A stretch of 64,000 bases of DNA from a phage. The translations under genes were made by a program, and so were the position numbers. Numbering within the stretch: the first letter of the stretch is position 1; every line of letters starts with the position of its first letter. This document shows, piece after piece, positions 1 to 64,000 of this stretch. The stretch lies in sequence record PX969468.1. The stretch is one strand, 5' to 3'. Below the pieces are notes generated by a model that ran no database searches, was not told where the DNA came from, and saw only the letters and a program-made list of their open reading frames with translations.

Positions 1-560
1 GACAAGTTTTTCTCCTCTTTGTCAAGTGCTGCATGAAAAATTTACAAACTGGTATGGTAGCATTTTTGCGGCCCTGTTTACATTCAGGAGTGTATGTATA
101 ACCCTTGTTGTGTGGGCGTTTAGACGTCTGGACGGTCAGAAGTCCGCAGGTTAATATCTAATCTATTGGTCGCTAACTATATCCCCCACAAATAATAAGA
201 AATGCAATTGTTATGTGCGTAAACAGTGACTCATGTTATCAATCCCTGTATGTATCGCCAGTGGTGCGCATAATGGGTATTATGTTAAATTGCCCGTAAT
301 GATAACTATTCTCACAATGATAGGTATTCTCATTCAACCCCGCAAAACAGGTTGCAAATGTTGTGCCACTGTGTGAACGGCCTCACCTATTAATCTGCCT
401 CACTGCCCCGATATTTGAGAATTGTTATAAGAATGAGAAGTATTCCCATTTCGTCCGCCTGGCAGCACTCCAGTCGCTACCGGCTCCTGACAGGGAAGCA
501 CTCCTGTTGGTCAGGTCAAAATCGTGGTATAACTGGGTCTATTCAGATATTTCTGGCTGA

Positions 561-1748
561 CTCTTCAGGTCTGTGTGGGAAAAGCCAACCCCTCCGGCGG
601 CTGGGAGGGGGTCAATTAAAAAATTTACGTGGTGTATGAAGCGCTCTTCAGGTAAGGCATGTATTATGGGATGAAACCCTCTTCAGGCAATGATATTTGT
701 AGGTGTGATATTTGCTGGAGAGCCAGATATGACGGGACTCCCGGCGGGGCAGGGGTAGTACAGACAGGGAAAATATGGGGATGTAGTTGGGTGAATTGAT
801 CAGGCAGGTAGAGTATGGAATATGTTACAAGTATGTTAAATATGGAGGGTGAATATCTGCAGGATTTGTGTGTAAAATCAAAGACTTAAGTAGTGTTGTG
901 GTATTTTCTATAAATAATTCAAGTTTAATAGGTAATATTTGTCTCTATCCACTTTGTGTGGTAAACAAATTCAAATGAGGTTGGTTTACAAGTGTATACA
1001 TAATATACAAATTAAAGATACAAGAAACCCCCCTCCCCCTTCGGCTACCATTCACCTTTTCCTCTGACTGGTACTTAAACACTTATTCAGACTCTTCAGG
1101 TTATCACCCATATACCATATGGCAGTGACTGGTGTCCTCCGGCCCCTCTTTCGTCACCCGTCCGCTTCGCCATGCTAATGCCATAGCCAAATGTTCGGTT
1201 GTTCACCCTGTTCACTCAGGTGTATCTCCATACCCCTTCAAACCGAAGAGAACAGAAAACCCGAATTACTCGGTAAAAGAAAAGAGAAGAACTTAATTTT
1301 ATCAGGATAGGCAAGAATGTCAAGGCATGACTGCTCACTAAACAAGCAAACAGTCATGTGTGGGAGGTAAGTGATTGTGGTGGTGGGAAATTTAGTTGAA
1401 AGATGGGTTATAGGTGCTTCCAGCACTTTAGCCGGGCAGCTAATTGTGTGTCAGTCCAGCGGTTCATCCTCTACTTCACTGAAATCAATGTTCATGGTCT
1501 CTTCCCAACCATCGATCTCAGCACAAGAGTGGAGTTATTTAGGGTTTACTCCCAAAGCCTCAGCAACAGAGTCTATATTTAACACCTCTGGCAGGTATGA
1601 TTCATCGAATTCAAGGTAAATCAGGCCACGAGTGTTGTCAGCTCCACCAAATATTTCTATCTTCATGAAATCTCCTCTGGAAATGAGAGTGTGAACAGGG
1701 TTTTATACGTTCCAATGCACTGGAATTATACACGTTTGCCTCTTCAGG
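561..1748 (+). repeat. Five same-orientation copies of the 9-mer CTCTTCAGG (561-569, 644-652, 679-687, 1092-1100, 1740-1748) in an ORF-poor region
   Basis: Read directly from the sequence. About 0.2 copies per strand would be expected by chance in 64 kb. Region 1-1240 has no convincing ORF with an RBS. Confidence 0.5.
1535..1666 (-). CDS. hypothetical small protein (43 aa)
   Basis: ATG preceded by AGGAGA at 4 nt spacing. Below the ORF-track size cutoff. MKIEIFGGADNTRGLIYLEF... Confidence 0.35.
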   Translation of the reverse strand: MKIEIFGGADNTRGLIYLEFDESYLPEVLNIDSVAEALGVNPK

Positions 1749-1787
1749 CCATGCTTTAGCATGAGGAATCTGTGTGGGCTCGGTGCT

Positions 1788-2201
1788 TCATAGTCTACCG
1801 CCCCTAAACTCTTCGTGCTCAGGCATAATAGAGAACCAGATATCTACGATGTCCTCCCACGTCAGGTCATCAGCCTCAGGATCTACCTGGAGCGAAGATG
1901 AAGAGTCATCAGAATCGAAGTTTTCCTCTTTCACTGGCTCAGCCAATGGACATATGGTCACTCCTTCAAATGTCTCTTCAGATACATGTGTGTTGATCAT
2001 GTTCCACCCGTGAGTATTCCGGCAACAGCCGCTATGGACGTAATGATCATCAGGATCACCACTAAAACTTCGGACAGTGTTTTCATTGTGTATTCCATAT
2101 TCTCCAAATGATGTGTGGATATTATCACCGGAGCGGCAATGTGTCAACAGAAACGCCGCGAGGGTTTGGTTAAAATCCGAGCGTATGGTGATTTGGGTCA
2201 A
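1788..2201 (-). CDS. hypothetical acidic protein; start uncertain
   Basis: Track ORF with acidic C-terminus. An alternative 33-aa hydrophobic ORF (1997..2098) overlaps it in another frame. Confidence 0.3.
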   Translation of the reverse strand: MTQITIRSDFNQTLAAFLLTHCRSGDNIHTSFGEYGIHNENTVRSFSGDPDDHYVHSGCCRNTHGWNMINTHVSEETFEGVTICPLAEPVKEENFDSDDSSSSLQVDPEADDLTWEDIVDIWFSIMPEHEEFRGGRL

Positions 2202-2359
2202 AACGGACGTGCGTTCTCGCTACGCTCGAAAAGAGAGTTGTTTGTAGGAAGCTCTTAAACGCTCTGTAATGAGATTATCTGTCCAAGGTATGCAATCGTG
2301 CACCAGATAAAGAAAAGGACGCCACAGAGCGTCCTAGGTGTCTTAAATTTGATATTTTG

Positions 2360-2659
2360 CTATACCCATGATGGCTTATCAAGGTTGGAGTAGCTGAAAG
2401 GTGTCAAAAGGTGACTGTCAAAATCTCTCAAACTATCCAGATCTTTTTCCTCGTCCTGACACCATCTGTGCCTGCATTTATTGTTGTAGTGCATAGAATG
2501 CATGGCGTTCTGCAACTTAACAGGCACAAGCGATTCAGGAGTAGATAGTATTGTTGGGTATGCCAGAACCACTTCAAACAGTGGAAACACATCGAAACTA
2601 AAATCTACCTCTGCAGAGGTTGATGGCATGTAGGAGTATTTAGCCGCCTTTGTAGACAT
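2360..2659 (-). CDS. hypothetical protein
   Basis: Track ORF; start moved to the ATG preceded by GAGGTGG. Confidence 0.5.
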   Translation of the reverse strand: MSTKAAKYSYMPSTSAEVDFSFDVFPLFEVVLAYPTILSTPESLVPVKLQNAMHSMHYNNKCRHRWCQDEEKDLDSLRDFDSHLLTPFSYSNLDKPSWV

Positions 2660-2667
2660 AATCCACC

Positions 2668-3000
2668 TCACACAGGTTTGATAATACCTTCACCGAATAA
2701 CTCTTCGTATCTAATCTTATCCGGATCCCACTCCTGGATAATTTCGAAGATAATATCCAACCCTGGGATAATCACTTCTCCGGTATCAAGCTTAGCAAGA
2801 ACAAAACCGGAAGGTTGAATGGTTTCCCAGTTACGGCGATCAGAATAAAATACTTCGAAAATATCACCAACCTCAATCCGTTTCTGTTGCTCAAGATGCT
2901 CAAGGTTCTCTTTCATACGGATGCAGCGGATTTTTCGTGCAGGCCATAGACCACCTGCATCACGTTCATTCAATTCTTTTACAGTGATCCGTATACCCAT
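2668..3000 (-). CDS. hypothetical protein
   Basis: Track ORF in the co-oriented minus-strand gene array. Confidence 0.5.
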   Translation of the reverse strand: MGIRITVKELNERDAGGLWPARKIRCIRMKENLEHLEQQKRIEVGDIFEVFYSDRRNWETIQPSGFVLAKLDTGEVIIPGLDIIFEIIQEWDPDKIRYEELFGEGIIKPV

Positions 3001-3027
3001 CTCAAATCTCCTTCATAGATAGTAAAA

Positions 3028-3047
3028 AGAGGGGCCCAAGCCCCTCT
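3028..3047 (-). terminator. rho-independent terminator-like hairpin (AGAGGGGC-CCAA-GCCCCTCT)
   Basis: Perfect 8-bp GC-rich stem with 4-nt loop, followed on the minus strand by a T-rich run, just downstream of CDS 3056..3361. Confidence 0.6.
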
Positions 3048-3055
3048 CTTTGTCA

Positions 3056-3361
3056 TTATTCTACAGAGCGTTTGAACAGAATGTCTGCCTCGGACATGTG
3101 CTCAACCTCTTCTTCGATTTTAGCTCGACGTTTTTCAGCCTCATAGCGAATATCGAACTCGGTAGCCACCAGAGATTTGATGAATTTAGGAGAATACAGG
3201 TGATCCTGCTTCTCAACGAGAATGATATCCTTAATGGCATCTTTCAGATCTTTAATCTGAAGTTGGAGTTCCACCAGTTCTTCGATTGTCTTGCGAAGGC
3301 GATCACGCTCTGCAGTGTCAGAAGGAAGGGAGGTGAACAGTTCAACTTTAGATTTAGCCAT
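3056..3361 (-). CDS. hypothetical coiled-coil protein
   Basis: Track ORF; charged heptad-like sequence. Confidence 0.5.
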   Translation of the reverse strand: MAKSKVELFTSLPSDTAERDRLRKTIEELVELQLQIKDLKDAIKDIILVEKQDHLYSPKFIKSLVATEFDIRYEAEKRRAKIEEEVEHMSEADILFKRSVE

Positions 3362-3389
3362 AGTAAGAGTCTCCTTATGTTGTTTTAAA

Positions 3390-3641
3390 TTAACGTTCTA
3401 CAAAAATACCGTTCAGCTCAATAACCAGGAATTTCTGGTCTTCACTATCGTCTCGTGCCAGCACCTCACAGACGTATCGGTCATCTCCATCATCATCGCA
3501 GTCAAATACAAGACTGAGGACTTTATCATGATAAACCTTCGCCACTACCGCCTCGTAAGTATTGCCGATTGTGAATCCAAGATAATCTCCAATGCATTTG
3601 ACAACAACATGATCGCCAGCATTCAAGTCAATCTTCGTCAT
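3390..3641 (-). CDS. hypothetical protein
   Basis: Track ORF; start moved to the internal ATG (MTKIDLN...) preceded by AAGGAG. Confidence 0.5.
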   Translation of the reverse strand: MTKIDLNAGDHVVVKCIGDYLGFTIGNTYEAVVAKVYHDKVLSLVFDCDDDGDDRYVCEVLARDDSEDQKFLVIELNGIFVER

Positions 3642-3796
3642 TACTGCGCTCCTTGGGTAATAATACTGTATGTAAAACTTTAACCAGAGATGTGAATAAC
3701 GCCCCAAAACACACTGATAGCGCTAAAACAGACAAGGCCATCATTAAAGCTTCAGTAAAATCAGTCATTCCTCACCTCTTGTTAGTCACTATACTA

Positions 3797-4060
3797 TCAT
3801 TTATCCTCGCCGTCAAGAACTTTTTTAAATCTTTCAGGTATGTCACCCGTTCTTAGATAGTTCATGACCTCACAAGGTTCCCACTTGAATTTCTTACAGA
3901 GCAGGGCGGCTGAGATTGTCTCATTGCGGAAAGAAAGGATATTAATATCCCACTCTGAGAACCCTAATTTCCGAAGAGTGGCTATAGAAATCCTCACAGC
4001 AACCCAGCAAGAGAGGCACGCAACAAACGCCACTGCTATAACCCACATCAGGATGTTCAT
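3797..4060 (-). CDS. hypothetical membrane protein (N-terminal TM helix)
   Basis: Track ORF; hydrophobic N-terminus; GAGGTG upstream of the ATG. Confidence 0.5.
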   Translation of the reverse strand: MNILMWVIAVAFVACLSCWVAVRISIATLRKLGFSEWDINILSFRNETISAALLCKKFKWEPCEVMNYLRTGDIPERFKKVLDGEDK

Positions 4061-4069
4061 ACAAGCACC

Positions 4070-4153
4070 TCACTGAAATACAAGACACAGTGTTAAGGTT
4101 ACTGACCAGCAAATAATTAACAGTGCCGTTGCAACCTTGGCAAGATTTATCAT
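4070..4153 (-). CDS. small hydrophobic peptide (27 aa)
   Basis: ATG overlaps the stop of the upstream gene (ATGA coupling). MINLAKVATALLIICWSVTLTLCLVFQ. Confidence 0.35.
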   Translation of the reverse strand: MINLAKVATALLIICWSVTLTLCLVFQ

Positions 4154-4437
4154 AGTGCCTCTAAGATTTCATATCCTTCGGGTCGGAATACAAGCCACTC
4201 CGTGGCTCCGTTTGGTCGATACGCTTTATACAGAACAACCTGATCTCGGCACATGCACATAGCTACATAGTTTTCATCCACACCTGCAGCCTGCATTGCA
4301 GCTTCTTCTCCGGCAACTGCTTTGCTTACAACCTCCTTGGTAGGCAGGTGTGCGATCAGCTCGTCACCATCATTAATTCCAAAATGGCTGAGCTCCCCAT
4401 TGGTATCTTTAATCTTAATCTTAACCAGATCTTTCAT
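4150..4437 (-). CDS. hypothetical protein
   Basis: Track ORF; tight coupling with neighbours. Confidence 0.5.
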   Translation of the reverse strand: MKDLVKIKIKDTNGELSHFGINDGDELIAHLPTKEVVSKAVAGEEAAMQAAGVDENYVAMCMCRDQVVLYKAYRPNGATEWLVFRPEGYEILEAL

Positions 4438-4766
4438 TAGTCTTCCTCCAGGTTCAAAGGCCCTAAGATTTCATATGCCAGATTAGAAGTTACCAGAGGG
4501 TCTTCTGCATCTTTAGTATTATACCACCCGTGAATAACCAGAGTCCCACTCTGTTTCATATCCAACTGGAACTGTTCTGCAGTTTCCTCATCCATCTCTA
4601 AGATCTCCATGAGGTATTTGATGTTAGGAAGGTATGCAGCTGTTACAGTTCCCTCCACCAAACCTTCGGGCCAACCTACATCTGGATGACAAGTAGGAAC
4701 CAGGTTGGTCAGCTTAATGGTGTACGCTTTTTCTGCACGAGCCTTCAGTAACGGGTCAATCTTCAT
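4437..4766 (-). CDS. hypothetical protein
   Basis: Track ORF; overlapping stop/start with neighbours. Confidence 0.5.
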   Translation of the reverse strand: MKIDPLLKARAEKAYTIKLTNLVPTCHPDVGWPEGLVEGTVTAAYLPNIKYLMEILEMDEETAEQFQLDMKQSGTLVIHGWYNTKDAEDPLVTSNLAYEILGPLNLEED

Positions 4767-5116
4767 TATTCGTCCTCCTCTTCGGTGCCTGCTTCCAGTA
4801 ATAAGTTAAGAATATCTTCTGCACAAGGCTCATAGAACTCTTGGCCTTCATTATCGATGATTTTGTAGTCATCTCCACGAATAATCAGAGGATCACTCTC
4901 AAAATTATCGAGGCCTTTAACAACGACAACACGATCGATTGCCATCATTGTAAGAACTTTATCGACATCTTCCTCTGCTACACCATACTGCAGCAGAATG
5001 TCTTTGGTAGGAGGAACAGCATCCACCACAACGCCGTTACCAAAACCTTCCGGAAGTTTAGCTAAAATATCTTCCGGAACCACATTCACATCAAAACCGG
5101 TAATTTCTACTTTCAT
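4766..5116 (-). CDS. hypothetical small acidic protein (paralog family A)
   Basis: Track ORF; MKVEITG... N-terminus and acidic C-terminus shared with other family members. Confidence 0.5.
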   Translation of the reverse strand: MKVEITGFDVNVVPEDILAKLPEGFGNGVVVDAVPPTKDILLQYGVAEEDVDKVLTMMAIDRVVVVKGLDNFESDPLIIRGDDYKIIDNEGQEFYEPCAEDILNLLLEAGTEEEDE

Positions 5117-5365
5117 TTACAGCACCTCTTCGTCAACTAATTCATAAAAATGACCAGGAATCATGATTGGATCGTCCTCTTCCCCAATGAAGAGAGTGCC
5201 GTCCATAATTAGCATAATCATTGTTGCCGCACCATCTTCTGCAAAACTATTTACCATTTCTCGGGTAGGAATTTGTGCTTCAATGATATCCCCGTTTTTA
5301 AATGGAAAATCGAAATCGATACCTTCTAAAGCGGCCTCATCAATATTCTTAAGTTTAATTTTCAT
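5117..5365 (-). CDS. hypothetical small acidic protein (paralog family A)
   Basis: Start moved to MKIKLKN..., preceded by AGGAGA. Confidence 0.5.
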   Translation of the reverse strand: MKIKLKNIDEAALEGIDFDFPFKNGDIIEAQIPTREMVNSFAEDGAATMIMLIMDGTLFIGEEDDPIMIPGHFYELVDEEVL

Positions 5366-5445
5366 TATTAAAATCTCCTGTTTTGTTAAGATGGATGTAT
5401 TATTGCACACAGGGTTGGCGTTGTCAATACCTGTGTGCAAGAAAA

Positions 5446-5841
5446 TCACTGAAACAATGCGGATAAATTACCTTCTGGTGGGAACTTATCTGCCAAAAAC
5501 GGTGTTAGCACAGTAGCCTTCTGAAGATCTGGGGTCCACTCGTTGTTCAGAACATCCCAGTAGTACGCAATGTTGCTGTGCGGGTGCCGCATTACGAACT
5601 TTTTCCCTTCGTAGTCATCTGAAACCTCTACAGAAGAAATAACAACAGAATCTTCAAGGGTTTCTTCATAGAAAGACCCGCCTTCAAATTTCCAACGAGA
5701 TGCAAGAGCCCCTGCCTTGAACGCTGCAGATAACGGACTGTCGGCAAGAACATACATTTCTTGCACTCTGTCGCTGCGATCTTTGCTTCTTACGTTGTAC
5801 ACAGTATCTGAGCTATACTCAACACGGTATAGGCTTACCAT
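5446..5841 (-). CDS. hypothetical protein (paralog family B)
   Basis: Shares the C-terminal motif FV..HP.S....YW.....WTP with CDS 7652..8050. Confidence 0.5.
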   Translation of the reverse strand: MVSLYRVEYSSDTVYNVRSKDRSDRVQEMYVLADSPLSAAFKAGALASRWKFEGGSFYEETLEDSVVISSVEVSDDYEGKKFVMRHPHSNIAYYWDVLNNEWTPDLQKATVLTPFLADKFPPEGNLSALFQ

Positions 5842-6200
5842 TACCGCACCTCCTCAATAACTTCCACATCTGAACCCACCACAAATGCAAAAGGACAGGT
5901 TTCATGAAAGACATCCGGATCGCCGCCAAGCTTGCTAACAATTTCTCCACCACTAATAAACACAAGCTCACCGATATTCATCAGATTGCTGAAATAGTAT
6001 CCATAATGATTAAAGAATGCAGCCGGGTCAGGTAAACTAGTAGCCTCAAGTTCTACATCGTTTGAGATTACTTTCCTATCATAACCTCTCGCCTTCTGAG
6101 ATGCAAGATCTGCAGAATCTTCAGGCGACCGGAGATGCACAGGAATTGTTTCACCAATAAATCGTACTTTCATATTCTCACCCAACAACCATAGCTTCAA
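5841..6200 (-). CDS. hypothetical protein (paralog family A-like, ends ...DVEVIEEVR)
   Basis: Track ORF; C-terminus resembles 8052..8306 and 8296..8523. Confidence 0.45.
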   Translation of the reverse strand: MKLWLLGENMKVRFIGETIPVHLRSPEDSADLASQKARGYDRKVISNDVELEATSLPDPAAFFNHYGYYFSNLMNIGELVFISGGEIVSKLGGDPDVFHETCPFAFVVGSDVEVIEEVR

Positions 6201-6441
6201 AAGGAGTCATGAACGAATAAACGGCATCATCATCTGCTTCAGGGAATGCTCCCAAAGACTTCATGTCTGAGCCCTTGACAAATACAAGGTTTTGATCAAA
6301 AGCTTCTTGGGGATCAATCCGATACATATCTCGTAGAATATCGCTTACCTCCTCATCAAGAGGTGAGTATGCTGTGCACGTTTTTCCGATCAAGCTTTGA
6401 GAATCAGGGTATCCACCTGAAGTTTTAAAATAAACAATCAT
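6178..6441 (-). CDS. hypothetical protein
   Basis: Track ORF; GAGGTGAT upstream of the ATG. Confidence 0.45.
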   Translation of the reverse strand: MIVYFKTSGGYPDSQSLIGKTCTAYSPLDEEVSDILRDMYRIDPQEAFDQNLVFVKGSDMKSLGAFPEADDDAVYSFMTPFEAMVVG

Positions 6442-6536
6442 ATAGTATCACCTCTGGCAAGAGATGGGGATTCCTTTCCCACAAATAATTACAAACTTTT
6501 CTTTTTATTGAGAGAAGTATGCTAATCCAAGCAGGA

Positions 6537-6806
6537 TTACTCTTCTACAATCTCATACACATCAGGAGTTACAATCAACTCTTCTCCGTTACCCGGTGCA
6601 ACAAACACCACCAAGCCTTCAGGTGTGTGCTTTTTAGCCATCTCGATAACATCTTCTCGCAGGGCTGGCTCCATCAGATCAAAGCCTTCACCCAAGGCAT
6701 CACGAACTACTTTCATGTAGTCCACTGGTTGTGCTTCAACGATCATGCCTTCAACCAGTCCACAGTTTTTGTCTGCCAGCTCAGTTTTGAATAATTTAAT
6801 TTTCAT
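6537..6806 (-). CDS. hypothetical small acidic protein (paralog family A)
   Basis: MKIKLFKTE... start and ...YEIVEE end. Confidence 0.5.
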   Translation of the reverse strand: MKIKLFKTELADKNCGLVEGMIVEAQPVDYMKVVRDALGEGFDLMEPALREDVIEMAKKHTPEGLVVFVAPGNGEELIVTPDVYEIVEE

Positions 6807-6832
6807 TTAGAGGTCTCCTCAATTATTTGATA

Positions 6833-6934
6833 TTAATAGCCGTAACCTAACATATTAACTACAACTGCGATTGCAAACATAATTTCAAAGCATGCAATCT
6901 CTACATTTGGGACTAATTTCTTAATCACTCCCAT
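6833..6934 (-). CDS. small hydrophobic peptide (33 aa)
   Basis: ATG preceded by GAGGTG at 6 nt, immediately downstream of the HPF-like gene. MGVIKKLVPNVEIACFEIMFAIAVVVNMLGYGY. Confidence 0.4.
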   Translation of the reverse strand: MGVIKKLVPNVEIACFEIMFAIAVVVNMLGYGY

Positions 6935-6943
6935 TATAGCACC

Positions 6944-7261
6944 TCATTCTCCAAAGTCAATCTTTACTTTGCCTTTCCCCTTACCTTTCTTTCCACCGCA
7001 CTTAGCCAGCTGACGTGCTGCAACATCTACCATACGGTCAGTTGCCTCGTAAGCGTCACTGCCTTTAGCTTTGGCAATAACTTCTTTTCCGGAAGTGTCA
7101 AAAATGAACGCCATGACTTCCTGGTGATCATTTTCAACTTTTACACTTACACGTGCATGATTTACAGAAGGATGTAGACGCTCCAGTTTTGACATTTTGT
7201 GGGAAATGAAAGACACCATGCCTTCAGTGATTTCTACGTTGCCAGTGATTTCAATCTGCAT
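6944..7261 (-). CDS. ribosome hibernation promoting factor / RaiA (YfiA) family protein
   Basis: 105 aa; MQIEITGNVEITEGMVSFISHKMSKLERL... and ...DAYEATDRMVDVAARQLAK align by eye with E. coli RaiA/HPF; Lys/Gly-rich tail. Confidence 0.65.
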   Translation of the reverse strand: MQIEITGNVEITEGMVSFISHKMSKLERLHPSVNHARVSVKVENDHQEVMAFIFDTSGKEVIAKAKGSDAYEATDRMVDVAARQLAKCGGKKGKGKGKVKIDFGE

Positions 7262-7343
7262 AACGTGCTCCTTTTAAAGAAGAGGGAACCAAACCCTCTT
7301 TGAAAATAATGATACTAAAGATCAAGTGTTGTGTCAACAGTTT

Positions 7344-7634
7344 TTACAGCTTGTCGTCGATAGTTTTTAAAATATCTACTGCAAGATCTGCCATTTTACG
7401 AACATACTCTGCAAACTCAACAGGATCCTTGATCAATGAGTTCACAGGGTCATACCCTAAAGCGTTTAAAATGGCTACAGCATCCACGACCTTCTCATCA
7501 TTTGCGAAGATCTCACCGTCAAACTTGTAGGTCCATTTTGAGTCAATCTTGGCATGGCAGGATTGGTCCATGCTTATTACACCATCTTTTTTAAACGATT
7601 CGGTGTTATCAGTGTCTAAAACTAAATCCATCAT
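7344..7634 (-). CDS. hypothetical protein
   Basis: Track ORF. Confidence 0.5.
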   Translation of the reverse strand: MMDLVLDTDNTESFKKDGVISMDQSCHAKIDSKWTYKFDGEIFANDEKVVDAVAILNALGYDPVNSLIKDPVEFAEYVRKMADLAVDILKTIDDKL

Positions 7635-7651
7635 GTAAGTACCCCACTATT

Positions 7652-8050
7652 TCAGCTTATCTTTTCTTCAACAACCCCATAGCTTGGGGCAGAGTCAAGA
7701 GCTTTCTGGTTTAAAAGTGGTGTAGCAGAATCTGCAAACGGTGTCCAGGTTTTTGTTCTGGCATTCCAGTAATGCTTCACTCTAGAATCAGGATGCACTA
7801 TAACAAAAACTTTTTCACTTGTCAACACATTAATTTCTTCCACACCCTTGCTGATAATTTCTCCGTCATAGCCACCAGTCTGGTATCCTTCGTACCAGGT
7901 TCTTGCATAGGCATAGCCAGCCTGCCAGCATGCAGCCTCCTCCGAGGTGGAGACTACGTAAAAGTCTTTCTCAAATTCCGGAATACGCCCCTGCTTTACG
8001 CTCCAAGCTCCGCGAATTTTCATTGTTACTTTGAAAAGCTTGTTCTTCAT
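7652..8050 (-). CDS. hypothetical protein (paralog family B)
   Basis: Paralog of 5446..5841 (HPDSRVKHYWNARTKTWTP). Confidence 0.5.
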   Translation of the reverse strand: MKNKLFKVTMKIRGAWSVKQGRIPEFEKDFYVVSTSEEAACWQAGYAYARTWYEGYQTGGYDGEIISKGVEEINVLTSEKVFVIVHPDSRVKHYWNARTKTWTPFADSATPLLNQKALDSAPSYGVVEEKIS

Positions 8051-8051
8051 A

Positions 8052-8306
8052 CTACCGCTCTACAATCTCTACATCTGTTCCTACACCGAAGGCATAGTAA
8101 TGTTCTTCCCCAAAGTAATACTTGGGGACACCCGCTTTGATCAGATCTAACCCGCGAATAAATACCACACAGTGTGATACAGTGGAATGCTTCTGACGCA
8201 CAGGATCGTTGTCAGGCAACCATTCGAAGTATACCGCAGGTACAACCTTCCCTTTAAGAAAGGATTGCCCCAAGTAGACGTTAGAATCAAGAATTTTAAC
8301 CTTCAT
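8052..8306 (-). CDS. hypothetical small protein (paralog family A)
   Basis: MKVKILDS...GLDLIKAG...GTDVEIVER. Confidence 0.5.
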   Translation of the reverse strand: MKVKILDSNVYLGQSFLKGKVVPAVYFEWLPDNDPVRQKHSTVSHCVVFIRGLDLIKAGVPKYYFGEEHYYAFGVGTDVEIVER

Positions 8307-8523
8307 GATCGTCCTCCACTATCTCTACATCCTCACCTAGGGCAAAGTTGTAGGCCCACTGGCTGTCAAAGCAGTCCTGAGATGCTCCAGCGGCAATAAG
8401 ATCTGCACCCTTTATTTTTAAAAGGTCAGGATAATCTTCGTTAGGGACAGCGGTAAACACTTTACCCACTAAAGGCTCCTGACCAATATAGAAGCTTGAA
8501 TCTAAAACTTTAACTTTCATCAA
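8296..8523 (-). CDS. hypothetical small protein (paralog family A)
   Basis: MMKVKVLDS...GADLIAAG...GEDVEIVEDD; tandem duplicate of 8052..8306. Confidence 0.5.
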   Translation of the reverse strand: MMKVKVLDSSFYIGQEPLVGKVFTAVPNEDYPDLLKIKGADLIAAGASQDCFDSQWAYNFALGEDVEIVEDDHEG

Positions 8524-8804
8524 CGGTCTCCCTCAGGTGGTTGGGGGACGTAAACACTGTTACGAATCTCATCAGCGGTGTAGTAGCAGGTTTTTCCAGC
8601 CCTGTCCCTAGCAGCAATATATTCAGCTATACCTACAAGCGCCATGGCTTTGGTAGCATATCTCCCTAATTCATCTGCTCCCCAGTAGAATTTAGACCAA
8701 TATGGGATAAGTCCAAACAAATATACCTTTTGTCTCACTTCCCAATAGGTCTCTTTACTACACACCTTGAACTCCACATCTGTATCGCAAATCTTTTTCA
8801 TCAC
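8520..8804 (-). CDS. hypothetical protein
   Basis: Track ORF trimmed to the internal ATG (MKKICDTD...) that overlaps the upstream stop as ATGA. Confidence 0.45.
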   Translation of the reverse strand: MMKKICDTDVEFKVCSKETYWEVRQKVYLFGLIPYWSKFYWGADELGRYATKAMALVGIAEYIAARDRAGKTCYYTADEIRNSVYVPQPPEGDR

Positions 8805-9097
8805 TGCCCCTCTTCTGTGGTTGGATTGGTAGTAAGATATTGTGCATTGGCCGGAGGTACACCAGACATCTTCCACACAATCATACATTTATACCCAGGA
8901 ATTCTCCTAAAAGATGCTCCTGAGGTATCCGTGCAGGAATATTTCCGTTTACCGAACCCGTTCTCAAGCATGATCCAGTATCCCGTGTCTTTATCACCTG
9001 GAATTGGTAATCCCTCATCGTCCACCCACTGAATGGACCACGGCACGATGGCTACAGCTTTATATTTAAACTTTTTAAACCACTCAAAAAGTTTCAT
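8801..9097 (-). CDS. hypothetical protein
   Basis: Track ORF. Confidence 0.45.
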   Translation of the reverse strand: MKLFEWFKKFKYKAVAIVPWSIQWVDDEGLPIPGDKDTGYWIMLENGFGKRKYSCTDTSGASFRRIPGYKCMIVWKMSGVPPANAQYLTTNPTTEEGQ

Positions 9098-9100
9098 AAT

Positions 9101-9190
9101 TCAGCCTCGCATAGACATAATCACTATAAACAGGCAAACAATGAATCCGAATGCCACGCCACCCATAAACGTTAATATTGATGCAATCAT
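9101..9190 (-). CDS. small hydrophobic peptide (29 aa)
   Basis: MIASILTFMGGVAFGFIVCLFIVIMSMRG; only a weak RBS. Confidence 0.3.
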   Translation of the reverse strand: MIASILTFMGGVAFGFIVCLFIVIMSMRG

Positions 9191-9192
9191 AG

Positions 9193-9378
9193 TCAATCAG
9201 TCTCGCTTGGCAACTCTTCCACCTTAACATGCCGAAAAGTGTTACCGTAATGGTTGATCCATGACATCAGCTCACTTTCTTGCTCTTCCTCTGGAATGAA
9301 CTCTCGAATACTGACAAGTTTTAAGAAAACCCAATCACAATCTGCACCCATTCTACCAGACAGACAATAGTGCTTCAT
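9193..9378 (-). CDS. hypothetical protein
   Basis: Track ORF. Confidence 0.4.
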   Translation of the reverse strand: MKHYCLSGRMGADCDWVFLKLVSIREFIPEEEQESELMSWINHYGNTFRHVKVEELPSETD

Positions 9379-9397
9379 AAAAACCCTCCATCCTGGT

Positions 9398-9598
9398 TTA
9401 GAATACTGCCTCTTTTAATGATCCAAGGAGCAGCAGGTGTGAAATCTGATCCACATTCATGGTAGATTCAATCTCCTCTCCTTTGAAAGGTTCTCGGCAA
9501 AACAGTACTACATTCGGGTTTTCGCTACGCACTATATAATACAGATCGTTCAAATAATTCTCATAGTAGGTATTAAATTTAAGAATTTTGTCACTCAT
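9398..9598 (-). CDS. hypothetical protein
   Basis: Track ORF. Confidence 0.45.
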   Translation of the reverse strand: MSDKILKFNTYYENYLNDLYYIVRSENPNVVLFCREPFKGEEIESTMNVDQISHLLLLGSLKEAVF

Positions 9599-9882
9599 TT
9601 TCTACTCCTCTTCTTAGATTTTTGGGGAGAAACGCTTTCTGCAATACGAGACAAACGTTCTTCTGAAGCCTTGCCTATTCCAGGTTTTTTGAGTGGATTA
9701 TCTTTATGACCACAATCCAATTGGATATCGGATACCTCTCCAACCTTGTAAGTCAATTCTAGCAAAAGGTTGTCGTCCTTGTCAAATGTTTTTACGATAA
9801 ATTTTTTATCGTCCTCCTGAACCTCATATCGGGTACCTGCAGTATACAGCATGGTGCCATCAGTATAGGATATCCAGATCAT
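9595..9882 (-). CDS. hypothetical protein (basic C-terminus)
   Basis: Track ORF; overlapping stop/start. Confidence 0.45.
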   Translation of the reverse strand: MIWISYTDGTMLYTAGTRYEVQEDDKKFIVKTFDKDDNLLLELTYKVGEVSDIQLDCGHKDNPLKKPGIGKASEERLSRIAESVSPQKSKKRSRK

Positions 9883-10226
9883 TGAGCCTCCTTCTGCTGC
9901 AACAGCATTAACTCTTTGTTAGAGATCTTTACTGCTGTTTTTATTGTTCCATCTTCACGGAACCACGACCAGAACTCTACAGTGTCACCACTATCAAGCA
10001 AAGCATGCCCATGGTAAAAATCCTTGTCCTTAGACAGTTTCTCATCTATATCTGCATCAACACATTCGTGATCCATAGCATTTTGCCTGAATGCATCGGT
10101 TATGCCAATGCATGCCTTGCTCTCAAGACTGGTATATCCGATATCTTTTAATTCAGTTTCCCAAGTCCAGTATCCTACAAAAGCTACAACAGCTGCCCAC
10201 ATTAATACCGACTTAATCTTTGGCAT
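9879..10226 (-). CDS. hypothetical membrane-anchored protein
   Basis: N-terminal TM helix (VLMWAAVVAFVGYWTW). Confidence 0.45.
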   Translation of the reverse strand: MPKIKSVLMWAAVVAFVGYWTWETELKDIGYTSLESKACIGITDAFRQNAMDHECVDADIDEKLSKDKDFYHGHALLDSGDTVEFWSWFREDGTIKTAVKISNKELMLLQQKEAQ

Positions 10227-10286
10227 TCTCTCTACCTCTTTCTTAGTTTATTTAATCATGGCACATCCTTTGTGCCTTGTTGCACA

Positions 10287-10748
10287 CTACTTGAACAACA
10301 GTTCAAGATAGTGCAAAATTAACAGAAGTTGAATTACGCCTAGCACAACGGCGAGTATGTTAATCTTAGAATCAAAAAACTTCTTAACTTTTACCCTAAA
10401 AGGCTCTTTAATGTCCTTTACGATCCTATTTATAGATGATTTCATATCCCTGATTACCATCCTAAACATTAGAGACGGATCCTCCTTCTCTGTAACAGAA
10501 TCGAAAACATACTCTCTTCGGTCATAAGGCCCTCCAGATCTGCGTATTAACCTCTCCACAGAGACCTCGTACGACACACCTGTAACGTAATCATCTATGA
10601 CAAGTAGTGACGGGTCTTTATCATCCAAGGGTATCAAAGTTATCTTTCCAGATTTTGTTAAAATTTCTCCTTTTTCAAGCAAGGTGTACCAATGCTCTCT
10701 ACCAAGGTTGTTGAGGCACGTTTTTACATATTTAACAAACATCGTCAC
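10287..10748 (-). CDS. hypothetical protein with C-terminal TM helix
   Basis: Track ORF; hydrophobic C-terminus (ILAVVLGVIQLLLILHYL). Confidence 0.45.
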   Translation of the reverse strand: MTMFVKYVKTCLNNLGREHWYTLLEKGEILTKSGKITLIPLDDKDPSLLVIDDYVTGVSYEVSVERLIRRSGGPYDRREYVFDSVTEKEDPSLMFRMVIRDMKSSINRIVKDIKEPFRVKVKKFFDSKINILAVVLGVIQLLLILHYLELLFK

Positions 10749-10948
10749 CCCTCATCACACGTCTGATATAACCATTCTATGAAATCTTGATACCACTCTC
10801 CCTCTGAGCGCTCCGTAGGCCAATAATCTTCCCCCTCTCTTGCATTAAAATCTGAGTATTCGACTTTCCACTCCTTTACCAGCTCGTGGAGAAGGTTTTC
10901 AGCCTGTTCTAAGGATTTATTTTTTGTCATTACTGTCCCCTTTTTCAA
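10745..10948 (-). CDS. hypothetical protein
   Basis: Track ORF; start could be the internal MTKNK. Confidence 0.4.
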   Translation of the reverse strand: MKKGTVMTKNKSLEQAENLLHELVKEWKVEYSDFNAREGEDYWPTERSEGEWYQDFIEWLYQTCDEG

Positions 10949-11036
10949 GATAATTATACATTAGTGCCGCACCACCCAAAATGGCTACCAGCAGTAATAC
11001 TCCGGAGAGCATTTCAATAAACATGGCTTGAAACAT
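10917..11036 (-). CDS. small hydrophobic peptide (39 aa)
   Basis: ATG preceded by GAGGGG at 8 nt. MFQAMFIEMLSGVLLLVAILGGAALMYNYLEKGDSNDKK. Confidence 0.4.
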   Translation of the reverse strand: MFQAMFIEMLSGVLLLVAILGGAALMYNYLEKGDSNDKK

Positions 11037-11150
11037 TAGAAGGTCCCCTCTAATTTCACGCACCATTTTAAATACACACTCTTTTCCCATGAAGATACTG
11101 AACTAAGGTCTGTATAGAATGCAATCTCCCTAAGAACAGTATAAACAGTT

Positions 11151-11387
11151 TCAGTCACTGTTACCATTCTTATCTGCCTCCTTCATTTTTCTGACGGTTT
11201 TACAGTGATCTACCAAGCACATAACAACAATGAAGAGAACGACAGGCCAAAAAGGTGCGGCAGTGATTATAGTTATAAAGTCGTCAAACTTAATTTTTCT
11301 ACAAGATATGATGCAAAGAGTTGCTAAAACAACCATTGTCAGAAAGGTCAATGCGCAATACCAAACCAACACAGTATCTATGGCCAT
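11151..11387 (-). CDS. small membrane protein, two TM helices, charged C-terminus (holin-like topology)
   Basis: Hydrophobicity pattern only; not adjacent to the endolysin. Confidence 0.4.
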   Translation of the reverse strand: MAIDTVLVWYCALTFLTMVVLATLCIISCRKIKFDDFITIITAAPFWPVVLFIVVMCLVDHCKTVRKMKEADKNGNSD

Positions 11388-11388
11388 A

Positions 11389-11916
11389 TTACATCTCCTG
11401 GTTCAAACTGTTAAGAAAGGATACTCTGTCTTCGCTATTTTTCTCTGTGATATACCTTCCAAACATGGAAAGAATCACATGCTTCAAGTAATCTTTTTCT
11501 GGGTCGCTTAGATGATTGCGTGGCTTTATTTCCACATCATGGTAGTCATACAATCCACAATCATGATACCCCCAGTATCGACACACCTCAATACTGATCG
11601 GGAGTTTTTTGTCACACGAAACTTTCCAACGGGTTACGTTGTTACCAGGGGATAAATCCTCGCCCACCTTCACGAATGACAAATCGTAATTCATAAACTT
11701 TTCGTACAGTTTAAGTACAAAACCCTCTACCTGTGGAGAAACACCAGCCACTAGCTGGGCGTATCTATATTTACTTTCAATAATTTTTCGGCGCTTTGCT
11801 GTAAGGTTTATTGCAGCAATTTGACTCTCTGAGTATCTCCAAGGCTTATATATAAATGCTTTCGGGTCTTTATCGCCATAAAAATCTTTCCAATCAACCA
11901 GTAGCATACCTGTCAC
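11389..11916 (-). CDS. hypothetical protein
   Basis: Track ORF. Confidence 0.5.
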   Translation of the reverse strand: MTGMLLVDWKDFYGDKDPKAFIYKPWRYSESQIAAINLTAKRRKIIESKYRYAQLVAGVSPQVEGFVLKLYEKFMNYDLSFVKVGEDLSPGNNVTRWKVSCDKKLPISIEVCRYWGYHDCGLYDYHDVEIKPRNHLSDPEKDYLKHVILSMFGRYITEKNSEDRVSFLNSLNQEM

Positions 11917-12146
11917 TCCTCCACAACTTCAAGGCCTTTGCCGCCTCGTTCTGGTAGATTACTTAAAGACAGGTAATACGTATAGTCAGGAGAGATCCTG
12001 CCAGACTCTGCACCTGCAGATAGTAAATCTTTTCCCTTAACCATGACAACATTATCGTTTGCAGATAGTCGTTTTGCTTCCACAATTTTACCAACGCAGT
12101 CAACCAAGGAAGGGTACCCTAAATCTGTAAGAAATTTAACTTTCAT
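11913..12146 (-). CDS. hypothetical small protein (paralog family A)
   Basis: MKVKFLTDL...GKDLLSAG...GLEVVEE. Confidence 0.5.
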   Translation of the reverse strand: MKVKFLTDLGYPSLVDCVGKIVEAKRLSANDNVVMVKGKDLLSAGAESGRISPDYTYYLSLSNLPERGGKGLEVVEE

Positions 12147-12185
12147 GCTACCTCCTACTTCTACCGTCCCTGGTAAGATAAATTA

Positions 12186-12584
12186 TTACTGAACAGAGCG
12201 CGGAGCTGGGAAGGATAACTCTTCTAAAGAGAAGATTTCATTCCCCACAATCCATGTTGCAGGATCATCTGGGTTGACTGGATAGATAATCATCACCTCG
12301 TCAGTGTTACATACCCGCTTTTTACCTGTGGAGTCATCAGCGACCAGCATGCGCGGTTCTTCAGAAATGCACAGGTAGCCTCCTCGGCCCACTGTTCCTT
12401 CCACAGGATCTTGTCCTTTGATCACGATGATTATCTTCTCTCCTGAGGTGATATTACCTTGCACACTCACCGTTTGACCAACTTTAGATGTGCCGAACTT
12501 GGTGGTTTCAAACATTAAATCTCGAATTACTGTTGCATAGTCTCCAGACACTTTCTTACCTTCTTTAGTGATCTCAATCTTCAT
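12186..12584 (-). CDS. hypothetical protein
   Basis: Track ORF. Confidence 0.5.
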   Translation of the reverse strand: MKIEITKEGKKVSGDYATVIRDLMFETTKFGTSKVGQTVSVQGNITSGEKIIIVIKGQDPVEGTVGRGGYLCISEEPRMLVADDSTGKKRVCNTDEVMIIYPVNPDDPATWIVGNEIFSLEELSFPAPRSVQ

Positions 12585-12847
12585 ACACTGGGCTCCTTAA
12601 ATGAATCTATGTAATCAATTAAATCCCAAGCATCCCTATGACCTGTCAGAGGGTATACTTCTCCAAGAGGGATCATAGCAATAAGTCTATCAAAAACCCA
12701 ATCTGGACGCAACATTTTATGGTGATATTCCCACTCACCTTCTACAGATTTTTTCTGAGTAATCAGGATCTCTGTGTAGTGTTTCGCCTGTCTTGAGTAA
12801 ATTGAAAATGACTTGTACATAAATGACCCCCTTGTTGAGAACAACAA
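12581..12847 (-). CDS. hypothetical protein
   Basis: Track ORF. Confidence 0.45.
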   Translation of the reverse strand: MLFSTRGSFMYKSFSIYSRQAKHYTEILITQKKSVEGEWEYHHKMLRPDWVFDRLIAMIPLGEVYPLTGHRDAWDLIDYIDSFKEPSV

Positions 12848-12854
12848 TACATAA

Positions 12855-13139
12855 CTACCAGGTTACTGTCAAGTAGGCAACCGTGTTATTTTTCTCTGGA
12901 GAGATGCCAACAACATCTACCTGCAGACCTCCTGCCCTCAAATCCCCAACAATATGCGGGAAGTAATCTGAGAGATGTGAGGGTAGATTTATCGAAAATC
13001 CGCATCCCAGAAAGCCTGCTAACGCTTTATTTTGTATCTCCCCTACAATCGCATCATAAATGGAGTTAAGCTCGTCAGGGAGCGTTACAGGACGTTTTAG
13101 CGCTAACTGGTGCAACTTGTCCTTAGCACTCATTTTCAT
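12855..13139 (-). CDS. hypothetical protein
   Basis: Start moved to MKMSAKDK..., which overlaps the upstream stop as ATGA. Confidence 0.45.
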   Translation of the reverse strand: MKMSAKDKLHQLALKRPVTLPDELNSIYDAIVGEIQNKALAGFLGCGFSINLPSHLSDYFPHIVGDLRAGGLQVDVVGISPEKNNTVAYLTVTW

Positions 13140-13669
13140 TTCAAATCTACCTCTGGTGGTGCCAACCACATAAATGGCGGCAAGTCTAGACGGTTTTTCT
13201 TGTCCCATACAAAATATGCATATGCCTGCCCATCCGTTCTACCATTGGATTGGAATGACGGGCGCTTAGATATTGTGATCACAGTGGTAGGTGCATTATC
13301 AAGCCACCATTCAAATCTGGCCTTGCTTTCCAGAAAATTAAGACGCAAAAGCATAATAACTACGTCGGCATCTTTCAACGCCTTGTCCACAAACTCACGG
13401 GCCAGGCTGTACGGCGGGTTGGTGATAATACAGTCAACATGGTTGTATTCTGTATTCAGATAGTCAACACCTTCTTGGATTTCTCCCCATGCAGATCCTA
13501 ACGGCATACGGGAGTAGAACACACCTGAGGCACTATTCCTGCAAGGCTCTAAGTAGGTCCAGTCTTCTGGGAACGGAATAAGGTCATACAGCCCTTCTGC
13601 ACACCACTCCGGTGTCACATACTCATCGTAGGCGTTACGTTGTTCATCAGGTTTTCTAGCACAAGTCAT
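13136..13669 (-). CDS. DNA N6-adenine (or N4-cytosine) methyltransferase, small phage Dam-like
   Basis: ITNPPY catalytic motif (motif IV of amino-methyltransferases). Confidence 0.55.
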   Translation of the reverse strand: MTCARKPDEQRNAYDEYVTPEWCAEGLYDLIPFPEDWTYLEPCRNSASGVFYSRMPLGSAWGEIQEGVDYLNTEYNHVDCIITNPPYSLAREFVDKALKDADVVIMLLRLNFLESKARFEWWLDNAPTTVITISKRPSFQSNGRTDGQAYAYFVWDKKNRLDLPPFMWLAPPEVDLK

Positions 13670-13720
13670 GCAAATCTCCAGATCATAAAAGCCCTCCGAA
13701 GAGGGCTTTAGAATTAATGT

Positions 13721-14770
13721 TTAAGCTTCTTCGACAATTCCTGCACCCAGGATTTTTTCATTGAGCTCTTTTGCTGTTTTAATAATATTGTCCACCAGAC
13801 GCTTGCGCGTCTTATCTTTCACCTTAACCTCTTCACCGCCGTTCAGAGTAGTCTTCAATTGAGACAGAATATCCTGAAGTTCAACGACAGAGAATCTCTG
13901 CAGATCTTCTGAAGTAATCTCACCCAGGGCAATTCTGACGGTCTCGCCACTTTCCATCTGCAGATTCAGGAACACAGTGTGAACATCACCTTTCGAACCA
14001 CCCGCTTTTGCAGATTCAACAGCATGAACTAACTCATCTAAAGATGTGCACTGGTGAATCTCCGGAAGACCTGCTTCACCTAACACGCCTTCTTCATCAC
14101 CTTTTGCCAGAAGCTTTTTCGGTTTTTGTCCGTTCTGGATGCGTTGTATGTTGCCTTCATCCAGAATAATAGCTCCAGTGCGTGCTGCCAGCTCTTCTCC
14201 GTCCAACCACACTTCGCCACCAGCTGTGATGGATGCGATCTCATCTTCTGTCAGCACCCCACCGTAGTATTTTTCGATCAGGCGTTCAAAACGTTTTTTC
14301 CAGTAGCTGACCTGAGTATTCATGTTCACACCGTTACCATAAGTGCCACCTTGATAGTAGTGGAACATAAACTCTGTGTCCGGAGCCACAGTACGTTCTT
14401 TACAACCAAGCCATAAGATTGTTCCAGCAGAGCAGCACATCCCTTCAGCATGTGCAACAACGCTTGCCTGAGACTCGCGGAATGCCTGCAGATAAGCCAT
14501 TGCAATGTGCACGCAACCTCCAGGGCTATTGATGATCACCCGAATGCTTTCTTCCGGCTGAGCCATACGGATCGTCTGCAGACGAGACATATGATCTTGT
14601 AAGTCTTCCAAATCGTCGATATAAAGAACGTGGTCAACAACAGGTGTTGGGTAGCTGTATGTTTCCATAATACCACCCGGCATACCAAACATTTTATTAC
14701 TCATAGGTTCGAAACCGTTCTGTTTTTCTTTCATGCCGTGTACCATGGTGCTGCGAGGTGTTAAATTCAT
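13721..14770 (-). CDS. ClpP/S49-fold serine protease with charged coiled-coil C-terminal extension (possible prohead protease-scaffold type)
   Basis: INSPGGCVHIAMAYLQAF and GMCCSAGTILWLGC resemble ClpP/SppA motifs; the C-terminal third is charged and helical. Confidence 0.55.
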   Translation of the reverse strand: MNLTPRSTMVHGMKEKQNGFEPMSNKMFGMPGGIMETYSYPTPVVDHVLYIDDLEDLQDHMSRLQTIRMAQPEESIRVIINSPGGCVHIAMAYLQAFRESQASVVAHAEGMCCSAGTILWLGCKERTVAPDTEFMFHYYQGGTYGNGVNMNTQVSYWKKRFERLIEKYYGGVLTEDEIASITAGGEVWLDGEELAARTGAIILDEGNIQRIQNGQKPKKLLAKGDEEGVLGEAGLPEIHQCTSLDELVHAVESAKAGGSKGDVHTVFLNLQMESGETVRIALGEITSEDLQRFSVVELQDILSQLKTTLNGGEEVKVKDKTRKRLVDNIIKTAKELNEKILGAGIVEEA

Positions 14771-14830
14771 GAGAAATCCTTAATATTGGAAGTTGAAAGC
14801 TATTTATTTAAACCTGATTCACATTTACCT

Positions 14831-15142
14831 TTATTTAGCAATCACTAGGGAATACTTACGATTGTTAGAAGCATCACAGCTCAATGATTGCCAGTCTACC
14901 ACATACCACGTATCATTGTCAACAATTACTTTATCGCCTGTTCTGTAGCAGGTACTGCTTTCAATAATCCGAGACTCGATAAAGAATCTGTGTCGGCGCT
15001 CACGTAGCAACGCTAAGTTGATTATATCACCACCACTGTCCTTGATCCACACATTCTTGGATCCTTTATTTGCCAAAATTGTCTCGCCGTTGTAGACAAA
15101 CAGGCAGTATATTTTATTCAGTCTCTCTTGTATTGTAGCCAT
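14831..15142 (-). CDS. hypothetical protein
   Basis: Track ORF; AGGAGA upstream; downstream of promoter 15173..15201. Confidence 0.5.
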   Translation of the reverse strand: MATIQERLNKIYCLFVYNGETILANKGSKNVWIKDSGGDIINLALLRERRHRFFIESRIIESSTCYRTGDKVIVDNDTWYVVDWQSLSCDASNNRKYSLVIAK

Positions 15143-15172
15143 ACTATCTCCTTCTACTTGTCTTGTCCGATA

Positions 15173-15201
15173 ATAATATCTAAAGCTTACCTGTTTGTCA
15201 A
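15173..15201 (-). promoter_or_regulatory. sigma70-like promoter (TTGACA-17-TATTAT)
   Basis: Consensus hexamers at 17-bp spacing on the minus strand upstream of CDS 14831..15142. Confidence 0.5.
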
Positions 15202-15245
15202 CAACTGTTTTAGATATTTAAGGGTGGAATAACCACCCTTCTATA

Positions 15246-16034
15246 TTACTCGGAAACAGGGGTCCAAATATGATTTGCACGATCCTCGATAAGATTGAGT
15301 GCAATCTGACGACCCAACCCGGAACGAACGACATCATCTGGACTATCAAAGCTGATCATTCCAACCTCAGGATCTGGATGGCGAGTAAAGAAATCCGTCA
15401 CCCATGCAAGGCCAGATTTACCAGGGATGTCACGTTGGCTATTATCACCCATAATTACAAGAGTGGCTTGATCAGAGATCCTTGTGATAATTGACAACAT
15501 TTCTTCAGGGTTAGTTTGCTGTGCCTCGTCAATCAGGACAAAGCATCGCTCATCGAAACTACGACCACGAATGCTTTCAACTTCACAAATCTCTATACGA
15601 CTGTTCTGACCGTCTCCCAGCATTGCGGCAAAAGCACCTTTGCCAACACGGCGACAAATCGTGTCCATCATGCTTCGAAGATAGGGCCACAGTTTCTGCA
15701 TTGCATTTCCAGGTTTAAATCCTGAAGTCTTTCCTGTCTGAACGTAAGGGCGTGCAACAATGATCTTATCAATCTCGTTCTTACGCAGAAGATCACCTGC
15801 ATATGCAGATGCCATGAACGTCTTACCGGATCCAAACACACCGTTTACAATGATAATCTTACGCGACCCTAGATAATCAAGATACTTTTGCTGCTTTTTA
15901 TTCATTGGTCGGAGAGCTGGAGCGGTGTGCTCTCGTTCGTCAGCAAATTTTTCAGCAGCCTTACGCAGGCGATCAGATTTGCGAGCCTCTCTAGCTTCAT
16001 CACGCATGCGTTTTGTTTCTTTAGCTCGACCCAT
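15246..16034 (-). CDS. phoH: PhoH-like ATPase
   Basis: Walker A GVFGSGKTFMA, Walker B VLIDEAQ, and overall PhoH-like sequence. Confidence 0.75.
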   Translation of the reverse strand: MGRAKETKRMRDEAREARKSDRLRKAAEKFADEREHTAPALRPMNKKQQKYLDYLGSRKIIIVNGVFGSGKTFMASAYAGDLLRKNEIDKIIVARPYVQTGKTSGFKPGNAMQKLWPYLRSMMDTICRRVGKGAFAAMLGDGQNSRIEICEVESIRGRSFDERCFVLIDEAQQTNPEEMLSIITRISDQATLVIMGDNSQRDIPGKSGLAWVTDFFTRHPDPEVGMISFDSPDDVVRSGLGRQIALNLIEDRANHIWTPVSE

Positions 16035-16072
16035 GTTGGGACTCCTTTCAGATTGAGATGTGTCAAGTGCTT

Positions 16073-16423
16073 TTACTGCAATAGTTTTTCAATAGCCGCT
16101 TCCATACTGCTTGCAACAGCCTGAACTCGGATATTCATCTCTTCTTGGTGGATCAGCTCCTTAAGCTCTTTAATGGTAAATTCTTTAGAGAAACCTTCCA
16201 CCATAATCTTGTGTAAGGCTTCTTGCGTGTCTACCTGCAAGAACTTTTCCAGTTTGTTGGCAGAGGCTTCTAAATCAGCCCGAATGCGAGGGTCATCTGT
16301 GCGATTCAGCATTAGGCGTAAGCCATCAAGATTAGTAGAAATAGCGTCTGCATGTTGAGTAACTAACCGTGGCAAAATGAGATCTACAAACTTATTAGCC
16401 AAATCGATACGTTCTTGTGTCAC
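16073..16423 (-). CDS. hypothetical protein
   Basis: Track ORF; GTG start overlaps the stop of the upstream peptide gene. Confidence 0.45.
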   Translation of the reverse strand: MTQERIDLANKFVDLILPRLVTQHADAISTNLDGLRLMLNRTDDPRIRADLEASANKLEKFLQVDTQEALHKIMVEGFSKEFTIKELKELIHQEEMNIRVQAVASSMEAAIEKLLQ

Positions 16424-16533
16424 TGTTGCACCCCCTCTTCATCTTCATGATGTTTCTTTTCACGCTTGTGTTTTTTCTTAAGCTCAAGCGCAATCTCTTT
16501 CTTGTACGCCTTCTTCAAGGCTTTTTTAGCCAT
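16420..16533 (-). CDS. small Lys-rich basic peptide (37 aa)
   Basis: GGAGG RBS; MAKKALKKAYKKEIALELKKKHKREKKHHEDEEGVQQ. Confidence 0.45.
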   Translation of the reverse strand: MAKKALKKAYKKEIALELKKKHKREKKHHEDEEGVQQ

Positions 16534-16597
16534 TTGGCACCTCCTCTGCTTTCATTTTACGATAATTATACCTATCTAAACAAAGCTTTGTCAACAA

Positions 16598-17071
16598 CTA
16601 GTCTACCTGGACCCAACCGCCTGCTACTTTTTTAAACATTCTTTGGTTATCGCTACCTCGGAACGGTTTCTTGGTTGGTAAATCTTTTACATACTTACCG
16701 TCAATGATGATATCAGCCAGTTTAAGAACATCACTAGAGATATGGTCAAATGTGAACCCAGTATATACAAGAATAGTTTTCTTGTCACCAAATTTTTCCT
16801 TAATTTTCTCCATCAGGCTAATAATATCTGGCTCATTATAGTATGCTAAGGGTTCTCCACCCAGCAGAGAGATACCGCACACAGACGGGTTATCTAAATC
16901 TGACAAGATTTTTTGCAAGTCTTCTTCAGTGAACTCTCTTCCCTTATCTTTTGACCAAAATGCCTGATTAAAGCAACCAGGGCAAGCGTGTGGGCACCCA
17001 GATACCCACAAGGCAGTTCTAATACCTGGCCCTTCGGTATAAGATATTTCTGTGTATCCGGCAATGTTCAT
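16598..17071 (-). CDS. nrdG: anaerobic ribonucleotide reductase activating protein (radical SAM)
   Basis: CxxxCxxC-type cluster (GCPHACPGC), GGEPL motif, NrdG size, adjacent to nrdD. Confidence 0.8.
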   Translation of the reverse strand: MNIAGYTEISYTEGPGIRTALWVSGCPHACPGCFNQAFWSKDKGREFTEEDLQKILSDLDNPSVCGISLLGGEPLAYYNEPDIISLMEKIKEKFGDKKTILVYTGFTFDHISSDVLKLADIIIDGKYVKDLPTKKPFRGSDNQRMFKKVAGGWVQVD

Positions 17072-17193
17072 AGATACTCCGCATCACATTCAGGACAATG
17101 CCAAATAAAATCATCAAGTGCCTTGCACCAACGAAGATTGCACTTACAACCGCAGTGTTTACAAATTTTTACTTTAAAGCCACCAGATGACAT
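17068..17193 (-). CDS. small Cys-rich zinc-ribbon-like protein (41 aa)
   Basis: AAGGAG RBS at 5 nt; seven Cys (CKHCGCKC...C...CPEC); stop overlaps the nrdG start. Confidence 0.5.
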   Translation of the reverse strand: MSSGGFKVKICKHCGCKCNLRWCKALDDFIWHCPECDAEYL

Positions 17194-17254
17194 AACAACT
17201 CCTTAATTTACAACGGACTGAAGGGCTAGAATAAAGCTGGCCCTTTGTGTGTTA

Positions 17255-18415
17255 TTATTTATTAGCAAATTTCTTCAAATGTTCTTCTACTAGCTCGAAT
17301 ACCTCCGGTCTGTAGTAGAAGAACTCTCGACAGCCATCAAACTTCTCTGTGAAGTTGATTTTGTATTGGCTCAAGGCTTGGTGCATAGCTTTTTCTAAAG
17401 TTTGCATGTCGTCTGTTGTTCCTTCCCAAGTTTTTATAACATGTAGATCAGAGAATCTAGCACCAGCTTTTTTAGCTCTTTTTAACACATCTTTTCTTCG
17501 TTCATCTACCCGGACACTCACACCAATTTTCATCATAGTTGGTACTTCCAGATCGTCAACCATGATATAAAGGCTACCATGTTCATGAGATAAGAAGCCG
17601 ACTTTAGCACATTTTTGACAGCCAGCTTTTTGGTTGATGTGGACAAACGGTTTTTGTGTGAACTCCCCGTGAATCGGACAGATGATAGTGACCTCTGTCT
17701 CCCTATTAACATATTCCACCCCGGAATAATCGTATTTATCTTTATGGATAGCTCTGGCTCTTGCCTCAAACCTTTTAGCCACCTCAGATGCTTTCTTTCT
17801 CTGCGTCTTCCTACTAACCTCGGCCACCTTCTTCTTCCCGCACTCGGGGCAACCTTTTCCACTTGGTGCATGGTCATGAGGTCTTTGTGGGAAGTGAGCA
17901 CCACATGTATTACAGATTATCTCCACTTTATCATTACCGGTTTTATAATTTACAAGAGAGTAATCATACTTATCGCCATGAAGCGCTTTTGCCTCAGCGA
18001 TCCACTCTTCAGTAGTCTTTCTCTCAGTTCCTCCACACTTACGGCAACCCCCCTCGCGGAGATGGTTATCAGGCTTTTGCTCAAACTCGCCGTGAACAGG
18101 ACAAACAATCACAACTTTAGTTTTAGCATTTACATACTCTACCTTAGAGTAATCATATTTATAATTATACTTAGCCTCGGCCTCCGCTTTAAATTTTTCA
18201 GCAGAAGCCGCTCTTTCTGCTTCAATCTGACATTTTGGGCAACCCTGTTTTTTACGGAGGTGATCTCCAAGAGTTTTCTTAAATTCTCCATGCTCAGGGC
18301 ATATAATTACAACCTTGGTGTGTGCACCCACATATTTGACTTTGGAATAATCATATTTATCACCATGAACTGCTTTCGCCCCCTCTATAAAATCTTCGGT
18401 TGTAAGTTTTCTCAC
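17255..18415 (-). CDS. repeat protein: four tandem ~60-aa zinc-ribbon-like modules plus C-terminal T5orf172/GIY-YIG-like domain (possible mobile endonuclease-like protein)
   Basis: Four repeats of YDYSKV.YV...TKVVIICPxHGEF...HL...GCxKC; C-terminus LYIM...MKIGVS...R...DLHVIK...REFF. Family assignment is from memory. Confidence 0.45.
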   Translation of the reverse strand: MRKLTTEDFIEGAKAVHGDKYDYSKVKYVGAHTKVVIICPEHGEFKKTLGDHLRKKQGCPKCQIEAERAASAEKFKAEAEAKYNYKYDYSKVEYVNAKTKVVIVCPVHGEFEQKPDNHLREGGCRKCGGTERKTTEEWIAEAKALHGDKYDYSLVNYKTGNDKVEIICNTCGAHFPQRPHDHAPSGKGCPECGKKKVAEVSRKTQRKKASEVAKRFEARARAIHKDKYDYSGVEYVNRETEVTIICPIHGEFTQKPFVHINQKAGCQKCAKVGFLSHEHGSLYIMVDDLEVPTMMKIGVSVRVDERRKDVLKRAKKAGARFSDLHVIKTWEGTTDDMQTLEKAMHQALSQYKINFTEKFDGCREFFYYRPEVFELVEEHLKKFANK

Positions 18416-18481
18416 TGCTGAATCCTCTTAGTTCTCGTCTTTGAACTAAGGGTGCCACATCCTTGTGGCTTTTGTCAAGTA

Positions 18482-19744
18482 TCAGCAACCACAACTTCCG
18501 TAGTGCTTAACTCGCTCGATAACTTCCGCTTGCTTACCTTTATTGTAAGGACGGGAGTTAGGACTGGAAAGGTATCCAGATACACGCCTGATCACACTGA
18601 TCGTACCTTCCTCATGGTTTCCACAACAAGGGCATATAAAACCTCTTGGAGAGGCTTTAAATTCTCCCTGGAAACCGCACTTGAAGCATTGGTCAACAGG
18701 CTGGTTTATACCGAAGTACATAATGTGTTTATACCCGAAGTCAACAAGAGCCTCTAAAGCATCCAGGTTGTTTTTCAGGTTAGGTGTTTCTACGTATCCG
18801 ATGTTGCCACCAGAGGAGATCATAGCAAAACCTTCCTCATACTCCCACTTATCAAAAGGAGAGCTATTTATCCATACTGGCTGATGGAAACTGTTGGTGA
18901 GATATTCATGCTCGTGCTTCAACACTTCCGGATATTCACGATCCAGACAGGTTGCAGCTTTATAGCATAGACTCTCAGAAGGAGTGCCGTACAAGCTAAA
19001 TGCTAGTCTACTTTCCTTCTTGTATCGCTCACAAGCATCTCTCATGTGCTGAAGGATTTCAAGAGCTAAAGCCTTGTCACCCTCTCTACCCAAAATCTGA
19101 CAGGTTTCATACACACCGATATACCCAATACTGATGGAAGCGTACCCGTCATAGAAGAGTTTATCAATACTCTCTTCAGGATCCAGGCGAGCAAGAGCGC
19201 CTTCACACCACATGATGGGGTTCTGCCCTGCCTTTGTTCCTTTTAGACGATTAACCCTTACAAGGTGAGCCTCGTATGCAAGATCCAAGTATTCGTCAAG
19301 AACTGCAAAGAAATCAACACCTTCCGTCTTGGCTTTTGCCGCAATCATTGGCAGGTTAAGGCTAACAACACCTAAGTTAAATCTACCAAGGTATTTCTCC
19401 TCGCCTGTTTCCAAGTCATTGTATTTGCTAAGAAAACTCCGGCAACCCATGCTCGTTACTTTGCCATCTGTCGAGCCTGTCACTTTTCTATTTAGTGGTA
19501 CAGATACGAAGTCAGGGTAGATACGTTCTGCACAGCATTCCAGAGCTAATCGTTTCAAATCATAGTTAGGATCCCCAGGGTTCATGTTGACACCCTCTTC
19601 CAGGAAGAACAGCACTTTAGGGAACACAGGTGTGATACGTTCTTCACCAAGACCCATTTTGTGGACTTTCAAGTAGTTTTTGGTAATCATTCTACCAAAG
19701 ACCGAGGTATCCAGTCCTAAACTTAATGTGATGAATGGAGTCTG
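18482..19744 (-). CDS. nrdD: anaerobic ribonucleoside-triphosphate reductase, exon 2
   Basis: In-frame extension upstream of the track ATG reads QTPFITLSLGLDTSVFGRM..., continuing T4 NrdD-like sequence; glycyl-radical motif RVSGYL and CxxC pairs at the C-terminus. Confidence 0.7.
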   Translation of the reverse strand, partial: QTPFITLSLGLDTSVFGRMITKNYLKVHKMGLGEERITPVFPKVLFFLEEGVNMNPGDPNYDLKRLALECCAERIYPDFVSVPLNRKVTGSTDGKVTSMGCRSFLSKYNDLETGEEKYLGRFNLGVVSLNLPMIAAKAKTEGVDFFAVLDEYLDLAYEAHLVRVNRLKGTKAGQNPIMWCEGALARLDPEESIDKLFYDGYASISIGYIGVYETCQILGREGDKALALEILQHMRDACERYKKESRLAFSLYGTPSESLCYKAATCLDREYPEVLKHEHEYLTNSFHQPVWINSSPFDKWEYEEGFAMISSGGNIGYVETPNLKNNLDALEALVDFGYKHIMYFGINQPVDQCFKCGFQGEFKASPRGFICPCCGNHEEGTISVIRRVSGYLSSPNSRPYNKGKQAEVIERVKHYGSCGC

Positions 19745-20541
19745 CTGTCTCCTCTCTGTGTTTCCACAGGGCCAGACTATCTCTTACTCTACTTCAATAA
19801 GATAATAACCCTTTATTGTGAGATGCTTACCTTCGGCATTTCCTTCGATAGCCCTATGAACGTTACCTACGTTCAAATTTAAGGCTTTTGCACAGGCATA
19901 AAGTGAAGGATATTCACCCACCAAGGTTTTCCCTTTATATGCCTGCACTTTCCTATAGCACTTACCTGGACAAAGTCCTGTTCGGAAAGCATGTCTCTTA
20001 TTATCTTCCGGCAAAACCCACTCTAGGTTAGACGGATGATCATTCAATGTATTGCCATCTTTATGATTCACTTCCCAGTTTTCAGGATCTTCTGGGACAT
20101 CTGGCAAACAATACAAGGCAACAATCCTTGAGGTTTGGATTCGAATCTTTTTACCTTTGTGGTTGAAAGAGTACATATAACGGCGTTTAACATGCTTGTT
20201 ACCTTTTCCATAACCTCCCCACAATATTGGGTGTAGCATTCCACGTTTTCCGTATACGTTTCCAACCTCATCAATCACATAGTTTGATTCTTCACCATTA
20301 AGAATGATCTTTTTCATAGAGCCTCTCCATTTCGAAGTTAGTATTTCAACTAACCCCTACACTACTTGGTTCAGAAATGTTTGTCAAGCATCTCTGCCTT
20401 TCGTTAGTCGTTACAACCGTTCCAACTCCTGTAAGAACTAGTCACGGGATTGGCATAGCTTTCGCCTTAGCGTTCCCCGTTAGCCGGATTTACCGACCCC
20501 TCTTATGAGGTTAGGAGAGTTTTACAACGGCCAGTTTGTTA
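19745..20541 (-). mobile_element. putative group I intron interrupting nrdD (about 797 nt) carrying an HNH endonuclease ORF
   Basis: Exon 1 ends ...TSVNG on a U; exon 2 resumes at QTPF after a G; the interval holds 224 nt non-coding, an HNH ORF, and 39 nt. T4 nrdD is known to carry a group I intron. Confidence 0.65.
19784..20317 (-). CDS. HNH homing endonuclease (intron-encoded)
   Basis: HNH motif VNHKDGNTLNDHPSNLEWVLPEDNKRHA. Confidence 0.65.
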   Translation of the reverse strand: MKKIILNGEESNYVIDEVGNVYGKRGMLHPILWGGYGKGNKHVKRRYMYSFNHKGKKIRIQTSRIVALYCLPDVPEDPENWEVNHKDGNTLNDHPSNLEWVLPEDNKRHAFRTGLCPGKCYRKVQAYKGKTLVGEYPSLYACAKALNLNVGNVHRAIEGNAEGKHLTIKGYYLIEVE

Positions 20542-21402
20542 ACCGTTGACAGAAGTTAACGTATTGATTTGGTAGAGCAAAGTCTGCATACTATCAAACA
20601 CGTCTTTATCTGTCATTTGCATTGCAACAGTCTCAGCATCTGGCAACCAATGTTCCTGACAAAATTTAAGGTTCTTCTCGTAGGTTGCTTCAGCATACTG
20701 TGCCAGATAATGATCAATATGGCTCATGGTCTGACCACCATATTGAGCACTAGCTACTGCACTAGAGATTTGGCTAAGGATTGTTGTTGCAACCCCTATT
20801 GACTTCGGCTTACTGACATGGGCGTTGCCAATGTTGAATCCGTTTTCCAGCATATCCGGATAATTTACCAAACAACAGTTTGTTAACGGACTGATCAGGT
20901 AGTCAAGATCATGCACATGGATGAAGCCTTTGTTGTGCTCTTCGGAGACACGGTCTGGCAGGATCTGTGTTGATGCAAGATGTTTGCTAAGGATGCCTGC
21001 AAGCAGGTCACGATGAGTATGAACATGATTAGTAGGCTTATTTGCGTTTTCTTTTGTAAATTCATCACAAGTTCGATCCAAGAAGCCACTAATATCTGCA
21101 AGCAGTTTTCCACCTGCCTCTCTGTTATTATCTCTTGTCTGTCTGTACTGGATGTATTCTCTGGCTGCACATTTTAAACCCATATCCATAAGAGCATCTT
21201 CAACAAGGATATGGATATTTTTTACAGAGATCGTGCACTGATCGGTTGGTAGATTGTTAGCAACAACTTCATTAACCGCACAGGCGATCCGGTAAGCTTC
21301 TTCTTCAGTATGTCCAGACTCAAGTAAGGCGGACTCTGCCGCCTTGATCACCTTAATTCCGTTATAGAACTCTTCTCTACCGTCCCGTTTTACAACTTTC
21401 AC
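20542..21402 (-). CDS. nrdD: anaerobic ribonucleoside-triphosphate reductase, exon 1
   Basis: ATP-cone N-terminus (KVVKRDGREEFYNGIKVIKA); ...KGFIHVHDLDY...GFNIGNAHVSKPKSIGVATTI... matches T4 NrdD from memory; ends at an in-frame stop inside the intron. Confidence 0.7.
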
Positions 21403-21677
21403 TTTTTCTCTCCAAAACCATTCTTAACAAAAGAGATGAAATCGTCGGCACCGCCTATATGGACACTGTCAAGATCGCTTTCTAAGAAGATCTGCGGCAA
21501 CGTTCTGGGGACGATTGGACTACACTTCTCAATAAGCTCTTCTTTTGTGTAGCCCTCGCCAAGTGTCTTATATACAAAAGGCAGACCTTTACTGACTGCA
21601 AATTCTTTTGCTCTTACACAATGTGGGCAGTTATCTTTACCGTAAATAATAAAGAAAAAAGATTTTTCACAGCTCAT
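21399..21677 (-). CDS. glutaredoxin/thioredoxin-like protein
   Basis: CPHC active-site motif after a beta-strand start (FFFIIYGKDNCPHC). Confidence 0.6.
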   Translation of the reverse strand: MSCEKSFFFIIYGKDNCPHCVRAKEFAVSKGLPFVYKTLGEGYTKEELIEKCSPIVPRTLPQIFLESDLDSVHIGGADDFISFVKNGFGEKK

Positions 21678-21680
21678 GTA

Positions 21681-22769
21681 TTAAAACTCCCAAATTTCTT
21701 CTTCAGCGTCATTAACAGTTGTGTTGACGCGGTAGTCAGTGTTCGACATTTCTTGGTTCGCCGTCTGTTGCAATGAAGGTTTCATCCACACCTGCATAAA
21801 CGGTAGAGGGTCCTTTGTTGGCGGCACAAAGTCTTTGTCGATGCCGTAGTAATCATAAATCGGTGAGCAGTTATAGTCAACCCATTCTTTAAGCAACGGT
21901 GAGTTAAGACCTATAATCGCTCTTCCTTCGCTGAAAATATAGTCACTCCAACCGTACTCTTTGGTTCGTACTTCATCAAGAATCTCTTTTAACTCCCCTT
22001 TTATCTCAAGGAAGCTTTTCTCCCATGCCGGATCATTAAGCAGGATATCAATGATGGCAAAATCACCTTTCGAATGTAGCATTTCGTCAAGCATGATTTT
22101 TTGAACAAGCTGCGCCACCTGAACAAAAATACCCTGTTCAGCTACTGCGAAAGTGCATGCAAAACTTGCAATAAACTCAATACTTTCCAGGGCTAAAAGT
22201 GCAAAAAGCGCTCTAAGAATGCATTTCCGCACAATATCTTCTTCAACACTAGAAGGATCCAGTCGGTATTTTGCACCAATAACCTCAAGCTCTTGCATGT
22301 ATTTGACAATAACGCCAGATCTGCTCAGAACGTTTTGGTTTTCCTGAATCTCTTCTATAATCTCACGGGCATTGGGGAGGCATTGTCTAACAATCTCTGA
22401 GTAAGTTAGTGCGTGAAGAACTTCAATCTCTGACTGTTTCATCAATAGAGTGAAAAGCTCACTATTAGTGATGAATGGTGAAAAGAGGCAGATGATCGAT
22501 CTTGCCGCAACGCTATCAGCCTCCCATTGCCACATCAAGGTCTGCACCATCACATCATAAGTTGACTTGGAGCATGTTACAAAATCTGAAATAGATTGCG
22601 ACAAATCCACTTCATCCTCTGCCCAGTCTTGTTCTTTTTGTTTTTTGTACAGTTCGAACAGTTGTGGATATTTTTTGTTGATAGAGTCGTACATACCCAT
22701 TTGCTGTCCCAGAAACAGCGGATAGTCACCAGTTTTATGAGCGGTGTTCTCAGCATTAAATACAGCCAT
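21681..22769 (-). CDS. nrdB: ribonucleotide reductase class I small subunit
   Basis: Ferritin-like iron-ligand pattern and R2 length; start moved to the ATG (MAVFNAEN...) with an AGAGGT RBS. Confidence 0.7.
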   Translation of the reverse strand: MAVFNAENTAHKTGDYPLFLGQQMGMYDSINKKYPQLFELYKKQKEQDWAEDEVDLSQSISDFVTCSKSTYDVMVQTLMWQWEADSVAARSIICLFSPFITNSELFTLLMKQSEIEVLHALTYSEIVRQCLPNAREIIEEIQENQNVLSRSGVIVKYMQELEVIGAKYRLDPSSVEEDIVRKCILRALFALLALESIEFIASFACTFAVAEQGIFVQVAQLVQKIMLDEMLHSKGDFAIIDILLNDPAWEKSFLEIKGELKEILDEVRTKEYGWSDYIFSEGRAIIGLNSPLLKEWVDYNCSPIYDYYGIDKDFVPPTKDPLPFMQVWMKPSLQQTANQEMSNTDYRVNTTVNDAEEEIWEF

Positions 22770-22807
22770 TATTCTACCTCTAAAATGGGGCCGAAGCCCC
22801 TTTAAAA

Positions 22808-25123
22808 TTATAGTGCACAGCTTTCGCAATACGGATCTTCAACTGAACTATCTGCAATCAAAGGGTAGTTCTTTCTGGTTTCATCTTCAGCCTGTTTCTT
22901 GGCATGAAGTTCCTCTGCCAAGGAGTCACCAGCACCAACCCTAGAGTTTAAATAATACCATGTCTTCATCCCGAATTTAGTGGCACGGATAAGGTACCCT
23001 AGCTGCTCCTTCATTGAAATTTTACCATCTTTCAACTTGGTGTAGTCTATGTATAAATCCGCGCTGATTGCCTGACCTGTGAATTTTTGAATCACAGCAT
23101 ACATATCGATCATGTCGTTAGTATCAACGTCCCAAGCCGAAGTGTAATACTCTTTCAACTCATCATAGTCAGGAACGATAAACAGCACCTGCCCTTGTGG
23201 CGACTTTTTAAAGATAATGTGCTCACGGACAGGATAAACCCCGTTAGTGGTGTTTGTTGCCAGCGAAGAGCTTTCATTAGGCATATATGCTTCAAGAACG
23301 CTATTACGTAGCCCACCATTTTCAATGATTTCTTTACGTAACCCTTCCCAATCCTGTTTAAGAGAAGGATCTTTCACCACGCTATCGACCTCTTTGTTAT
23401 AGGTGTCGATTGGTAACCAACCTTCTGGATATTTTGTTTTATGCATCCACTCGCAGACACCACGCTCTTTTGCCAACCGTAAACTTGCCTTATGCAAGCT
23501 GTAGCTGTGAAGTTCTGCAAGATCGTGAACAAGCTGTTTACTTTCAGGAGATCCGTAAGTAATCTTGTGGCTGGCAATAAAATGTGCAACGTTGGTAAGG
23601 CCAACCCCGATGGATCTGCGTTTTTTAACAGTGCTCTCCATATTTTCATACGGATATGTCATGATTTCCATAACATTGTCAATCATAAGCACCGTGTAGT
23701 ATGCAACATCCTCATACTCTTCTGGAGTAACCCTTCCAGCTACAAGGGATGACAGGAAGCACAATGCAACTTCGCCGTCATCAACATCGTGCTTGAAGAT
23801 ATTACGCATATCTGAATAGCCTTTTGTCGGGAGGGCTATTTCTGCACACAGGTTACTTGAATAGATCACATCTTTAAAAGGTGTATGTCTATTCATCTCG
23901 TCTGTCCAGTATACGTACAGCCTTCCAACCTCAGTACGCTGCGTGATCAGCTCAACAGCAAGATCTCTAGCTCGGATCCATGTTTTAGGAATACTATCAT
24001 CTTTAGCTATACGATCAACCTCTGCATCAAACTCCTCCATAGACATGGTGAAGATACCTTCATGCAGTTGAGGCGCGTGCTTATAAGAAACAAGCATCCA
24101 ATCTAAATTCTTAGCCACACGGTTGATAAACGACCTATTAATACCTATAGAGTAGTCCATGGTGTTGATTCTTTTTGAAGCAACAGTCATAGGGTTTCTC
24201 AAACGGATTAGCTCATCAATCTGCGGGTCTAGTGCAAGAAATGATACTGTTGCAGAACCGCCACGTGATTGTTGTCTGTTCTCCTTAACCCCAGCATCAA
24301 TACCTCGATAATATGGAATCTTACCCATGTGTTTAATAGTGTTACCACGAACACCATCGCCTGCAGATCTTGATGATAAATAGTAGCCGATACCTGCTTG
24401 GTTAACCGTCATTGTGTACGCAACTTCACGTGCCACACCAATAGATTTTGCTGTATCGTCAGCTTTTATTACACAACAAGATGCATACCCTGTCTTACCT
24501 GTGCGCAGCCCGTTTAAGTACGGTGTCGGGGCATTGATCTTTAAGTCGGACAGATAAGTGTATAATTTTACAACATCGTTGATACGACGTTCTTTCGGCA
24601 TATTCTTCATGACAGCCATTGCTATCCCCATAAACATCATCTGGGGAGATTCAAACAAGGTGTCTTTAAGAGTATCCTTGATCCCGTATTTGTCGCGAAA
24701 CTGTTTAAGGACTGCATAGCCATAACCGAGATCTTTACTGTGGTCAATAACAGCGTCTAAAGTGTTTAGCTCGGTAAAGCTATAGCCCATATCCTCCCAA
24801 TACCCTTTCTCAACCATGGTATTGTAAAATGATGGTAAGGAAGGGATCTTTGTAAACCCTCCAAAAGCCTCTTTATAAATCTGACCAATAAGAACACGAC
24901 CAGCCATACGGGAATGTGCTTCGTCTTTACGGCTAACACAGGAGTCTATGATAGCTTGGTTAACTTCTTTGGTTGTACATCCATCATACAGTCGTTTGTA
25001 TGCATCCAGTGCAATGTGTGACCAATTGCCGTTACCGTCGTCACCGAAAATAGCTGCCTTATTTAAACGTTCTGGATCGAATGCCACTTCACATCCGTTG
25101 CTTTTAATTACCTTGGTGATCAA
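22808..25123 (-). CDS. nrdA: ribonucleotide reductase class I large subunit
   Basis: 771 aa; N-terminal ATP-cone; C-terminal Cys pair (YCESCAL); immediately upstream of nrdB. Confidence 0.8.
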   Translation of the reverse strand: MITKVIKSNGCEVAFDPERLNKAAIFGDDGNGNWSHIALDAYKRLYDGCTTKEVNQAIIDSCVSRKDEAHSRMAGRVLIGQIYKEAFGGFTKIPSLPSFYNTMVEKGYWEDMGYSFTELNTLDAVIDHSKDLGYGYAVLKQFRDKYGIKDTLKDTLFESPQMMFMGIAMAVMKNMPKERRINDVVKLYTYLSDLKINAPTPYLNGLRTGKTGYASCCVIKADDTAKSIGVAREVAYTMTVNQAGIGYYLSSRSAGDGVRGNTIKHMGKIPYYRGIDAGVKENRQQSRGGSATVSFLALDPQIDELIRLRNPMTVASKRINTMDYSIGINRSFINRVAKNLDWMLVSYKHAPQLHEGIFTMSMEEFDAEVDRIAKDDSIPKTWIRARDLAVELITQRTEVGRLYVYWTDEMNRHTPFKDVIYSSNLCAEIALPTKGYSDMRNIFKHDVDDGEVALCFLSSLVAGRVTPEEYEDVAYYTVLMIDNVMEIMTYPYENMESTVKKRRSIGVGLTNVAHFIASHKITYGSPESKQLVHDLAELHSYSLHKASLRLAKERGVCEWMHKTKYPEGWLPIDTYNKEVDSVVKDPSLKQDWEGLRKEIIENGGLRNSVLEAYMPNESSSLATNTTNGVYPVREHIIFKKSPQGQVLFIVPDYDELKEYYTSAWDVDTNDMIDMYAVIQKFTGQAISADLYIDYTKLKDGKISMKEQLGYLIRATKFGMKTWYYLNSRVGAGDSLAEELHAKKQAEDETRKNYPLIADSSVEDPYCESCAL

Positions 25124-25350
25124 TTTGCTTCCTCCACTTCACTAACGTATTTATCAAGGCAGGTATCAGTATCTTGCTGGATAAAAGTATCCTCTTCTAC
25201 AGAGATATTTATAATTTTACCTGTATACTCGTCATAATAGACATCATCATACATTTTAATATCGTTTGTCAGGCCATTGAACCAAAGCCAACCAACATAC
25301 TCTGCCCGACTTGCAAAACCAAGATCCTTCCACTTGGAGTTATGACTCAT
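25120..25350 (-). CDS. hypothetical protein
   Basis: Start moved to MSHNSKWK..., preceded by AAGGTGGTG. Confidence 0.45.
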   Translation of the reverse strand: MSHNSKWKDLGFASRAEYVGWLWFNGLTNDIKMYDDVYYDEYTGKIINISVEEDTFIQQDTDTCLDKYVSEVEEAN

Positions 25351-25360
25351 CTTCACCACC

Positions 25361-25822
25361 TTAGCTTTCAATACCGAATAATTTTTCCAGGCGATGCAGA
25401 TCTTCAAAATTGAAAGGTTCATCAACAATATGAATATCTTCAGCCTTTTCAGATTGTTTTGTATACTTTCTTACATTAACACGATCCTCTACAGGGATAT
25501 CATACGGAAGATCTTGAACAAGCATTGCCTCACCGGGTGCTTTATCTACATCTAAAATATCTACACCGTTATACATTTGCGGGTATCTAAAGTCTGCACG
25601 CATGACACCAGCAAATACATCTGCCTTTCGATAATGTGTTGGCTTATTTTTGCATCGAACATTTTTTCCACGAAGAACATCAATACTTTTTAAATCAAAA
25701 CCTACGGCAAAGAGTGCAGCTCGGAGACCGTTTCGTGTGCGAACGTTAAACCCGGGAACGGTAGATAGGAAATCCAAAGTAACTGAAATAAATGTCTTTT
25801 TAGGAATCATAACATTACTCAT
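25361..25822 (-). CDS. hypothetical protein
   Basis: Start moved to MSNVMIPKK... (GGAGA RBS) because the track ATG lies inside the -10 element of promoter 25863..25891. Confidence 0.45.
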   Translation of the reverse strand: MSNVMIPKKTFISVTLDFLSTVPGFNVRTRNGLRAALFAVGFDLKSIDVLRGKNVRCKNKPTHYRKADVFAGVMRADFRYPQMYNGVDILDVDKAPGEAMLVQDLPYDIPVEDRVNVRKYTKQSEKAEDIHIVDEPFNFEDLHRLEKLFGIES

Positions 25823-25862
25823 ATCTGTCTCCATTTCTGGCTCACTAACAAAGTGAGCCATT

Positions 25863-25891
25863 ATTATAGATTATCTAATACTATTAGTCAA
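25863..25891 (-). promoter_or_regulatory. sigma70 consensus promoter (TTGACT-17-TATAAT)
   Basis: Perfect -10 and near-perfect -35 at 17-bp spacing on the minus strand, between thyX and the downstream gene. Confidence 0.55.
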
Positions 25892-25920
25892 CACAAAAGT
25901 TACCTATCGCTGTGATAGGA

Positions 25921-26904
25921 TTAACCTTTCACGAAGTGGTTATTAAGCAGCTGTCTGTGCTGAACCCACCCACAAAAGTTGGCAGACCAGAATTTACCAT
26001 CACGGTCTTGATGGGTTACACCTTCCTGCCAAGTACTAATGTCTTGTGTGATTTCACATGAAGACAGGTAGTAGTTTAAACGTTCCATTGCGTTATCATG
26101 ATCCATAGGTGTTGCCTGGTGTTCGTAAGGGCTTGCATGAATACGATCCCCACCAATCAACTTTTTAGCCACACTGTCTGCCTTTTCAAACGTACTGTCA
26201 ATATTTCGATAAGATACTTGTGCACAGCAACTAGCACTAATAGACAGAGCTTCTTTAGTATCAAGAATGCAGAGCTTTCCTTCTGTGTCACGTACAGCGT
26301 AGTTAAACTCTCCGTCCAAATAAACGTGCTCTACGTATGGAGTGTGCCATTGACCTGGTTTAAGGATTTCAGGAGTGCTATTCACAAGAGCTTCCCACAT
26401 ACAATTAGCCAACATCTGAATCGTAGGATCCGCATCGTGCCAGCAACGGAGATGGAAAAAATTATTCCACTCTGTGCTTGTTACAACTGTTTTCATGCGC
26501 TGAAACGGCTCCACTAAGCGGTTACATACTTGTTTATGGTAACCAGCAAGGGCGAACTTCTCTGCATGCCAAGCGGCGTTTTTTGCAGCTTCTTTCCAAA
26601 ACTCTTCAGGGGTTAGCTCCATGTCAGTGTACTCTACACGGATCTTTTGATCGTGTTCCCCACCATCTTCCATCCCTCGCTTATTTACACCGAAGCGAAC
26701 TGGCATTGCCGGATTCTCCACAATCTGTTGCAGCATCTTGCCGACAGGCACTGCACGGGAAGACATGGCGTTTCGGCTGAACACTCGGTGCGTCATAAGC
26801 TCTGAGTGAATAATTCGAGGATACTCTAGTTCAAAAGTGGTGATACGCTTACCTTTCTCGGAAATGCTGTCAGCAATGATCTTTGCAGTGCACAGTTTTA
26901 GCAT
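25921..26904 (-). CDS. thyX: flavin-dependent thymidylate synthase (ThyX-like)
   Basis: THRVFSRNAMSSRAV resembles the ThyX RHRxxxxxxxSxR signature; nucleotide-metabolism context. Confidence 0.5.
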   Translation of the reverse strand: MLKLCTAKIIADSISEKGKRITTFELEYPRIIHSELMTHRVFSRNAMSSRAVPVGKMLQQIVENPAMPVRFGVNKRGMEDGGEHDQKIRVEYTDMELTPEEFWKEAAKNAAWHAEKFALAGYHKQVCNRLVEPFQRMKTVVTSTEWNNFFHLRCWHDADPTIQMLANCMWEALVNSTPEILKPGQWHTPYVEHVYLDGEFNYAVRDTEGKLCILDTKEALSISASCCAQVSYRNIDSTFEKADSVAKKLIGGDRIHASPYEHQATPMDHDNAMERLNYYLSSCEITQDISTWQEGVTHQDRDGKFWSANFCGWVQHRQLLNNHFVKG

Positions 26905-27104
26905 TATTTAGCTCTCCTTGTTTTAATTTTGGAAATTTCGTCTGGGTTTATGTTAGCCTTAAATGCAAGGTATCTGTTGAACATATCGGAGCACATGTCT
27001 TGGGTGATCCTGGAGGCATACACCAGCTTACCTCCCAGATCATACACCTCTAGCCAGTCACCGTATCTGACTACAGGATCGCCACCTTTAGAACATCTGC
27101 CCAT
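26904..27104 (-). CDS. hypothetical protein
   Basis: Track ORF. Confidence 0.45.
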   Translation of the reverse strand: MGRCSKGGDPVVRYGDWLEVYDLGGKLVYASRITQDMCSDMFNRYLAFKANINPDEISKIKTRRAK

Positions 27105-27105
27105 T

Positions 27106-27699
27106 TCAAATACCTTCTAAAAACTTTCCTATTTTATACCAGCTATCAGCGGTATAGTCAACACTGACCTTTAACTCCTCAAATTGCTCATAAGGCGTAT
27201 CTTTTAAGATTTTAATAACTTCAGGTCGTGAAGCGAATTGGTTCAGGTATTCATGCCTGTCGTCAATTATAACATCTACAGCCACATTTCCTTTAAAATG
27301 TGTGGCGTAGAATCCGTGGCCCTGGGTGTGATCGTCCAGATCCATAAACTCACTTGTCCAACGCTTTAAGAACCTTGATTTAGATGCAAGGTGACCTTTC
27401 TTGCATACCGAGATAAATGCAAGCTTGTGACCACGAGCCACCAAATCTTTCATAACCTCAATAGCCCCCTCTTCAGGCTTAAGGAAGTCGTAGAGGAACG
27501 GATCACTCCAGAAATCAAAAGGTCCTATGATGTTTTCTTTGGGGCGATCAGGCCAATACTTTGACAGATCGTAATACATCAGCCCATTAGAAGGTTTAAC
27601 GACTGTCTTACTGGCTGGACCATACAAACGCTCCAACCACTCCCACCATGCTGTTCCTGAATCTACCAGTGTCAAATCTACATCAATTCCGATTAACAT
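27106..27699 (-). CDS. HAD-superfamily hydrolase, 5'(3')-deoxyribonucleotidase-like
   Basis: N-terminal DxDxT motif (IGIDVDLTLVDS); about 190 aa. Confidence 0.5.
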   Translation of the reverse strand: MLIGIDVDLTLVDSGTAWWEWLERLYGPASKTVVKPSNGLMYYDLSKYWPDRPKENIIGPFDFWSDPFLYDFLKPEEGAIEVMKDLVARGHKLAFISVCKKGHLASKSRFLKRWTSEFMDLDDHTQGHGFYATHFKGNVAVDVIIDDRHEYLNQFASRPEVIKILKDTPYEQFEELKVSVDYTADSWYKIGKFLEGI

Positions 27700-28310
27700 T
27701 CTTCTTGGGCCTCTTTAGCATCAATATACTTGCACACAATCTCCGATGCACATCCCCAAGGTGCACCTTCAGGATTTACAACATCGAACTCAATCCCTTT
27801 TATTCCATTCTTTTCCAGACTTAGATAGGTTCTGGAATCATTTCCCCAGTCATATCCAACACGGTGAATACGGAACAACAACAGATCTCCACCTGTGCTG
27901 TATGCGTACTCACTAAGGCATGCCAGCTCCTCTTTGAATCCACCATCGGAGTAAACAACAACCCCTTTACCTTTAGGGAAATCTTTCTTCAAGGATGTGA
28001 CTGCGGCCTTACCGAAAGCATCTTCACCAAAGATAGGTTTAATCAGATTTTCACTACAATGGATCATCCACTCTCGCGGAGAAACATGCTTACCGTCTAT
28101 CATTAAGAAAGGGCAAGGCTCTTCTTTGTAGTGGCGGTCATAAAGTGCATTCCAGAGTTGAGGAGTTACACCAGCTGCCTTAATTGCCACGCTGAAGAGC
28201 ATCTCCTTAACCTCACGATGGTGTGAGTTAGGAATAGCTTCCAACAAGAGATCTGCAATGTGATCCTTACCACTACTAGGTGGGGCGTTAAGAACAATAA
28301 TATCCATCAA
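27693..28310 (-). CDS. deoxynucleoside monophosphate kinase-like P-loop kinase
   Basis: P-loop NAPPSSGKDHIADLL resembles the T4 gene 1 dNMP kinase N-terminus. Confidence 0.5.
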   Translation of the reverse strand: MMDIIVLNAPPSSGKDHIADLLLEAIPNSHHREVKEMLFSVAIKAAGVTPQLWNALYDRHYKEEPCPFLMIDGKHVSPREWMIHCSENLIKPIFGEDAFGKAAVTSLKKDFPKGKGVVVYSDGGFKEELACLSEYAYSTGGDLLLFRIHRVGYDWGNDSRTYLSLEKNGIKGIEFDVVNPEGAPWGCASEIVCKYIDAKEAQEEC

Positions 28311-28510
28311 AAACCTCCGTGGTATTCTTCAACTGCATCAATAATACTTTTACACTCATCTACCAGCTCGTTAGCCACTACAGCATCGTCTTCCCAAACA
28401 GCCTCTTCAATCTGATCAAGCAATGATCGCATCTTATCCATCATTTCTGGGATAAAGTTTTCTGAAAAGCTGTCTGGAACTGTTAACTTTAGTGTCATTG
28501 CGGTCTCCAA
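28307..28510 (-). CDS. hypothetical protein
   Basis: Track ORF. Confidence 0.45.
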   Translation of the reverse strand: METAMTLKLTVPDSFSENFIPEMMDKMRSLLDQIEEAVWEDDAVVANELVDECKSIIDAVEEYHGGF

Positions 28511-28525
28511 TCATACTATGCGTTA

Positions 28526-28984
28526 TTAGAAGTTTGTTTTTACACGTCCCTTTTCATCTACCTCATTGTTAGCTAAAAGCGTTACAAAGTCTGTGAAACG
28601 GACATGAAGAACTCTTTTCTTGTCAAGGTATCCTAAAGCCACCCCTGAAAAATTTAGCATCAAGGGGGCTAAAGAAGCTCTAGCACTGAAATGCTGTTGT
28701 TCTACTCTTCCTACACCCTTAGTGTAGGATGGGTTAAGATTGTAAGTTCTGAATCCCAGTTTTGTTGGAGCTTTAGAATTAAAAACAACTTTATAGCGTT
28801 TCTTACTCAACTTATGCTCCAGGATAAGAATTCCCTTATCACCCTTGATAAGTTGAAAATCTGTAAAGTGCTCTTTTAAGACGAAAGGTAGTGCCAGTCC
28901 CATAGCCTGGCCTCTTTGTACCGCTGTCTCACCAAAAGCTTTTGCATCAGTAAGTTCTTTGGTCAAGTCTATGCTTTTGATCAT
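28526..28984 (-). CDS. hypothetical protein (downstream of methyltransferase)
   Basis: Track ORF overlapping the 3' end of the methyltransferase gene. Confidence 0.45.
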   Translation of the reverse strand: MIKSIDLTKELTDAKAFGETAVQRGQAMGLALPFVLKEHFTDFQLIKGDKGILILEHKLSKKRYKVVFNSKAPTKLGFRTYNLNPSYTKGVGRVEQQHFSARASLAPLMLNFSGVALGYLDKKRVLHVRFTDFVTLLANNEVDEKGRVKTNF

Positions 28985-29765
28985 ACCGGGTCTCCAAAAT
29001 GTATTGTAGTTCTTTCTTGCCTATACTCTTCATTCCAGCAGTCTTACCTGCTTCTTCTTGAAAAGAAGAATAGCATTCAGCAAACACTCTGTCAACACCG
29101 TCAACTAAAGATTTTATGAAATATGTAGATTCTTCAGATTTTGGATCATCATCACCCAATACTTTTCCAGCGTTATACCCAACACGTCTTACACAGAAGT
29201 CGTAGTCATCCGGTGTGCCAAAAGAAAATAACTTATTCTCTCCAATCTCTACAGGATCCCTATTGCACGCCTTTTTCTCCCAAATTTGGAAAACACATGG
29301 CACGTCATAAGGTTTGCCATTAAGTAAAAACGAGTTCTTAGGGCACCTTTCGCTGTAGACAAGGTGCATAGACATGTCCAGCCTGTTTGAAAAAAATATT
29401 TTTTCAAATGTCCGTGGCAAGATGAAGGCTATAGCCCCGCCAAGCTCTAGCAATGATGCACAATGGTTAAAGAATTTGCAAGCTAAAGATGAATTCTTAC
29501 CAAACGGTGGGTTACCTATGAAGACATCTGCCTTGGGGTGCACCTCCAAGAAGTTTGCCTGAATGCACGGTGTTGGTCCTTCAAATTCAGGATCTGGTAC
29601 TAAATCGTACGACAGTATCTCTGAAAATAGTTTTGAAAAAGAACCTCTTCCAGCAGAAGGCTCAACGTATGCACAATTCCCATACTTATCTTTTACTTTA
29701 CCAACAAGATATTCTGCATACTCAGGGTTTGTGTAATATTTGTCGTTGGACTCTTTCTTACTCAA
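28947..29765 (-). CDS. DNA N6-adenine methyltransferase
   Basis: Motif I-like VEPSAGRGSF and motif IV FIGNPPFG; probable TTG start preceded by GGAGG. Confidence 0.6.
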   Translation of the reverse strand: MSKKESNDKYYTNPEYAEYLVGKVKDKYGNCAYVEPSAGRGSFSKLFSEILSYDLVPDPEFEGPTPCIQANFLEVHPKADVFIGNPPFGKNSSLACKFFNHCASLLELGGAIAFILPRTFEKIFFSNRLDMSMHLVYSERCPKNSFLLNGKPYDVPCVFQIWEKKACNRDPVEIGENKLFSFGTPDDYDFCVRRVGYNAGKVLGDDDPKSEESTYFIKSLVDGVDRVFAECYSSFQEEAGKTAGMKSIGKKELQYILETRYDQKHRLDQRTY

Positions 29766-29770
29766 AGTGC

Positions 29771-29802
29771 CTCCAAAAGGAAAAGGGAGGCGCAAGCCTC
29801 CC
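29771..29802 (-). terminator. rho-independent terminator (GGGAGGC-GCAA-GCCTCCC plus T-run)
   Basis: 7-bp GC stem with GNRA loop, followed on the minus strand by TTTTCCTTTT; lies between the exonuclease and methyltransferase genes. Confidence 0.6.
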
Positions 29803-29810
29803 TATACTTG

Positions 29811-30794
29811 TTAGATTATCTGAATCAGGGTGTTTTTCATCTCTTCTCGGGTACGGATGTTGTTACGATCACGAACAACAGATCCACAACCTTCGCAGCG
29901 GTATGTTTTAAATGCACTCAGCTGAGTATATGCCAAAGCTTCTTCCTCGTGAAGGTGTTCTCCACCACAGCGTGGGCAACGAACCTTTGGCTCCTCGTCC
30001 TGGTAATACAATGACATGTTTGGGTGTTGCTTAGCAAACGGGCGAGCCAGCAAATACAGTCCTTCCAGAGACAGGATATCACCAACATTATACTCCCGCA
30101 TCTGCTTAAATGCCTCAAGATCACCATGGACACACTTGATCCACATTTCAAATGTGTGATCAATCAGTTTCTGTCGGGCCAGTTGGAAGTATTTGCATGC
30201 ATACTCCAAAGTGTTTGCATTCAAACGGAATGCCTTCTTGATCATTTTAAGGGTGTCAACCTCTTTGTAGGGGCTTGTTGGAGGCAACCCGTGAAATGCA
30301 AATCGTTGGTTGGCCCACCCGCAGTCAAAACCTGAATTGTGGGCTACTGCGACATCGCATTTATCCAGATAATACCACAAATCCTGAATCAATTCGAGAT
30401 CATTGTGAATATCTTCATCCCACATTTTGTAATCTGGAAGAGCGCAGTCAACTACACTAGGGCTGTCTAACCACTTACCTGCGAAAGTTAGCATATAGGG
30501 CATAACTTCAATACCACAGGTTTGAATGTTGGTCTTATAGTGCCCAAAGAACCAGCCGTTTGTTGGGGATGTCTCTGTATCATACACCCAAACTTTAGCA
30601 CCTTTGTGCTCTTCAAGGAAGCGCTCCGTTGCTTCTCCTACAATCTCTGACATATTCTCTTGTGCACGTTTAAGCTGTAGTCGGATCCAGCTCTCACGTG
30701 ACTCACGGCCTAAAAATTCACGAGCAATTTGTCTATTAGTGTATCCCTGTTGCTTTAGTGTTAAAATTTGCTCAAGAGTTAACTTTGTCATCAT
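29811..30794 (-). CDS. DnaQ-like (DEDDy) 3'-5' exonuclease with N-terminal HTH and C-terminal zinc ribbon
   Basis: Exo motifs VWVYDTETSP, AHNSGFDCGW and YNVGDILSLE; C-terminal CPRCG...CEGCG. Confidence 0.55.
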   Translation of the reverse strand: MMTKLTLEQILTLKQQGYTNRQIAREFLGRESRESWIRLQLKRAQENMSEIVGEATERFLEEHKGAKVWVYDTETSPTNGWFFGHYKTNIQTCGIEVMPYMLTFAGKWLDSPSVVDCALPDYKMWDEDIHNDLELIQDLWYYLDKCDVAVAHNSGFDCGWANQRFAFHGLPPTSPYKEVDTLKMIKKAFRLNANTLEYACKYFQLARQKLIDHTFEMWIKCVHGDLEAFKQMREYNVGDILSLEGLYLLARPFAKQHPNMSLYYQDEEPKVRCPRCGGEHLHEEEALAYTQLSAFKTYRCEGCGSVVRDRNNIRTREEMKNTLIQII

Positions 30795-30806
30795 CGTTAA
30801 GATTCC

Positions 30807-31028
30807 TTAGTAAAACTGAAGAATGTCTTTTAAAGCGAAGTCACGATATTCGCCCTTGTCTACATCGAAGGCACGCATCAACCACTGCTCTTCTTTATGA
30901 TACTCTGTAGAGCCAAACCATAAATTAGGCTCAGTAACGCAGCGATCTGCAACAACACCTTTCCAGTTACGGTATTTCATCCTGATCAGGACTGAGTCGC
31001 AAGGATTGAATACCTTTTTCATCCCCAT
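30807..31028 (-). CDS. hypothetical protein
   Basis: Track ORF; overlaps the 3' end of the upstream gene. Confidence 0.4.
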   Translation of the reverse strand: MGMKKVFNPCDSVLIRMKYRNWKGVVADRCVTEPNLWFGSTEYHKEEQWLMRAFDVDKGEYRDFALKDILQFY

Positions 31029-31572
31029 AGAAATCTCTCTCCTCAGTTTTCTTTATAAACTCTTGCATGTAGAACTCAATAGCCTCATGCTTGGTGCACT
31101 CCGGATCAATGACAAGATTGAGATCTGATTCTGCTCGTGCAATAATCGTAGCTTTAGAGCATCTCCTCAAGAACTTTGTCATATCATCTCTGTAGTTTTT
31201 GTGGAGCGGGAAGTCGCTGTAGTCTTTCTCCAAATAGTCAGCCATCCGGCGCAACGCCTCTGATAAACTGCAATCTGTATACTCGTTACAGTATTTCATC
31301 CAGTATTTAAGCACATACCCCTCAAAGGTATTAGTGCATTGAGACAAAACACCCCTGCAACGACCAGTCAGATGATCATGATCTAAACAAGGCTTACGAA
31401 GTGGCTCGCACAAGATCGGATCAAGACCATCCTGCTCCTCTGACAATTCTTTTCGAAAGTTGGCTATGTCCTTAGAATCTTTTAACCACCCGTTATGAAC
31501 GGGGGCTTTGACAGCTTTCTTTCTTATTTTACGCTTTGCGATAATCCCTCCAGATGCGCCCTGCCTATCCAA
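30967..31572 (-). CDS. endonuclease VII-like (T4 gp49-type) junction-resolving nuclease; start uncertain
   Basis: CLDHDHLTGRCRGVLSQCTN matches the EndoVII DHDHxxGxxRGxLCxxCN core. Confidence 0.5.
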   Translation of the reverse strand: MDRQGASGGIIAKRKIRKKAVKAPVHNGWLKDSKDIANFRKELSEEQDGLDPILCEPLRKPCLDHDHLTGRCRGVLSQCTNTFEGYVLKYWMKYCNEYTDCSLSEALRRMADYLEKDYSDFPLHKNYRDDMTKFLRRCSKATIIARAESDLNLVIDPECTKHEAIEFYMQEFIKKTEERDFYGDEKGIQSLRLSPDQDEIP

Positions 31573-32153
31573 TAAGCATCTGCGAGATCGGCCTTACCTT
31601 GTACCAAATTGATCCCATCTAGGAACCCAGGTTCAGATACTTCGCAGGCCTTAACCATCAACTTTTTATCCATTGTAACAGGTTTCTTCACAGTATGCTC
31701 TTTACCTGTCTTTTTGTCAAGCTTTTTCTTCTCCTCGAAAGCAAGTTCCTCAGGAAGATGACTACGAGCAAACTTTTTGGCAGTTGTTGGTGTCACTGTG
31801 TGGACCTTAAACAGGCCGTCATTTTCACAATCAGCTAAGGCATCCCAAAGCATAACTTCAAGACCGTAAAACAACCCAGCCAGTTCACGTGTGGCATCCC
31901 CGCGTGATCCAAAGGAAAGCCCTTCCATAACTACGGTGTCAACGCCGTGCGTGTGGATATAATATCTGACCTGTTTGCAGATCCAGTCAATACGCTCAGC
32001 AGCTGTTGCAAAAGAAACCGTCCCTGGTTTCTTCTCTTTTGCAGATGAGCTTTGAGTTCGTAACACAACCTTATGAACAGGCTTTCCATCGTCCCATACA
32101 ACGCAAGCTGTGTGTGTCAACGACTGGTCTATGGATAATAGACGCTCTCTCAT
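31524..32153 (-). CDS. RuvC-like Holliday junction resolvase (RNase H fold)
   Basis: N-terminal LLSIDQSLTHTACVV and VVMEGLSFG resemble RuvC/YqgF catalytic strands. Confidence 0.45.
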   Translation of the reverse strand: MRERLLSIDQSLTHTACVVWDDGKPVHKVVLRTQSSSAKEKKPGTVSFATAAERIDWICKQVRYYIHTHGVDTVVMEGLSFGSRGDATRELAGLFYGLEVMLWDALADCENDGLFKVHTVTPTTAKKFARSHLPEELAFEEKKKLDKKTGKEHTVKKPVTMDKKLMVKACEVSEPGFLDGINLVQGKADLADAYWIGRAHLEGLSQSVK

Positions 32154-32485
32154 GCTTCCTCATCCTCCTCTCCTTCATCAGGAGCATAAGCCTTATCTTT
32201 GAACAAGACGAGAGAGCAAAGCTTAACATCTGTTTCCACACTGGTGAACATGCATAACCGCTCGCCCTCAATCAGCTCACAATCCTCTTTTAAAACAGCA
32301 GACCATACACGGTCATCTGCGTAATCATCCGTGTACAGGATGTATGAAATGGTGTCATCTTCATACAACCGCCACATACCTGTGGCAACAACGAATGTGT
32401 TTTTTGTTTTAAGTGTCCCTGTTGTATGATCATCCTCAAAAACAGCTTCCATAATTGCGTTATCTACAGCATTTTTAGTCATCAA
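32150..32485 (-). CDS. hypothetical acidic protein
   Basis: Track ORF. Confidence 0.45.
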   Translation of the reverse strand: MMTKNAVDNAIMEAVFEDDHTTGTLKTKNTFVVATGMWRLYEDDTISYILYTDDYADDRVWSAVLKEDCELIEGERLCMFTSVETDVKLCSLVLFKDKAYAPDEGEEDEEA

Positions 32486-33621
32486 ATTGCTCCAACATTT
32501 CTAAGAACATTAACAAGTTTTGTTTGATCATTGAATGTTCGCTTCATATACAAACAGTCAAAAATTATACTCATCCATTGACCTACGGAAATTCTGCGAT
32601 CAATACCATTGAAGTCAGTATACTTAACAACACCTTTCGGGAACCACTTCTTGTACTGATCAATAATAGCCACCCACATCTCCTTTGGAGTGCTGCACTG
32701 AGACAGTAGGTAGAATGCTGAGGCATCCCCGAACTTACCCTTACCGATAAGTCCTTGATACGGCTTGATATTGTCAGCAGAGTCACCACACAGCATTTGG
32801 TATCCGAAGAACAGCATCCCGTAACCACCAACCTCTCCATTAGGCTTCATGAAGATGTTCCCCATACCGTTATCGATCAGCATAGGGGTTTCCCTTACAA
32901 AATCTCCCTTATCGTTTCGCATGGGATCGAACACAAGCCCCGGTAGTGTTCTTTGGTCCTTATCAATAGAGATAATAAACTTGTTGAACTTACCTGTTTT
33001 TTGGTAGTGGTTCCAACCTTCAAATTGCTGGATAGCTAACCAGTCGTCAGCCTCGATACCGTTGATCACTTGAGCATTATACTGCTTTTGGAGATACTGT
33101 CTTGCATCTCCAAGCAGCAGTGGTCGAAGAGTATTGTTACGGTTGGCTTTATATCTTTCCGGCATGGGAAGATCTAGTCTGAAATTACCTGTGCCTCCAA
33201 GTACCCCTACGCACCGATCTTCCGGAATACCGAGATAATTAAGGACTGCATTAGCTTTACACTTAATTGTGTGCAAGCAGTTCTCTACAGGATCAGGGGT
33301 TTGGATATCCAAGACATCGAAATCTTCTCGTGTCCACGGAATAAACTCCTTGCCAGCCTTTTTACATGCAGCTTCACGGTTGGTATTCTCAGCTTTTAAC
33401 CAACCACCAACGGTGTTCTTCTGCCGCCCCCAGAACTCTGTTCGTGTTTTAAACATCTTCTTACGTCCGGAGGCTTTGTGTGTTACCTCAATTGTCCTTT
33501 TTTCACAACTTGCTGCAGCTTGATATGCAACCTGATCGAAGTCATAATAAACTATAGCGTCAGGTTCAAGAAGATCAGCCAGACAATCTATGGACTCAAT
33601 AAGTGGATATTCTCTACTCAA
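32482..33621 (-). CDS. 5'-3' exonuclease / flap endonuclease (RNase H-like)
   Basis: GIEADDWLAIQQ matches the GxEADD motif of 5' nucleases. Confidence 0.6.
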   Translation of the reverse strand: MSREYPLIESIDCLADLLEPDAIVYYDFDQVAYQAAASCEKRTIEVTHKASGRKKMFKTRTEFWGRQKNTVGGWLKAENTNREAACKKAGKEFIPWTREDFDVLDIQTPDPVENCLHTIKCKANAVLNYLGIPEDRCVGVLGGTGNFRLDLPMPERYKANRNNTLRPLLLGDARQYLQKQYNAQVINGIEADDWLAIQQFEGWNHYQKTGKFNKFIISIDKDQRTLPGLVFDPMRNDKGDFVRETPMLIDNGMGNIFMKPNGEVGGYGMLFFGYQMLCGDSADNIKPYQGLIGKGKFGDASAFYLLSQCSTPKEMWVAIIDQYKKWFPKGVVKYTDFNGIDRRISVGQWMSIIFDCLYMKRTFNDQTKLVNVLRNVGAI

Positions 33622-33922
33622 AGACCCTCCTGTTAGTTATTCTGCAAGATGGTTGGATGCTGTAATGGAATGCATCATCACTCTCTGCAATAAGTGACTC
33701 AACATCCCAATACTTTTCAAAAAGGAACGGATTAGACCCCCAGTGGTGGGTTATTTTCATCAAGGAGTCTGGTATCATATAACCACAGATCTTAATTACA
33801 TCGCCAGGTTGAATTGTGTTTTCATGAAGGTTGCTTGCCTTCTTCAGAATCATACCTTTATGATTCTCGTTTGCATACAACTGGACAATATCTTTATCTT
33901 CAACAATAAAAATTTTAAGCAT
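33614..33922 (-). CDS. hypothetical protein
   Basis: Track ORF. Confidence 0.45.
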   Translation of the reverse strand: MLKIFIVEDKDIVQLYANENHKGMILKKASNLHENTIQPGDVIKICGYMIPDSLMKITHHWGSNPFLFEKYWDVESLIAESDDAFHYSIQPSCRITNRRVFE

Positions 33923-33981
33923 ATCTAGTTCTCCTAGTTTATAGATATCTGACCGATAATATCAGATTAATAACACTTTTG

Positions 33982-34275
33982 TCAAGACTTTTTAGTCTTT
34001 CTTGGAGAGCTTTTTGTTGATCTTTTCCTTTTGTGGTAGATTCCAAGTGCAGCGTTTTCTTGGGCGCACGTTTTAACAGTTCTCAGACAAGAACTTTCAG
34101 CTTTAGGCAGGTTTAACTCCCACCAACCAAGCCAGTAAAGTTCTGATTCAGACAACTGCTCAGATTCAGCCTTCCGATACAAGGCTTGCATACCTCTGAT
34201 GATATCGTCCAGAGGTGTATCGAATACAAAAGCTGTCTTATCGAATTTCTCTTTTACAGGTCTCTTAGCCATCAA
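33982..34275 (-). CDS. hypothetical protein (basic C-terminus)
   Basis: Track ORF. Confidence 0.45.
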   Translation of the reverse strand: MMAKRPVKEKFDKTAFVFDTPLDDIIRGMQALYRKAESEQLSESELYWLGWWELNLPKAESSCLRTVKTCAQENAALGIYHKRKRSTKSSPRKTKKS

Positions 34276-34729
34276 GGTAACCCTCTATCCACGAAAAGTC
34301 AGTCTTCCATTCTGGAACTTTACTAAGCTCACGCCACTCTGCAAAGCAGTCTCTGTAATACGCCTCTGCCATACCTTTGGTGATCTTATTCACCTTAGCC
34401 AACTGATTAACTGCCTGAGCATACTTTCCACGGATATTTGCTAACCCAGGATGCACCGATGTGTGACAATCTGGGCACAACGCTATCAGTCCGACAAGCC
34501 GGATCACTCCATCTTCGAAAGTGTAAAGTTCATGACACTCCACTGGGTGTTTGCTGCCTTTACCGCCGCACACCTCACAGGTGTAGTTGGCTTCTCTATA
34601 GCACTTCTTGCGGATCTTATCCCACTCACTCTTCTTTACAGCGTTTCGGAGGTTATTATACCAAGCTGTTTCTGGGATCAGTTGCACAATAAGCCTGCGT
34701 TCAGACTTCATTAAACGTCCGTCTTCCAC
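34265..34729 (-). CDS. HNH-like zinc-finger nuclease family protein
   Basis: CEVCGG...HPVECHELY...LCPDCH pattern. Confidence 0.4.
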   Translation of the reverse strand: MEDGRLMKSERRLIVQLIPETAWYNNLRNAVKKSEWDKIRKKCYREANYTCEVCGGKGSKHPVECHELYTFEDGVIRLVGLIALCPDCHTSVHPGLANIRGKYAQAVNQLAKVNKITKGMAEAYYRDCFAEWRELSKVPEWKTDFSWIEGYLDG

Positions 34730-34738
34730 GTATTCTCC

Positions 34739-34945
34739 TCATTCAAAGAAATGGGTGCGAGGACAAGATCCAGCCTCGCCTTGTTTCACAAGCTCGTAGA
34801 GCTCACCTTGACTTGTCTCATAAAGGCAAATACGTTTACCATTGTCCCGGTATACATCGACAAGATACGCTGTTTCACCTGCAAACACGACACCACAGGC
34901 CAGACATGCTGCCATGAACAAAATTGCCAACAGAAAATCTTTCAT
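34739..34945 (-). CDS. small secreted protein or lipoprotein (signal peptide)
   Basis: N-terminal hydrophobic signal (MKDFLLAILFMAACLACGVVFAG). Confidence 0.45.
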   Translation of the reverse strand: MKDFLLAILFMAACLACGVVFAGETAYLVDVYRDNGKRICLYETSQGELYELVKQGEAGSCPRTHFFE

Positions 34946-35008
34946 GGTTAAACCCTCCTAAACATTTTATGAGGTAACAATACCACGTCCGTGTGGTTAT
35001 GTCAATGA

Positions 35009-35770
35009 TCAATCCTTAACACAAGGTCTTGGATAGCCTCTGGATAACTTCCACTCAGTTAGTGACATCTCTCCGTAGAGACAGTTTACTTCCCAAGACT
35101 TTCTTGCACAAACTGCCTCCCACCACGGATTTAGCCACTTCCTGTCGTTGAAGCACCTTAAGTTTCTTCCTTTGTTATCTCGTGCCCTCCAACAGGTATC
35201 TTTCTTAGACCAATCAATACCGGGCAGGATATTATTCTTGTGCGGGTTTGGAACTATCTTTAAAGCCTCTTCCGGGTTGGCTATCGACCATTCAATCCTA
35301 GATTTAGCCTCTTCGAAAGTGTCAAAATCTCCCAACCTAACATTTACCCTATTTATCCTTCTACTTGCCCTCCACTTACCCTCTCTTTTCAGCCATACCA
35401 CACCAGTCACTGTAGAGGTATTATTGCTTTGTACATTTTCCAAGGCTCTCTTACAGTAGTTATCCCATGGCTTCAACATTTGAAGGTTTTCTATCTTGTC
35501 TACAGGCACTCCGTTAGTAGAATTTTTCTTAGATACGATATGATCGATATGCCAAGTATCTGTGACACATCCGTAAAACATGTCAAAAATTTCCCTATGT
35601 CTGCCACGTTTAACATTTGTCAGCTTATTGTACACTTGGAAATATCCAGTCTTTTTGTTGTAGTGTCCAGCCCTATTTCCATTCCTACTGTAGCCAGGTT
35701 TCCAAAAGATTAGATCACCATCCTTGTACCAATAAGGGTAATGATCATTAAAAAAGAAATGTATCTTCAT
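35009..35770 (-). CDS. free-standing HNH homing endonuclease with AP2-like DNA-binding domain
   Basis: HNH motif HIDHIVSKKNSTNGVPVDKIENLQML; AP2-like VTGVVWLKREGKWRASRRINRVNVRLGDFDTFEEA. Confidence 0.65.
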   Translation of the reverse strand: MKIHFFFNDHYPYWYKDGDLIFWKPGYSRNGNRAGHYNKKTGYFQVYNKLTNVKRGRHREIFDMFYGCVTDTWHIDHIVSKKNSTNGVPVDKIENLQMLKPWDNYCKRALENVQSNNTSTVTGVVWLKREGKWRASRRINRVNVRLGDFDTFEEAKSRIEWSIANPEEALKIVPNPHKNNILPGIDWSKKDTCWRARDNKGRNLRCFNDRKWLNPWWEAVCARKSWEVNCLYGEMSLTEWKLSRGYPRPCVKD

Positions 35771-35824
35771 ATCTCAACACACCTCTGGTGTAGAAAGGTA
35801 GGCGAGTGGCCTACCTTTTGATCA

Positions 35825-36322
35825 TTAATCCAGAACAACACCTCCAAACTCTACAAATTTCTTAAGCAACTTGTCAATGGTTTTTGGATTTTGGTCGTAC
35901 TGGTTGTATGGGAACGAAGCCCAAATATTTGAGGTCTTACGTATAGCAGATTTAATATGACCGTTATCTATGTCTTCAAGTGCTTTACGTTCCCTGATCA
36001 ACTGGATTGCCCACTTATCCTGGCTATCTGGTCCAAAATCCGGCAACTTAAGCTGTTTTTTGTAGTGTTCCCAGTATTTGACAAGAAATTGATATTTACC
36101 GCAGGCTGTAGTTCTTTGCCCTTTTGAGTTAAACACTTTACCAGGGCGACCGTTTGCAAAAGGGTGTGTAGAAAAATCTGTAAAGATTTCAGGTTTTCCG
36201 TCCATCCCGTATGCTACAACATCGTATCCTCCACATTTGGTGGCAGGGTGGGTTGTTGTTCCCTCTGCCCAGCCAATAAGATCCAAGAAAGCTTTTCGTT
36301 GAATATTTTTATCAAGTTTCAT
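35825..36322 (-). CDS. endolysin, lambda R-like lytic transglycosylase
   Basis: NIQRKAFLDLIGWAEGT... aligns by eye with lambda R (NNQRKAFLDMLAWSEGT), including the catalytic Glu context; 165 aa. Confidence 0.8.
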   Translation of the reverse strand: MKLDKNIQRKAFLDLIGWAEGTTTHPATKCGGYDVVAYGMDGKPEIFTDFSTHPFANGRPGKVFNSKGQRTTACGKYQFLVKYWEHYKKQLKLPDFGPDSQDKWAIQLIRERKALEDIDNGHIKSAIRKTSNIWASFPYNQYDQNPKTIDKLLKKFVEFGGVVLD

Positions 36323-36464
36323 TTTTCATACTCTCCAGTTCACTCATAACGAGCCCCGATCAGCACCACTGTGTGGTGTGGCTAGGTTGCCCAGTTCATA
36401 CATCAGGGCATATGTAGGTGCAAATTGAAAACACTTATTCAATTGGCTACTAAACATACCTAAA

Positions 36465-37748
36465 TTATTCCAGCACCTCCCAAGTGTCTGGGTTAACATT
36501 TCGGACGCAGATACCGACAGGGAATTGGTAGTTATTGTCTTCTGTCCTTGCTTGATATTTGAAGGTGACAAACTTGCCGATCATTTCCTGCATTCTGTCA
36601 TAGCTACGCTCCTCGTGCGTACCTTTCATCTTCATTTTAACAACAATACCTTCCTTGTCAACACAGATAAGAACACCTTCATCATTCTTATCTTTCTCAA
36701 CGTCAATAACTTTCACCTCTGCGTCGTTGAACTTTTTCCATTTCAATGCTTCAGATGTTCGCTGACCGTACTCGTATTTACCGCAGAAATTACGCATGAT
36801 AGTACCTTCATATCCTTCGGACATGAATATACCAACAGATTCTTCGCAATGATCAACTGTGTACGCAAGCTCTGCGTCAACAACCTTGATATGGTCAAGC
36901 ATCAGAGTGGTAACGGTATCCTCTGCATCCATAAGATCCTTGCAGCGTCCAGACTCTGTTTCTGGATCCCACCACACCTTGTCGCTAGGAATATCAAAAA
37001 TGTGATACTCCAGATCGTAGCTACAGTACCCACCGTAACGCAAATCATCACGAACAGGCTCAACATCGACAGGAATATCTACCTTGTTGAAGTTTTTGTA
37101 TGTTGATAAGCCTGCCTTAATTGCGGCATGACGGCGTTTTTTATCTGCCTCATAGTCTTTATCGATCTCGGCCTGAATCTCTTCCTGTGTGCGCCACCGT
37201 TTAGCAAGAGACACTATTTTCTGCAAAGGAAGACCATGAATGTATAGTTCCCCATCAAGTTGTTTAATCCCAGTGGTAGAATGGAAAGAACGAAGTTGCT
37301 CTAAAAGCTTTCCTTGAATAGGGTAGGACTTATTACCACGGGAAATAAATTTAGGCTCACCGTTTTGGAAAACAACTAGTAGACGAAGGCCATCTAACTT
37401 ACGCAAGATCCAGCAAGGTAATTTAAGTGCCTTTCCACGCTTCAGGTAGTCATGCACCAGCATGGGTAAAAGGTCAACACCCTGCTCGCAATCTTCCATA
37501 TTTTCAACATACCCCAGACGGACTTGTTTTTCCCACTTACTGATCGCTTCCAGCTCAGCCTGTTGCTCAGCTGTAGTTTCATTGGCACGACCCACGTTCT
37601 TAGGTGTGCAGATCGTCTCTTTGTATTGCAGTTTACCATCAAGCTTGCCAAACTCTACGATAACCTTATCACCATCCGTGAATACTTTCCACTGTTGGTA
37701 GCTGCCATCTTTATTCAGTGCGTACAGTGTTGTTTTGATTTGATGCAT
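36465..37748 (-). CDS. ATP-dependent DNA ligase
   Basis: Nucleotidyltransferase motifs KLDGLR (I), DGELY (III), EGYEGTIMR (IV), LKWKK (V). Confidence 0.65.
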   Translation of the reverse strand: MHQIKTTLYALNKDGSYQQWKVFTDGDKVIVEFGKLDGKLQYKETICTPKNVGRANETTAEQQAELEAISKWEKQVRLGYVENMEDCEQGVDLLPMLVHDYLKRGKALKLPCWILRKLDGLRLLVVFQNGEPKFISRGNKSYPIQGKLLEQLRSFHSTTGIKQLDGELYIHGLPLQKIVSLAKRWRTQEEIQAEIDKDYEADKKRRHAAIKAGLSTYKNFNKVDIPVDVEPVRDDLRYGGYCSYDLEYHIFDIPSDKVWWDPETESGRCKDLMDAEDTVTTLMLDHIKVVDAELAYTVDHCEESVGIFMSEGYEGTIMRNFCGKYEYGQRTSEALKWKKFNDAEVKVIDVEKDKNDEGVLICVDKEGIVVKMKMKGTHEERSYDRMQEMIGKFVTFKYQARTEDNNYQFPVGICVRNVNPDTWEVLE

Positions 37749-38017
37749 TACTCGGCCTCTTCCTTAAAAATTTTAAACATCTCTTCTTTACTCATTACCA
37801 ACCAGTCTCCCATAAAGTCAACTAACCAATCTCCCTGGTACAAGACTAGGTTACCAAACGGCTCTACAAGCTCACACATGCGACGAAGATCTCTGGTCCG
37901 AACAGGTGACGATGTAAACACACCTGTATCAATCCACCGTTGCAGATCAGATACTGATGAAGAGCTTCCGTCAAACTGGTGTGCTTCTACAGGTTTAGCA
38001 AGATTAAATAACGGCAT
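37748..38017 (-). CDS. hypothetical protein
   Basis: Track ORF. Confidence 0.45.
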   Translation of the reverse strand: MPLFNLAKPVEAHQFDGSSSSVSDLQRWIDTGVFTSSPVRTRDLRRMCELVEPFGNLVLYQGDWLVDFMGDWLVMSKEEMFKIFKEEAE

Positions 38018-38312
38018 TACAGTCCTCCTTATCTAATAGGTCTTTTATCGGGTAAACAAGCAGGTGTGGATCGTAATAATTTATAGTTTTATTCTGCCAC
38101 ACTATGAACTTAATTACAACTAAATTTACCACATCTTTATCTCCATGTAGTCCAACACACAGATTTGTCCATATTTTGTGGTTGAATACTTTGCTGTCGA
38201 TGTAGATCTTAGTGTCAAACTTATCCTCTATCCTGCCTATGAGTTTAACCAACTCTTTCATCTGATCCCCAAACACAGCATCGTTTTCAAGATCTCTAGA
38301 GTGCTTGTACAT
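38004..38312 (-). CDS. hypothetical protein
   Basis: Track ORF. Confidence 0.45.
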   Translation of the reverse strand: MYKHSRDLENDAVFGDQMKELVKLIGRIEDKFDTKIYIDSKVFNHKIWTNLCVGLHGDKDVVNLVVIKFIVWQNKTINYYDPHLLVYPIKDLLDKEDCNAVI

Positions 38313-38376
38313 AACTTTCTACCTCACTTGCATACTTTCCTAAACAAGTAAAGCCGGGATCGCCCCGGCTATGTTA

Positions 38377-39090
38377 TTAAATATATTCTGTTACATCCTT
38401 GAAGCTTGAAGGCTTCATAATCTTACCTTTACTGTCGAGGAATATGATAACTTTATTTCCGTTGTAGAATTCTTCTTTAGCAACAAAACCTTCATAGCGA
38501 CCATCAAAGCGTCGCTCAAGATCTTTAATCTCCAACTCGATGAGTTGTTCAACAGGCATATCTGCACTGGCACCGTGTGAATACCGCAGATGGTTGACGC
38601 GTGCAAACTTGCTGTCATTAGATTTTAGAACCTTCCGCATCATCCCGCACACATCACCGCGAAGCTGGAACAGCAAAGCTGTTGACAACTCTGCTAAGCG
38701 GTAAGCAGACGCTCTTTGCTTAGAGGTATTTTTCGCAGCGATCAGTGTATCATAAAATTCACCGATCTTAAACTTAAGACCTCGCGGATTATCAAACAGG
38801 TTTGACCACTTTTCATGGTTATCGTTAACAAGATAAGCGGCATAACTTGTGACAACATGAAGATCGCAGGCCTCTTTTAGGAGATGATCCCCACCATCAC
38901 CTTTCTCCAACTCTTCCAAAACCTCATTGAACTCTTCCTCAATGAAACTCAGCTGAAGTTCGAATGGTGTGTATGATTTTTTCACTTTAGCTGCTACACG
39001 GTTCCAGTTTTCCACCCAGTTGGCAGACCAAAGGTAGTTTTCAGGCTGGGACAGTTTTTCCAGGTTGTCGATCAGTTTAGTATTCAGCAT
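38377..39090 (-). CDS. hypothetical protein (possible MazG-like NTP pyrophosphohydrolase)
   Basis: Acidic helical EE..E pattern (FIEEEFNEVLEELEKGDGGDHLLKEACDL); weak. Confidence 0.35.
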   Translation of the reverse strand: MLNTKLIDNLEKLSQPENYLWSANWVENWNRVAAKVKKSYTPFELQLSFIEEEFNEVLEELEKGDGGDHLLKEACDLHVVTSYAAYLVNDNHEKWSNLFDNPRGLKFKIGEFYDTLIAAKNTSKQRASAYRLAELSTALLFQLRGDVCGMMRKVLKSNDSKFARVNHLRYSHGASADMPVEQLIELEIKDLERRFDGRYEGFVAKEEFYNGNKVIIFLDSKGKIMKPSSFKDVTEYI

Positions 39091-39104
39091 TAAAAGGCCT
39101 CCGC

Positions 39105-39866
39105 TTACAGTTCCATAAAGTTTTCTACGATGTCAATAAATGTTTTATCAGAGAAAGCGTCAACCGCCCCGTTAAACCAAACTGGGATGCCGCGATCCTC
39201 ATATTGATAAAGGTCGCTACGTGAAATGCCGCTTCCATCTGCACTCTGCGAATCATACTTGTTTACAATCAGTAGTTTTGTGCCTTTACAAGTAGCAGGA
39301 AACAATTCCCAGTTAAAATTAATAACTGTGTTAGAACAACCCACCAGAATCACCATATCATTGCTGGTAAGAGATGTCAATAGGTCATACATGTCTGTAT
39401 ACTTAGGAGCAACCTCACCGAAGAACACCACATTGGGCTTAACCCAAGTATACTTGCCTGTATCTACCTCCGTGTATCCGATATTTTTAATTACATCATT
39501 ACCTTCAGCATCTTCGTAGGTGATTTCAGGCAAATACCCGTGGACATGTAAGATATCTTCATGTTTAACACCAGCACGCTCCAGCAAATCATCTATATTG
39601 GTTGTCAGGTTGATCACACGACCAGACCAACGTGAATACCACTCAGCGATCCGGAGATGTGCAAGGTTAGGATCAACACTGCCCAGAGCTACACGCCGTG
39701 CATTGTAAAAGTCATGCACCTTATAGTAGTTCTTGGCAAAGGTGTGGATGTTACACACCTCATCGATGCTGAAATTCTCCCACATTGCAGTTTGACCAGA
39801 ACGAAAAGTTGGGATCCCAGATTCTGCGCTCAAGCCAGCACCAGAAATAACAATAAGTCGTCGCAT
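39105..39866 (-). CDS. Sir2-family NAD-dependent enzyme
   Basis: ISGAGLSAESGIPTFRSG NAD-binding signature; 253 aa. Confidence 0.65.
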   Translation of the reverse strand: MRRLIVISGAGLSAESGIPTFRSGQTAMWENFSIDEVCNIHTFAKNYYKVHDFYNARRVALGSVDPNLAHLRIAEWYSRWSGRVINLTTNIDDLLERAGVKHEDILHVHGYLPEITYEDAEGNDVIKNIGYTEVDTGKYTWVKPNVVFFGEVAPKYTDMYDLLTSLTSNDMVILVGCSNTVINFNWELFPATCKGTKLLIVNKYDSQSADGSGISRSDLYQYEDRGIPVWFNGAVDAFSDKTFIDIVENFMEL

Positions 39867-39874
39867 AAATGTCC

Positions 39875-40225
39875 TTAGTAGATGTTTTGGTTGATCTCTA
39901 TTCCAAACTTCTTGAATGAGTCAGCAGCAAGCATAAATTTACGAGCCGCTGATGGGTTAGAAGTATGCACGAAAATCTTCACGTTGTCAACTACAGGAGG
40001 CTTACCAAATACAAATTTTTCCTCCAACATAGATAGGCAATCGTACCCTTCAAATACCTCTCCAAGATCGTTGTCCATGTGCCACTCAGAAACGCGCCTG
40101 TAGAGCTTTCCCTTATCGTTAATAAAATCCATAAACTCAGAGGAATTCTTTAGCCAAATAGCATCGGGGATCCCATAATTTGACGGATCTCTCAAGTCAT
40201 CCAGCCACACGATCAACTTCTTCAT
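39875..40225 (-). CDS. hypothetical protein
   Basis: Track ORF between the Sir2-like and RNA ligase genes. Confidence 0.45.
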   Translation of the reverse strand: MKKLIVWLDDLRDPSNYGIPDAIWLKNSSEFMDFINDKGKLYRRVSEWHMDNDLGEVFEGYDCLSMLEEKFVFGKPPVVDNVKIFVHTSNPSAARKFMLAADSFKKFGIEINQNIY

Positions 40226-41157
40226 TGCATATAGTCCTCGTTGTGGAAATAGCAGTCAAGTATCTCACGGCGTTCCTGCTCTAGGAGGCAGTTCCACACA
40301 TCTTCTGTGTAATTGTTACGAATGAAGTTTACCATGCCGTAAAACTCTTCGTCAATACGTTTAAAGATATCATCATCCCAAATCTTCCAAGCTTTACCCC
40401 TCATTACGGCCTTCCGTGCCAAATAGTATGGAGACTTGATCTTCAGCTGCAGATCATAAGGGTAGTAAGGCTTACGAATCATATACCCTTCACCTCTTGT
40501 TTCTGCAGCTAATTCTTTTGCATAGCTGAACGGAATTTCACGCACAGTGTGAGGACGTTTTGCACCAAGGTATTTGGCAATCCCATCTAAAGCTGCTTCT
40601 GGTAGCATTATTCCAGAATCATTATATCTGCAACCTATCAAATATGCGCCATGATCTTCCTGAACAATATGCGGATCTGAAGGGTGACAAATTTCAAACA
40701 TGAATGTCATGTTTTCATGGCCCATAACCTTCTTGATAAGATCTAAATTACCACATTGCTCCTGGATGGTTTCCTTTGCAAGGTTACAATATGGAGAATC
40801 AAGAGACCCGGTTGTTGAAAACAATAGTTCACCTTTATGAGATGATACCACACCAAGGAATCCGTTCTTTTTCTCTACCGCCGTCACAAGTTTATTGTCA
40901 GGCAGGTTGGTGGAGTTTTCTCCCAAATTAAACACTTTTGTGAAGGGCCATGCCACAACATTTCCTTCATTACCGACAACAATGCCTCGGCACTCTAGTA
41001 AACGCGGAGACAAATGCCATAAATTGTTGTAGAATACTTTTCTGGCATATTTGTAGATCTTTAATCCAAGATCTGGGTAATATCTGCTGGTTACAAGACC
41101 TTTGTCAACCAGGTCGTCTGCATTAAAATACTTCATCATACATTCCTCATTTGTCAT
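40222..41157 (-). CDS. RNA ligase-like nucleotidyltransferase
   Basis: Putative adenylylation motif VEKKNGFLGVV (KxxG); sits next to a polynucleotide kinase and separately from the DNA ligase. Confidence 0.45.
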   Translation of the reverse strand: MTNEECMMKYFNADDLVDKGLVTSRYYPDLGLKIYKYARKVFYNNLWHLSPRLLECRGIVVGNEGNVVAWPFTKVFNLGENSTNLPDNKLVTAVEKKNGFLGVVSSHKGELLFSTTGSLDSPYCNLAKETIQEQCGNLDLIKKVMGHENMTFMFEICHPSDPHIVQEDHGAYLIGCRYNDSGIMLPEAALDGIAKYLGAKRPHTVREIPFSYAKELAAETRGEGYMIRKPYYPYDLQLKIKSPYYLARKAVMRGKAWKIWDDDIFKRIDEEFYGMVNFIRNNYTEDVWNCLLEQERREILDCYFHNEDYMQ

Positions 41158-41200
41158 TTTGTCCCTTTATTCTGCCACACAAATAACCTGGTGTCAACAC

Positions 41201-41229
41201 TTGAAATTAACAAAACAGTTAGGTATACT
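41201..41229 (+). promoter_or_regulatory. sigma70-like promoter (TTGAAA-17-TATACT)
   Basis: Hexamers at 17-bp spacing, about 30 nt upstream of the first plus-strand gene. Confidence 0.5.
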
Positions 41230-41257
41230 CTCATTAAAATTAAAACGGAGAGTTACT

Positions 41258-41668
41258 ATGTCTAAAATGCTATATATCGTGCGTGGTCTACCAGGGTCTG
41301 GCAAATCAACACTGGCAAATGCGCTATCTTTAGAAGGTCTGTATCCACATTTTGAGAACGATATGTTCTGGTACGACGATGACGGCAATTACAATTGGGA
41401 TGCAAGTAAAGTAACACTTGCAGCAAAATGGTGCAAAGATAACGTAGAAGATATGATGCGTATGGGCTACGACCGTATCGTGGTAAGTAATACGTTTACA
41501 AAAGAAAAATATGTGCAAGAATATATTGACATGGCGATCAGTCATGGATATAGTTATACCGTGATCGTGGTTGAAAACCGCCATGGTAATAAAAGCATTC
41601 ATGATGTTCCAGACAGGGTTGTGGATCGTATGGAACGCCAGCTTAAAAACTGCATTAAACTTAAATGA
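41258..41668 (+). CDS. polynucleotide kinase-like P-loop kinase (Pnk kinase domain)
   Basis: LYIVRGLPGSGKSTLANAL resembles the T4 Pnkp kinase N-terminus; GGAGAG RBS. Confidence 0.55.
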   Translation: MSKMLYIVRGLPGSGKSTLANALSLEGLYPHFENDMFWYDDDGNYNWDASKVTLAAKWCKDNVEDMMRMGYDRIVVSNTFTKEKYVQEYIDMAISHGYSYTVIVVENRHGNKSIHDVPDRVVDRMERQLKNCIKLK

Positions 41669-41675
41669 GGAATGT

Positions 41676-42230
41676 ATGAAATACTTTGTAACAAGCGACA
41701 CACACTTTCTCCACCAGCGGGTAATGGAGTTCGACTCATGTCAAAAACACAGATCTCAGTATGATCACAATCTTGACAGTATGAATGCGGGAATCATCAC
41801 CAAGTGGAACTCTGTTGTGTCACCTGCAGACACTGTGTTTCACTTGGGGGATATTGCGTGCACTAATGATAAGAATATCAACAAATTGCTTCCAGATGTT
41901 CTAAATATGTTGAACGGACATATTATTCTTGTTCGTGGTAACCATGACACAAGGACGACTGTCAGAATTATGAAAGAGTTCGGTCATGAGGTTGTAGATT
42001 ATTACGAGCTTCGCCACAACAAGAATTTGATCTGTATGAGCCATTACCAGTTTGCAAAGTGGAACAGAAAGCCTCACGGATCAGTCCAACTGTTCGGTCA
42101 TGCTCACGGAACCACACAGCAGTTGTTTGGCAGGCAGTTTGATGTCGGTTGGGATGTGTGGGGGAGACTCTTACCATTAGAAGAGGCATACCGTATTGCA
42201 ATGAGTCTTGCTATTGACAGCGGGGAGTAA
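41676..42230 (+). CDS. calcineurin-like metallophosphoesterase
   Basis: Motifs DTHF, GDI and GNHD; GAGGAA RBS. Confidence 0.6.
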   Translation: MKYFVTSDTHFLHQRVMEFDSCQKHRSQYDHNLDSMNAGIITKWNSVVSPADTVFHLGDIACTNDKNINKLLPDVLNMLNGHIILVRGNHDTRTTVRIMKEFGHEVVDYYELRHNKNLICMSHYQFAKWNRKPHGSVQLFGHAHGTTQQLFGRQFDVGWDVWGRLLPLEEAYRIAMSLAIDSGE

Positions 42231-42277
42231 TCCCTGCTATTTTAAAGAAAATTGCCACACAAGGAGAATCAGGAGAT

Positions 42278-42628
42278 ATGAAAGATGAGGATAAGCTGCT
42301 ATATCTTAAAGTCCCCCTTGAAATACTGTCTATGTCAAAAGTTTTGAATGGCACAACTGGGGAGGTTGTTGTTCTTGACTTATATGACAAGATCGTATAC
42401 TGCTACCTGCACAACTGGTATAAGCTTGGAGAAAATTCACGCTTCACACCCAGCACCAGGAAAATTGCAGCAGATGTTGGGATAAAGAAAACAAAAGCAG
42501 CAGCGTGCGTTAAAACTTTAGAATGTGCAGGAGTGGTTGAAATATCCACACAAGGGAGAGGTAAAAGATGCACATTTTCCAAAGTTTTGCCACCAGAAGA
42601 AGTTATTCGAATGTCAACAACTGGTTAG
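42278..42628 (+). CDS. helix-turn-helix DNA-binding protein (putative regulator or initiator)
   Basis: HTH-like segment RKIAADVGIKKTKAAACVKTLECAGVV; directly upstream of the iteron array. Confidence 0.45.
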   Translation: MKDEDKLLYLKVPLEILSMSKVLNGTTGEVVVLDLYDKIVYCYLHNWYKLGENSRFTPSTRKIAADVGIKKTKAAACVKTLECAGVVEISTQGRGKRCTFSKVLPPEEVIRMSTTG

Positions 42629-42700
42629 ACCAGTAAAAACTTAAACATCTGTACTATAAGGATTTGTATGTTTTATGTTCACTCTGGAGCAGAAGTTAGT

Positions 42701-42785
42701 AACTGTCCGTGATACGGACACTACTGTCCGTCACGCGGACACATCTGCCCGTAATACGGACACTAACTGTCCGTGATACGGACAC
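42701..42785 (+). repeat. Four tandem 21-bp direct repeats, each with a 15-bp palindrome GTCCGT-N3-ACGGAC (iteron/operator array)
   Basis: Repeat cores at 42705-42719, 42726-42740, 42747-42761 and 42769-42783; 21-bp period. Confidence 0.7.
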
Positions 42786-42925
42786 ATAAAGAATATAACT
42801 AAAATAACTAAATAATAAAAAATAAAAGATCTAGTACTTATGGTACTAAAGTACATATACTTAACTTATGTAGAATATACTAGATCCTAAGTACCATGTT
42901 TTAAATTTATTACTTATTATGGGTA
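42786..42925 (+). other. AT-rich block with a 9-bp inverted repeat (GATCTAGTA ... TACTAGATC); possible DNA-unwinding element
   Basis: Strongly AT-rich by eye, directly after the iterons. Confidence 0.5.
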
Positions 42926-43160
42926 GTGTCGGCCCTTCATTGGCACTCGCCTACGAGGGGCGAGATGCCGGGCCTCCATAGTGCACACAATAACAGAAGT
43001 GCATACATGCAGGACTGTTAACATGTGTGGGAACGAAGCGATAGCGCAGGCCAAAGGCCGAGCACTAATGTGGACCACCGACGAAAGCTTGCCAGCGCCG
43101 GAAGGAGTCGGTTGAGAGCCTCCCGCGCGAGTTCGGATAAAGTTTATGTGTGGAAACTGA
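42926..43160 (+). other. GC-rich ORF-free segment; candidate structured non-coding RNA
   Basis: No ORF of 60 aa or more in any frame between 42628 and 43290; abrupt rise in GC; multiple stem-forming segments. Confidence 0.35.
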
Positions 43161-43289
43161 CAAGAAGGACCCTAAATCGCTCCACAGCTATATAAACTAT
43201 ACCAAGTAAGGCAATCGCACCAGTTTGATAGAAAAGCTCGTTACAAAGCGATACAGTGAGTTTTTCTATAACTTGAAGAGGAGGCTGCT

Positions 43290-43868
43290 ATGAGTTCACG
43301 CAAAGATGCCAGTGAAAAGATTGCAAAACGTTATCAGAATGAAGAACAGATGGAGAAAACTTTCAAGTGGAAGCCAGGTTTCCAGCGTAATCATTCTAAC
43401 GCTCGTGATCGTAAGCATCCTGATAAGTGGCTAACACCGCCAAATGATGGCATGCAGGTTGGTGATGAGAAGGAGCTATCACCTGGAAAAGATGGCAACT
43501 ACATTCGCACTAAGGACGCTAGTCCAAAGGATGACAGCTATCTTGTAGATAAGGTTCTTAATGGTATTGATGTAGATGTTGACACTACACGGAACTTTTT
43601 TCTTGGGTGGTATCGCACAGGTTTTTTCGACATCAAGGCCATTCGTCGTGTTTGTGATATTAAAAAGTCTGCATATGATGACGACTCGTTACATCGCACA
43701 CTGAGACAATATTCAGAAAGATATGGTCATCCGGTTATCACTCTTGACGATGTTAACGAAGTGATGTATCATGCAGAGGTTGTTGCAGGCAGATTTGGTG
43801 ATGCATATCTTGATATCCTTTCTGCAAACGATGAGGTAATGTTGAATAAGATTTACTACGAACGTTGA
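43290..43868 (+). CDS. hypothetical protein
   Basis: Track ORF; GAGGAGG RBS. Confidence 0.55.
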   Translation: MSSRKDASEKIAKRYQNEEQMEKTFKWKPGFQRNHSNARDRKHPDKWLTPPNDGMQVGDEKELSPGKDGNYIRTKDASPKDDSYLVDKVLNGIDVDVDTTRNFFLGWYRTGFFDIKAIRRVCDIKKSAYDDDSLHRTLRQYSERYGHPVITLDDVNEVMYHAEVVAGRFGDAYLDILSANDEVMLNKIYYER

Positions 43869-43878
43869 GGAGAGCTTA

Positions 43879-44067
43879 ATGAACAATCCGGTAGCAAAGA
43901 ATTGTAATAAGTTCAACAAGTCTGCAATTCACACTGACAGGAAAAAGAGCTGGTCACCGGACATTGACGAGGAGCTGGAGAATTACTTTGAAGATCTGGT
44001 TACCAATGCAGGCGAGGTTGCGATTAAAGAATACGCAGACAGGAGGGATAAGGCCGGAATCTGTTGA
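43879..44067 (+). CDS. hypothetical protein
   Basis: Track ORF; GAGGAG RBS. Confidence 0.45.
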   Translation: MNNPVAKNCNKFNKSAIHTDRKKSWSPDIDEELENYFEDLVTNAGEVAIKEYADRRDKAGIC

Positions 44068-44143
44068 CAAAAATAATGTTACCTGATAAGATCTGCAATA
44101 TGATGTGATACAATTTTAACTTACGAGGTCTACAGGTAATGCT

Positions 44144-44386
44144 ATGTTTAAGGTTAAGCTCGTTTTCCGTTCCATGAATGAGGATTATTTAGAAGATGAA
44201 GGTGAATTTCGTGCACTAGATGATGCAATAGATTTTGCCAACGACTTAGCTTGTATGAATACGGGTTATGGTTTATGTTGTTGGGATGGTGGTGTTCAGA
44301 TTGGTGATAGCAAGATCTTCTACTTCTACCCTGAGCCCGATAACAAACAAATTAAGTATGTTTTATTTATTTGTGCTTTACAATGA
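44144..44386 (+). CDS. hypothetical protein
   Basis: Track ORF. Confidence 0.45.
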   Translation: MFKVKLVFRSMNEDYLEDEGEFRALDDAIDFANDLACMNTGYGLCCWDGGVQIGDSKIFYFYPEPDNKQIKYVLFICALQ

Positions 44387-44399
44387 GGTTGTTTTCGTG

Positions 44400-44720
44400 T
44401 ATCATGATGAATATCCAATTTAAAGATGAGTTTGATGGCTTTATCTCCGGATGCTTTGAAACAGGGTTCGGAGAAGGCTGAGTTACCCTTAGAGGGCTTG
44501 ATAGTGCACCACACTTAAAATGGTAGGGGCAGCCAGCACATGACGATGTGACCCCAGCCAACCTGTAATAAGGTCGAGCCAGAGCGCGGTAATGGGTATC
44601 TGGTAACCCACTCGTTGGGTCTTGTTGGTCCAGGACGCTGGGCAAGTCGCAGGGAACACCACCCTGCGGCGAACTTGACAATCAGTATTTGCCGTGATAA
44701 AATCCACCTATCACGTGATA
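44400..44720 (+). other. GC-rich segment upstream of the tRNA cluster; candidate stable structured RNA
   Basis: Only mutually overlapping ORFs on both strands; GC-rich with hairpins such as CAGGG-aacaccac-CCCTG. Confidence 0.35.
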
Positions 44721-44731
44721 ATGGAGGAAAC

Positions 44732-45070
44732 ATGGCGGATACAACTAAAAAGCGTCGCCGTAGAGGCAGACCTCTGAAAGAGGAGTCCAACGCCATTCAG
44801 CTAGAGAAGAACATTCTTGATATGAAGGAATCTTTTATAGCGATGGTTCCAGAAGCTCACAAAGTTTTAAGAGAGCTGATGTTGGATCCGAAAACCAAGC
44901 AAAATATTCGTCAAAGCATTGCAGAGTATGTCCTTGATAAGGCAGACCGAATGCAGGAAGAATATGATGAGATGTTTGGTGAAGAGGAAGAGGTGGTAGT
45001 AGAAGAGGCTGAAAAACCAGCACCTTTTATGCCATTTACCACAGAGATACAGCCTGTTGGCAATAGTTAA
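44732..45070 (+). CDS. small basic protein with AT-hook-like KKRRRRGRP segment
   Basis: Start moved to the ATG preceded by GGAGG. Confidence 0.5.
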   Translation: MADTTKKRRRRGRPLKEESNAIQLEKNILDMKESFIAMVPEAHKVLRELMLDPKTKQNIRQSIAEYVLDKADRMQEEYDEMFGEEEEVVVEEAEKPAPFMPFTTEIQPVGNS

Positions 45071-45079
45071 AATATTTTC

Positions 45080-45108
45080 TTGACAAACTTTGCTTAACAG
45101 TGTAATAT
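45080..45108 (+). promoter_or_regulatory. sigma70 consensus promoter upstream of the tRNA cluster (TTGACA-17-TAATAT)
   Basis: Perfect -35, 17-bp spacer, near-consensus -10; about 60 nt before the first tRNA. Confidence 0.6.
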
Positions 45109-45166
45109 TATAAACATGGTCTCCCACCTTTTCTGGCGGCTCAGGTGTAAAAGAAAGCCACCCAGT

Positions 45167-45241
45167 GCCCTGTTAGCTTAGTGGATAAAGCAGCGGCCTT
45201 CTAAGCCGTTGACACTGGTTCGAGTCCAGTACGGGGTGCCA
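45167..45241 (+). tRNA. tRNA-Arg (anticodon TCT)
   Basis: Cloverleaf folded by eye: 7-bp acceptor stem, D-arm GCTT/AAGC, anticodon loop CTTCTAA, T-arm ACTGG-TTCGAGT-CCAGT, encoded CCA. Confidence 0.75.
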
Positions 45242-45245
45242 AATT

Positions 45246-45332
45246 GGGGAGTTATCCCGTAGAGGTAGCGGTGTAGACTGTAAATCTATTGTCATTGCGA
45301 CTCGGGTGGTTCGACTCCACCACTCCCCACCA
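45246..45332 (+). tRNA. tRNA-Tyr (anticodon GTA), type II with long variable arm
   Basis: Acceptor GGGGAGT/ACTCCCC, anticodon loop CTGTAAA, T-arm GGTGG-TTCGACT-CCACC, CCA. Confidence 0.75.
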
Positions 45333-45446
45333 AATTTATATTTTTAAATGCATAAATCATACAGATAATGACATTGATATTTATCGTCGTTTATACTAGT
45401 CACTAACTGCTCGAAAATCAGTGTCATTATCAGTGTAATTTATAAA

Positions 45447-45537
45447 GGAGGGTAGGGAGCAATGGTGCTCAAGCGGTCTTGAAAACCGTCCCGTTGAGGA
45501 TGACTCGATGATGGTTCGATTCCATTACTCTCCGCCA
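45447..45537 (+). tRNA. tRNA-Ser (anticodon TGA), type II
   Basis: Acceptor GGAGGGT/ACTCTCC, anticodon loop CTTGAAA, long variable arm, T-loop TTCGATT, CCA. Confidence 0.65.
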
Positions 45538-45635
45538 CATTGTTGACCTTGTAATTAAGCGAAAGCCGGAAGCAGAACCGGATTATCAAATGTTACAGTC
45601 GTCATCGCCGACTAGCCACATGGTCAACATATTGC

Positions 45636-45734
45636 GCTAGGTAAGCCCTTTGGCAAGGGCGAGGATTTTTAATCCTGAAAATAGACGAGGTAGTCGTTGA
45701 ATACATAGGTGGTTCGATTCCATCACCTAGCACC
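45636..45734 (+). tRNA. atypical tRNA-like gene (about 99 nt; Lys TTT-like anticodon loop; about 29-nt extra region); possible pseudogene
   Basis: Perfect 7-bp acceptor (GCTAGGT/ACCTAGC), D-arm, T-arm GGTGG-TTCGATT-CCATC, anticodon loop TTTTTAA with a 4-bp stem; insertion too long for a canonical type I tRNA; no full CCA. Confidence 0.35.
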
Positions 45735-45738
45735 TTTT

Positions 45739-45814
45739 GCTGATGTAGCACAATTGGCAGTGCAATTGATTTGTAATCAATAGGTTGCAGGTTCAAGTCC
45801 TGCCATCAGCACCA
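45739..45814 (+). tRNA. tRNA-Thr (anticodon TGT)
   Basis: Acceptor GCTGATG/CATCAGC, D-arm GCAC/GTGC, anticodon stem ATTGA/TCAAT, loop TTTGTAA, T-arm GCAGG-TTCAAGT-CCTGC, CCA. Confidence 0.8.
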
Positions 45815-45815
45815 T

Positions 45816-45890
45816 GGCCCTGTAGCTGGAAGGTTCAAGCAAGCGACTCATAATCGCCAGACGGTGGTTCAATTCCACCCAGGGCCACCA
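45816..45890 (+). tRNA. tRNA-Met or Ile2 (anticodon CAT)
   Basis: Acceptor GGCCCTG/CAGGGCC, anticodon loop CTCATAA, T-arm GGTGG-TTCAATT-CCACC, CCA; G1-C72 argues against initiator. Confidence 0.7.
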
Positions 45891-45901
45891 AATAATAAAT
45901 A

Positions 45902-45978
45902 CTCCGCGTAGCTCAGCTTGGTAGAGCGCCTGATTTGGGATCAGGAGGTCGAGTGTTCGAATCACTCCGTGGAGACCA
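45902..45978 (+). tRNA. tRNA-Pro (anticodon TGG)
   Basis: C1-G72 acceptor, D-arm GCTCAGCTTGGTAGAGC, anticodon stem CCTGA/TCAGG, loop TTTGGGA, T-arm GAGTG-TTCGAAT-CACTC, CCA. Confidence 0.8.
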
Positions 45979-46024
45979 CCTTTAGTTATACTTTAAATAT
46001 ATACACACAAAAGGAACCTTTAAA

Positions 46025-46294
46025 ATGTATACACTTAAAATTGTAGAACGTGTAAATCCAACCCATACTTTAGATCTTCGTGACGATTTCAACCCTCTTG
46101 CTGTAAATCTTCGAGAGTCGTATCATGAACTAAGCTGCGATGCAGTTGTGGTCTTCTTTGAAGACAACTCTGAAGGGGCAGTAGCTTGTGTTGTTGATAG
46201 CGAGCAGAAGTTTTATATTTACAGAGATGTGGATGCTTACTTGATGAATGAGAATGCGGTTACTGTCAGAATCATCCACCGAGTGCCTCGATAA
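46025..46294 (+). CDS. hypothetical protein
   Basis: Track ORF; AAGGAA RBS. Confidence 0.5.
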   Translation: MYTLKIVERVNPTHTLDLRDDFNPLAVNLRESYHELSCDAVVVFFEDNSEGAVACVVDSEQKFYIYRDVDAYLMNENAVTVRIIHRVPR

Positions 46295-46347
46295 GTATTA
46301 GTCTCCTTTTAGTTAGTTTCGATCTATTTAGGTTACTCAATTTTAAC

Positions 46348-46382
46348 CCGCCCCGTTAGCTGTATAGCTGCGGGGTTTTTTC
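46348..46382 (+). terminator. rho-independent terminator (GC hairpin plus TTTTTT)
   Basis: CCCCG...CGGGG stem followed by a T6 run downstream of CDS 46025..46294. Confidence 0.55.
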
Positions 46383-46399
46383 GTTTCTGGAGCCTTAAA

Positions 46400-46798
46400 A
46401 TGATTTCAGTCTTAACATTGATGAGTAAATACAGAGGGATCATAAAAGGTTTAGTTTTTGCAGCGGCTATAGGCATGGCTTATCTTGGGGCCGTGTATTG
46501 GTTTAACTCTAAGCTCAATGATGCTTATCAGGAAGGTGTGTCAGCAACAGAGTTAAAGTGGGAACGGATCCTTGACCAACAACAAAAGCAGGCCGACAAA
46601 ATTAAAATGGGCCACGCAGAGGAGGTTAAAAACCTTGAAAAATCTCTTTCTGATCTACAGGATAAATTAAATATGGCTGAGAAGGCAGGTAAAGAAAAGC
46701 AGATTATCTACCTCCAATCTCCTGAAGGTAAGAAGTCAACACTTCCTGATCAGCTAATAGATATTTATAATGAGAGTATCAATCAGGAGGTTCGATGA
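46400..46798 (+). CDS. i-spanin (Rz-like): N-terminal TM helix plus periplasmic coiled coil
   Basis: TM segment GLVFAAAIGMAYLGAVYWF then charged coiled-coil; immediately followed by a lipoprotein gene. Confidence 0.6.
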   Translation: MISVLTLMSKYRGIIKGLVFAAAIGMAYLGAVYWFNSKLNDAYQEGVSATELKWERILDQQQKQADKIKMGHAEEVKNLEKSLSDLQDKLNMAEKAGKEKQIIYLQSPEGKKSTLPDQLIDIYNESINQEVR

Positions 46799-47082
46799 GA
46801 GTTACTGCACTGGTTGTTTTGTGCTTGTTATTGTGTGGGTGTGCAACCAGCGTTGAGAGAGAATACAAGATTGACCCTCCGGATGTAGGAAGGTTGATTG
46901 TTAAACCTCCCGAGGGTGCTATGAAACCACCTGCTAAAGCTATCCCTTTGAAGAAAGGTGCGCCAGATGCGGTGAATTCTGGCATTATGAGGGATAATAA
47001 CCTGTCTTGTAGTAATGATAGAGCTAAATTGATCATTTTGCAAGACTATATAAGAACACTGTTTCCAAAGGAGAGAGGTTAA
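46795..47082 (+). CDS. o-spanin (Rz1-like) outer-membrane lipoprotein
   Basis: Signal peptide with lipobox-like LLCGC, proline-rich mature region; start overlaps the i-spanin stop (separate architecture). Confidence 0.6.
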   Translation: MRVTALVVLCLLLCGCATSVEREYKIDPPDVGRLIVKPPEGAMKPPAKAIPLKKGAPDAVNSGIMRDNNLSCSNDRAKLIILQDYIRTLFPKERG

Positions 47083-47507
47083 TGTCTAAGATTTACGGAC
47101 CGTGTTCTGAAAAGCAGAAGATGATCCTAGAGAACGATGCAGATATTTTGGTGATCGGAGGTGCAGCTGGGTCTGGAAAGTCGTTCCTCTTGCAGCTAAT
47201 GCCACTTAAAATTATTGATGACCCACACAGCTCTGTGGTTATGTTCCGAAGAACAACTCCACAGTTGGAAGGTGAGGGTGGGCTATGGCCTAAAGCAGTA
47301 GCTATTTACAGTGATCTGCCTGAAAACATTAAACCAAAGTTCAGAGAGAAGGATCATAAGTTTATTTTTCCACGGTTTGATCCGAGCACTGGCAAGTGGG
47401 ACAGGAGCAAAAAAGGGGCCGTTGTAAAATACTGCCACATGGAGTATGTCCAAGATAAGCTTAACCATCAAGGCCTTGAGTACACCATGGTTTGCTTCGA
47501 TGAGGGT
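47082..47507 (+). CDS. terminase large subunit, exon 1 (ATPase N-terminal part)
   Basis: Walker A GGAAGSGKS, Walker B-like MVCFDEG; reading frame stops right after the Walker B region. Confidence 0.65.
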
Positions 47508-47557
47508 TAATTTGTAGCTCTCGTAAAACCTCCCTAATTGCGGGGAAATCTTTATTA

Positions 47558-47586
47558 TTGACACCACCAACCTGTTATGGTAACAT
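47558..47586 (+). promoter_or_regulatory. sigma70-like promoter inside the intron (TTGACA-17-TAACAT)
   Basis: Hexamers at 17-bp spacing about 140 nt upstream of the endonuclease ORF. Confidence 0.4.
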
Positions 47587-47725
47587 GATAGAGGCTTCGA
47601 AGAGAGATCGAAGGTATGGTAACAGTGTGTTGATTTAGATAATCCGCAGCGAAGCATCCGAGAGGATGAACGTTCAACGACTAGTCGAAAGACGTAGAAT
47701 CAAGCGATTCGAAACGGGAGGGTGA

Positions 47726-48316
47726 ATGTGTAATACTAAAAAATGTATGGATTGCCAAAGAGTTCTACCTCTTGATGATTTCTTTTTATCATCTAAGAGC
47801 CAGGATGGATACTCAGGTACATGCAAGGAATGCTATATGTACTACAGGAAGAATGGATCTCGTAGAAACAAAAATATGGTTAAGAGAGATGATGCAGCAT
47901 CTTTTATTCAAGACTTACTGAAGAAAGGTGAGCTTTTTGAATGTAAATCTTGTCATGAAAGTATGCTTGCTGATAGTTTTTACACAAAACGCGACTATGG
48001 TAAAGTGTATCTAGTCACGAACAGGTGTAAGATGTGTGAAAAGTTTTATCAGATTGAGAAGAAATTTCACATAACAAAAGATGAATACTATCGTCTACTC
48101 TCAGATCAAGATCATAAGTGTGCAATCTGTAGAATATCTCTTGATGAGTATAAGACTCAAGGATATAGAGATTTCTTTTGTGTTGATCATGACCATAAAA
48201 CTGGTGCTGTAAGAGGGTTGCTTTGTGATAAATGCAACAGGGCTTTAGGTTTCTTCCAAGAGGATGAGGAAACCATTCTTAGAGCGGCAGAGTATTTACA
48301 CATTCATAAGATATAG
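47726..48316 (+). CDS. endonuclease VII-like / HNH-family zinc-finger homing endonuclease (intron-encoded)
   Basis: CVDHDHKTGAVRGLLCDKCNRALGF matches the EndoVII core; several upstream CxxC pairs. Confidence 0.6.
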   Translation: MCNTKKCMDCQRVLPLDDFFLSSKSQDGYSGTCKECYMYYRKNGSRRNKNMVKRDDAASFIQDLLKKGELFECKSCHESMLADSFYTKRDYGKVYLVTNRCKMCEKFYQIEKKFHITKDEYYRLLSDQDHKCAICRISLDEYKTQGYRDFFCVDHDHKTGAVRGLLCDKCNRALGFFQEDEETILRAAEYLHIHKI

Positions 48317-48390
48317 TCTGGTCTGCATGGAGACATGCAGCTGCCTGAAAATGGCGGGGCAAGACTAGCGACCTTGCCCGAACATAAACG

Positions 48391-49512
48391 ACGCAATTCG
48401 AATGGGAGCAGATAGACTATTTGATGTCTCGTCTGCGATCTCAGTCAAAGTATCCATCAAGAATGGTTATCAGCTGTAACCCCGACTCAGAACACATGCT
48501 TGCCAAACTGGTTAGGTGGTGGTTGGACGATGAAGGGTATCCAGATCCGGAGAAATGCGGTAAGAAAAGATATTTTATCCGACGCGACGGGGAATTTATC
48601 TGGGGAGATTCTAAAGAAGAGTTGATAGAGAAATACACCACGGTTAACGGACTTGGCGTAGAGATCAAGCCAAGACCGTTGTCATTCTCGTTCATAGGCG
48701 CAACAATATTCGATAATCCTGTCTGTTTGAGAGACAACCCAGAATACCTTGCTTTCCTCGAAGGTCTACCAGAGCTGGAAAAAGCTCAGCTTCTCCATGG
48801 TAACTGGTTTGCAAAGCCTGAGGGTGCAAACTATTTTCAAAGATCTTTCCTTCGTGATGCCGATAGAGTACCTCTTGGGTCAGTATCTTGCAGGGCATGG
48901 GATAAGGCAGGAACCGAGAGAACTTCCGGTAATAAATTTCCTGACTTTACTGCCAGTATTAAGGTAAGTAAAGATAGCGACGGATTTTATTACCTGTCCG
49001 GTGATTATTGTCCTGAGAACGTGGATGACGGGAGGTATTCCACAGGTCTGGAAGGCAAGTTCTGTAAAAAGGCTGGTGAACGAGATGTGATCATCAGGAA
49101 ACAGGCGCAGTTCGATGGTGATGATTGCATAATCGTCTTCTCTGTGGACCCAGGGCAGGCAGGTAAGAGTGAGTTCTTAACCTCCTCCAGATCCTTGCTT
49201 GCCGAAGGGTTCAGGGTTGAAGAAGACCCAATGCCTTCCAACAAGTCTAAACTGACAAGGTTCTCACCTTTTGCCAATCTTGCCCAACAAGGAATGGTGA
49301 GGATTGTAAAATCCAGTTTCCATCCTGATACTCTGGAAGCATTTCTGACTGAACTTGAAAAATTCAACGGGGAAAGATCAACATTTAACAGAAAAGACGA
49401 CTGGGCCGACTGCGTAGCTTCTGCGATTAATTTCCTGGAGAAAGAGGAGGTAGCACTTCCTTGTGTGATTCCATCAATCTCATCACCTTCTATGTTCAAG
49501 CGTTTTATCTAA
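48391..49512 (+). CDS. terminase large subunit, exon 2 (ATPase motif C plus nuclease domain)
   Basis: In-frame region upstream of the track start reads TQFEWEQIDYLMSRLRS...; ISCNPD coupling motif; nuclease Asp contexts RAWDKAGT, IVFSVDPGQ, DDWADCVASA. Confidence 0.65.
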   Translation, partial: TQFEWEQIDYLMSRLRSQSKYPSRMVISCNPDSEHMLAKLVRWWLDDEGYPDPEKCGKKRYFIRRDGEFIWGDSKEELIEKYTTVNGLGVEIKPRPLSFSFIGATIFDNPVCLRDNPEYLAFLEGLPELEKAQLLHGNWFAKPEGANYFQRSFLRDADRVPLGSVSCRAWDKAGTERTSGNKFPDFTASIKVSKDSDGFYYLSGDYCPENVDDGRYSTGLEGKFCKKAGERDVIIRKQAQFDGDDCIIVFSVDPGQAGKSEFLTSSRSLLAEGFRVEEDPMPSNKSKLTRFSPFANLAQQGMVRIVKSSFHPDTLEAFLTELEKFNGERSTFNRKDDWADCVASAINFLEKEEVALPCVIPSISSPSMFKRFI

Positions 49513-49562
49513 GTGTTGCCAATCTTAATTAGATGTGGTACAATAAAGTAATTGGAGATACT

Positions 49563-49588
49563 AGCCCTCTGACGAGGGCTATTTTGTT
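49563..49588 (+). terminator. terminator-like hairpin (AGCCCTC-TGAC-GAGGGCT plus T-rich tail)
   Basis: 7-bp stem then ATTTTGTT, after the terminase gene. Confidence 0.45.
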
Positions 49589-49612
49589 ATACTGTTTTGA
49601 GGGGTAAAGCTT

Positions 49613-51169
49613 GTGTCCAAAAAGAACCGCAGGAAACACAACGCCACAGCCAAAACTGTGAATAAATCTGGGAACGCAGGCGCACCAACTCATAATGTTC
49701 GTATGAGTGAGATCGGTTCTGGCGCACTTTCCCAAATTATGGCAGAATCGCAATCTATGATGGTTGAGGAATTGCGTTGGCCTCAGCTGATTGCCACAGT
49801 GGAGACTATGAAATGTGATTCCACAGTTGCTACTGCCTTAGATACAAAATATGTTTTCATCACGAAAGCATTCAATGATTTTAAGATCCTTTATAATGTT
49901 AAAAGTGAAGACTCTAAGAAAGCTGCCGAGCTTATAGAGTATTCTTTGCGTAATTTGGCAAACCAACAAACTCTTCGAGATATTGCAAGAAGCGCAGCTA
50001 CCTTTAACGAGTATGGTTTTTCACTGTTTGAGAAAGTATACCGCAGAGAGAAAGAAGGTAAATACGCCGGGATGCTTCTTATTGATAAAATTGCATTCCG
50101 ACCTCAGGCCAGTTTGTCCAGATCAGAGCCGTTTGTCTTTGACAAGAATAGTAGAACACTGACAGGTATTTATCAATCACCTAATGCATTTCTAAACACG
50201 CAGAATGCACGCTGGGCTGGTCCTCTTGCTGCAATGCCTTCAAAAGGCTTTAATGAGCCTGAAATTTTCATCCCTGCTAAAAAGCTTATGCTCATGACTC
50301 TGTCAGGAACAGAATCTAACCCTGCAGGTGTGTCACCAATGATAGGTTGCTACAGATCTTTCCGTGAGAAAGTCTTGATTGAAAACCTTGAGGTAGTTGG
50401 CTGCTCCAAAGACCTTGGTGGTGTGCTTGAGCTGAAAATTCCTTCCAATATTCTGAACAAGGCCAGCATTGACCCGAATTCAATGGAAGGGAGAATGGTT
50501 GCAGATCTTATGCTTGACGCAGCAAATGCCCATAGTGGGGAGCAAAGTTTCTTTATACTTCCGTCTGATAGAGATAAGTCTGGTAAAGAGCTTTACTCCA
50601 TGACCCTGAAGGGGGTTGATGGTATGGGCAAGCAGTATTCGACTAAAGATTTGATTGATGCCCGTAAGAAGGCGATTCTTGACCGTTTCGGTGCTGGCTT
50701 TATTAACCTCGGTAACGATAACGTTGGATCCTTCTCTCTGTCTGAGTCAAAACAGTCTATCCATGGTCATTTTGTTCAGCGTGATATAGATATTATCACT
50801 GAAGCCTTCAATAAGGATCTTATTCCACAGCTTCTGGCATTGAATGGTATCATCCTTGAAGATGATGATATGCCTAAACTGAAACCTGGTCTGATTGAAG
50901 AGGTGGACATGGAGAGCTTCTCCAAATTTGTCCAGAGGATCGGTGCTGTAGGTTACTTGCCAAAAACTCCTGCAGTAATTAATAAGATTCTTGAAGTAGG
51001 CGGGTTTGATGAAAGATTTGACGAGGACATGGATCAGGAAGAGCTGATGAAGCTCTTGGGCCAGGATATCAGTAGGGCTGGTGATGGAATGGCTGCAGGA
51101 TCCACTGGTAACGGCACTTCTAAGATGTCATCAACCAGAGATAATTCCATATCCAACATGGAAAATTAA
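49613..51169 (+). CDS. portal protein (putative)
   Basis: 518 aa immediately after the terminase; GTG start with GAGGGG RBS; position and size only. Confidence 0.5.
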   Translation: MSKKNRRKHNATAKTVNKSGNAGAPTHNVRMSEIGSGALSQIMAESQSMMVEELRWPQLIATVETMKCDSTVATALDTKYVFITKAFNDFKILYNVKSEDSKKAAELIEYSLRNLANQQTLRDIARSAATFNEYGFSLFEKVYRREKEGKYAGMLLIDKIAFRPQASLSRSEPFVFDKNSRTLTGIYQSPNAFLNTQNARWAGPLAAMPSKGFNEPEIFIPAKKLMLMTLSGTESNPAGVSPMIGCYRSFREKVLIENLEVVGCSKDLGGVLELKIPSNILNKASIDPNSMEGRMVADLMLDAANAHSGEQSFFILPSDRDKSGKELYSMTLKGVDGMGKQYSTKDLIDARKKAILDRFGAGFINLGNDNVGSFSLSESKQSIHGHFVQRDIDIITEAFNKDLIPQLLALNGIILEDDDMPKLKPGLIEEVDMESFSKFVQRIGAVGYLPKTPAVINKILEVGGFDERFDEDMDQEELMKLLGQDISRAGDGMAAGSTGNGTSKMSSTRDNSISNMEN

Positions 51170-51236
51170 AAATTATCAACACAGGGGGTTGCAAAACCTC
51201 CTTTGGCGTGATAAAATAATCCACATGGGGAATAAG

Positions 51237-51656
51237 ATGCCACAGGAAGAAATGATTTCCTACGAAATCATCTACGAGCCTGACACTAAAGATGCTCACG
51301 GTGAGTGGATGAGTAAAGACACCATCAAAAAGGCTAAAGATAACTGGGACGCAGCATACGCCGCAGGCCTAGTTTCTGAAAACCTTTTTCACTTGACCTC
51401 TACAGATGCTTTCACTATTGAAAAGACGTGGATTCAAGAAGAGTTTGATGTTGTAGTAATTGGCACTGAGCAGGTCATCAAGGCTGGCTCTTGGGTTGCT
51501 AAAGTTAAATACAATAATCCTGAACTATGGGAAGCTAAGAAGGCTGGCATTGTTGGTGGCCTAAGCATTCAGGCAACAGGTAATGTTGATGAAGAAACTG
51601 GTGAAATTACCAACGTAAACTTCGGGATCAGTGTTGTAGAAGAGGGCAATGAATAA
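51237..51656 (+). CDS. hypothetical head-module protein; start uncertain
   Basis: Track ORF between portal and scaffold. Confidence 0.4.
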   Translation: MPQEEMISYEIIYEPDTKDAHGEWMSKDTIKKAKDNWDAAYAAGLVSENLFHLTSTDAFTIEKTWIQEEFDVVVIGTEQVIKAGSWVAKVKYNNPELWEAKKAGIVGGLSIQATGNVDEETGEITNVNFGISVVEEGNE

Positions 51657-52633
51657 TGTCTGAAAAAACGATTACTATTAAAGAGAAGGGGATTGCCCTG
51701 TGCCATAAGGCGCAAGGCTATAGCGCTAACAACAGACCTGTATCTCTTTTGATGAAGAGTGATCTTAAGCCTGAGCAGTTAACAGACGACATTGTTAAGG
51801 CACTTCGCCAAGTTACTGTGGAGCTTAGTTTTGAAGAATACCTGCGTCGTTTCTTCGATATGTGGTATGATGATGCTAAAGCACTTGCACACATGCTTGG
51901 TTTTGAGATTGAAGAGGAGGCTTGGGCTAAAGAGCATCCTGATTGGGAATGGGCGCAAGCTGACGCAGAGTCTTGTATTGCATGGCTGGAAGAGCGTTGT
52001 GATAACGTGACCATTCATAAAGCTGCAAAAGAAGGCAAACAGCTTAGTGTGGTAGATCAATACAGCCTGTTAAAAACACAACAGATTTTTGAACAAGTAA
52101 CCGCTGATCTCTTCGATAAAGAAGGGAACCTGATCAAGGCGGTACAGGAACCTGCTGAGGTGGATAAAACTACCGAGGTGGATGATGTTGCAAAATCCGC
52201 AAATACCGAGGAGAATCCGGTGGACGTAACCAAAACTAAAGAGTATCTGGATCTGCTGAAGCAAGTAGAAGAGCTGAAAGCAACCCAGAGTAAAGCTGAA
52301 GAAATCATCAAGGCCCAGGTTGAAGTTGAAAAAGCTAAAATGCTGACTAAGGCTCAAGCTTTAAGCTTTGTTGGTGAAGAAGATCACGCAACCCTGGTTG
52401 ACTTCATGCTGGAAAAAGCTAACGAACCTATCGTAGCTATGCTGGAGAAAGCTCAAGCAAAAATTGAAGAGCTGGAAGCAGAGGTGCATAAAACTAAAGA
52501 AGAGTTTGCCACCACTGAACATGGTAATGATGGCGAACCTGTTGTGGATGATATTGCAAAATCCGCAGAAGAAATTCTTGCTGAAAACGTTGCAAAAGCA
52601 CTTGCTCGTGCACGTGCAGAATCTGCCAAATAA
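51656..52633 (+). CDS. scaffolding protein (putative)
   Basis: Long charged helical region (KAEEIIKAQVEVEKAKMLTKAQALS...) upstream of the capsid genes. Confidence 0.5.
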   Translation: MSEKTITIKEKGIALCHKAQGYSANNRPVSLLMKSDLKPEQLTDDIVKALRQVTVELSFEEYLRRFFDMWYDDAKALAHMLGFEIEEEAWAKEHPDWEWAQADAESCIAWLEERCDNVTIHKAAKEGKQLSVVDQYSLLKTQQIFEQVTADLFDKEGNLIKAVQEPAEVDKTTEVDDVAKSANTEENPVDVTKTKEYLDLLKQVEELKATQSKAEEIIKAQVEVEKAKMLTKAQALSFVGEEDHATLVDFMLEKANEPIVAMLEKAQAKIEELEAEVHKTKEEFATTEHGNDGEPVVDDIAKSAEEILAENVAKALARARAESAK

Positions 52634-52653
52634 GACATTAACGGGGGAAATAA

Positions 52654-53043
52654 ATGATTACCGCTCAATATTCTGATATCGTGCTCGGCAAAGTTGATTC
52701 TAGCGATGCTGGCTACAATTTTAAAGAGATGGAAATTACACTGACAGAGCACCATCATGCTGGTACTGTTGTAACAAAAACTGGCACTATCGCTAACGAT
52801 GATGGCTCAGACGTTTATGGTGTTCTCGTAGACCGAGCTCTGGTAAAAGATGCAGGAAAAGTTCATCTCGCTGAGCCTCTGCAAACAGGTCAGAAATATA
52901 AACTGGTTGTTGCAGTTCACGGTGTTACCTTTGCAAAAGATAAGCTGCTGGGGTCTAACGGTGAAGCAGCTAAGCAGGCTGTTCTTGAAAAGCTGGAAGC
53001 TCTGGGTAACAAAGTTCACGTCCAGACTCTTGGTGAAGAGTAA
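52654..53043 (+). CDS. head decoration or minor capsid protein (putative)
   Basis: 129 aa directly before the major capsid gene; codon use typical of highly expressed genes. Confidence 0.4.
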   Translation: MITAQYSDIVLGKVDSSDAGYNFKEMEITLTEHHHAGTVVTKTGTIANDDGSDVYGVLVDRALVKDAGKVHLAEPLQTGQKYKLVVAVHGVTFAKDKLLGSNGEAAKQAVLEKLEALGNKVHVQTLGEE

Positions 53044-53091
53044 GCCCTAAATTGTTCGGGAAAATATTTAAGTTTTACTTTGGAGAAATAA

Positions 53092-54102
53092 ATGATTACT
53101 CGTAAAGATGAATTTGGCATTGTCGATTTAGGTGCTACTCTGGACCTTGTTCCGCGTCAATTTCGCCTGATTACCGGTATGGATCTGTTCGAAACTCGTC
53201 TCGGCACCTCAACAATTGCTCAGATTGAACGTGTTGATGAAGTTGTAACCGACATTCCGGCACGCCGTCGTGGTGGTGAGCGTAACTACGTGGGTAGTGA
53301 ACGTGCTCAGGTTAAAAACCTGAACATCCCGTTCTTCCCTCTGGACAAAGGCATCACCGCAGCAGATGTTCAGAACTTCCGTCGTTACTTCACCCCTGAT
53401 GCTCCGAAAACTGTTCAGGACGTAGTAACCCGCGTTGTTCGCCGTATCCGTGTTTCTCATGAAGCACTGCGTGAGAAAGCACTGTTCCAGGCTATTCTGG
53501 GTAAATCCTATGCGCCTGGTGACACAACCTGTCAGTATGACTACTACACTCTGTGGGGTGTGTCTCAGAAGTCTGTTGAGATTGACCCTGCAAAAGCAGA
53601 TCAGGATCCGATGGAGGTTCTGGAAGAAGCTCGTCTGCACATCGCGCTGCAAGCTGGCGATAACGCAGCTGGCTATCGTATTGTAGCCCTGTGCTCACCA
53701 GAGTTCTTCAGTGCTATTACCCATCACCCTCTGGTAGAACTGGCATACACCTATTACGGCTCTGCTCAGGAACCTCTGCGTCGCCGTCTGGGTGCTGGCG
53801 GTCAAGACAGCGTATACCGTGTGTTTGAGCATAAAGGTATCACCTTTATCGAAGATATCTCTGGCAATATTCCTAAGAAAGAAGCTCGCATTCTGCCGAT
53901 GGGTATTGATCAGATGTTCCAGCTGCACTTTGCTCCGGCAGACGATGTTAACGAAGCAAACACCCCAGCACAGGAACTGTACATGTGGTATAAACACTCT
54001 GCATACCTGCGTGAAGAGAAGATTGAATCTGAAACTTCTATGCTGGCAGTTAACACCCGTCCAGAGCTGGTTGTTAAAGTAACTCTGAAAAACGGTGACT
54101 AA
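53092..54102 (+). CDS. major capsid protein (putative)
   Basis: 336 aa after scaffold and decoration genes; strong codon bias; followed by the strongest terminator in the window. Confidence 0.55.
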   Translation: MITRKDEFGIVDLGATLDLVPRQFRLITGMDLFETRLGTSTIAQIERVDEVVTDIPARRRGGERNYVGSERAQVKNLNIPFFPLDKGITAADVQNFRRYFTPDAPKTVQDVVTRVVRRIRVSHEALREKALFQAILGKSYAPGDTTCQYDYYTLWGVSQKSVEIDPAKADQDPMEVLEEARLHIALQAGDNAAGYRIVALCSPEFFSAITHHPLVELAYTYYGSAQEPLRRRLGAGGQDSVYRVFEHKGITFIEDISGNIPKKEARILPMGIDQMFQLHFAPADDVNEANTPAQELYMWYKHSAYLREEKIESETSMLAVNTRPELVVKVTLKNGD

Positions 54103-54126
54103 TCACTAAGGTGATTCATCCCATAC

Positions 54127-54160
54127 GGGGAGGGGGTTCTCCCCTCCCCTTTTTATTTAT
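54127..54160 (+). terminator. rho-independent terminator (GGGGAGGGG-TTCT-CCCCTCCCC plus TTTTTATTT)
   Basis: 9-bp G/C stem and T-run immediately after the capsid gene. Confidence 0.8.
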
Positions 54161-54182
54161 TAGGGTTTAACAGGAGTGTCCC

Positions 54183-55010
54183 GTGAAGAGAGCCGTATAT
54201 CCAGTTGAGTATGATCCTCTATTAAGAGTTTTCAACAATCAGTTAAGTTTTTATCAATTTTTAGCACAATATAACCCAGAAATCAATGTTGGTTTATCAG
54301 CCCTGCTGCCACCAACAGAATTCGTTATTGGCAGTGTTCACTATCCATGCAGAACGATTGTAGACTTCTTCGAGAAGATTGCAAAACATACAGGCCTGCC
54401 AATTGATACTGGTATTTCAACTATCCGTATGGGTGTTATTCTTCTGTTCTTCACAGAAAACCTTGATGAAAGCACTTTAACACTGCAAAGCGGGGATGTC
54501 AATATCACACTCACTCCGTCAGTGTTTAAAGAGGTAGATGCTGCTTTCCAAGTTTCCGTGGCAGAGGGCCATTTATGGGACCCTGTAGGGATGCCTAAAA
54601 AAGTGACCATAAACGATGAGCAATGCAACATTGTTTATGAAGAAGATACCCAAACTTTCACCATTGAGTGGCCTAAGAAACGTTCTCAGGTTGTAAATCT
54701 TGGACTGGTCTCTACGATAGCTCCACCTCCTGAACCAGAGCCGGAGCCGCCTGTAGGTCCTACTGAACCTAGTGGTGACGGTGAAGTTACTGTAGCAGAT
54801 CCGCAAGATGTGACTGTATCATCTTCCTCATTTGTAGCCATTGAGAATAAGGATGAAATCCTTAAACAGGCCGCAGCTCTTAACAACGAAGATGACAAAA
54901 GTGGTTCAAAAGATGCACTCCAAACCTTCGCTAAAGAGTACGGTGTTACCTTAAGTAAGGCAAAAACTTTCCAAAATATGATGAAAGATTTTGAGGCTGC
55001 ACTGGCATAA
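54183..55010 (+). CDS. hypothetical structural protein with Pro/Glu-rich linker
   Basis: GTG start with AGGAG RBS; linker PPPEPEPEPPVGPTEPSGDGE. Confidence 0.5.
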   Translation: MKRAVYPVEYDPLLRVFNNQLSFYQFLAQYNPEINVGLSALLPPTEFVIGSVHYPCRTIVDFFEKIAKHTGLPIDTGISTIRMGVILLFFTENLDESTLTLQSGDVNITLTPSVFKEVDAAFQVSVAEGHLWDPVGMPKKVTINDEQCNIVYEEDTQTFTIEWPKKRSQVVNLGLVSTIAPPPEPEPEPPVGPTEPSGDGEVTVADPQDVTVSSSSFVAIENKDEILKQAAALNNEDDKSGSKDALQTFAKEYGVTLSKAKTFQNMMKDFEAALA

Positions 55011-55019
55011 TTTTGTTAA

Positions 55020-55055
55020 GGCCCCTTCCAAATCAGGAATGGGGCTTTATTTTTA
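55020..55055 (+). terminator. terminator-like hairpin plus T-run
   Basis: GCCCCTTCC...GGAATGGGGC followed by TTTATTTTT. Confidence 0.5.
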
Positions 55056-55069
55056 CGAGGTATTTTCAA

Positions 55070-55690
55070 ATGGCATGGTATGAAGATGAAGAGATTATCC
55101 CGTCACCGCCTAACCATGATGGTGTAGTCGATACCCCAGAAGAGCCACCAAAAGAAGATCCTGTACCTCCAGAACCTGATCCAGACCAACCTCTTATTAA
55201 TATTATGAGGTTGTTGCTCGGCAATGTTGATGAGGAAACTCTCCCTGATGAGGTAATTAAAACATTCCTTGACATGGAGAAGTTGAAACTAAATTATCCG
55301 GCAGATCCTGATAAGCTACCTCTACTTAAATACAATGTGCTTGTGCAACTTGTGCGGTGGCTGATGATGCAGGAAGTGTCCAGCGGTAATGCAAGTATAA
55401 CTTCCCGTCTGGAAAAAATAGGTGATGAGACTATAGAGATTCGTGGTGGGTCTTCCTACGCTCAATGGAAAGATTTCCTTGATTGGCTGCTGGCACACCC
55501 CGACTATGTAGATTCTGAGCTAGATGCTTACAGCAGAATGATTATCATTGGTGGTGTTCGTGTAGATGAAGGAATTCGGGTTAAATTTAATGAAAACAGC
55601 AACGGGCCGTTCGATGTCCAGGGTATTACACCTATCAGTGGTCTAAATAACCAACCTCCTCGCCACCCAAGACGCAAACGCAGTTTTTAA
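55070..55690 (+). CDS. hypothetical head-tail joining region protein
   Basis: Start moved to MAWYEDEE... downstream of the terminator hairpin. Confidence 0.5.
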   Translation: MAWYEDEEIIPSPPNHDGVVDTPEEPPKEDPVPPEPDPDQPLINIMRLLLGNVDEETLPDEVIKTFLDMEKLKLNYPADPDKLPLLKYNVLVQLVRWLMMQEVSSGNASITSRLEKIGDETIEIRGGSSYAQWKDFLDWLLAHPDYVDSELDAYSRMIIIGGVRVDEGIRVKFNENSNGPFDVQGITPISGLNNQPPRHPRRKRSF

Positions 55691-55696
55691 AAATTG

Positions 55697-55725
55697 TTGC
55701 TTTTGATGTATCTTTGTGGTAAAAT
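55697..55725 (+). promoter_or_regulatory. sigma70-like promoter with extended -10 (TTGCTT-17-TGgTAAAAT)
   Basis: Shares the tGGTAAAATAC motif with the promoter at 59218..59246. Confidence 0.5.
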
Positions 55726-55743
55726 ACATTAGTGAGGGATATA

Positions 55744-56202
55744 ATGCTAAAGGTTAAATGTCAAACAAGGTTCAACCTAAAGCGTTTAGATCGCTTCTAC
55801 AAAGAACTTGTGAGACTTGAAAGTAAAACAATAACCTACGGCTTTTATGACGAACCTCACCCGTCAGGCTTAAATATGGCAACATTGGCAGCCATTCACA
55901 ACTTCGGTTGGAACGGGCTGCCTGTTCGCAATTTCATGGAGACAGCCTTTGCATTTCACAGCACTCAACTACAGACCTTGACAGAAAAATTGTTGAGAGC
56001 TATGGCTAGAGGATCAAGTGCAGAGGCTATTCTTAAGCAGATGGGGGACACAGGGGCCAAAGCTATCCAGTTTGTTATTGAGGCTGGTCAGTTTAGTAAC
56101 CCTACTGTTAGTGAGCAGTGGGCACAAGAAAAGGGCTTCAACGAGGCTATGCGGCATTACGATGTGCTGCTTGAATCTGCAACCTTTAAAATTGGACAGT
56201 AA
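55744..56202 (+). CDS. hypothetical structural protein (neck/tail completion region)
   Basis: ATG preceded by GAGGGA. Confidence 0.5.
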   Translation: MLKVKCQTRFNLKRLDRFYKELVRLESKTITYGFYDEPHPSGLNMATLAAIHNFGWNGLPVRNFMETAFAFHSTQLQTLTEKLLRAMARGSSAEAILKQMGDTGAKAIQFVIEAGQFSNPTVSEQWAQEKGFNEAMRHYDVLLESATFKIGQ

Positions 56203-56217
56203 AAATAAGGGGGTTGA

Positions 56218-56643
56218 GTGGCAGCAGGTTATAAGCTGATAGGAAAGAACAGGCTAATACCTCGTAAAACATTCAAAGGTCGCCACAGAGTGTATAACAA
56301 AACAGTTGGTGGTCCTTTTGCTAACGAGGGGTTAGAACTTAAGTATGAAGAGTTTGATGTCTTAGAGTGTGTTGTGCAGCCGTTGACAGGAAGGGCAGCC
56401 AAAGATTACTCCTCTCAAATAAACCCTGAAGGTGACAGACAGTACGAGGCTTTTACAGTTTACTCCTCAACCAAGTTGTATAGTCCGGATGAAGGAACAT
56501 ATGCAATGGCTGACCAAATTCAGCTGCCCGACATCCGTGGTGACTTGAAATGGTTTACTGTTTTAAAATGCGATGCATATGTTACCTCTGGTGGTGGGAG
56601 ATATAGATTTTTTGTGGTAGAAGAGCCTGAAGGAGAAAACTGA
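56218..56643 (+). CDS. hypothetical structural protein
   Basis: GTG start with GGGGG RBS. Confidence 0.5.
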   Translation: MAAGYKLIGKNRLIPRKTFKGRHRVYNKTVGGPFANEGLELKYEEFDVLECVVQPLTGRAAKDYSSQINPEGDRQYEAFTVYSSTKLYSPDEGTYAMADQIQLPDIRGDLKWFTVLKCDAYVTSGGGRYRFFVVEEPEGEN

Positions 56644-57194
56644 TGGAAGCTTTCGAAAAAGTTTTTTCTGATCTTGAAACAACCATTGCTAAGCTCGTCA
56701 AGGTTGCCACAGGAAGAACTGTAGTTCTGGCAGAAAGCTCTACCATACCTAAGCCGGAAGGTGAGTTTGTACTTTTACAAACCTTGGCGATCAATCCAAC
56801 CACTTGGGAAGATAATGAGTTTCAAGACGCGGAGGGTAATGCCTACGTCACCCACAGTTACACTGTTACTTATCTGTTAACAGCTTATCGTGGCAGGGCA
56901 TATGCTGCACTTAGCAGAGTATTGCAAGCAATAAACCTTCCGATGTTTTATGACAAGTATTTCCCTCTGGGATCGTGCTTTGCCTACTCTAACAATTCAA
57001 CAATCTCACCTCAAAGAGTGCCGTTGAATAAGCAGACGTATGAAAATAGAGCCACTGTGATGCTGACATTTAACGTAAGGTTTGTTGAAACAGACATTGG
57101 GGCTTTTGAGGATCTTGAGGGAATTAAGGCTGAAATAACCACACACTTCCCTTCACCCAATTCTGGTAAAGCGGTTACAGACAGTGGTCAGTAA
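56643..57194 (+). CDS. hypothetical structural protein
   Basis: Translationally coupled (ATGA overlap). Confidence 0.5.
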   Translation: MEAFEKVFSDLETTIAKLVKVATGRTVVLAESSTIPKPEGEFVLLQTLAINPTTWEDNEFQDAEGNAYVTHSYTVTYLLTAYRGRAYAALSRVLQAINLPMFYDKYFPLGSCFAYSNNSTISPQRVPLNKQTYENRATVMLTFNVRFVETDIGAFEDLEGIKAEITTHFPSPNSGKAVTDSGQ

Positions 57195-57266
57195 TCGTTA
57201 TAATTGTGTAGTGTAATGATTACACTGCGTGTTTGATATCCGTGCACAGATATTAAGAGGAAACAA

Positions 57267-58643
57267 ATGCCATATTTAGATAAAGTGGTAGATGTTACAG
57301 TTAACCTCGGAACCCAGCCTATTGACACTGTAGGTTTCGAAACTCCCCTGTTCATCGCTATCCACAACAACTTTACTGAGCGAGCTCGCGTATATGCAGA
57401 GCTGGATCAGATGGTGGAAGATGGTTTCGCACAAGGCTCTGCAGCGTATGAGTTTGCAGCAAAAGCTTTTGGTGGTGTATTCCCTCCACAATACGTTATG
57501 ATCGGTAGACAGGCCAAAGAAAAGACCACTGTAGATTTTAAAGGTATTGCTGCCGCAGCTGATACCGATGTCGTAATGACTATTGCAAAAGGTAGCTACA
57601 ATACCTCTTTGATAGTCCCTATCTCTGGTGGAACAGCTGCAACTCAGATTGCAGAATCAATGAAGACTAAAATCGAAGCAGATGATAACTTGGACGATAT
57701 CACTGTAGAGGCTGCTGATGGTGTTATCACCATCACTGGTGACTGTACTGTTGGTTACCATACTGGTAACTATACAATCAAAAATATCGCCAATGCTGAA
57801 AAACCTTCTACAGTAGTTGATAAGATCAATGCTGAGCGTGACAATTGGTACTTCCTGTGCCATGAAGACCACACCGACATTGAAGCATGTGCTAAGTGGG
57901 CTCAGGCTAACTACAAGCTGCATGTCTACTCTACGGCAGAAGATGTGACTGGTAAAGATAATAACATCGCCACCAAACTGAAAGCTGCACAATATGACAG
58001 TGTCGGCATGTACGATCCTCGCGCAGATAAGGACTTCCCAGAGGGTGGTATCGTAGGCGCTATGGCATCCAACGATCCGTCTTACGGTGACAGCTTGCAT
58101 TTAAAACAGATGCCGGGTGTGATTGCACCATCTATGACTTTAACTCAGCGTATGGCGATTTGGGAAAACCACGTTAACTTCTACAGAATGATTAACGGTG
58201 TTGGTGCTTTCTGGGAAGGCAAGTGTGCTTCAGGTCAGTATGCAGACGCTATTCGTTTTGCACACTGGATCAAGTTCAGATCTGAAGAATCTATGTTTGG
58301 GTACATGCATCGTCGCTCCAACATGGGTTTAAGCATGAAGATGTCTGATGATGATCTTCCGGTTATCAAGTCTGTCCTGATGAACAACCCAATCAACACT
58401 GGCATTAAGAATGGTGCGATCCTGACAGGTTTTGACGAAGACAACAATGTGTTCTACGACCCGATCATCACAGTTCCTAAACGTGCAGAGATTCCAACCA
58501 ATCAGTTGGCTGCTCGTGTTCTGGAAGGTGTGAAAGTAGAACTGGTGTATAACAACGCCCTGCACTTCGTTCGTATCCGGATCAACGTCCTTCTGGACAA
58601 AGTTGGTTCTAAATCCACCAATGCTGTTGCAATGACTGAATAA
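57267..58643 (+). CDS. tail sheath protein (putative)
   Basis: 458 aa immediately followed by a 157-aa tube-sized protein, chaperone and tape measure (contractile-tail gene order); strong codon bias. Confidence 0.5.
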   Translation: MPYLDKVVDVTVNLGTQPIDTVGFETPLFIAIHNNFTERARVYAELDQMVEDGFAQGSAAYEFAAKAFGGVFPPQYVMIGRQAKEKTTVDFKGIAAAADTDVVMTIAKGSYNTSLIVPISGGTAATQIAESMKTKIEADDNLDDITVEAADGVITITGDCTVGYHTGNYTIKNIANAEKPSTVVDKINAERDNWYFLCHEDHTDIEACAKWAQANYKLHVYSTAEDVTGKDNNIATKLKAAQYDSVGMYDPRADKDFPEGGIVGAMASNDPSYGDSLHLKQMPGVIAPSMTLTQRMAIWENHVNFYRMINGVGAFWEGKCASGQYADAIRFAHWIKFRSEESMFGYMHRRSNMGLSMKMSDDDLPVIKSVLMNNPINTGIKNGAILTGFDEDNNVFYDPIITVPKRAEIPTNQLAARVLEGVKVELVYNNALHFVRIRINVLLDKVGSKSTNAVAMTE

Positions 58644-58653
58644 GGAAGACTAG

Positions 58654-59127
58654 ATGGAAACTCAAATTTTAACTCCTTATGCTTATGATCCTAAAAAGGT
58701 CAAACTGTATCTGATGCAGCAGCGTGTCACTGGCTTCGCTGCTGACACCAAGATCGTTGTTTCAAGAAACGAAGACAACATCTACCCTCACGTTGGTGTG
58801 GATGGCGAAATGTCTGCTGCCCTGTCTCGTAACCAATCTGGTGTTATGACTGTATCTTTGCAGAACACTTCTGTATGGAACGCTTACCTTTCTGACTGGC
58901 AGAAACAGGCATCGATTACTGGCCTGGTATTCTTCCCGGTTCTGCTGGAAGGTAGCCAGGGCCCTGGTATTTCCACAATTGGTTGGATCCAGAAACAGCC
59001 TGACCTGACTTACGGAACCGAAGTAGGTCAGCTGGACTGGGATATCGGTATTCTGGATGCATGGCTCAACCGTGATAACATCACTGGTGCTCTTACTGGC
59101 CTCGCAGGTCTTGCAGGTATTATCTAA
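58654..59127 (+). CDS. tail tube protein (putative)
   Basis: 157 aa between sheath and chaperone genes. Confidence 0.5.
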   Translation: METQILTPYAYDPKKVKLYLMQQRVTGFAADTKIVVSRNEDNIYPHVGVDGEMSAALSRNQSGVMTVSLQNTSVWNAYLSDWQKQASITGLVFFPVLLEGSQGPGISTIGWIQKQPDLTYGTEVGQLDWDIGILDAWLNRDNITGALTGLAGLAGII

Positions 59128-59145
59128 GGGCACACTTTAGCATAA

Positions 59146-59170
59146 GCCTCACCTTCGGGTGGGGCTTTTT
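59146..59170 (+). terminator. rho-independent terminator (8-bp stem, TTCG loop, T5)
   Basis: GCCTCACC-TTCG-GGTGGGGC followed by TTTTT. Confidence 0.7.
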
Positions 59171-59217
59171 GCTTTTATGGTTTTGACACACGTTCTTGAA
59201 TTGCTTGAAAGGTTAAA

Positions 59218-59246
59218 TTGACAATGCACCATAATCATGGTAAAAT
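59218..59246 (+). promoter_or_regulatory. sigma70-like promoter (TTGACA-17-TGgTAAAAT)
   Basis: Consensus -35 and extended -10 upstream of the chaperone gene. Confidence 0.55.
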
Positions 59247-59289
59247 ACACAAATATGGTGCACAACATGACTAATAAGGATGCTATAAA

Positions 59290-59763
59290 ATGGCTATAAA
59301 CTTTAGACCTACAACAGAGATTGATTTAGCAGGGCACAACTTTGTGATCACCCACTGGGGACCGATGAAAGCAATGAAAAACATGCCTAAAATCGGTAAG
59401 ATTGTGGCTGTCCCGCTAGGTGCTATCGGTGGATCTATTATCTCAGGCGGTCAGAACATGGCAGAGGTCCTTCCTACAGCTCTGGCTTACCTGTTCCAAG
59501 AACTTGATGATAACTCTATTGAAGAGCTATTTAAAATCTTGTTCGAAGATATTACCGTAGATGGTGTGGATAAGCTTAACCCGGATGTTGTGTTTGCAGG
59601 GCATCTGCTGGAGATGATTAAGCTGGCAGGTAAGGTTCTGGAGGTTAACTACGGCTGTTTTTTCACACAAGACGGTTTAGGAAGCCTTCTGGAGATGTTA
59701 CAGCAGATGGGTATGATTCAGCAGGTGAACAACCTGGATCAGACTCCGGAAGAGCAGGAATAA
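59290..59763 (+). CDS. tail assembly chaperone (short form)
   Basis: Located between tube and tape measure genes; contains a slippery heptamer and an overlapping -1 frame ORF. Confidence 0.6.
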   Translation: MAINFRPTTEIDLAGHNFVITHWGPMKAMKNMPKIGKIVAVPLGAIGGSIISGGQNMAEVLPTALAYLFQELDDNSIEELFKILFEDITVDGVDKLNPDVVFAGHLLEMIKLAGKVLEVNYGCFFTQDGLGSLLEMLQQMGMIQQVNNLDQTPEEQE

Positions 59764-60023
59764 GCAAGGTTGTTGTGAGGGCCAGTGAGTGGGCAGCCAA
59801 GAACAGTTCACTCAACTGGTTCGACTTTCTTTGGTGCAGGGTGCTCAAGAATTTCAAAGGGGAAAATTTTGAATCGCTAAATCTTGCAGATATGGCGTAT
59901 TTCCTGAAGCTCTGTGAGTATCTTGATATCGAAGAATTCCTAGATACCGTCCAAAACAGGGAAATGGAGCGGGAGCAGAAGGCTGCCGCAGCTGCTGCGA
60001 AAGCTAAGCGCAGGAGAGGATAA
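59290..60023 (+). CDS. tail assembly chaperone, predicted -1 frameshift-extended form (about 244 aa)
   Basis: Slippery T TTT TTC at 59658-59664; the -1 frame is open from 59649 to 60023 and covers track ORF 59775..60023. Confidence 0.5.
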
Positions 60024-60027
60024 TCTA

Positions 60028-60066
60028 AGGGCCGGATTCCTTTTCTGGGATCTGGCCCTTTTTATT
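60028..60066 (+). terminator. terminator-like hairpin plus T-run
   Basis: AGGGCCGGA...TCTGGCCCT followed by TTTTTATT. Confidence 0.5.
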
Positions 60067-60077
60067 ATGAGGAAACC

Positions 60078-62411
60078 ATGGCTACAAACAAAATAGTTGC
60101 CACAACAGTCAACAAGATTGGCTTTGAGATAGAGAACTCCTCCTACAAAAAAGCTGTAGAGAAAATTCGCAGTATTGGGAGGGAGTTCAGGAAACTGGGC
60201 GAGGATTTTAACTCAGCCAACCCCATGAGTAGATGGCAGGCGGTAGCTGTTAAAACCCAGCAGACAATGCAGAGGGTTGCCAGACAGCAATCTCAGGCAA
60301 ATGCTAAACTGCACAGAGAGAGCGTAGCACAGGCCAAGAAAGAGGCTGCAGTAAGGGCTGCAATAGAACGTAGGGAGAATGCGAGACGTAAACAAGCTGT
60401 AGGTAATCTTACCGCTAAAAATCCAGAAATGGCTAGGATGCGTAAGTTCTACCAGCAGCAAGCTAAAGAGGCCAAAAAGGCTGCCAAATCTGCACCAGTG
60501 TCTTACGGCGGTTATAAGCCACCTAAGGCAAGAGTTCTGGCTAATGCTAAAGCTTTCAAATATATCCCCGGTAACCCTAATATGGGTGGTGTGGCTTCCG
60601 ACCCTAATCTTGTGAAAGCTCAGACAGCTGCTATGAATCGTTATCATAGACAGCTAAGAAGGGACGGTAAAGCTGGTATGGATAATAGGCTTATGTCGGA
60701 TCGTGAGGCAAGAAGAACCCACCTCTACAACTCCGCGATAAGACTTTCTGCCAAGTATGGTGCCGGATTCCGTGGAAGCTTGCCAGGATACTCAGAGTTA
60801 GAGTCCAGGTTTGCTCGCGGGGAGATGAAAAAGTCAACCTTTAACGCCCACCTGTCAGCGCTGCAGTCTGGATTTAAAAGTGCCACCAGCCAAACGCTTA
60901 CACTAGGCGATGCCATGAGAGACTTACGTAGATCTGTTATTAATGCAACAGCTGCGTATACAGCTTTTTCTGGATTTGCTGCGGTTAACAGATCCGGTCA
61001 CATGATGGAGGGGGCAAGTGCTGCTCTTACTGCTGTTACTGGAGATCCAAACAAAGCCAACAGTGAGGTTGCGTTTGTCCAGCAAGAGGCTATGCGTCTT
61101 GGTTTTGATCTCAAATCTGGTCTTCAAGGTTACGCCCAAATGTCGGTAAACGCCAAAAACCAGATGACAAACCAGGAAGTGCATGAGCTGTTTTCTGCAT
61201 ATTCCCAGTATGCTGCTGCTTATGGTGCTGATGAGGTAAAATACCAGCGCGGTATTATGGCAATCCAACAGATGCTCGGTAAGGGACAAGTAATGTCCGA
61301 AGAGCTGAAGCAACAACTCGCTGAAGCATTGCCTGGTGCATATGAACCTTTTATCAAGGCCACCAAAGAGGCTTTTGGTCTTTCTGAACTCTCCATGGAT
61401 CAGTTCATGGACATGATGAAGAAAGGTGAGGTTAAAACAGCCAAGATCATGAAGTATGTAGCTAAGTACATGAACGAGGCATCTGCAGCTGGTTATGAAA
61501 GAATGCAGAAGTCTAACGTGCTGGCAGAAAACAGACTGAAAACCTTCATCGAACTGACTCGTCAGAAACTGTTCACCCGTTGGTCTGACGAACTAACAGA
61601 GTTCTATTATACACTAATCCGCACTGGTGAGACTCTGCAATTTGTGTGGGATGCCTCTGGTGATTTTGTTAGCGGGTTTGTGAGAGGCCTTAACTGGGTA
61701 GTTGGTGAACTAAACAATACTATAGTTAAGATCCGCATGTTTTTCCTTGAATGGGGTATTAAATGGGGATTCATAACAGCTAAGACGAAGGAATATTCTG
61801 AAGAGCTTCATGACACCTTTAGCTATGCTAAATGGGCAGGGTTTGCTGCTGCCATCATGCTGGTCGTCAACGCCCTAACAAAAGGTTTTGTCATGGCATC
61901 TATGCTTGTAAAAACCTTTAAATTCCTTAATTCTCTAAGAGGTGCAGCTGGAGCAGCAGGTGCAGCTACTGCAGAAGGATCTGGTGGTGGCGCGGCAGGA
62001 AAAGGTGGAGGTGGCCTCAAGACACCTGGTGGTAAAGTTGGTCTGCTTGGCAAGCTGGGCATTATCGGTACAATATTAAGCGCCGGGGAATTATTTAATG
62101 ACCGTTTCAACCCGCTGAGTGAAAGAAATCAGCAACTGGATACTATCAGCGATATGATTCGCAAAGATATCATATCGGGAGGTAACGGGTTTGTTAATCC
62201 TTTGGACACCTTGCCGGGTGGGACTCTTCCGTTGCCAGGTGGTCCTGGTTTTGCTTCTCAATTAAGAACTATGGAAATGCTACCTTTAGAGATCAGTGAT
62301 GGGAAAATCACGCTTTCCATAGATGAGGGCGAGTTTAGCAAAATACTTGATGCAAAACTTGAGTGGGAGAACAGTAAAGATATCAACTTCATGTCTACCG
62401 ACCTTTGGTAG
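60078..62411 (+). CDS. tail tape measure protein
   Basis: 777 aa, Ala/Gln-rich helical N-terminus, Gly-rich tract (GAAGAAGAATAEGSGGGAAGKGGGG), directly after the chaperone pair. Confidence 0.7.
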   Translation: MATNKIVATTVNKIGFEIENSSYKKAVEKIRSIGREFRKLGEDFNSANPMSRWQAVAVKTQQTMQRVARQQSQANAKLHRESVAQAKKEAAVRAAIERRENARRKQAVGNLTAKNPEMARMRKFYQQQAKEAKKAAKSAPVSYGGYKPPKARVLANAKAFKYIPGNPNMGGVASDPNLVKAQTAAMNRYHRQLRRDGKAGMDNRLMSDREARRTHLYNSAIRLSAKYGAGFRGSLPGYSELESRFARGEMKKSTFNAHLSALQSGFKSATSQTLTLGDAMRDLRRSVINATAAYTAFSGFAAVNRSGHMMEGASAALTAVTGDPNKANSEVAFVQQEAMRLGFDLKSGLQGYAQMSVNAKNQMTNQEVHELFSAYSQYAAAYGADEVKYQRGIMAIQQMLGKGQVMSEELKQQLAEALPGAYEPFIKATKEAFGLSELSMDQFMDMMKKGEVKTAKIMKYVAKYMNEASAAGYERMQKSNVLAENRLKTFIELTRQKLFTRWSDELTEFYYTLIRTGETLQFVWDASGDFVSGFVRGLNWVVGELNNTIVKIRMFFLEWGIKWGFITAKTKEYSEELHDTFSYAKWAGFAAAIMLVVNALTKGFVMASMLVKTFKFLNSLRGAAGAAGAATAEGSGGGAAGKGGGGLKTPGGKVGLLGKLGIIGTILSAGELFNDRFNPLSERNQQLDTISDMIRKDIISGGNGFVNPLDTLPGGTLPLPGGPGFASQLRTMEMLPLEISDGKITLSIDEGEFSKILDAKLEWENSKDINFMSTDLW

Positions 62412-62421
62412 TAAACTGTGT

Positions 62422-62447
62422 AGGGGGCTCTGGCCCCCTTTATTTTA
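62422..62447 (+). terminator. rho-independent terminator (AGGGGGC-TCTG-GCCCCCT plus T-rich)
   Basis: 7-bp stem followed by TTATTTTAT. Confidence 0.6.
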
Positions 62448-62515
62448 TCAGTGTTGTAAAAACGGCTATTTTATGATACAATATTTAGATGGTATCGGAG
62501 TGTCCTGGAGAGGTT

Positions 62516-63400
62516 ATGCAAAGTAATATAGTTGATGAAAAAGACCTGTACAAGCCTCAAGAGGTTAAATCTCCAAAGGCTGAAAAGGCAGAGCAGCAAA
62601 CCGAAAGCGATGTAAAGTACACTATGTTTGTCAGCGGTCTTAACTATGGCGGTCGCAACATAGAAATGAAGGGTAAAAACTTTACTAACGATCTTGCCAT
62701 TATCTTCGATCAGGTTGAGAATTACTCTTTCAAACATTCTGTTGATAAGACGGGGTTTGCGGTGGAAGATAAATCTACCCTGTCAGACCACGCTGTAATT
62801 AAAGATGGTGTATTTTCTTTTACCGGTAGGGTAAATACATCTCCACATATAATCTATGAGCAAAACTACATCGATAGGAATACTGACTCTAAAAACCCTG
62901 CAGCATCTATGCGACCAAGTGCTGCACTGGAGGCTTTGACTGAGATCATTAACAAGCGACAGTTGGTTTCTTTGGTTACCGAGGAGAGACTTCTTGAGAA
63001 CTACATCATAACCAGCCTTTCTGCCAGCAAGTCTGTTGGTGAAGGTGCTGCAATGGTTTTTGATGTAGAACTTACAGAGTTCCGCACATTCTACTTGAAC
63101 AAAGTTGTTAATGCAACTGTATACAGCAATCCTAAGAAAGTAGGCAAGACCCAACAAAAAGGTGCTGTCAACGACTGTAAGAATGGTAGTAACGTAGGTA
63201 ACAAGAGGGACACAGGAGCATTCGCAGACACCGCATCCACAAATGCTGCAGAGGAGTGGCAGCCATATAAATCTATGATGTGGACAGATGAAAACGGTGT
63301 TACCCAATCGGCTGCGGATTGGTATTACCAGGAATATGGAAGACCTTCTACCATAGTCCCATCTGAGCAGGGAAACTACGACAAAGTTAACGGGAAATAA
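62516..63400 (+). CDS. hypothetical tail/baseplate-region protein
   Basis: Start moved to MQSNIVDEK... (GGAGAGG RBS) downstream of a TTGTAA/TACAAT promoter-like element; start coordinate may be off by 1. Confidence 0.5.
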   Translation: MQSNIVDEKDLYKPQEVKSPKAEKAEQQTESDVKYTMFVSGLNYGGRNIEMKGKNFTNDLAIIFDQVENYSFKHSVDKTGFAVEDKSTLSDHAVIKDGVFSFTGRVNTSPHIIYEQNYIDRNTDSKNPAASMRPSAALEALTEIINKRQLVSLVTEERLLENYIITSLSASKSVGEGAAMVFDVELTEFRTFYLNKVVNATVYSNPKKVGKTQQKGAVNDCKNGSNVGNKRDTGAFADTASTNAAEEWQPYKSMMWTDENGVTQSAADWYYQEYGRPSTIVPSEQGNYDKVNGK

Positions 63401-63412
63401 GGGGAGCGTATA

Positions 63413-63793
63413 ATGGAGCTTAAAGATTGGTGCATAATCACCTTTGTGTGGGACATTGACGGCTTTCCTGATCAAACCATGCGTGTTGTTTTAGACAATG
63501 AAACGTATGAAATGCGTATGCAATGGAATGAGAGGGATGAGTCCTGGTGGTTATCTCTTGGTCCAGTAGGTGACAGCCCTTTAGTAACCAGAAAAGTAAC
63601 AGCTTGTCAAGATATTTTAGACGGACTGCATTACAGAGATGATTTACCAAAAGGTAGACTGATGGCGCTGTCGTTTAAAGACGATCAATATTGGGGTAGG
63701 GTTGGAAGATATAACCTTGGGGCGAGATCTGAGCTACAGCTTGTATACGGCACCCCGGTTGATCTTTACAAGGAACAGCAAGGGTTAGAATAA
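63413..63793 (+). CDS. hypothetical tail/baseplate-region protein
   Basis: Track ORF; GGGGAG RBS. Confidence 0.5.
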   Translation: MELKDWCIITFVWDIDGFPDQTMRVVLDNETYEMRMQWNERDESWWLSLGPVGDSPLVTRKVTACQDILDGLHYRDDLPKGRLMALSFKDDQYWGRVGRYNLGARSELQLVYGTPVDLYKEQQGLE

Positions 63794-64000
63794 TGGCAGA
63801 GTACAGACGTAGAACATGGCGATTATTGTTTGGTCGTCCGGTAGAGCATGGGGGTAAATCAAAAACCAATATCCCAAAATCTGTTGAAAAGAAAGGGGAT
63901 AGTGATTCCGGAGTTTATGAAGTTAGCTCAGACACTGGTGCTGCCAATATAGAGTTTGACATACAAAAGGACAATACCAAAGAGCCGAACAAAGGTTATG
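63793..64000 (+). CDS. hypothetical protein, 5' partial (runs off the window)
   Basis: ATG overlaps the upstream stop; open to the window end. Confidence 0.4.
   Translation, partial: MAEYRRRTWRLLFGRPVEHGGKSKTNIPKSVEKKGDSDSGVYEVSSDTGAANIEFDIQKDNTKEPNKGY

Follow-up and report, generated by a model that had tools for sequence, protein, structure and literature searches.

The question raised by this locus is whether a tRNA-like gene with a short anticodon stem and a long additional sequence, located within a phage tRNA cluster, encodes a working tRNA, a damaged one, or an RNA of another kind. The gene is found in a 64,000-nucleotide stretch of phage DNA (sequence record PX969468.1; hereafter, the window). 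Identity over the region is 99.7% with Escherichia phages ECP2303 and ECP2309 and 99.6% with phage EduardKellenberger, which is assigned to the genus Vequintavirus (rV5-like); the window comes from a Vequintavirus, an rV5-like coliphage. The preliminary description had reported a tRNA-like gene with an acceptor stem, a D arm, and a T arm inside a tRNA cluster, and this was confirmed. The gene occupies positions 45636–45732 of the plus strand (97 nt up to the discriminator) and is followed by CC (45733–45734) and then by T. It is the fourth gene of a same-strand cluster (45167–45978, plus strand), in the order Arg-UCU, Tyr-GUA, Ser-UGA, the gene in question (its product is hereafter referred to as the tRNA-shaped RNA), Thr-UGU, Met/Ile-CAU, and Pro-UGG; the Thr-UGU gene is thus its immediate neighbour. 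Sigma-70-like promoter-like sites, which are consensus matches only, lie upstream at 45080–45108 and 45368–45397. No canonical tRNA-Lys was called by ARAGORN in this cluster, and the open reading frames of the window are rich in lysine (73 Lys codons per 1000).

A check with tRNA-finding software had been proposed, and a canonical tRNA at slightly different boundaries had been named as an outcome that would speak against the atypical gene. ARAGORN placed the gene at exactly 45636–45734 and assigned no isotype to it: the output was 'tRNA-??? (atcc)', a 4-base anticodon obtained through an alternative AUUUU/AAAAU stem. This 'atcc' reading was rejected because it is not conserved in relatives. 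The Rfam tRNA model (RF00005) gave 35.5 bits (gathering threshold, 29; E = 3.4e-5), placing a 26-nt insertion in the variable region and flagging the outer (first) pair of the anticodon stem as non-standard. ARAGORN, Rfam, and the record annotations agree on a gene of about 97–99 nt, and no canonical tRNA was found at shifted boundaries. The minimum free energy fold is a cloverleaf with an extra hairpin (− 34.2 kcal/mol; z = − 4.09), and none of 200 shuffled sequences was as stable. The labels given to the same locus in GenBank are inconsistent: tRNA-Lys, tRNA-OTHER, tRNA-Pseudo, 'tRNA-???(atcc)', or none. The record in the BASEL collection, annotated with tRNAscan-SE, marks the same 97 nt as tRNA-Lys, and in Erwinia phages Hena1 and pEp_SNUABM_01 a related gene is labelled 'tRNA-TERM'. 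In the rV5 genome paper, six tRNAs were reported and the tRNA-shaped RNA was omitted (PMC3606486). Standard pipelines miss such genes, mislabel them (Lys, OTHER, Pseudo, TERM, or ???), or overlay them with spurious small open reading frames.

The anatomy of the window gene, all of it on the plus strand, can be described part by part. The 5′ strand of the acceptor stem, GCTAGGT (45636–45642), pairs with 45725–45731 in seven of seven Watson–Crick pairs, and double-sided changes occur at six of the seven positions across the relatives described below. It is followed by the connector A8 A9 (45643–45644), in which A8 faces U14 where tRNAs usually have U8 and A14; neither A8 nor U14 varies in a 24-sequence alignment. 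The D arm (45645–45660) has the stem GCCC/GGGC and the loop TTTGGCAA, and three of its four stem pairs covary. In the RNAalifold structure, U14:A21 and U15:A20 could lengthen this stem to 6 bp with a 4-nt loop; since both pairs are invariant, covariation cannot support them. Position 19 of the D loop (G, 45653) and the T-loop C at 45715 change together across the family, and G26 (45661) is invariant. The anticodon-like arm, AGGA/TTTTTAA/TCCT (45662–45676), bears out the 4-bp stem and the Lys-like loop of the preliminary description: it has either 4 bp and a 7-nt loop or, when U31–A39 is formed, 5 bp and a 5-nt loop. The fifth pair of an ordinary anticodon stem is replaced here by G.G. The stem covaries among 39 sequences (A-U/G-C in one pair; U-A/C-G/A-U in another). 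The loop, UUUUUAA in the RNA, contains U33, a UUU triplet, A37, and A38, and was found only in the window's genus. The variable region (45677–45707) consists of a 7-nt 5′ linker, GAAAATA (45677–45683), a 15-nt hairpin of 5 bp, GACGA-GGTAG-TCGTT (45684–45698), and a 9-nt 3′ linker, GAATACATA (45699–45707). Thus, extra sequence does precede the T arm as had been noted, but its length from stem to stem is 31 nt and not about 29 nt. The T arm, GGTGG-TTCGATT-CCATC (45708–45724), contains one G.U pair, and four of its five pairs covary. The 3′ end (45725–45734) comprises the acceptor strand ACCTAGC, the discriminator A73 (45732), and CC; the terminal A is not encoded.

Compared with a canonical elongator tRNA, the window gene has the 7-bp acceptor stem, the 5-bp T stem, a T-loop of the UUCRANY form, and a D loop of the G18G19 type. 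The Lys identity set (UUU and A73) is also present, as sequence features only. In contrast, three canonical features are absent: a 5-bp anticodon stem closing a 7-nt loop with U33 (U33 itself being present), a variable region of 4–5 nt (class I) or a compact arm (class II) in place of the 31 nt found here, and the U8:A14 tertiary pair.

Relatives of the gene were found in many phages. With a 119-nt query including the gene, matches were obtained in 127 phage records, and in 120 of these the match is nearly full-length. In Avunavirus Av-05 and phage TH18, the 96-nt body is retained and departs from that of the window in three ways: the loop is TTTATAA, the acceptor pair A4:U69 is replaced by G4:C69, and an A-U pair of the extra hairpin is replaced by G-C, both stem changes being compensatory. 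A Seunavirus copy (NINP13076) is 75% identical and shows compensatory changes in the acceptor and D stems; its extra hairpin is longer, and the flanking linkers are identical. When this copy was used as a query, 189 records were matched, and those fetched belong to Seunavirus, Mydovirus, Henunavirus, and Avunavirus phages of Salmonella, Cronobacter, Klebsiella, Proteus, Raoultella, Enterobacter, and Erwinia. Most of these relatives are unannotated at the locus or overlaid by spurious small open reading frames. Further copies were found in Schitoviridae phage UTK0002 (one copy) and in the phi92-like Justusliebigvirus (Stephanstirmvirinae). Additional members were recovered from IMG/VR and metagenomes with a family-specific pattern and a covariance model, R1, and include contigs with very large tRNA arrays; an earlier, loose IMG/VR pattern (GAAAATAG...TGAATACA) had given mostly apparent chance matches, and the specific pattern was used instead. 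The resulting 39 distinct homologues come from five Vequintavirinae genera, phi92-like Stephanstirmvirinae, one N4-like phage, and metagenomic phage-like contigs. Since the family is conserved in more than 200 phage records, the structure seen in the window is far beyond chance.

R1 gave 88–122 bits for the 39 members, while the next-best matches reached at most 45 bits. In the window, the gene (101.8 bits) was the sole strong match, followed by the Ser and Tyr tRNAs at 24–26 bits. All family features are present in the window member: A8, the UUUG(G/U)YAA D loop, G26, the 4-bp NGGN/NCCN stem, the GWAAA linker, the hairpin, the AAUAC linker, and the 7/5 acceptor/T branch. The members always occur within tRNA clusters, often 2–5 nt behind the CCA of the preceding tRNA. 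An origin from the host was rejected, as no match was found in 5,426 E. coli genomes; none of 10 bacterial-genome contigs matching the search pattern was confirmed by R1 (all at 20 bits or less). The proteins encoded beside the member on contig L187 are ORFans and an HNH endonuclease, and are uninformative. Rfam 15 holds no dedicated family for the tRNA-shaped RNA, no description of the family was found in the literature searched, and nothing similar is covered in reviews of non-canonical tRNAs (PMC7609411). These RNAs thus form a family that had not been described before, tRNA-shaped and equipped with an extra arm of their own, in several groups of the large phages that infect enterobacteria. 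Among them are groups (rV5-like, PVP-SE1-like, Mydovirus, and phi92-like phages) that are in wide use for therapy and are represented in the BASEL collection, and an alignment and a covariance model are now available for their annotation.

Covariation was examined in the 39-sequence model alignment and also in a 24-sequence MAFFT alignment. In the former, 98.0% of the cells hold standard pairs, as compared with 80% after shuffling, and changes on both sides are seen in 17 of the 22 pairs. The covariation score was 0.545 against 0.197 in the shuffled alignments, and none of 500 shuffles reached it; when the partners were slid, pairing fell to about 30–44%. The elbow also covaries: G19:C56 is replaced by U19:A56 in 9 of the 39 sequences without exception (100% paired), the D loop UUUGGCAA going with the T loop UUCGAUU and the D loop UUUGUCAA with the T loop UUAGAUU. 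This switch is hard to account for otherwise, and it argues for a tRNA-like L-shaped fold. Pair 31:39 is C-G in 14, U-A in 13, and C.A in 12 of the 39 sequences, so that the anticodon-like arm may have either 4 bp with a 7–8-nt loop or 5 bp with a 5–6-nt loop.

The same selective constraint is seen within the genus. Among 12 Vequintavirus-like sequences, 5 of the 97 gene columns vary (5.2%), while 24–25% of the columns vary in the adjacent spacers; in the same comparison, the Thr, Met, Tyr, and Ser tRNAs have 1–16% variable columns. The variants compared are structure-neutral (A9G, U7.G66, G50.U64 to G-C, and hairpin-loop changes). The window gene is therefore real and selectively maintained, being conserved within the genus like bona fide tRNAs, and purifying selection acts on it.

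The extra region is the hallmark of the family. Every member carries, in this order, a 5′ linker GAAAA(A)UA(Y), a hairpin, and a 3′ linker (U/G)RAAUACAUA. The 5′ linker is conserved in all lineages, the 3′ linker is present in all 39 sequences with AAUAC invariant in the 24-sequence alignment, and in the most distant groups the 3′ linker is AAAUACGAAA or AAAUACGUU. The whole variable region measures 38–40 nt in most lineages and 31 nt in Vequintavirus and Avunavirus. The hairpin sequences are unrelated between lineages, with at least six stem types, including GACGA/UCGUU; CCUCC/GGAGG or CCCCC/GGGGG; GUUAGAC/GUCUAAC; GUUUUAAU/AUUAAAAC; and GCC/GGC, GUC/GAC, or GCG/CGC around a conserved GAACUAACAGUAC loop. 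A hairpin was nevertheless predicted at the same place in 18 of 18 lineage representatives (mean z = − 2.4), 13 of which lie at or below 5% of the shuffles. Judged on this pattern, the extra region behaves as a structural arm of the mature RNA, and not as an intron or a scar. Rfam gave no match to intron or ribozyme families for the window member or the three relatives scanned. The second hairpin was also considered as the true anticodon arm, and was rejected: its loop, 5 nt long, is unrelated between lineages. A kissing interaction between the anticodon-like loop and the loop of the extra arm has one suggestive compensatory case, in 4MG (UCCA:UGGA to GCCA:UGGC); the pattern does not hold generally, and loop–loop kissing was rejected as a feature of the family.

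The capacity for decoding was judged from the loop, the discriminator, and the coexisting tRNAs. Position 33 is U in nearly all tRNAs. In this family, the loop (C/U)AUCAAA with A33 is found in six divergent lineages, the Seuna/Mydovirus members have 8-nt loops (CCAUCCAG, CCAGCCAG, CCCUCCAG, and others), and the L187 group has UAUCGAA. Canonical tRNAs, either with the same triplet or in large sets, coexist with family members: tRNA-Gly(UCC) in PVP-SE1 and a GAP31-like contig, and both Lys(UUU) and Gly(UCC) in phi92-like phages. ARAGORN called no family member in the scanned relatives L002, L003, L144, L148, L149, and L157. With Rfam, three relatives were scanned; the best matches were to tRNA-Sec at 27 and 39 bits, below the gathering threshold of 47, and phi92-like members gave no match. 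The window member, with its 7-nt loop and U33, is the most tRNA-like of the family.

A reading of the loops in one fixed register gives UCA, UCC/GCC, UCG, UUU, and UAU as central triplets, with A at position 37 throughout. U73 goes with UCA and with UCC/GCC, and the Seuna/Mydo members with UCC/GCC also have G1:C72 and C2:G71; U73, G1:C72, and C2:G71 together with UCC/GCC fit the E. coli Gly rules. A73 goes with UCG in the L187 group, where it is compatible with Arg, and with UUU in the window's genus, where it completes the Lys set: U34–U36 and A73 are identity elements of E. coli LysRS. These two are the only groups with A73; most relatives have U73 and CCA. The sister clade with UAU has U or C as the discriminator, which does not fit Ile identity. 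The coupling of triplet and discriminator is what a chargeable tRNA would show.

These results bear on the explanations offered for the locus. That the gene is a decaying pseudogene, a functionless relic with an insertion, would agree with the labels Pseudo or OTHER in some records, with the missing terminal A of CCA, with an arm shorter than in other genera, and with the loss of the gene from phages V18 and JES2013. However, the gene is conserved within the genus like its neighbouring tRNAs while the spacers vary about five-fold more, the acceptor stem and the extra arm differ between Vequintavirus and Avunavirus/TH18 by compensatory changes, and covariation across the 39 homologues extends to every helix and to the tertiary pair; this explanation, which the preliminary description had entertained, retains very little probability. 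The idea that the insertion interrupts a tRNA gene and is spliced out to leave a tRNA of about 70 nt is still more improbable. Removal of about 26 nt, following the Rfam alignment, would indeed give a class I tRNA of normal length, but the inserted region lies in the variable region rather than the anticodon loop and spans 31–40 nt; the features of a group I intron (hundreds of nucleotides, in the anticodon loop) or of another self-splicing element are lacking, with no Rfam match. We know of no protein-dependent tRNA splicing of such elements in bacteria. Moreover, the supposed insertion is the most characteristic part of the family, with its linkers the most conserved family-specific sequence and its hairpin covarying, and the need for its removal thus falls away. 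A recent fusion of the halves of two different tRNA genes is the least probable of all. Recombination between tRNA genes does occur in the cluster, since a deletion in V18 joined the 5′ half of tRNA-Tyr to the 3′ part of the tRNA-shaped RNA, but this product is the only genuine half-fusion, whereas the architecture with covarying acceptor strands is common to Vequintavirinae, Stephanstirmvirinae, the N4-like phage, and metagenomic contigs; any fusion must therefore be ancient and the result now a selected gene. In short, covariation, the constant extra arm, and tRNA-level conservation together show that the gene is neither a pseudogene, nor a fusion of tRNA halves, nor a tRNA with an intron. 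An element acting at the level of DNA or of the transcript, such as processing punctuation, an internal promoter, or a terminator within the tRNA operon, and not a stable RNA, is improbable as well, though slightly less so than these three. tRNA-like elements can act as punctuation for RNase P/Z, the D arm with a U-run scores as terminator-like, and the linkers are A/T-rich and conserved. Against this, elbow covariation and U73 with CCA in most members would be superfluous for a mere cut site, the terminator-like U-run is confined to the window's genus, and antisense targets of the 3′ linker show no excess within the window (12 matches against 11.2 expected).

The strongest competitor, tentative though it is, is that the Vequintavirus lineage has a working but non-canonical elongator tRNA-Lys(UUU) with a class-II-like extra arm, which would serve a lysine-rich proteome. 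The 7-nt loop UUUUUAA with U33, A37, and A38, and A73 beyond it, points in this direction: the loop (U33, UUU, and A37) together with A73 agrees with Lys identity and so permits a non-canonical tRNA-Lys, in the window's genus only. The tRNAscan-SE-based annotation as tRNA-Lys, an Rfam tRNA score above the gathering threshold, a cluster that lacks a canonical tRNA-Lys, and the 73 Lys codons per 1000 agree with it. So do the UAU of the sister clade, which corresponds to the AUA codon typical of tRNA supplementation by phages, the adjoining Thr(UGU) gene, and the phage contig L222, which has a tRNA-Lys(UUU) with a long extra arm. Such a tRNA could sustain translation after cleavage of the host tRNA-Lys by PrrC or by AriB of PARIS because its anticodon arm is unlike that of the host. 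On the other hand, the anticodon stem stops at 4 bp, G.G standing where the fifth pair would be, and U31–A39 can close a 5-nt loop; A8/U14 replaces U8/A14 and CCA is incomplete; the linkers and the arm of the family are fully retained; and the discriminators that accompany UAU in the sister clade, U or C, are not those of Ile identity. In addition, the ancestral state (A33, 8-nt loops, and coexisting canonical tRNAs) points to a non-decoding role. In the comparison with related phages, which had been suggested for tRNA-Lys genes, the homologues share the architecture, and the Lys-like loop UUUUUAA does not extend beyond the window's genus.

The explanation that we favour, giving it about an even chance, is a functional, structurally constrained tRNA mimic that would be matured through the tRNA pathway and most likely does not act as an ordinary decoder. 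It is favoured because conservation across the family falls on the tRNA 'handle' and the linkers, because the loop would in most members not permit decoding, and because most relatives have loops that are not anticodon-like and coexist with full sets of canonical tRNAs. The tRNA-shaped RNA keeps all the features that handling as a tRNA requires: the 7-bp acceptor stem, the T arm, the elbow between the D loop and the T loop, and the discriminator with (C)CA. From these retained features and the tight packing behind other tRNAs, we infer a maturation along the tRNA pathway. The RNA would be co-transcribed with the neighbouring tRNAs and excised by RNase P and 3′ trimming without splicing, and its 3′ end would be completed by the CCA-adding enzyme. 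In the window's genus, this enzyme would have to supply the terminal A because the gene encodes A73-CC alone. The distinguishing parts are the extra domain (the A-rich 5′ linker, the hairpin, and the AAUAC-containing 3′ linker) and the shortened, non-canonical anticodon-like arm. With these, we hypothesize, the mimic engages a host or phage tRNA-binding protein, for instance as a decoy or competitor for a tRNA-targeting enzyme, and in the window's genus its loop may have been remodelled towards the anticodon loop of tRNA-Lys(UUU). Literature searches found no expression, end-mapping, charging, or binding data for the tRNA-shaped RNA. Several observations count against the mimic: the Lys-type loop with A73, the coupling between triplet and discriminator, the lack of a canonical tRNA-Lys, the Lys-rich open reading frames, and the losses in V18 and JES2013, which make the gene dispensable in at least two natural isolates and hence in some settings.

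It is possible, though less likely than not, that the whole family is a counter-defence or translation-rewiring device built on a tRNA chassis, in one of two versions. In one, it would be an 'armoured' non-canonical tRNA, in which the triplet and the discriminator switch together between lineages and which would be charged, take part in decoding, and be immune to nucleases that attack the anticodon arm. In the other, it would be a purpose-built decoy whose loop copies the anticodon loop of a tRNA attacked by a nuclease of host immunity, tRNA-Lys being the one copied in rV5-like phages. Whether the RNA is a decoder or a decoy is directly testable in genetically tractable coliphages.

Among known systems, the class II tRNAs (Leu, Ser, and Tyr) are alike in having a cloverleaf with a stem-loop between the anticodon and T arms, and they are encoded in the same phage clusters. 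Class II tRNAs have few unpaired nucleotides at the long variable arm, whereas the arm of the tRNA-shaped RNA is held by 7–9 and 9–11 unpaired, conserved linker nucleotides; the 4-bp anticodon stem, A8/U14, and a loop that is mostly not anticodon-like are further differences. The tRNA-Sec, the allo-tRNAs, and the selC* tRNA-Cys (Mukai et al. 2017, PMC5389517) share the long extra arm and a possible 6-bp D stem with a 4-nt loop; many family members also resemble the selC* tRNA-Cys in having a UCA-containing loop and U73, and tRNA-Sec was the best Rfam match for two relatives (27 and 39 bits). Varied anticodons and possible non-translational roles have been described for the allo-tRNAs (PMC5389517). 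However, the acceptor/T branch of the family is 7/5 and not 8/5, 8/4, or 9/3, A33 takes the place of U33, and the anticodon stem is shorter. Membership of tRNA-Sec (RF01852) was rejected on the 7/5 branch as opposed to the 13-bp branch (8/5), the discriminator A or U as opposed to G73, the absence of a match for the window member, and scores of 27–39 bits, below the gathering threshold of 47, for the relatives; an allo-tRNA or selC* tRNA-Cys was rejected because the 7 acceptor and 5 T-stem pairs, as opposed to 8/4 or 9/3, are all supported by covariation. As far as sequence can tell, the RNA is tRNA-derived or tRNA-like but lacks the defining features of class II tRNAs, tRNA-Sec, and allo-tRNAs. 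It is also a natural case in which a tRNA core accommodates a swapped 8:14 pair, an anticodon arm of reduced length, and an additional domain of 30–40 nt.

Species 1 and 2 of phage T4 (rnaC and rnaD) are comparable: both RNAs are small and stable, neither has a known function, and their genes lie at the end of a phage tRNA cluster; rnaC ends in a T-arm-like hairpin. Unlike the tRNA-shaped RNA, they are 119–139 nt long and are not full cloverleaves; homology was rejected, since R1 gave 11.3 bits on rnaC and nothing for rnaD, and the resemblance is analogous only. The tRNA-Other of B. cereus and the tRNA-like domain of the bacterial Y RNA YrlA are also instances of tRNA mimicry beyond normal decoding, and tRNA-Other is charged but thought to be unused in translation (PMC5389517). 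Neither of the two is related in sequence to the family, and the Rfam matches to YrlA were sub-threshold and spanned the neighbouring tRNAs. The ends of YrlA lie in the Ro-binding stem and not in an acceptor stem.

Finally, recent work has identified phage tRNAs as weapons against bacterial immune systems that cleave tRNAs (PARIS, retron Eco7, OLD, and Schlafen-like nucleases). The tRNA-Lys, -Thr, and -Asn variants of phage T5 escape AriB of PARIS (PMC11464382, PMC12409363). The tRNA-shaped RNA is similar to them in being phage-encoded and, in the window, in combining a Lys(UUU)-type loop beside Thr(UGU) with an anticodon stem that, where AriB cuts, is unlike that of the host. Two mutations around the cleavage site are reported to set the T5 tRNA-Lys apart from the host tRNA, whereas in the tRNA-shaped RNA the arm is remodelled, a further domain is present, and any decoding is putative.

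Pairing between the two loops of the tRNA-shaped RNA is a possibility raised by the Seunavirus members of its family. In L130, L131 and L133, the UGGA of the extra-arm loop is complementary to the UCCA of the anticodon-like loop, and in phage 4MG (L134) both loop segments are altered, to GCCA and UGGC. Complementarity of the UCCA:UGGA type was not seen in the arms with the GAACUAACAGUAC loop. These sequence relationships hint at an intramolecular contact between the anticodon-like loop and the extra-arm loop. A match to the intrinsic-terminator consensus was also found within the gene, consisting of the D-arm hairpin (window 45645-45660) and, downstream of it, the U-run in the anticodon-like loop (45666-45670); this U-run occurs only in the Vequintavirus and Avunavirus members.

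Recombination between tRNA genes evidently takes place in this tRNA cluster. In phage V18 (L004, about 1151-1247), a deletion has taken out tRNA-Ser and the spacers, and tRNA-Tyr, reduced to its 5′ half (...GACTGTAAATCTATTG), now runs directly into the 3′ part of the tRNA-shaped RNA (GTCGTTGAATACATAGG...ACCTAGCACC). JES2013 (L005) is devoid of Tyr, Ser and the tRNA-shaped RNA.

Among the neighboring genes of the window, the tRNA with the CAT anticodon (45816-45890) is called Met by ARAGORN, but the BASEL record of a related Vequintavirus annotates it as a tRNA-Ile reading ATA; it is possibly a lysidine-dependent tRNA-Ile2. ATA accounts for 15% of the Ile codons in the long ORFs of the window. 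The class II tRNAs, Tyr (45246-45332) and Ser (45447-45537), scored 33.7 and 41.5 bits, respectively, with the Rfam tRNA-Sec model, which is above their scores with the general tRNA model and below the threshold of 47. The higher scores look like a consequence of the long arms and not like a sign of tRNA-Sec identity.

Other long-armed genes were found elsewhere. The 91-nt tRNA-Lys(UUU) of IMG/VR contig 3300037842_000445 (L222:649-739, minus strand) has a long extra arm (GTTG-GAAA-CAAC), a canonical 5-bp anticodon stem and the loop CUUUUAA; it is unrelated to the present family and represents a different type of long-armed phage tRNA-Lys. A second, 107-nt long-armed tRNA-like paralogue with the loop CCUCAAA and U73-CCA, scoring 43-45 bits with the family covariance model R1, lies on the same metagenomic contigs as family members (L187:5031-5137, plus; L172:3791-3897, minus; L190:6186-6292, minus). 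The reported sizes of these contigs are 866 kb and 368 kb. On them are extensive, repetitive arrays of tRNA genes (Gly, Val, Arg, Met); the neighboring ORFs are ORFans and an RRXRR-HNH endonuclease. The PVP-SE1- and KNP2-like phages may harbor further non-canonical tRNA-like genes: within their large tRNA clusters, ARAGORN reported unassignable 'tRNA-???' genes (L149:5994-6079; L144:928-997 and 2598-2672; all minus) with the anticodons ggca, gt and ga.

Finally, over a 119-nt query containing the tRNA-shaped RNA gene, 18 GenBank 'Campylobacter phage' records (MG0656xx; matches H42-H46 and H76-H78) share 96.7-97.5% identity with E. coli Vequintavirus, and their Campylobacter host is probably a mislabeling or contamination.

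What the first reader, a model, noticed from the sequence alone, without database searches (positions are those of the whole stretch)
47082..49512. Terminase large-subunit gene split by an intron-like insertion with an EndoVII-type endonuclease and its own promoter
The ATPase half (Walker A/B, ends ...CFDEG) and the remainder (motif C ISCNPD plus nuclease domain) lie in different frames 0.9 kb apart. The interval holds 215 nt of non-coding sequence, a TTGACA-17-TAACAT promoter, and an ORF with the DHDHxxGxxRGxLCxxCN EndoVII core. The 5' exon ends in U and a 3' junction after G restores the frame (FDEG|TQFEWEQ...). A self-splicing intron in the packaging ATPase would tie virion assembly to splicing.
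Basis: partly seen in the sequence, partly recalled or inferred. Interest (0 to 1): 0.8.

Follow-up and report, generated by a model that had tools for sequence, protein, structure and literature searches.

The report
Known group I intron in terminase gene
The phage's DNA-packaging (large terminase) gene really is interrupted by an 883-base self-splicing-type group I intron that carries its own homing-endonuclease gene, but this intron was already described for the rV5 family of E. coli phages and is annotated in public records, so it is a correct but ordinary finding.

Summary
The window is an rV5-like coliphage (Vequintavirus, 97.5% identical to rV5_ev146).

- **Gene layout.** TerL exon 1 is 47082-47507 and exon 2 is 48391-49512. 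They are separated by an 883-nt insert, 47508-48390.
- **Boundaries.** All six intron-less relatives I aligned lack exactly these 883 nt. The joined exons give a 515-aa TerL that differs at one residue from a contiguous homologue.
- **RNA fold.** The insert matches Rfam RF00028 (group I intron) over the full model at 48.3 bits, E 6.5e-11. That is just below the 50-bit cut-off, because a 591-nt ORF sits in the P8 loop. ORF-less alleles of the same intron score 84-85 bits.
- **Splice-site features.** P1 has a U·G pair at U47507, and the intron ends in G48390.
- **The ORF.** 47726-48316 is an EndoVII-motif endonuclease (PF02945, 1.9e-21).

None of this is new. The 2013 rV5 genome paper has a section "Introns in terminase". 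rV5, LL12 and BASEL GenBank records annotate TerL as a spliced join. A 2018 paper lists the JES-2013 copy of this endonuclease as intron-encoded.

The internal promoter is present and plausible but unproven. Splicing itself was not testable here.

The parts
47082..47507 (+). TerL exon 1 (aa 1-142: Walker A, Walker B ...CFDEG); the last base, U47507, is the 5' splice site
   Evidence: Terminase_6N positions 2-104. Alignment with intron-less alleles.
47508..48390 (+). Group I intron, 883 nt. It starts with UAA, so the exon-1 frame stops at once, and it ends with the terminal G48390.
   Evidence: RF00028 at 47498-48340, 48.3 bits, E 6.5e-11. Exactly these 883 nt are absent from 6/6 intron-less alleles. 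ORF-less alleles score 84-85 bits.
47500..47524 (+). P1 hairpin: 5' exon plus first intron bases (47500-47509) paired with the internal guide region (47515-47524). U47507·G47517 is the wobble pair at the splice site.
   Evidence: cmscan alignment and MFE fold. Position -1 is T in 8/8 intron-bearing alleles and C in 6/6 intron-less alleles.
47529..47534 (+). P3 5' strand (CCUCCC), which pairs with 47716-47721
47539..47672 (+). P4-P5-P6 domain with a roughly 90-nt P5 extension (three-way junction)
   Evidence: cmscan. The unconstrained MFE fold reproduces it.
47558..47586 (+). Sigma-70-like site TTGACA-17-TAACAT with TG extended -10, inside the P5 extension: a candidate internal promoter for the endonuclease gene
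   Evidence: 10/12. Chance expectation 0.04 per 215 nt. PhagePromoter feature at the equivalent place in MT682716. Function untested.
47679..47683 (+). P7 5' strand (GACUA), which pairs with 48314-48318 (UAGUC)
   Evidence: Conserved ACGACUA / AAGAUAUAGUC elements aligned to RF00028. Complementarity read from the sequence.
47684..47710 (+). P7.1 (47684-47693) and P7.2 (47697-47710) hairpins between P7 and P3', the hallmark of subgroup IA
   Evidence: MFE folds. Appears as an insertion relative to the general model.
47716..47721 (+). P3 3' strand GGGAGG, which is also the Shine-Dalgarno sequence of the endonuclease ORF (4 nt before AUG 47726)
   Evidence: Sequence. At least 99% paired with 47529-47534 in the read-through RNA, and about 55% unpaired in RNA starting at 47594.
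47724..47737 (+). P8 5' strand (contains the AUG). It pairs with 48291-48305 and so encloses the ORF in the P8 loop.
   Evidence: ORF-less alleles have a different, short P8 (AAGCGA/UCGCUU).
47726..48316 (+). Intron-encoded endonuclease, 196 aa: two N-terminal CxxC...CxxC repeats plus a C-terminal EndoVII/ββα-Me catalytic core (DHDH...R...CxxCN). The stop codon UAG 48314-48316 lies inside the P7 3' strand.
   Evidence: PF02945 E 1.9e-21. PHROG endonuclease VII families. PDB matches Hpy99I 1.8e-5 and T4 endonuclease VII 5e-4. At 95-99% identity it occurs in 30 phage records, each a record that carries the full-length insert in TerL.
48291..48318 (+). P8 3' strand, J8/7 and P7 3' strand (…UUACACAUUC AUAAGAUA UAGUC)
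48323..48379 (+). P9 (48323-48340), P9.1 (about 48341-48356) and P9.2 (48357-48379) hairpins
   Evidence: cmscan ends at the P9 hairpin, 48340. MFE fold.
48390..48390 (+). Terminal guanosine (omega-G), last intron base
48391..49512 (+). TerL exon 2 (aa 143-515: TQFEWEQ..., ISCNPD motif, RNase-H-like nuclease domain)
   Evidence: Terminase_6N 111-211 plus Terminase_6C..
48707..48708 (+). Empty insertion site of a second TerL intron. It is occupied in rV5, HdK5 and ECML-10 by a 979-nt intron with an HNH ORF, and in RudolfGeigy by a 268-nt ORF-less form.

Best explanation
Window 47508-48390 is a mobile group I intron of the phage IA type (no P2; P7.1/P7.2 present). It sits in the large terminase gene of an rV5-like coliphage, immediately after the Walker B motif.

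**Splicing (inferred).** The pre-mRNA folds into the P1-P9 core. An external guanosine attacks after U47507, which is held in the U·G pair of P1. The freed exon then attacks after G48390. This joins GGU|ACG and gives mRNA for a 515-aa TerL.

**The endonuclease gene.** The P8 loop carries a 196-aa EndoVII-motif (ββα-Me, 'DHHRN') homing endonuclease. I infer that this enzyme cuts intron-less TerL alleles during mixed infection, and that repair copies in the intron together with nearby exon bases.

**Control of its expression (inferred).** Its Shine-Dalgarno sequence is the 3' strand of P3 and its AUG lies in P8, so read-through TerL transcripts should translate it poorly. A sigma-70-like site inside the P5 extension could produce a shorter RNA that lacks the 5' strand of P3 and frees the ribosome-binding site. 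T4 intron endonucleases use the same logic.

**Shown here:** the fold, the exact boundaries, the restored frame, the nuclease family and the presence/absence polymorphism. **Inferred:** splicing chemistry in vivo, endonuclease activity and target, and promoter use.
For: **Fold**
- RF00028 full-length match, 48.3 bits, E 6.5e-11.
- The same intron without the ORF scores 84-85 bits in magaca, rV5 and RudolfGeigy.
- The unconstrained MFE fold of the ORF-deleted intron gives P1, P3, P4, P5, P6, P7.1, P7.2, P8, P9, P9.1 and P9.2.
- The 3' half is similar to the T4 nrdB and td introns and to phiKZ-type introns.

**Boundaries**
- 883 nt are exactly absent from 6/6 intron-less alleles.
- The spliced protein differs at 1 of 515 residues from the contiguous CarlMeissner TerL.
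- It matches phrog_979 in one stretch.
- The rV5 supplementary table lists the spliced TerL as 515 aa.

**Constraint at the splice site**
- Position -1 is T in 8/8 intron-bearing alleles and C in 6/6 intron-less alleles. Positions +3 and +6 also track intron state. All three changes are synonymous.

**Mobility**
- Of 119 phage records holding this TerL region, about 66 are empty, about 23 carry the ORF-less intron and 30 carry the intron with the ORF.

**Nuclease:**

**Expression**
- The SD is at least 99% paired in P3 in the read-through RNA, and about 55% free in RNA starting at 47594.
- Promoter site.
- T4 precedent: PMC2988022.

**Literature**
- PMC3606486, 'Introns in terminase'.
- PMC6083498 lists the JES-2013 copy as intron-encoded.
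- Join annotations in GenBank records.
Against: - No transcript or splicing data for any Vequintavirus were found, so splicing is inferred from fold and frame only.
- The window copy scores 1.7 bits below Rfam's gathering cut-off, and the whole-window gathering scan missed it.
- P10 is weak: about 3 bp with an offset.
- The promoter-like site is retained in ORF-less alleles, so its conservation does not show that it serves the ORF. It is also not in the rV5 authors' promoter table as far as the text search could tell.
- In the predicted fold of the short transcript the AUG is itself paired.
- Endonuclease activity and target site are untested.
- Some intron-bearing alleles have decaying ORFs, for example the Gotham frameshift.
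Confidence: 0.92

Rival explanations
1. The gene is split by an endonuclease insertion without RNA splicing. Two TerL polypeptides (aa 1-142 and a C-terminal piece starting near 48424) would be made and assemble, as NrdA does in Aeromonas phage Aeh1 with mobE.
For: Many GenBank records annotate two separate 'terminase large subunit' CDSs. An ATG/TTG exists at 48421-48424. A precedent is cited in PMC7344957.
Against: - There is a full group I core with P1 U·G and a terminal G.
- The 33 nt at 48391-48423 upstream of that start are in frame and match the intron-less genes codon for codon.
- There is no well-spaced SD before 48424; the GGGAG is 16 nt upstream.
- The split would cut the ATPase core between Walker B and motif III.
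- The separate CDS annotations are automatic gene calls. Curated records use a join.
Confidence: 0.03
2. It is a group I intron that still splices, but the endonuclease and the 'promoter' are relics. The element would then be no longer mobile and would simply be inherited vertically or by general recombination.
For: - ORF-less alleles (about 23 records) and a frameshifted ORF in Gotham show ORF loss.
- Intron-less alleles all carry C at -1, G at +3 and G at +6, which could be a cleavage-resistant site.
- The promoter site is kept in ORF-less alleles.
Against: - The window ORF is intact, 196 aa, with all catalytic and zinc residues.
- It is 95.8-99.0% identical at protein level across the other 30 records that hold it.
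- The three allele states occur within very closely related genomes, which fits ongoing gain and loss.
Confidence: 0.15
3. The intervening sequence is removed at the protein level (an intein), or is bypassed by ribosomal frameshifting or hopping.
For: None beyond the fact that the two halves lie in different frames.
Against: The exon-1 frame meets UAA at the first intron codon, and 215 nt without an ORF follow. There are no intein motifs. The RNA fold explains the insert fully.
Confidence: 0.005

Closest known systems
TerL introns of Escherichia phage rV5 (Kropinski et al. 2013, PMC3606486; NC_011041 CDS 'ORF64ABC', join of three exons)
   Same: Same gene, same insertion site after ...FDEG, and the same ribozyme: intron 1 is about 97-99% identical outside P8. 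The spliced product has the same 515-aa length.
   Different: rV5's intron 1 is the 319-nt ORF-less form with a different short P8. rV5 also has a second, 979-nt intron with an HNH ORF at the position equivalent to window 48707|48708, and that site is empty in this window.
ORF-containing allele in JES2013, WalterGehring, MaxBurger, nomo, rV5_ev146 and others (30 phage records)
   Same: Essentially identical element: 96-97.5% DNA identity over 2.8 kb and 95.8-99% ORF identity. BASEL records annotate TerL as a join with 'putative homing endonuclease' inside. Fang et al. 2018 (PMC6083498) list the JES-2013 protein as an intron-encoded EndoVII-motif endonuclease.
   Different: Only point differences. 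The window has G at +3 of exon 2 (ACG rather than ACA), one private ribozyme substitution (47632) and a patch of private synonymous changes in exon 1.
[quoted passage not shown]
   Same: A phage subgroup IA-type core, with sequence similarity of the P7-P9 half to the T4 nrdB and td introns. An endonuclease ORF looped out of a peripheral helix. The ribosome-binding site is sequestered by RNA structure, and a candidate internal promoter lies upstream of the ORF.
   Different: - The host gene differs: a late packaging gene rather than early nucleotide-metabolism genes.
- The ORF sits in P8 rather than P6 or P9.1.
- The nuclease is EndoVII-motif rather than GIY-YIG or a classical HNH.
- The candidate promoter is sigma-70-like rather than a T4 middle or late promoter.
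- No operator-like copy of the homing site was found above chance.
F-CphI of cyanophage S-PM2, the 'DHHRN' EndoVII-motif homing endonuclease family (PMC6083498)
   Same: [quoted passage not shown]
   Different: F-CphI is free-standing next to the psbA intron ('collaborative homing'), whereas this ORF lies inside the intron. Sequence similarity is confined to the catalytic core.
Other TerL group I introns: Lactobacillus phage LL-H, Pectobacterium phage CB7 (spliced by RT-PCR), Bacillus phage SIOphi (spliced in vitro and in vivo)
   Same: Group I introns, often with HNH-type ORFs, interrupting the large terminase gene. Splicing has been shown experimentally in CB7 and SIOphi.
   Different: Different phage lineages. 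Homology of insertion site and ribozyme to this intron was not established here. The only phiTE match I examined lay in the ribonucleotide reductase intron; a second match in that record was not examined.

Membership tests
Group I intron (Rfam RF00028) | Conserved catalytic core, helices P3-P9 with P4/P6 and P3/P7/P8 domains | tested here: met
   Full-model match 1-253, 48.3 bits, E 6.5e-11. This is 1.7 bits under the gathering score because of the 560-nt insertion in P8. ORF-less alleles of the same intron score 84-85 bits. The MFE fold reproduces the helices.
Group I intron (Rfam RF00028) | 5' splice site after a U that forms a U·G wobble in P1 with the internal guide sequence | tested here: met
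   U47507·G47517 within a 10-bp P1. Position -1 is T in 8/8 intron-bearing alleles against C in 6/6 intron-less alleles.
Group I intron (Rfam RF00028) | Intron ends with a guanosine (omega-G), and excision restores the host reading frame | tested here: met
   G48390. Exactly 883 nt are missing in intron-less alleles. The spliced TerL is 515 aa, with 1 difference from a contiguous homologue.
Group I intron (Rfam RF00028) | P10 pairing between the guide region and the 3' exon | tested here: inconclusive
   Only about 3 bp (ACG/ACA with UGU at 47513-47515) and offset by one base, read from the sequence. Most alleles have A at +3, which makes a Watson-Crick pair.
Group I intron (Rfam RF00028) | Guanosine-dependent self-splicing of the RNA | not testable with these tools
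   No transcript data. The published rV5 and LL12 annotations are themselves homology-based.
Subgroup IA (phage IA2-like) introns | Extra P7.1/P7.2 hairpins between P7 and P3', and relatedness to T-even phage introns | tested here: met
   Hairpins at 47684-47693 and 47697-47710. blastn similarity of the core 3' half to the T4 nrdB and td introns. The subgroup definition is taken from my own knowledge. No subgroup-specific model was run.
EndoVII-motif ('DHHRN') homing endonucleases / PF02945 | Catalytic core D-H-x-H ... R ... N with CxxC...CxxC zinc site | tested here: met
   PF02945 E 1.9e-21 covering profile positions 4-81 of 82. The alignment to Hpy99I and T4 EndoVII shows DHDH, R and CDKCN aligned. 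Motif definition from PMC6083498.
EndoVII-motif ('DHHRN') homing endonucleases / PF02945 | Encoded within a mobile element that shows presence/absence polymorphism at one conserved site | tested here: met
   The ORF lies in the P8 loop. At 95-99% identity it occurs in 30 phage records, each a record that carries the full-length insert in TerL. About 66 records are empty, 23 ORF-less and 30 ORF-containing.
EndoVII-motif ('DHHRN') homing endonucleases / PF02945 | Site-specific cleavage of the intron-less allele that promotes homing | not testable with these tools
   No biochemical or cross data were found for this protein.
Large terminase, Terminase_6N/6C (T4-like TerL) | Single polypeptide with an N-terminal ATPase (Walker A, Walker B, motif III) and a C-terminal RNase-H-like nuclease | tested here: met
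   The two exons cover Terminase_6N 2-104 and 111-211 plus Terminase_6C. The spliced protein matches phrog_979 in one stretch, E 3.4e-208.

The most novel reading that the evidence does not exclude
The most that could be new is population-level and regulatory detail, in three points.

1. ORF-containing and ORF-less forms of the intron carry entirely different P8 stems. The endonuclease therefore seems to have arrived, or left, as a 'P8 plus ORF' cassette exchanged between the conserved P3' and J8/7-P7' core sequences, rather than by simple insertion or deletion.
2. Three synonymous exon positions (-1, +3, +6) separate all intron-bearing from all intron-less alleles examined. This suggests a homing-site/resistance polymorphism maintained in a 66:23:30 mixture of alleles.
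3. The endonuclease's ribosome-binding site is the P3 3' strand, and a sigma-70-type promoter inside P5 would free it. That would be a T4-like switch rebuilt from different parts in a late gene.
Probability: 0.35. Interest if true: 0.3.

Novelty: already known. Interest (0 to 1): 0.15.

Why it matters
For annotation it matters in a practical way. Automatic pipelines still split this TerL into two or three 'terminase' fragments plus a 'recombination endonuclease VII'. Rfam's default threshold also misses the intron when the ORF is present.

Biologically it is one more documented case of a mobile group I intron targeting the most conserved motif of a phage packaging ATPase. The Vequintavirus collection holds empty, ORF-less and ORF-containing alleles at two TerL sites, and a similar intron in nrdD. 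That makes it a convenient natural system for studying the homing-endonuclease gain/loss cycle, but it does not open a new question.

Tried and rejected
1. **Whole-window Rfam scan at gathering threshold.** It found only tRNAs. The intron appears only with E-value thresholds.
2. **Operator hypothesis** (an intron copy of the homing site near the promoter, as for I-TevI). The best local match is GCTTCGAAGAGAG against GCTTCGATGAGGG, score 10 against 7.4±1.2 in shuffles. A fraction of 0.058 of shuffles reach that score, so it is not significant and I rejected it.
3. **Av-05 TerL intron as a diverged homologue for covariation.** It sits at the same aa-142 site, but the record has an extra in-frame insertion and an inverted exon piece and crosses the record origin, so it was unusable.
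4. **The phiTE match.** I hoped it was the RT-PCR-validated Certrevirus TerL intron. It lies in the ribonucleotide reductase gene, so it gives no direct experimental support for this intron.
5. **rV5 supplementary promoter table.** There is no entry matching the intron promoter sequence, with the caveat that this was a search of machine-read text.
6. **Covariation statistics within Vequintavirus.** Not attempted. Only 14 variable ribozyme positions exist among 8 alleles.
7. **Intein or frameshift readings.** Rejected because of the immediate UAA and the non-coding stretch.
Full report
**Identity of the window.** The 2.8-kb region 46900-49700 is 96-97.5% identical to many rV5-like coliphages of the genus Vequintavirus. 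The best match is rV5_ev146 at 97.5%.

**Check of the observation.**
- ORF 47082-47510 encodes 142 aa with GAAGSGKS (Walker A) and MVCFDEG (Walker B), followed by TAA.
- A second frame from 48391 reads TQFEWEQIDYLMSRLRS...MVISCNPD... through to 49512.
- Pfam places exon 1 on Terminase_6N profile positions 2-104. It places the 48391 frame on positions 111-211 plus Terminase_6C. These are two halves of one TerL.
- The interval contains 215 nt without an ORF (47511-47725).
- It contains TTGACA-17-TAACAT at 47558-47586 with a TG extended -10.
- It contains a 196-aa ORF (47726-48316) with CVDHDHKTGAVRGLLCDKCN, matching PF02945 Endonuclease_7 at E 1.9e-21.

**Is it a group I intron?**
- At Rfam's gathering threshold the whole-window scan reported only tRNAs.
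- With E-value thresholds the region 47498-48340 matches RF00028 over the entire model (1-253) at 48.3 bits, E 6.5e-11. That is 1.7 bits below the cut-off.
- The shortfall comes from a roughly 560-nt insertion, the ORF, in the P8 loop.
- Relatives that carry the same intron without the ORF (magaca, rV5, RudolfGeigy) score 84-85 bits, E about 1e-20.
- An unconstrained MFE fold of the intron with the ORF replaced by a tetraloop reproduces most of the architecture: P1, P3, P4, P5 with an extension, P6, P7.2, P8, P9, P9.1 and P9.2. Folding 47677-47722 on its own adds P7.1.
- P7 is a pseudoknot, so the MFE fold cannot show it. It is GACUA 47679-47683 paired with UAGUC 48314-48318, read from the sequence and the conserved elements aligned.
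- The core's 3' half is recognisably similar to the T4 nrdB and td introns and to phiKZ-type introns.
- P7.1/P7.2 and the absence of P2 place it with the phage subgroup IA introns. The subgroup criteria come from my own knowledge.

**Exact boundaries.**
- I aligned the window with eight intron-bearing and six intron-less Vequintavirus TerL genes. The intron-less genes lack exactly 47508-48390, 883 nt.
- Joining 47507 to 48391 gives a 515-aa protein. It differs from the contiguous CarlMeissner TerL at a single residue and reads ...MVCFDEG|TQFEWEQ... identically.
- It matches the TerL family phrog_979 as one uninterrupted stretch, E 3.4e-208.
- The rV5 supplementary table lists the spliced TerL as 515 aa.
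- U47507 forms the U·G wobble with G47517 in a 10-bp P1, and G48390 is the terminal guanosine. P10 is weak, about 3 bp.

**Evidence of constraint and mobility.** Three synonymous exon positions track intron state:

| Position | Intron-bearing alleles | Intron-less alleles |
|---|---|---|
| -1 | T in 8/8 | C in 6/6 |
| +3 | A in 7/8 | G in 6/6 |
| +6 | A in 7/8 | G in 6/6 |

- The window itself is a hybrid, GGT|ACGCAA.
- The T at -1 is what P1 requires. Whether the intron-less triplet of changes also protects against the endonuclease is an inference.
- Across the phage collection 119 records hold this part of TerL. Thirty have the ORF-containing intron.
- Fifty-three cover at least 80% of the ORF-less intron query, which gives about 23 ORF-less alleles.
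- Eighty-nine cover the empty-site junction query once ORF-less alleles are joined in, which gives about 66 empty alleles.
- These counts include duplicate RefSeq/GenBank pairs.

**P8 differs between the two intron forms.** The ORF-containing and ORF-less forms do not differ by a simple deletion. Their P8 stems are unrelated: GAAUGUGUAA.../...UUACACAUUC against AAGCGA/UCGCUU. The flanking P3' and J8/7-P7' sequences are identical. P8 plus the ORF therefore behaves as an exchangeable cassette.

**The endonuclease.**
- It is intact in the window.
- At 95-99% protein identity it occurs in 30 phage records, each a record that carries the full-length insert in TerL. The next best hit is 40% identical.
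- Its closest solved relatives are the sequence-specific ββα-Me enzyme Hpy99I (E 1.8e-5, residues 63-192) and T4 endonuclease VII.
- Two N-terminal CxxC...CxxC repeats precede the catalytic core.

**Expression of the endonuclease.**
- Its Shine-Dalgarno sequence GGGAGG (47716-47721) is the 3' strand of P3. Its AUG lies in the 5' strand of P8. Its stop codon UAG (48314-48316) lies in the 3' strand of P7.
- In a modelled read-through RNA the SD is at least 99% paired with 47529-47534.
- In an RNA starting at 47594, just downstream of the promoter-like site, it is about 55% unpaired. In that model the AUG is paired.
- The promoter-like site is one of the two best in the region.
- Sites of this quality are expected 0.04 times per 215 nt by chance. 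They are about two-fold enriched on the window's + strand: 24 against 11.7±4.1.
- PhagePromoter predicted a promoter at the equivalent position in the Gotham record.
- This mirrors the documented T4 arrangement, in which RNA structure sequesters the RBS and an internal late or middle promoter relieves it (PMC2988022).
- Here it is inference only. The site is also retained in ORF-less alleles.
- A search for an I-TevI-style operator copy of the homing site was not significant, p about 0.06.

**What is already known.**
- The rV5 genome paper has a section 'Introns in terminase'. It states that TerL is divided into three segments, one intron containing a homing endonuclease, and it thanks D. Shub for locating the intron (PMC3606486).
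- The rV5 RefSeq record annotates TerL as a three-exon join.
- The LL12 record and its announcement describe an intron-containing TerL.
- The BASEL records annotate the very allele seen here as a two-exon join with a 'putative homing endonuclease' inside (methods in PMC8594841).
- Fang et al. 2018 list the JES-2013 copy of this protein among intron-encoded EndoVII-motif ('DHHRN') endonucleases (PMC6083498).
- TerL introns are also documented, with experimental splicing, in Pectobacterium phage CB7 and Bacillus phage SIOphi.

**Rival readings.**
- A non-spliced split gene, as with Aeh1 NrdA/mobE, is contradicted by the ribozyme core. It is also contradicted by the in-frame conservation of the 33 nt before the first possible restart codon, and by the lack of a well-placed SD there.
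- An intein or a frameshift is excluded by the immediate UAA and the non-coding stretch.
- A still-splicing but no longer mobile element cannot be excluded, although the ORF is intact.

**Verdict.** The observation and the core interpretation are correct, with confidence of about 0.9 that this is a spliced group I intron with a homing-endonuclease gene. The element is already published and annotated. It is therefore a correct but low-novelty finding. The 'own promoter' remains a plausible, untested detail.

Noticed in passing
window 19745-20541, minus strand (nrdD 18482-21402, minus): A second intron in the window. The anaerobic ribonucleotide reductase gene nrdD is split by 797 nt that are absent from rV5 nrdD. 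The insert carries an HNH_3 ORF (19784-20317, minus) and gives a weak RF00028 match (28 bits, E 7.6e-5). Joining the exons gives a 707-aa protein, the same length as rV5 NrdD and identical to it over the 40 residues compared across the junction (..TSVNG|QTPF..). As in TerL, the 5' exon ends GGT where the intron-less allele has GGG.
   Followed up: partly
window 48707|48708: Empty site of a second TerL intron. rV5, HdK5 and ECML-10 carry a 979-nt intron with an HNH ORF there. RudolfGeigy carries a 268-nt ORF-less form that scores 95.6 bits for RF00028. TerL in this genus therefore has two independent intron sites, each with empty, ORF-less and ORF-containing alleles.
   Followed up: partly
window 47722-47737 and 48291-48308 compared with L004/L005 (ORF-less alleles): ORF-containing and ORF-less forms of the intron have unrelated P8 stem sequences between identical core flanks. 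The endonuclease therefore appears to have been gained or lost together with its own P8 stem, not by simple insertion or deletion.
   Followed up: partly
window 47507, 48393, 48396: Synonymous exon positions -1, +3 and +6 separate intron-bearing alleles (T, A, A) from intron-less alleles (C, G, G) in the 14 sequences compared. The window is a hybrid (T, G, A). It also has a private patch of synonymous changes at 47363-47474, which suggests recombination or co-conversion near the intron.
   Followed up: partly
window 45636-45734 (+), within the tRNA cluster 45167-45978: An odd 99-nt tRNA-like gene. ARAGORN calls it 'tRNA-???' with a four-base anticodon (atcc), and Rfam's tRNA model gives only 35.5 bits. 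The six neighbouring tRNAs (Arg, Tyr, Ser, Thr, Met, Pro) look normal.
   Followed up: no
L007 (MT682716 Gotham), equivalent to window 47738-47743: A one-base deletion in the A-run near the start of the endonuclease ORF truncates its N-terminus in phage Gotham. This is an example of decay of the homing-endonuclease gene while the intron is kept.
   Followed up: no
L008 + L011 (NC_025830 Av-05): Avunavirus Av-05 has a related intron (74% identity over 167 nt) starting at about the same TerL position, residue 142. Its exon 1 carries an extra in-frame segment of about 700 nt, and the middle of TerL (aa 131-248) lies on the opposite strand. This could be an inversion or an assembly problem.
   Followed up: partly
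public records MG065635-MG065690 ('Campylobacter phage ...'): Eighteen records labelled Campylobacter phage match this TerL region, and those listed are about 96-98% identical to E. coli Vequintavirus genomes there. This looks like mislabelling or contamination of that data set rather than a real host difference.
   Followed up: no

Follow-up and report, generated by a model that had tools for sequence, protein, structure and literature searches.

Putative sigma-70 extended -10 promoters in the morphogenesis arm of an rV5-like Vequintavirus

A promoter-like element that recurs in the structural module of a phage genome raises the questions of whether its copies form one regulatory class and of which polymerase reads them. 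The window analysed here, a stretch of 64,000 nt (PX969468.1), is from a Vequintavirus, an rV5-like myovirus of E. coli. A first-pass annotation had pointed to near-identical tGGTAAAATAC elements at 55720 and 59241 and to a related tGGTAACAT at 47581 inside the terminase intron; all three are present on the + strand, and the intron is a real group I intron. We refer to them as sites 1, 2 and 3:

55697..55725, + strand: site 1, predicted promoter, exact match to the published rV5 P056
59218..59246, + strand: site 2, predicted promoter, identical to rV5 P051
47558..47586, + strand: site 3, TTGACA-N17-TGgTAACAT, within the terminase intron; the endonuclease ORF follows 140 nt downstream

Part of this had already been described. 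Kropinski et al. 2013 (Virol J 10:76, Table S4C; PMC3606486) listed "putative late promoters" of rV5 with the motif TggTAaAAtA, and the 37-nt sequences of P056 and P051 in that table agree letter for letter with sites 1 and 2, at homologous genes; these two sites are therefore a rediscovery and an ordinary finding. From the published list, P056, P051 and P064 are matched exactly in the window at 55704, 59225 and 49523, and P055 and P048 with one mismatch at 56602 and 62441, P055 looking doubtful as a promoter from its sequence (TAGAAG, without the final T, within a gene). The terminase intron with its homing endonuclease and the terminators t052, t064 and t049 were also reported for rV5, and the question of sigma-70 versus a modified polymerase was raised there in a phage with 33 sigma-70-like promoters, without an RNA polymerase gene and without homologs of gp33, gp45 and gp55 (PMC3606486). 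That study took the motif as a -10-only element resembling T4 TATAAATA; the invariant TTG 17 bp upstream, the TRTGn reading and the comparative evidence are added here, as are the site at 51189 and the intron site, both missing from the rV5 promoter list (PMC3606486). For promoters of the Vequintavirinae, our literature search returned neither mapped transcription starts nor RNA-seq or in vitro results.

At the three sites, a TTG at -35 is followed by a 17-bp spacer, a TG at -15/-14 and a -10 hexamer with A2 and T6. The -35 is TTGCTT at site 1 (55697-55702), with 3/6 consensus matches, and TTGACA at sites 2 and 3 (59218-59223 and 47558-47563), while the spacer ends in TGTGG, a TRTGn extension, at site 1 (55715-55719) and in ATGG at the other two. 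The hexamer is TAAAAT at sites 1 and 2 (55720-55725 and 59241-59246; 5/6 matches to TATAAT), in both cases followed by AC, and TAACAT at site 3 (47581-47586; 4/6). Site 2 thus has 11/12 consensus positions plus the TG. The surroundings of sites 1 and 2 comprise the following features:

55684..55695, + strand: A/T-rich tract TTTTTAAAAATT, immediately 5' to the weak -35 element of site 1 and conserved in the genus
55744..56202, + strand: tail-completion/Neck1 family gene (product names in relatives), rV5 gp56 homolog, putatively served by site 1
59144..59176, + strand: intrinsic terminator, rV5 t052, stem 59144-59167 plus T-run, after the tail-tube gene
59183..59188, + strand: relic -35 TTGACA without a -10 partner
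59290..59763, + strand: tail assembly chaperone gene, rV5 gp51 homolog, putatively served by site 2
59775-60023: gene after the chaperone gene, preceding the tape-measure gene
60078-62411: tape-measure gene, downstream of site 2

The tract TTTTTAAAAATT overlaps the stop codon of the preceding gene and is a possible UP-like element. The predicted start of site 1 leaves a leader of only ~12 nt before the gp56 homolog, whose SD, GAGGG, lies at 55734-55738. In the case of site 2, the terminator and the promoter together form a terminator-then-promoter module.

Beyond these three, the window has members in the late arm that the first-pass annotation leaves unmentioned, at 49516, 51189 and 62454, together with two relatives with a stronger -35 at 44064 and 44675:

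44064..44092, + strand: TTGACA-N17-TGaTAAGAT, rV5 P075, ahead of a small gene, before the tRNA cluster
44675..44703, + strand: TTGACA-N17-TGaTAAAAT, rV5 P074, ahead of a small gene, before the tRNA cluster
49516..49544, + strand: TTGCCA-N17-TGgTACAAT, rV5 P064, between the terminase and portal genes
49562..49589, + strand: intrinsic terminator, rV5 t064, upstream of the portal gene (49613)
51189..51217, + strand: TTGCAA-N17-TGaTAAAAT-A, upstream of gene 51237-51656 (rV5 gp63 homolog)
62454..62482, + strand: TTGTAA-N17-TGaTACAAT, directly after the terminator 62422-62439

The published MEME match "P048" of rV5 overlaps the last of these and, from the sequence, is better read as its -35. Every late-arm site carries a TTG exactly 17 bp upstream and the TRTGn extension, which argues for a sigma-70 extended -10 architecture and not for one of the T4 gp55 type. 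E. coli extended -10 promoters likewise have TG at -15/-14, often as TGTG, with A at -11, T at -7, a possibly weak -35 and a 17-bp spacer; unlike in that generic class, the G after the TG and the A after the hexamer are more strongly conserved in the phage set. Sites 1 and 2 are probably functional sigma-70 "extended -10" promoters that re-initiate morphogenesis transcription, a reading to which we assign a probability of roughly 75%. At 49516 the arrangement is unusual, the terminator standing after the promoter and not before it. This terminator begins ~11 nt after the predicted start, so that at least one member of the class may be attenuated or non-functional.

Comparison across the Vequintavirinae speaks for function. 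Six clades have site 1 at an unchanged distance from the start codon (Vequintavirus, an IMG/VR sister clade, Seunavirus, Certrevirus, Mydovirus and Avunavirus); in these the TTG, the spacing, TGTGG and TA(A/T)AAT are kept and the spacer and flanks diverge. In 7 close genomes there is no substitution in TTG, TGTGG or TAAAAT; among close relatives, substitutions fall in the spacer, the flanks and the leader, and never in the promoter elements. The elements of the 51189 and 62454 sites are likewise retained at orthologous positions, the former as TTGCAT-N17-TGgTAGAAT-A in the sequences L015-L018 and as TTGCAA-N17-TGtTAAAAT-A in PVP-SE1, the latter as a terminator followed by TTGTTT-N17-TGaTAAAAT in PVP-SE1. 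Such positional conservation of a promoter class across genera argues that it is functional and, since the orthologous -10 elements vary among TAAAAT, TATAAT, TAGAAT and TACAAT with A2 and T6 invariant, following the tolerance of sigma-70, the variation itself counts for a sigma-70 reading. Site 2 has a narrower distribution, being confined to Vequintavirus and one metagenomic sister clade; in five other genera it is absent and a conserved hairpin stands in its place. In L016-L018, the chaperone gene is preceded by an equivalent TTGACA-N17-TGcTA(T/A)AAT whose spacer differs throughout. A by-eye alignment of window 59168-59190 with L015-L018 positions 8430-8460 shows the relic TTGACA at 59183..59188 to be homologous with the -35 of a promoter that is complete in the metagenomic sister clade and would there drive an insert of variable cargo, ~1.7 kb long, situated between the genes for the tube and the chaperone.

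The first-pass annotation had proposed a shared regulatory class for all three sites. For sites 1 and 2 this holds, as they belong to one non-random class with sigma-70 anatomy and positional conservation. For site 3 the grouping is tentative, given its TAACAT -10, the structured intron RNA in which it is embedded and its presence in an ORF-less copy of the intron. Two features define this locus:

47508..48390, + strand: group I intron in the large terminase gene, full-length RF00028 model match
47726..48316, + strand: intron-encoded homing-endonuclease candidate, Endonuclease VII / HNH-like family (PF02945, E 1.9e-21)

The RF00028 match has 48.3 bits (E 6e-11) against a gathering score of 50. 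The last nucleotide of exon 1 is the U at 47507 and that of the intron the G at 48390, and predicted splicing restores a TerL that is identical at 514/516 positions to the uninterrupted Murica TerL. Most simply, by analogy, site 3 may be a private promoter of the endonuclease gene. It has the same orientation as that ORF, 140 nt upstream of it, and non-coding DNA of a few hundred bases would seldom produce by chance its combination of a 10/12 match, a TG and perfect spacing. The endonuclease SD, GGGAGG (47714-47719), is the 3' strand of intron helix P3, and the AUG lies in the 5' strand of P8. In the predicted fold of the full intron 5' part, CCUCCC pairs with this SD (z = -4.1), whereas an RNA starting at 47593 leaves most of the SD unpaired, with the AUG still in a weak helix and a z of only -1.55. 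By analogy with T4 intron ORFs, a transcript begun at site 3 would lack the 5' strand of P3 and so could free the ribosome-binding site that P3 is predicted to sequester in the full intron. In T4 group I introns (td/I-TevI and relatives), the endonuclease ORFs have middle or late T4-type promoters just upstream. Site 3 resembles these in lying inside a group I intron upstream of an endonuclease ORF whose ribosome-binding site is predicted to be paired in the full-length precursor; it differs in being sigma-70-like, 140 nt away, within the P5 helices and present in an ORF-less intron.

Somewhat short of even odds, in our judgement, is that site 3 is not a promoter, having been kept as part of the P5 peripheral helices, with its likeness to TTGACA-N17-TGgTAACAT incidental. 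Within the intron RNA it belongs to the peripheral extension of P5, where the P4-P5 loop has additional sequence compared with the Rfam model. Both its -35 and its -10 are embedded in predicted helices (z = -4.1): AUUGACAC is paired with GUGUGUUGAU, and a hairpin is made by CUGUUAUG-GUAA-CAUGAUAG. Its -10 matches at only 4/6 positions, without the trailing A typical of the class. Phage naswa, moreover, has an ORF-less copy of the intron with an unchanged site 3 sequence; the element does not travel with the endonuclease gene and has no gene there to drive. As that intron is about 99% identical, it may represent a recent ORF deletion with a relic promoter, which counts against a non-promoter role.

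The class is not peculiar to the structural module: two members with a stronger -35 lie upstream of it, at 44064 and 44675, and sigma-70-like promoters occur genome-wide, in both arms of the window and throughout the genome of the close relative EdH4. Promoters of the other arms have, in this order, an A/T-rich UP-like sequence or a GTG, the -35 TTGACA and a variable TATnnT; the class differs from them in its weak -35 (TTGnnn), invariant 17-bp spacer and near-consensus TGnTAAAAT-A. In the same subfamily, Certrevirus CB7/CR3 also has host-type promoters, with a sigma-70-like early motif, AAAA(N3-4)TGTTGAC(N17-19)TATAAT, that resembles the GTG-TTGACA of the non-structural arms here (PMC7344957). 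That motif serves early and middle regions with a strong -35 and an UP element (PMC7344957), unlike sites 1 and 2, which are structural-arm elements and combine a TGnTAAAAT -10 with a -35 of weak or variable sequence. In EdH4 the promoter flavours separate by arm, the early arm having TTGACA, with TG in only 4/23, and the structural arm a weak -35, TG and TAAAAT.

This separation would suit a reading that we consider rather unlikely, namely that sigma-70 polymerase reads the sites only after phage modification or with a phage co-factor, TTGnnn-N17-TRTGgTAAAATA being the true "late" class; early promoters, dependent on -35/UP, would be shut down by a phage protein and the extended -10 promoters, being less dependent on such contacts, would take over. 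Candidates for the shut-off protein are an Srd/sigma-70-decoy homolog, a modifier of region 4 or of the alpha-CTD, and a small PHROG-639 regulator. The rV5 gp11 homolog matches the PHROG entries "decoy of host sigma70" (6e-15) and "Srd anti-sigma factor" (3.6e-10), and a conserved 101-aa PHROG-639 "transcriptional regulator" is present. Furthermore, GTGGTAAAATA is almost invariant at site 1 in five genera, exceeding the generic demand of sigma-70, and TGGTAAAATA is conserved more tightly across genera than known sigma-70 needs, so that a further factor could read it. Promoters of the extended -10 type are resistant when sigma region 4 is blocked in the manner of T4 AsiA, which counts in favour of such a takeover. 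Several points count against it. Later work ties T4 Srd to the stimulation of RNase E and not to anti-sigma activity. The TTG at fixed spacing in every member suggests that the contact with region 4.2 is still normal, the perfect TTGACA plus TGn of site 2, 44064 and 44675 misfits a "weak -35" rule, and the sister clade has a plain TATAAT at site 1.

Far less probable is that the sites are T4-like late promoters, a comparison raised in the rV5 paper (PMC3606486), in which the -10 8-mer GTAAAATA would be read, independently of a -35, by a phage gp55-like sigma as T4 TATAAATA is. The MEME motif upstream of late genes is superficially like the T4 element (PMC3606486), an A after the hexamer is frequent, and both kinds of site place a short A/T-rich -10 element closely upstream of morphogenesis genes. 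However, GTAAAATA agrees with TATAAATA at only 5/8 positions, its orthologs vary to TATAATTT and TAGAATAG, and, unlike T4 late promoters, the sites conserve both the TTG, always exactly 17 bp away, and the TG of positions -15/-14, neither of which gp55 promoters need. The reported absence of gp55, gp33 and gp45 homologs in rV5 (PMC3606486) also stands against this reading. Our own inspection covered four proteins and the annotation of 46 kb of Murica, and the latter contains no gene labelled as sigma-like.

The distribution of the motif is far from random. The 11-mer TGGTAAAATAC occurs 2 times in the window, where dinucleotide shuffles predict 0.04. For TTG-N17-TGNTAMAAT there are 6 occurrences where dinucleotide-preserving shuffles predict 0.13, and all six are on the + strand between 44.6 and 62.5 kb. 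A looser -35/N16-18/TG/-10 score returned 26 sites (2.6 +/- 1.4 expected), 24 of them on the locally transcribed strand. Of the sense-strand TGnTAnnnT sites, 12.6% have an upstream TTG at a distance of exactly 17 bp; other spacings give 2-5% and the background is ~2%. This 6-fold enrichment at N17 is seen on the sense strand only. In the complete EdH4 genome, TTG/TGnTAnnnT sites number 47 sense versus 13 antisense and TTGAC[AT] promoters 56 versus 5. Although A/T-rich intergenic DNA has many TAAAAT-like words, an origin of the pattern as a chance or compositional artefact, or by recent duplication of one cassette, deserves practically no credence, being refuted by these shuffle statistics and strand biases and by the cross-genus footprinting, and sites 1 and 2 are not duplicates, as they share only the 12-nt TGGTAAAATACA and differ elsewhere.

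As to mechanism, in the sigma-70 extended -10 reading the host RNA polymerase holoenzyme would bind TRTGn and TAAAAT through sigma regions 3.0 and 2.4 and the correctly spaced -35 TTG through region 4.2, and would initiate ~7 nt downstream of the -10, near 55732 and 59253. We infer the reader, these start positions and the "late" timing from sequence, the label "late" deriving solely from location in the morphogenesis arm; site 2, as a near-perfect sigma-70 promoter, should fire at DNA entry and is a poor fit to it. Class sites are intergenic and co-oriented with the next gene, and in EdH4 a terminator directly precedes 5/8 of them. As most of these promoters come directly after an intrinsic terminator, each would re-initiate transcription of the next morphogenesis block, and about eight of them would punctuate the head-neck-tail arm of Vequintavirus genomes.

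The three promoter-like elements singled out by the first-pass annotation are all found in the window sequence exactly where it had placed them.

Promoter-like elements
55697-55725, plus strand: site 1, TTGCTT (55697-55702), 17 bp, TGTGG-TAAAAT, -10 at 55720-55725
59218-59246, plus strand: site 2, TTGACA (59218-59223), 17 bp, ATGG-TAAAAT, -10 at 59241-59246
47558-47586, plus strand: site 3 (terminase intron), TTGACA (47558-47563), 17 bp, ATGG-TAACAT, -10 at 47581-47586

An origin by chance or base composition is ruled out by shuffles and strand bias. The 11-mer TGGTAAAATAC, common to sites 1 and 2, occurs twice in the window against 0.04 times expected from shuffles, and the pattern TTG-N17-TGNTAMAAT six times against 0.13, always on the plus strand and between 44.6 and 62.5 kb. 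With a looser promoter score, 26 sites were found in the window (2.6 +/- 1.4 expected), 24 of them on the locally transcribed strand. TTG stands exactly 17 bp 5' of 12.6% of the sense-strand TGnTAnnnT words, compared with a background of ~2%, and the antisense words of the window show no excess of TTG at this distance. Nor do the elements belong to a duplicated cassette, because sites 1 and 2 have only 12 nt in common. Transcription is predicted to start near 55732 at site 1, leaving a 12-nt leader that includes the Shine-Dalgarno sequence GAGGG, and near 59253 at site 2, with a leader of 37 nt. At site 2, the arms of an 8-bp inverted repeat (TGCACCAT-N21-ATGGTGCA, 59225-59261) stand on either side of the -10 and the predicted start; the repeat is probably not an operator, since its left arm carries uncompensated changes in two homologous loci (L012 and L014).

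Sites 1 and 2 are already known as in silico predictions for phage rV5. Kropinski et al. (2013) described 33 sigma-70-like promoters in this phage, 11 of them with an extended -10, and their Table S4C gives P056 as TGATGTATCTTTGTGGTAAAATACATTAGTGAGGGAT and P051 as TGCACCATAATCATGGTAAAATACACAAATATGGTGC (PMC3606486). P056, P051 and P064 match the window exactly at 55704, 59225 and 49523, respectively, and P055 and P048 are present with one mismatch each. We set P055 aside as doubtful (TGGTAGAAG, in-gene, 56602; the final T of the -10 is absent), and the match to P048 overlaps the -35 of a better-reading promoter, TTGTAA-N17-TGaTACAAT, at 62454-62482. Neither start-site mapping nor RNA-seq for this phage group was found in the literature, including that after 2013. 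What is added here is a consistent reading of the -35 TTG and the TRTGn, a site at 51189 that is missing from the published rV5 list, the conservation of site 1 across genera, the modular, genus-restricted character of site 2 and the setting of site 3 within an intron.

The proposal that the elements form a shared regulatory class holds for a sigma-70-type class, with site 3 as a tentative member. The conserved features, namely a -35 TTG at 17 bp, TRTGn, and A2 and T6 of the -10 (hexamer positions 3-4 vary), are those read by the sigma-70 holoenzyme, unlike those of T4 gp55, and on this basis we read sites 1 and 2 as putative sigma-70 extended -10 promoters. As such, site 1 would restart transcription of the neck/tail-completion block and site 2 that of the chaperone/tape-measure block. 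The very tight conservation leaves room for an extra reader of GTGGTAAAATA, and site 2, given its near-perfect consensus, could fire immediately on infection. A T4-late-like reading is ruled out by the conservation of TTG and TG and by the variation among orthologs: T4 gp55 promoters (TATAAATA) need neither the -35 nor the TG, whereas sites 1 and 2 keep both. Moreover, gp55, gp33 and gp45 are reported to be absent from rV5 (PMC3606486). A phage sigma or late factor was sought among four proteins and in one 46-kb annotation (Murica), and nothing sigma-like was found; what came up was a protein like the Srd/sigma-70 decoys, a PHROG-639 regulator of small size and a protein with HTH_36. The homolog of rV5 gp11 falls in the PHROG families 'decoy of host sigma70' and 'Srd anti-sigma factor'.

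Conservation of site 1 was followed using its downstream gene as bait, which recovered IMG/VR loci at 97% and ~76% protein identity, and by adding the homologous regions of PVP-SE1, CR3, KpS8 and Av-05. In six clades the TTG, a 14-nt gap, TGG and TA(A/T)AAT are kept, equally far from the start codon, and the divergence lies in the spacer, flanks and leader.

Site 1 and its orthologs
Window: TTGCTT...TGG-TAAAAT-ACA
IMG/VR clade: TTGAAA...TGG-TATAAT-TTA
PVP-SE1, KpS8 and Av-05: TTGATT...TGG-TAAAAT-ACC
CR3: TTGCTT...TGG-TAAAAT-AAC

Seven close genomes show 11 variable columns in the site 1 region, none of them in TTGCTT or TGTGGTAAAAT; the within-genus tally (0 of 17 element positions variable versus 7 of ~36 other non-coding ones) is suggestive, being too small for significance alone. 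The 51189 and 62454 sites also have orthologs in the metagenomic sister clade (L015-L018), in PVP-SE1, or in both; megablast of this clade against sequenced phages gave no match. A minus-strand TTGACA-N17-TGtTAAAGT lies at 54474-54502 inside the structural gene 54183-55010; it recurs in relatives (L013:3739, L015:3587), with TTGGCA-N17-TGtTAAAATAC in the 76% clade, and could be an antisense promoter or merely conserved coding sequence.

Site 2 shows a different pattern. Five other Vequintavirinae genera have no promoter in the ~75-nt tube-to-chaperone spacer and carry there a conserved nested hairpin, TTTCGTGTGCCACATGGACGTGGCCTTTATACACG, followed on its 3' side by a conserved ribosome-binding region, AAGACGCAGGAGCGTAC.

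Tube-to-chaperone spacers (homologous loci)
L002:609-685: PVP-SE1
L003:628-711: KpS8
L004:609-690: pEp_SNUABM_01
L005:609-685: EspYZU08
L006:613-690: Av-05
L007:1612-1685: CR3

The outer stem of the hairpin shows compensatory changes (GTGTG/CACAC versus GTGAG/CTCAC), and it may be an attenuator, processing site or mRNA stabiliser setting the tube-to-chaperone expression ratio. The window has a terminator and site 2 in its place. The sister clade has, 3' of its tube gene, first a terminator and a complete promoter (TTGACA-N17-TGgTATAGT), then ~1.7 kb of variable cargo (about 8405-10150 in L015-L018) and finally a second promoter 5' of the chaperone gene, TTGACA-N17-TGcTA(T/A)AAT, which is the counterpart of site 2 with a completely different spacer. 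Only a relic -35 of the first promoter is left in the window (59183-59188). The cargo N-termini differ among L015, L016 and L017, and the interval resembles a hotspot of mobile or moron genes. Further upstream, a hairpin that lacks a good T-run, GTGTAGTGTAATGATTACACTGCGTG, lies 5' of the sheath gene (57205-57231) and is conserved at L015:6470-6495, with a compensatory change in the 70%-identity clade (GTGTAAT/ATTACAC versus GCGTAAT/ATTATGC); a promoter 5' of this gene is absent in the window and in that clade, and the hairpin may serve in RNA processing or stability.

The genome of EdH4, a close relative, was assembled in full and divided into its four transcription arms. Throughout it, TTG/TGnTAnnnT sites favour the sense strand (47 versus 13 antisense), as do TTGAC[AT]-type promoters (56 versus 5). 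The early arm is marked by A/T-rich upstream sequence, TTGACA and 16-17 bp spacers, TG being rare (4/23); the nucleotide-metabolism arm often has GTG-TTGACA with TATnnT, and TG in 12/20. The structural arm holds eight TTGnnn-N17-TGnTA(A/C)AAT-A sites, five of which are found in the window (49516, 51189, 55697, 59218 and 62454). An intrinsic terminator lies directly 5' of five of the eight, and the arm is therefore organised as terminator-then-promoter modules. At the P064 site (TTGCCA-N17-TGgTACAAT, region 49516-49612), an intrinsic terminator (49562-49589) lies ~11 nt past the predicted start, and the portal gene (49613) begins only after it; EdH4 is arranged identically. Most P064 transcripts would end after ~40 nt unless read through; the site may be non-functional, or the arrangement may act as an attenuator or as a stabilising hairpin at the 5' end.

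The terminase insertion that houses site 3 is a group I intron (47508-48390; RF00028, full-length match, 48.3 bits, E 6e-11), missed at the gathering score of 50 and found just below it by an E-value search. U ends exon 1 and G ends the intron, and the spliced TerL is identical to Murica's at 514/516 positions. The intron with its homing endonuclease was already described by Kropinski et al. (2013; PMC3606486).

Feature inside the terminase intron
47726-48316: Endonuclease VII-family open reading frame

Site 3, parts of which are predicted to form helices, falls within the peripheral extension of P5. Its sequence is the same in the ORF-less intron of phage naswa, where P8 is a simple hairpin, and site 3 is hence not carried along with the endonuclease cassette. 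The naswa intron (L021:301-707) is ~99% identical to that of the window outside the ORF; its short P8 is AAGCG...CGCTT, while P8 in the window pairs the two ends of the cassette, GAATGTGTAA...TTACACATTC. The intron is wholly absent from many Vequintavirus genomes, Murica and EdH4 among them. Intron with ORF, ORF-less intron and no intron thus form a clean three-state series of homing-endonuclease gain and loss. In the full intron, the endonuclease Shine-Dalgarno sequence GGGAGG (47714-47719) forms the 3' strand of P3; in the predicted fold of an RNA begun at 47593 it is largely unpaired, which would fit the logic known from T4 intron ORFs. We lean somewhat towards a promoter at site 3 over a structural coincidence.

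Over the 5 kb around sites 1 and 2, the sequence shares 98.6% identity with Escherichia phage Murica and ~120 other Vequintavirus (rV5-like) genomes. About 18 UNVERIFIED GenBank 'Campylobacter phage' records (A141, C2, A112b and others) share 97-99% identity with E. coli Vequintavirus genomes, and probably represent mislabelled hosts or contaminant phages. From 1 to ~41.7 kb, the window carries minus-strand genes for nucleotide metabolism and replication accessories; from ~42 to 64 kb, it carries plus-strand small genes, seven tRNAs, spanins, the split large terminase, portal, capsid, neck, sheath, tube, chaperone and tape measure. Two further features lie at the beginning of this plus-strand part.

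Other features
42700-42785: four tandem 21-22-nt repeats, TAACTGTCCGTGATACGGACAC, inside a 396-nt non-coding gap (42629-43024)
45636-45734: tRNA-like gene of 99 nt in the phage tRNA cluster, ARAGORN four-base anticodon (atcc)

Each repeat holds an internal palindrome, GTCCGT-N4-ACGGAC; an A/T-rich stretch comes after the repeats, and an HTH_36/PHROG 'replication initiation protein' gene (42278-42628) lies just upstream. The array looks like an iteron-type replication origin. In Murica the tRNA-like gene bears the label tRNA-OTHER (Asp|Gly); with Rfam it scores only 35.5 bits, and it may be a tRNA of unusual type or one with an intron.

From a practical point of view, the value of this work is modest: the promoter map of rV5-like phages becomes cleaner and gains comparative support, to the benefit of annotation, engineering (payload placement for expression) and the design of transcriptomic experiments. 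These phages are in wide use against E. coli O157 and are included in the BASEL collection. Vequintavirinae with Escherichia, Salmonella, Cronobacter and Klebsiella hosts keep TTGnnn-N14-TGG-TAAAAT-A at orthologous neck and tail positions. That this element defines a dedicated late-gene promoter class at these positions, switched on without a T4-like late sigma, is a tentative reading to which we give a probability of about 0.2. By one route, an Srd-like sigma-70 decoy or other factor would disable the -35/UP-dependent early promoters, and the extended -10 promoters would then inherit the polymerase. If true, this would reveal a distinct, uncharacterised timing of late transcription in a large virulent myovirus, with the promoter grammar unaltered. 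The conserved site 1 element offers a well-defined handle on how Vequintavirinae schedule their late genes with neither an RNA polymerase of their own nor late factors of the T4 type.
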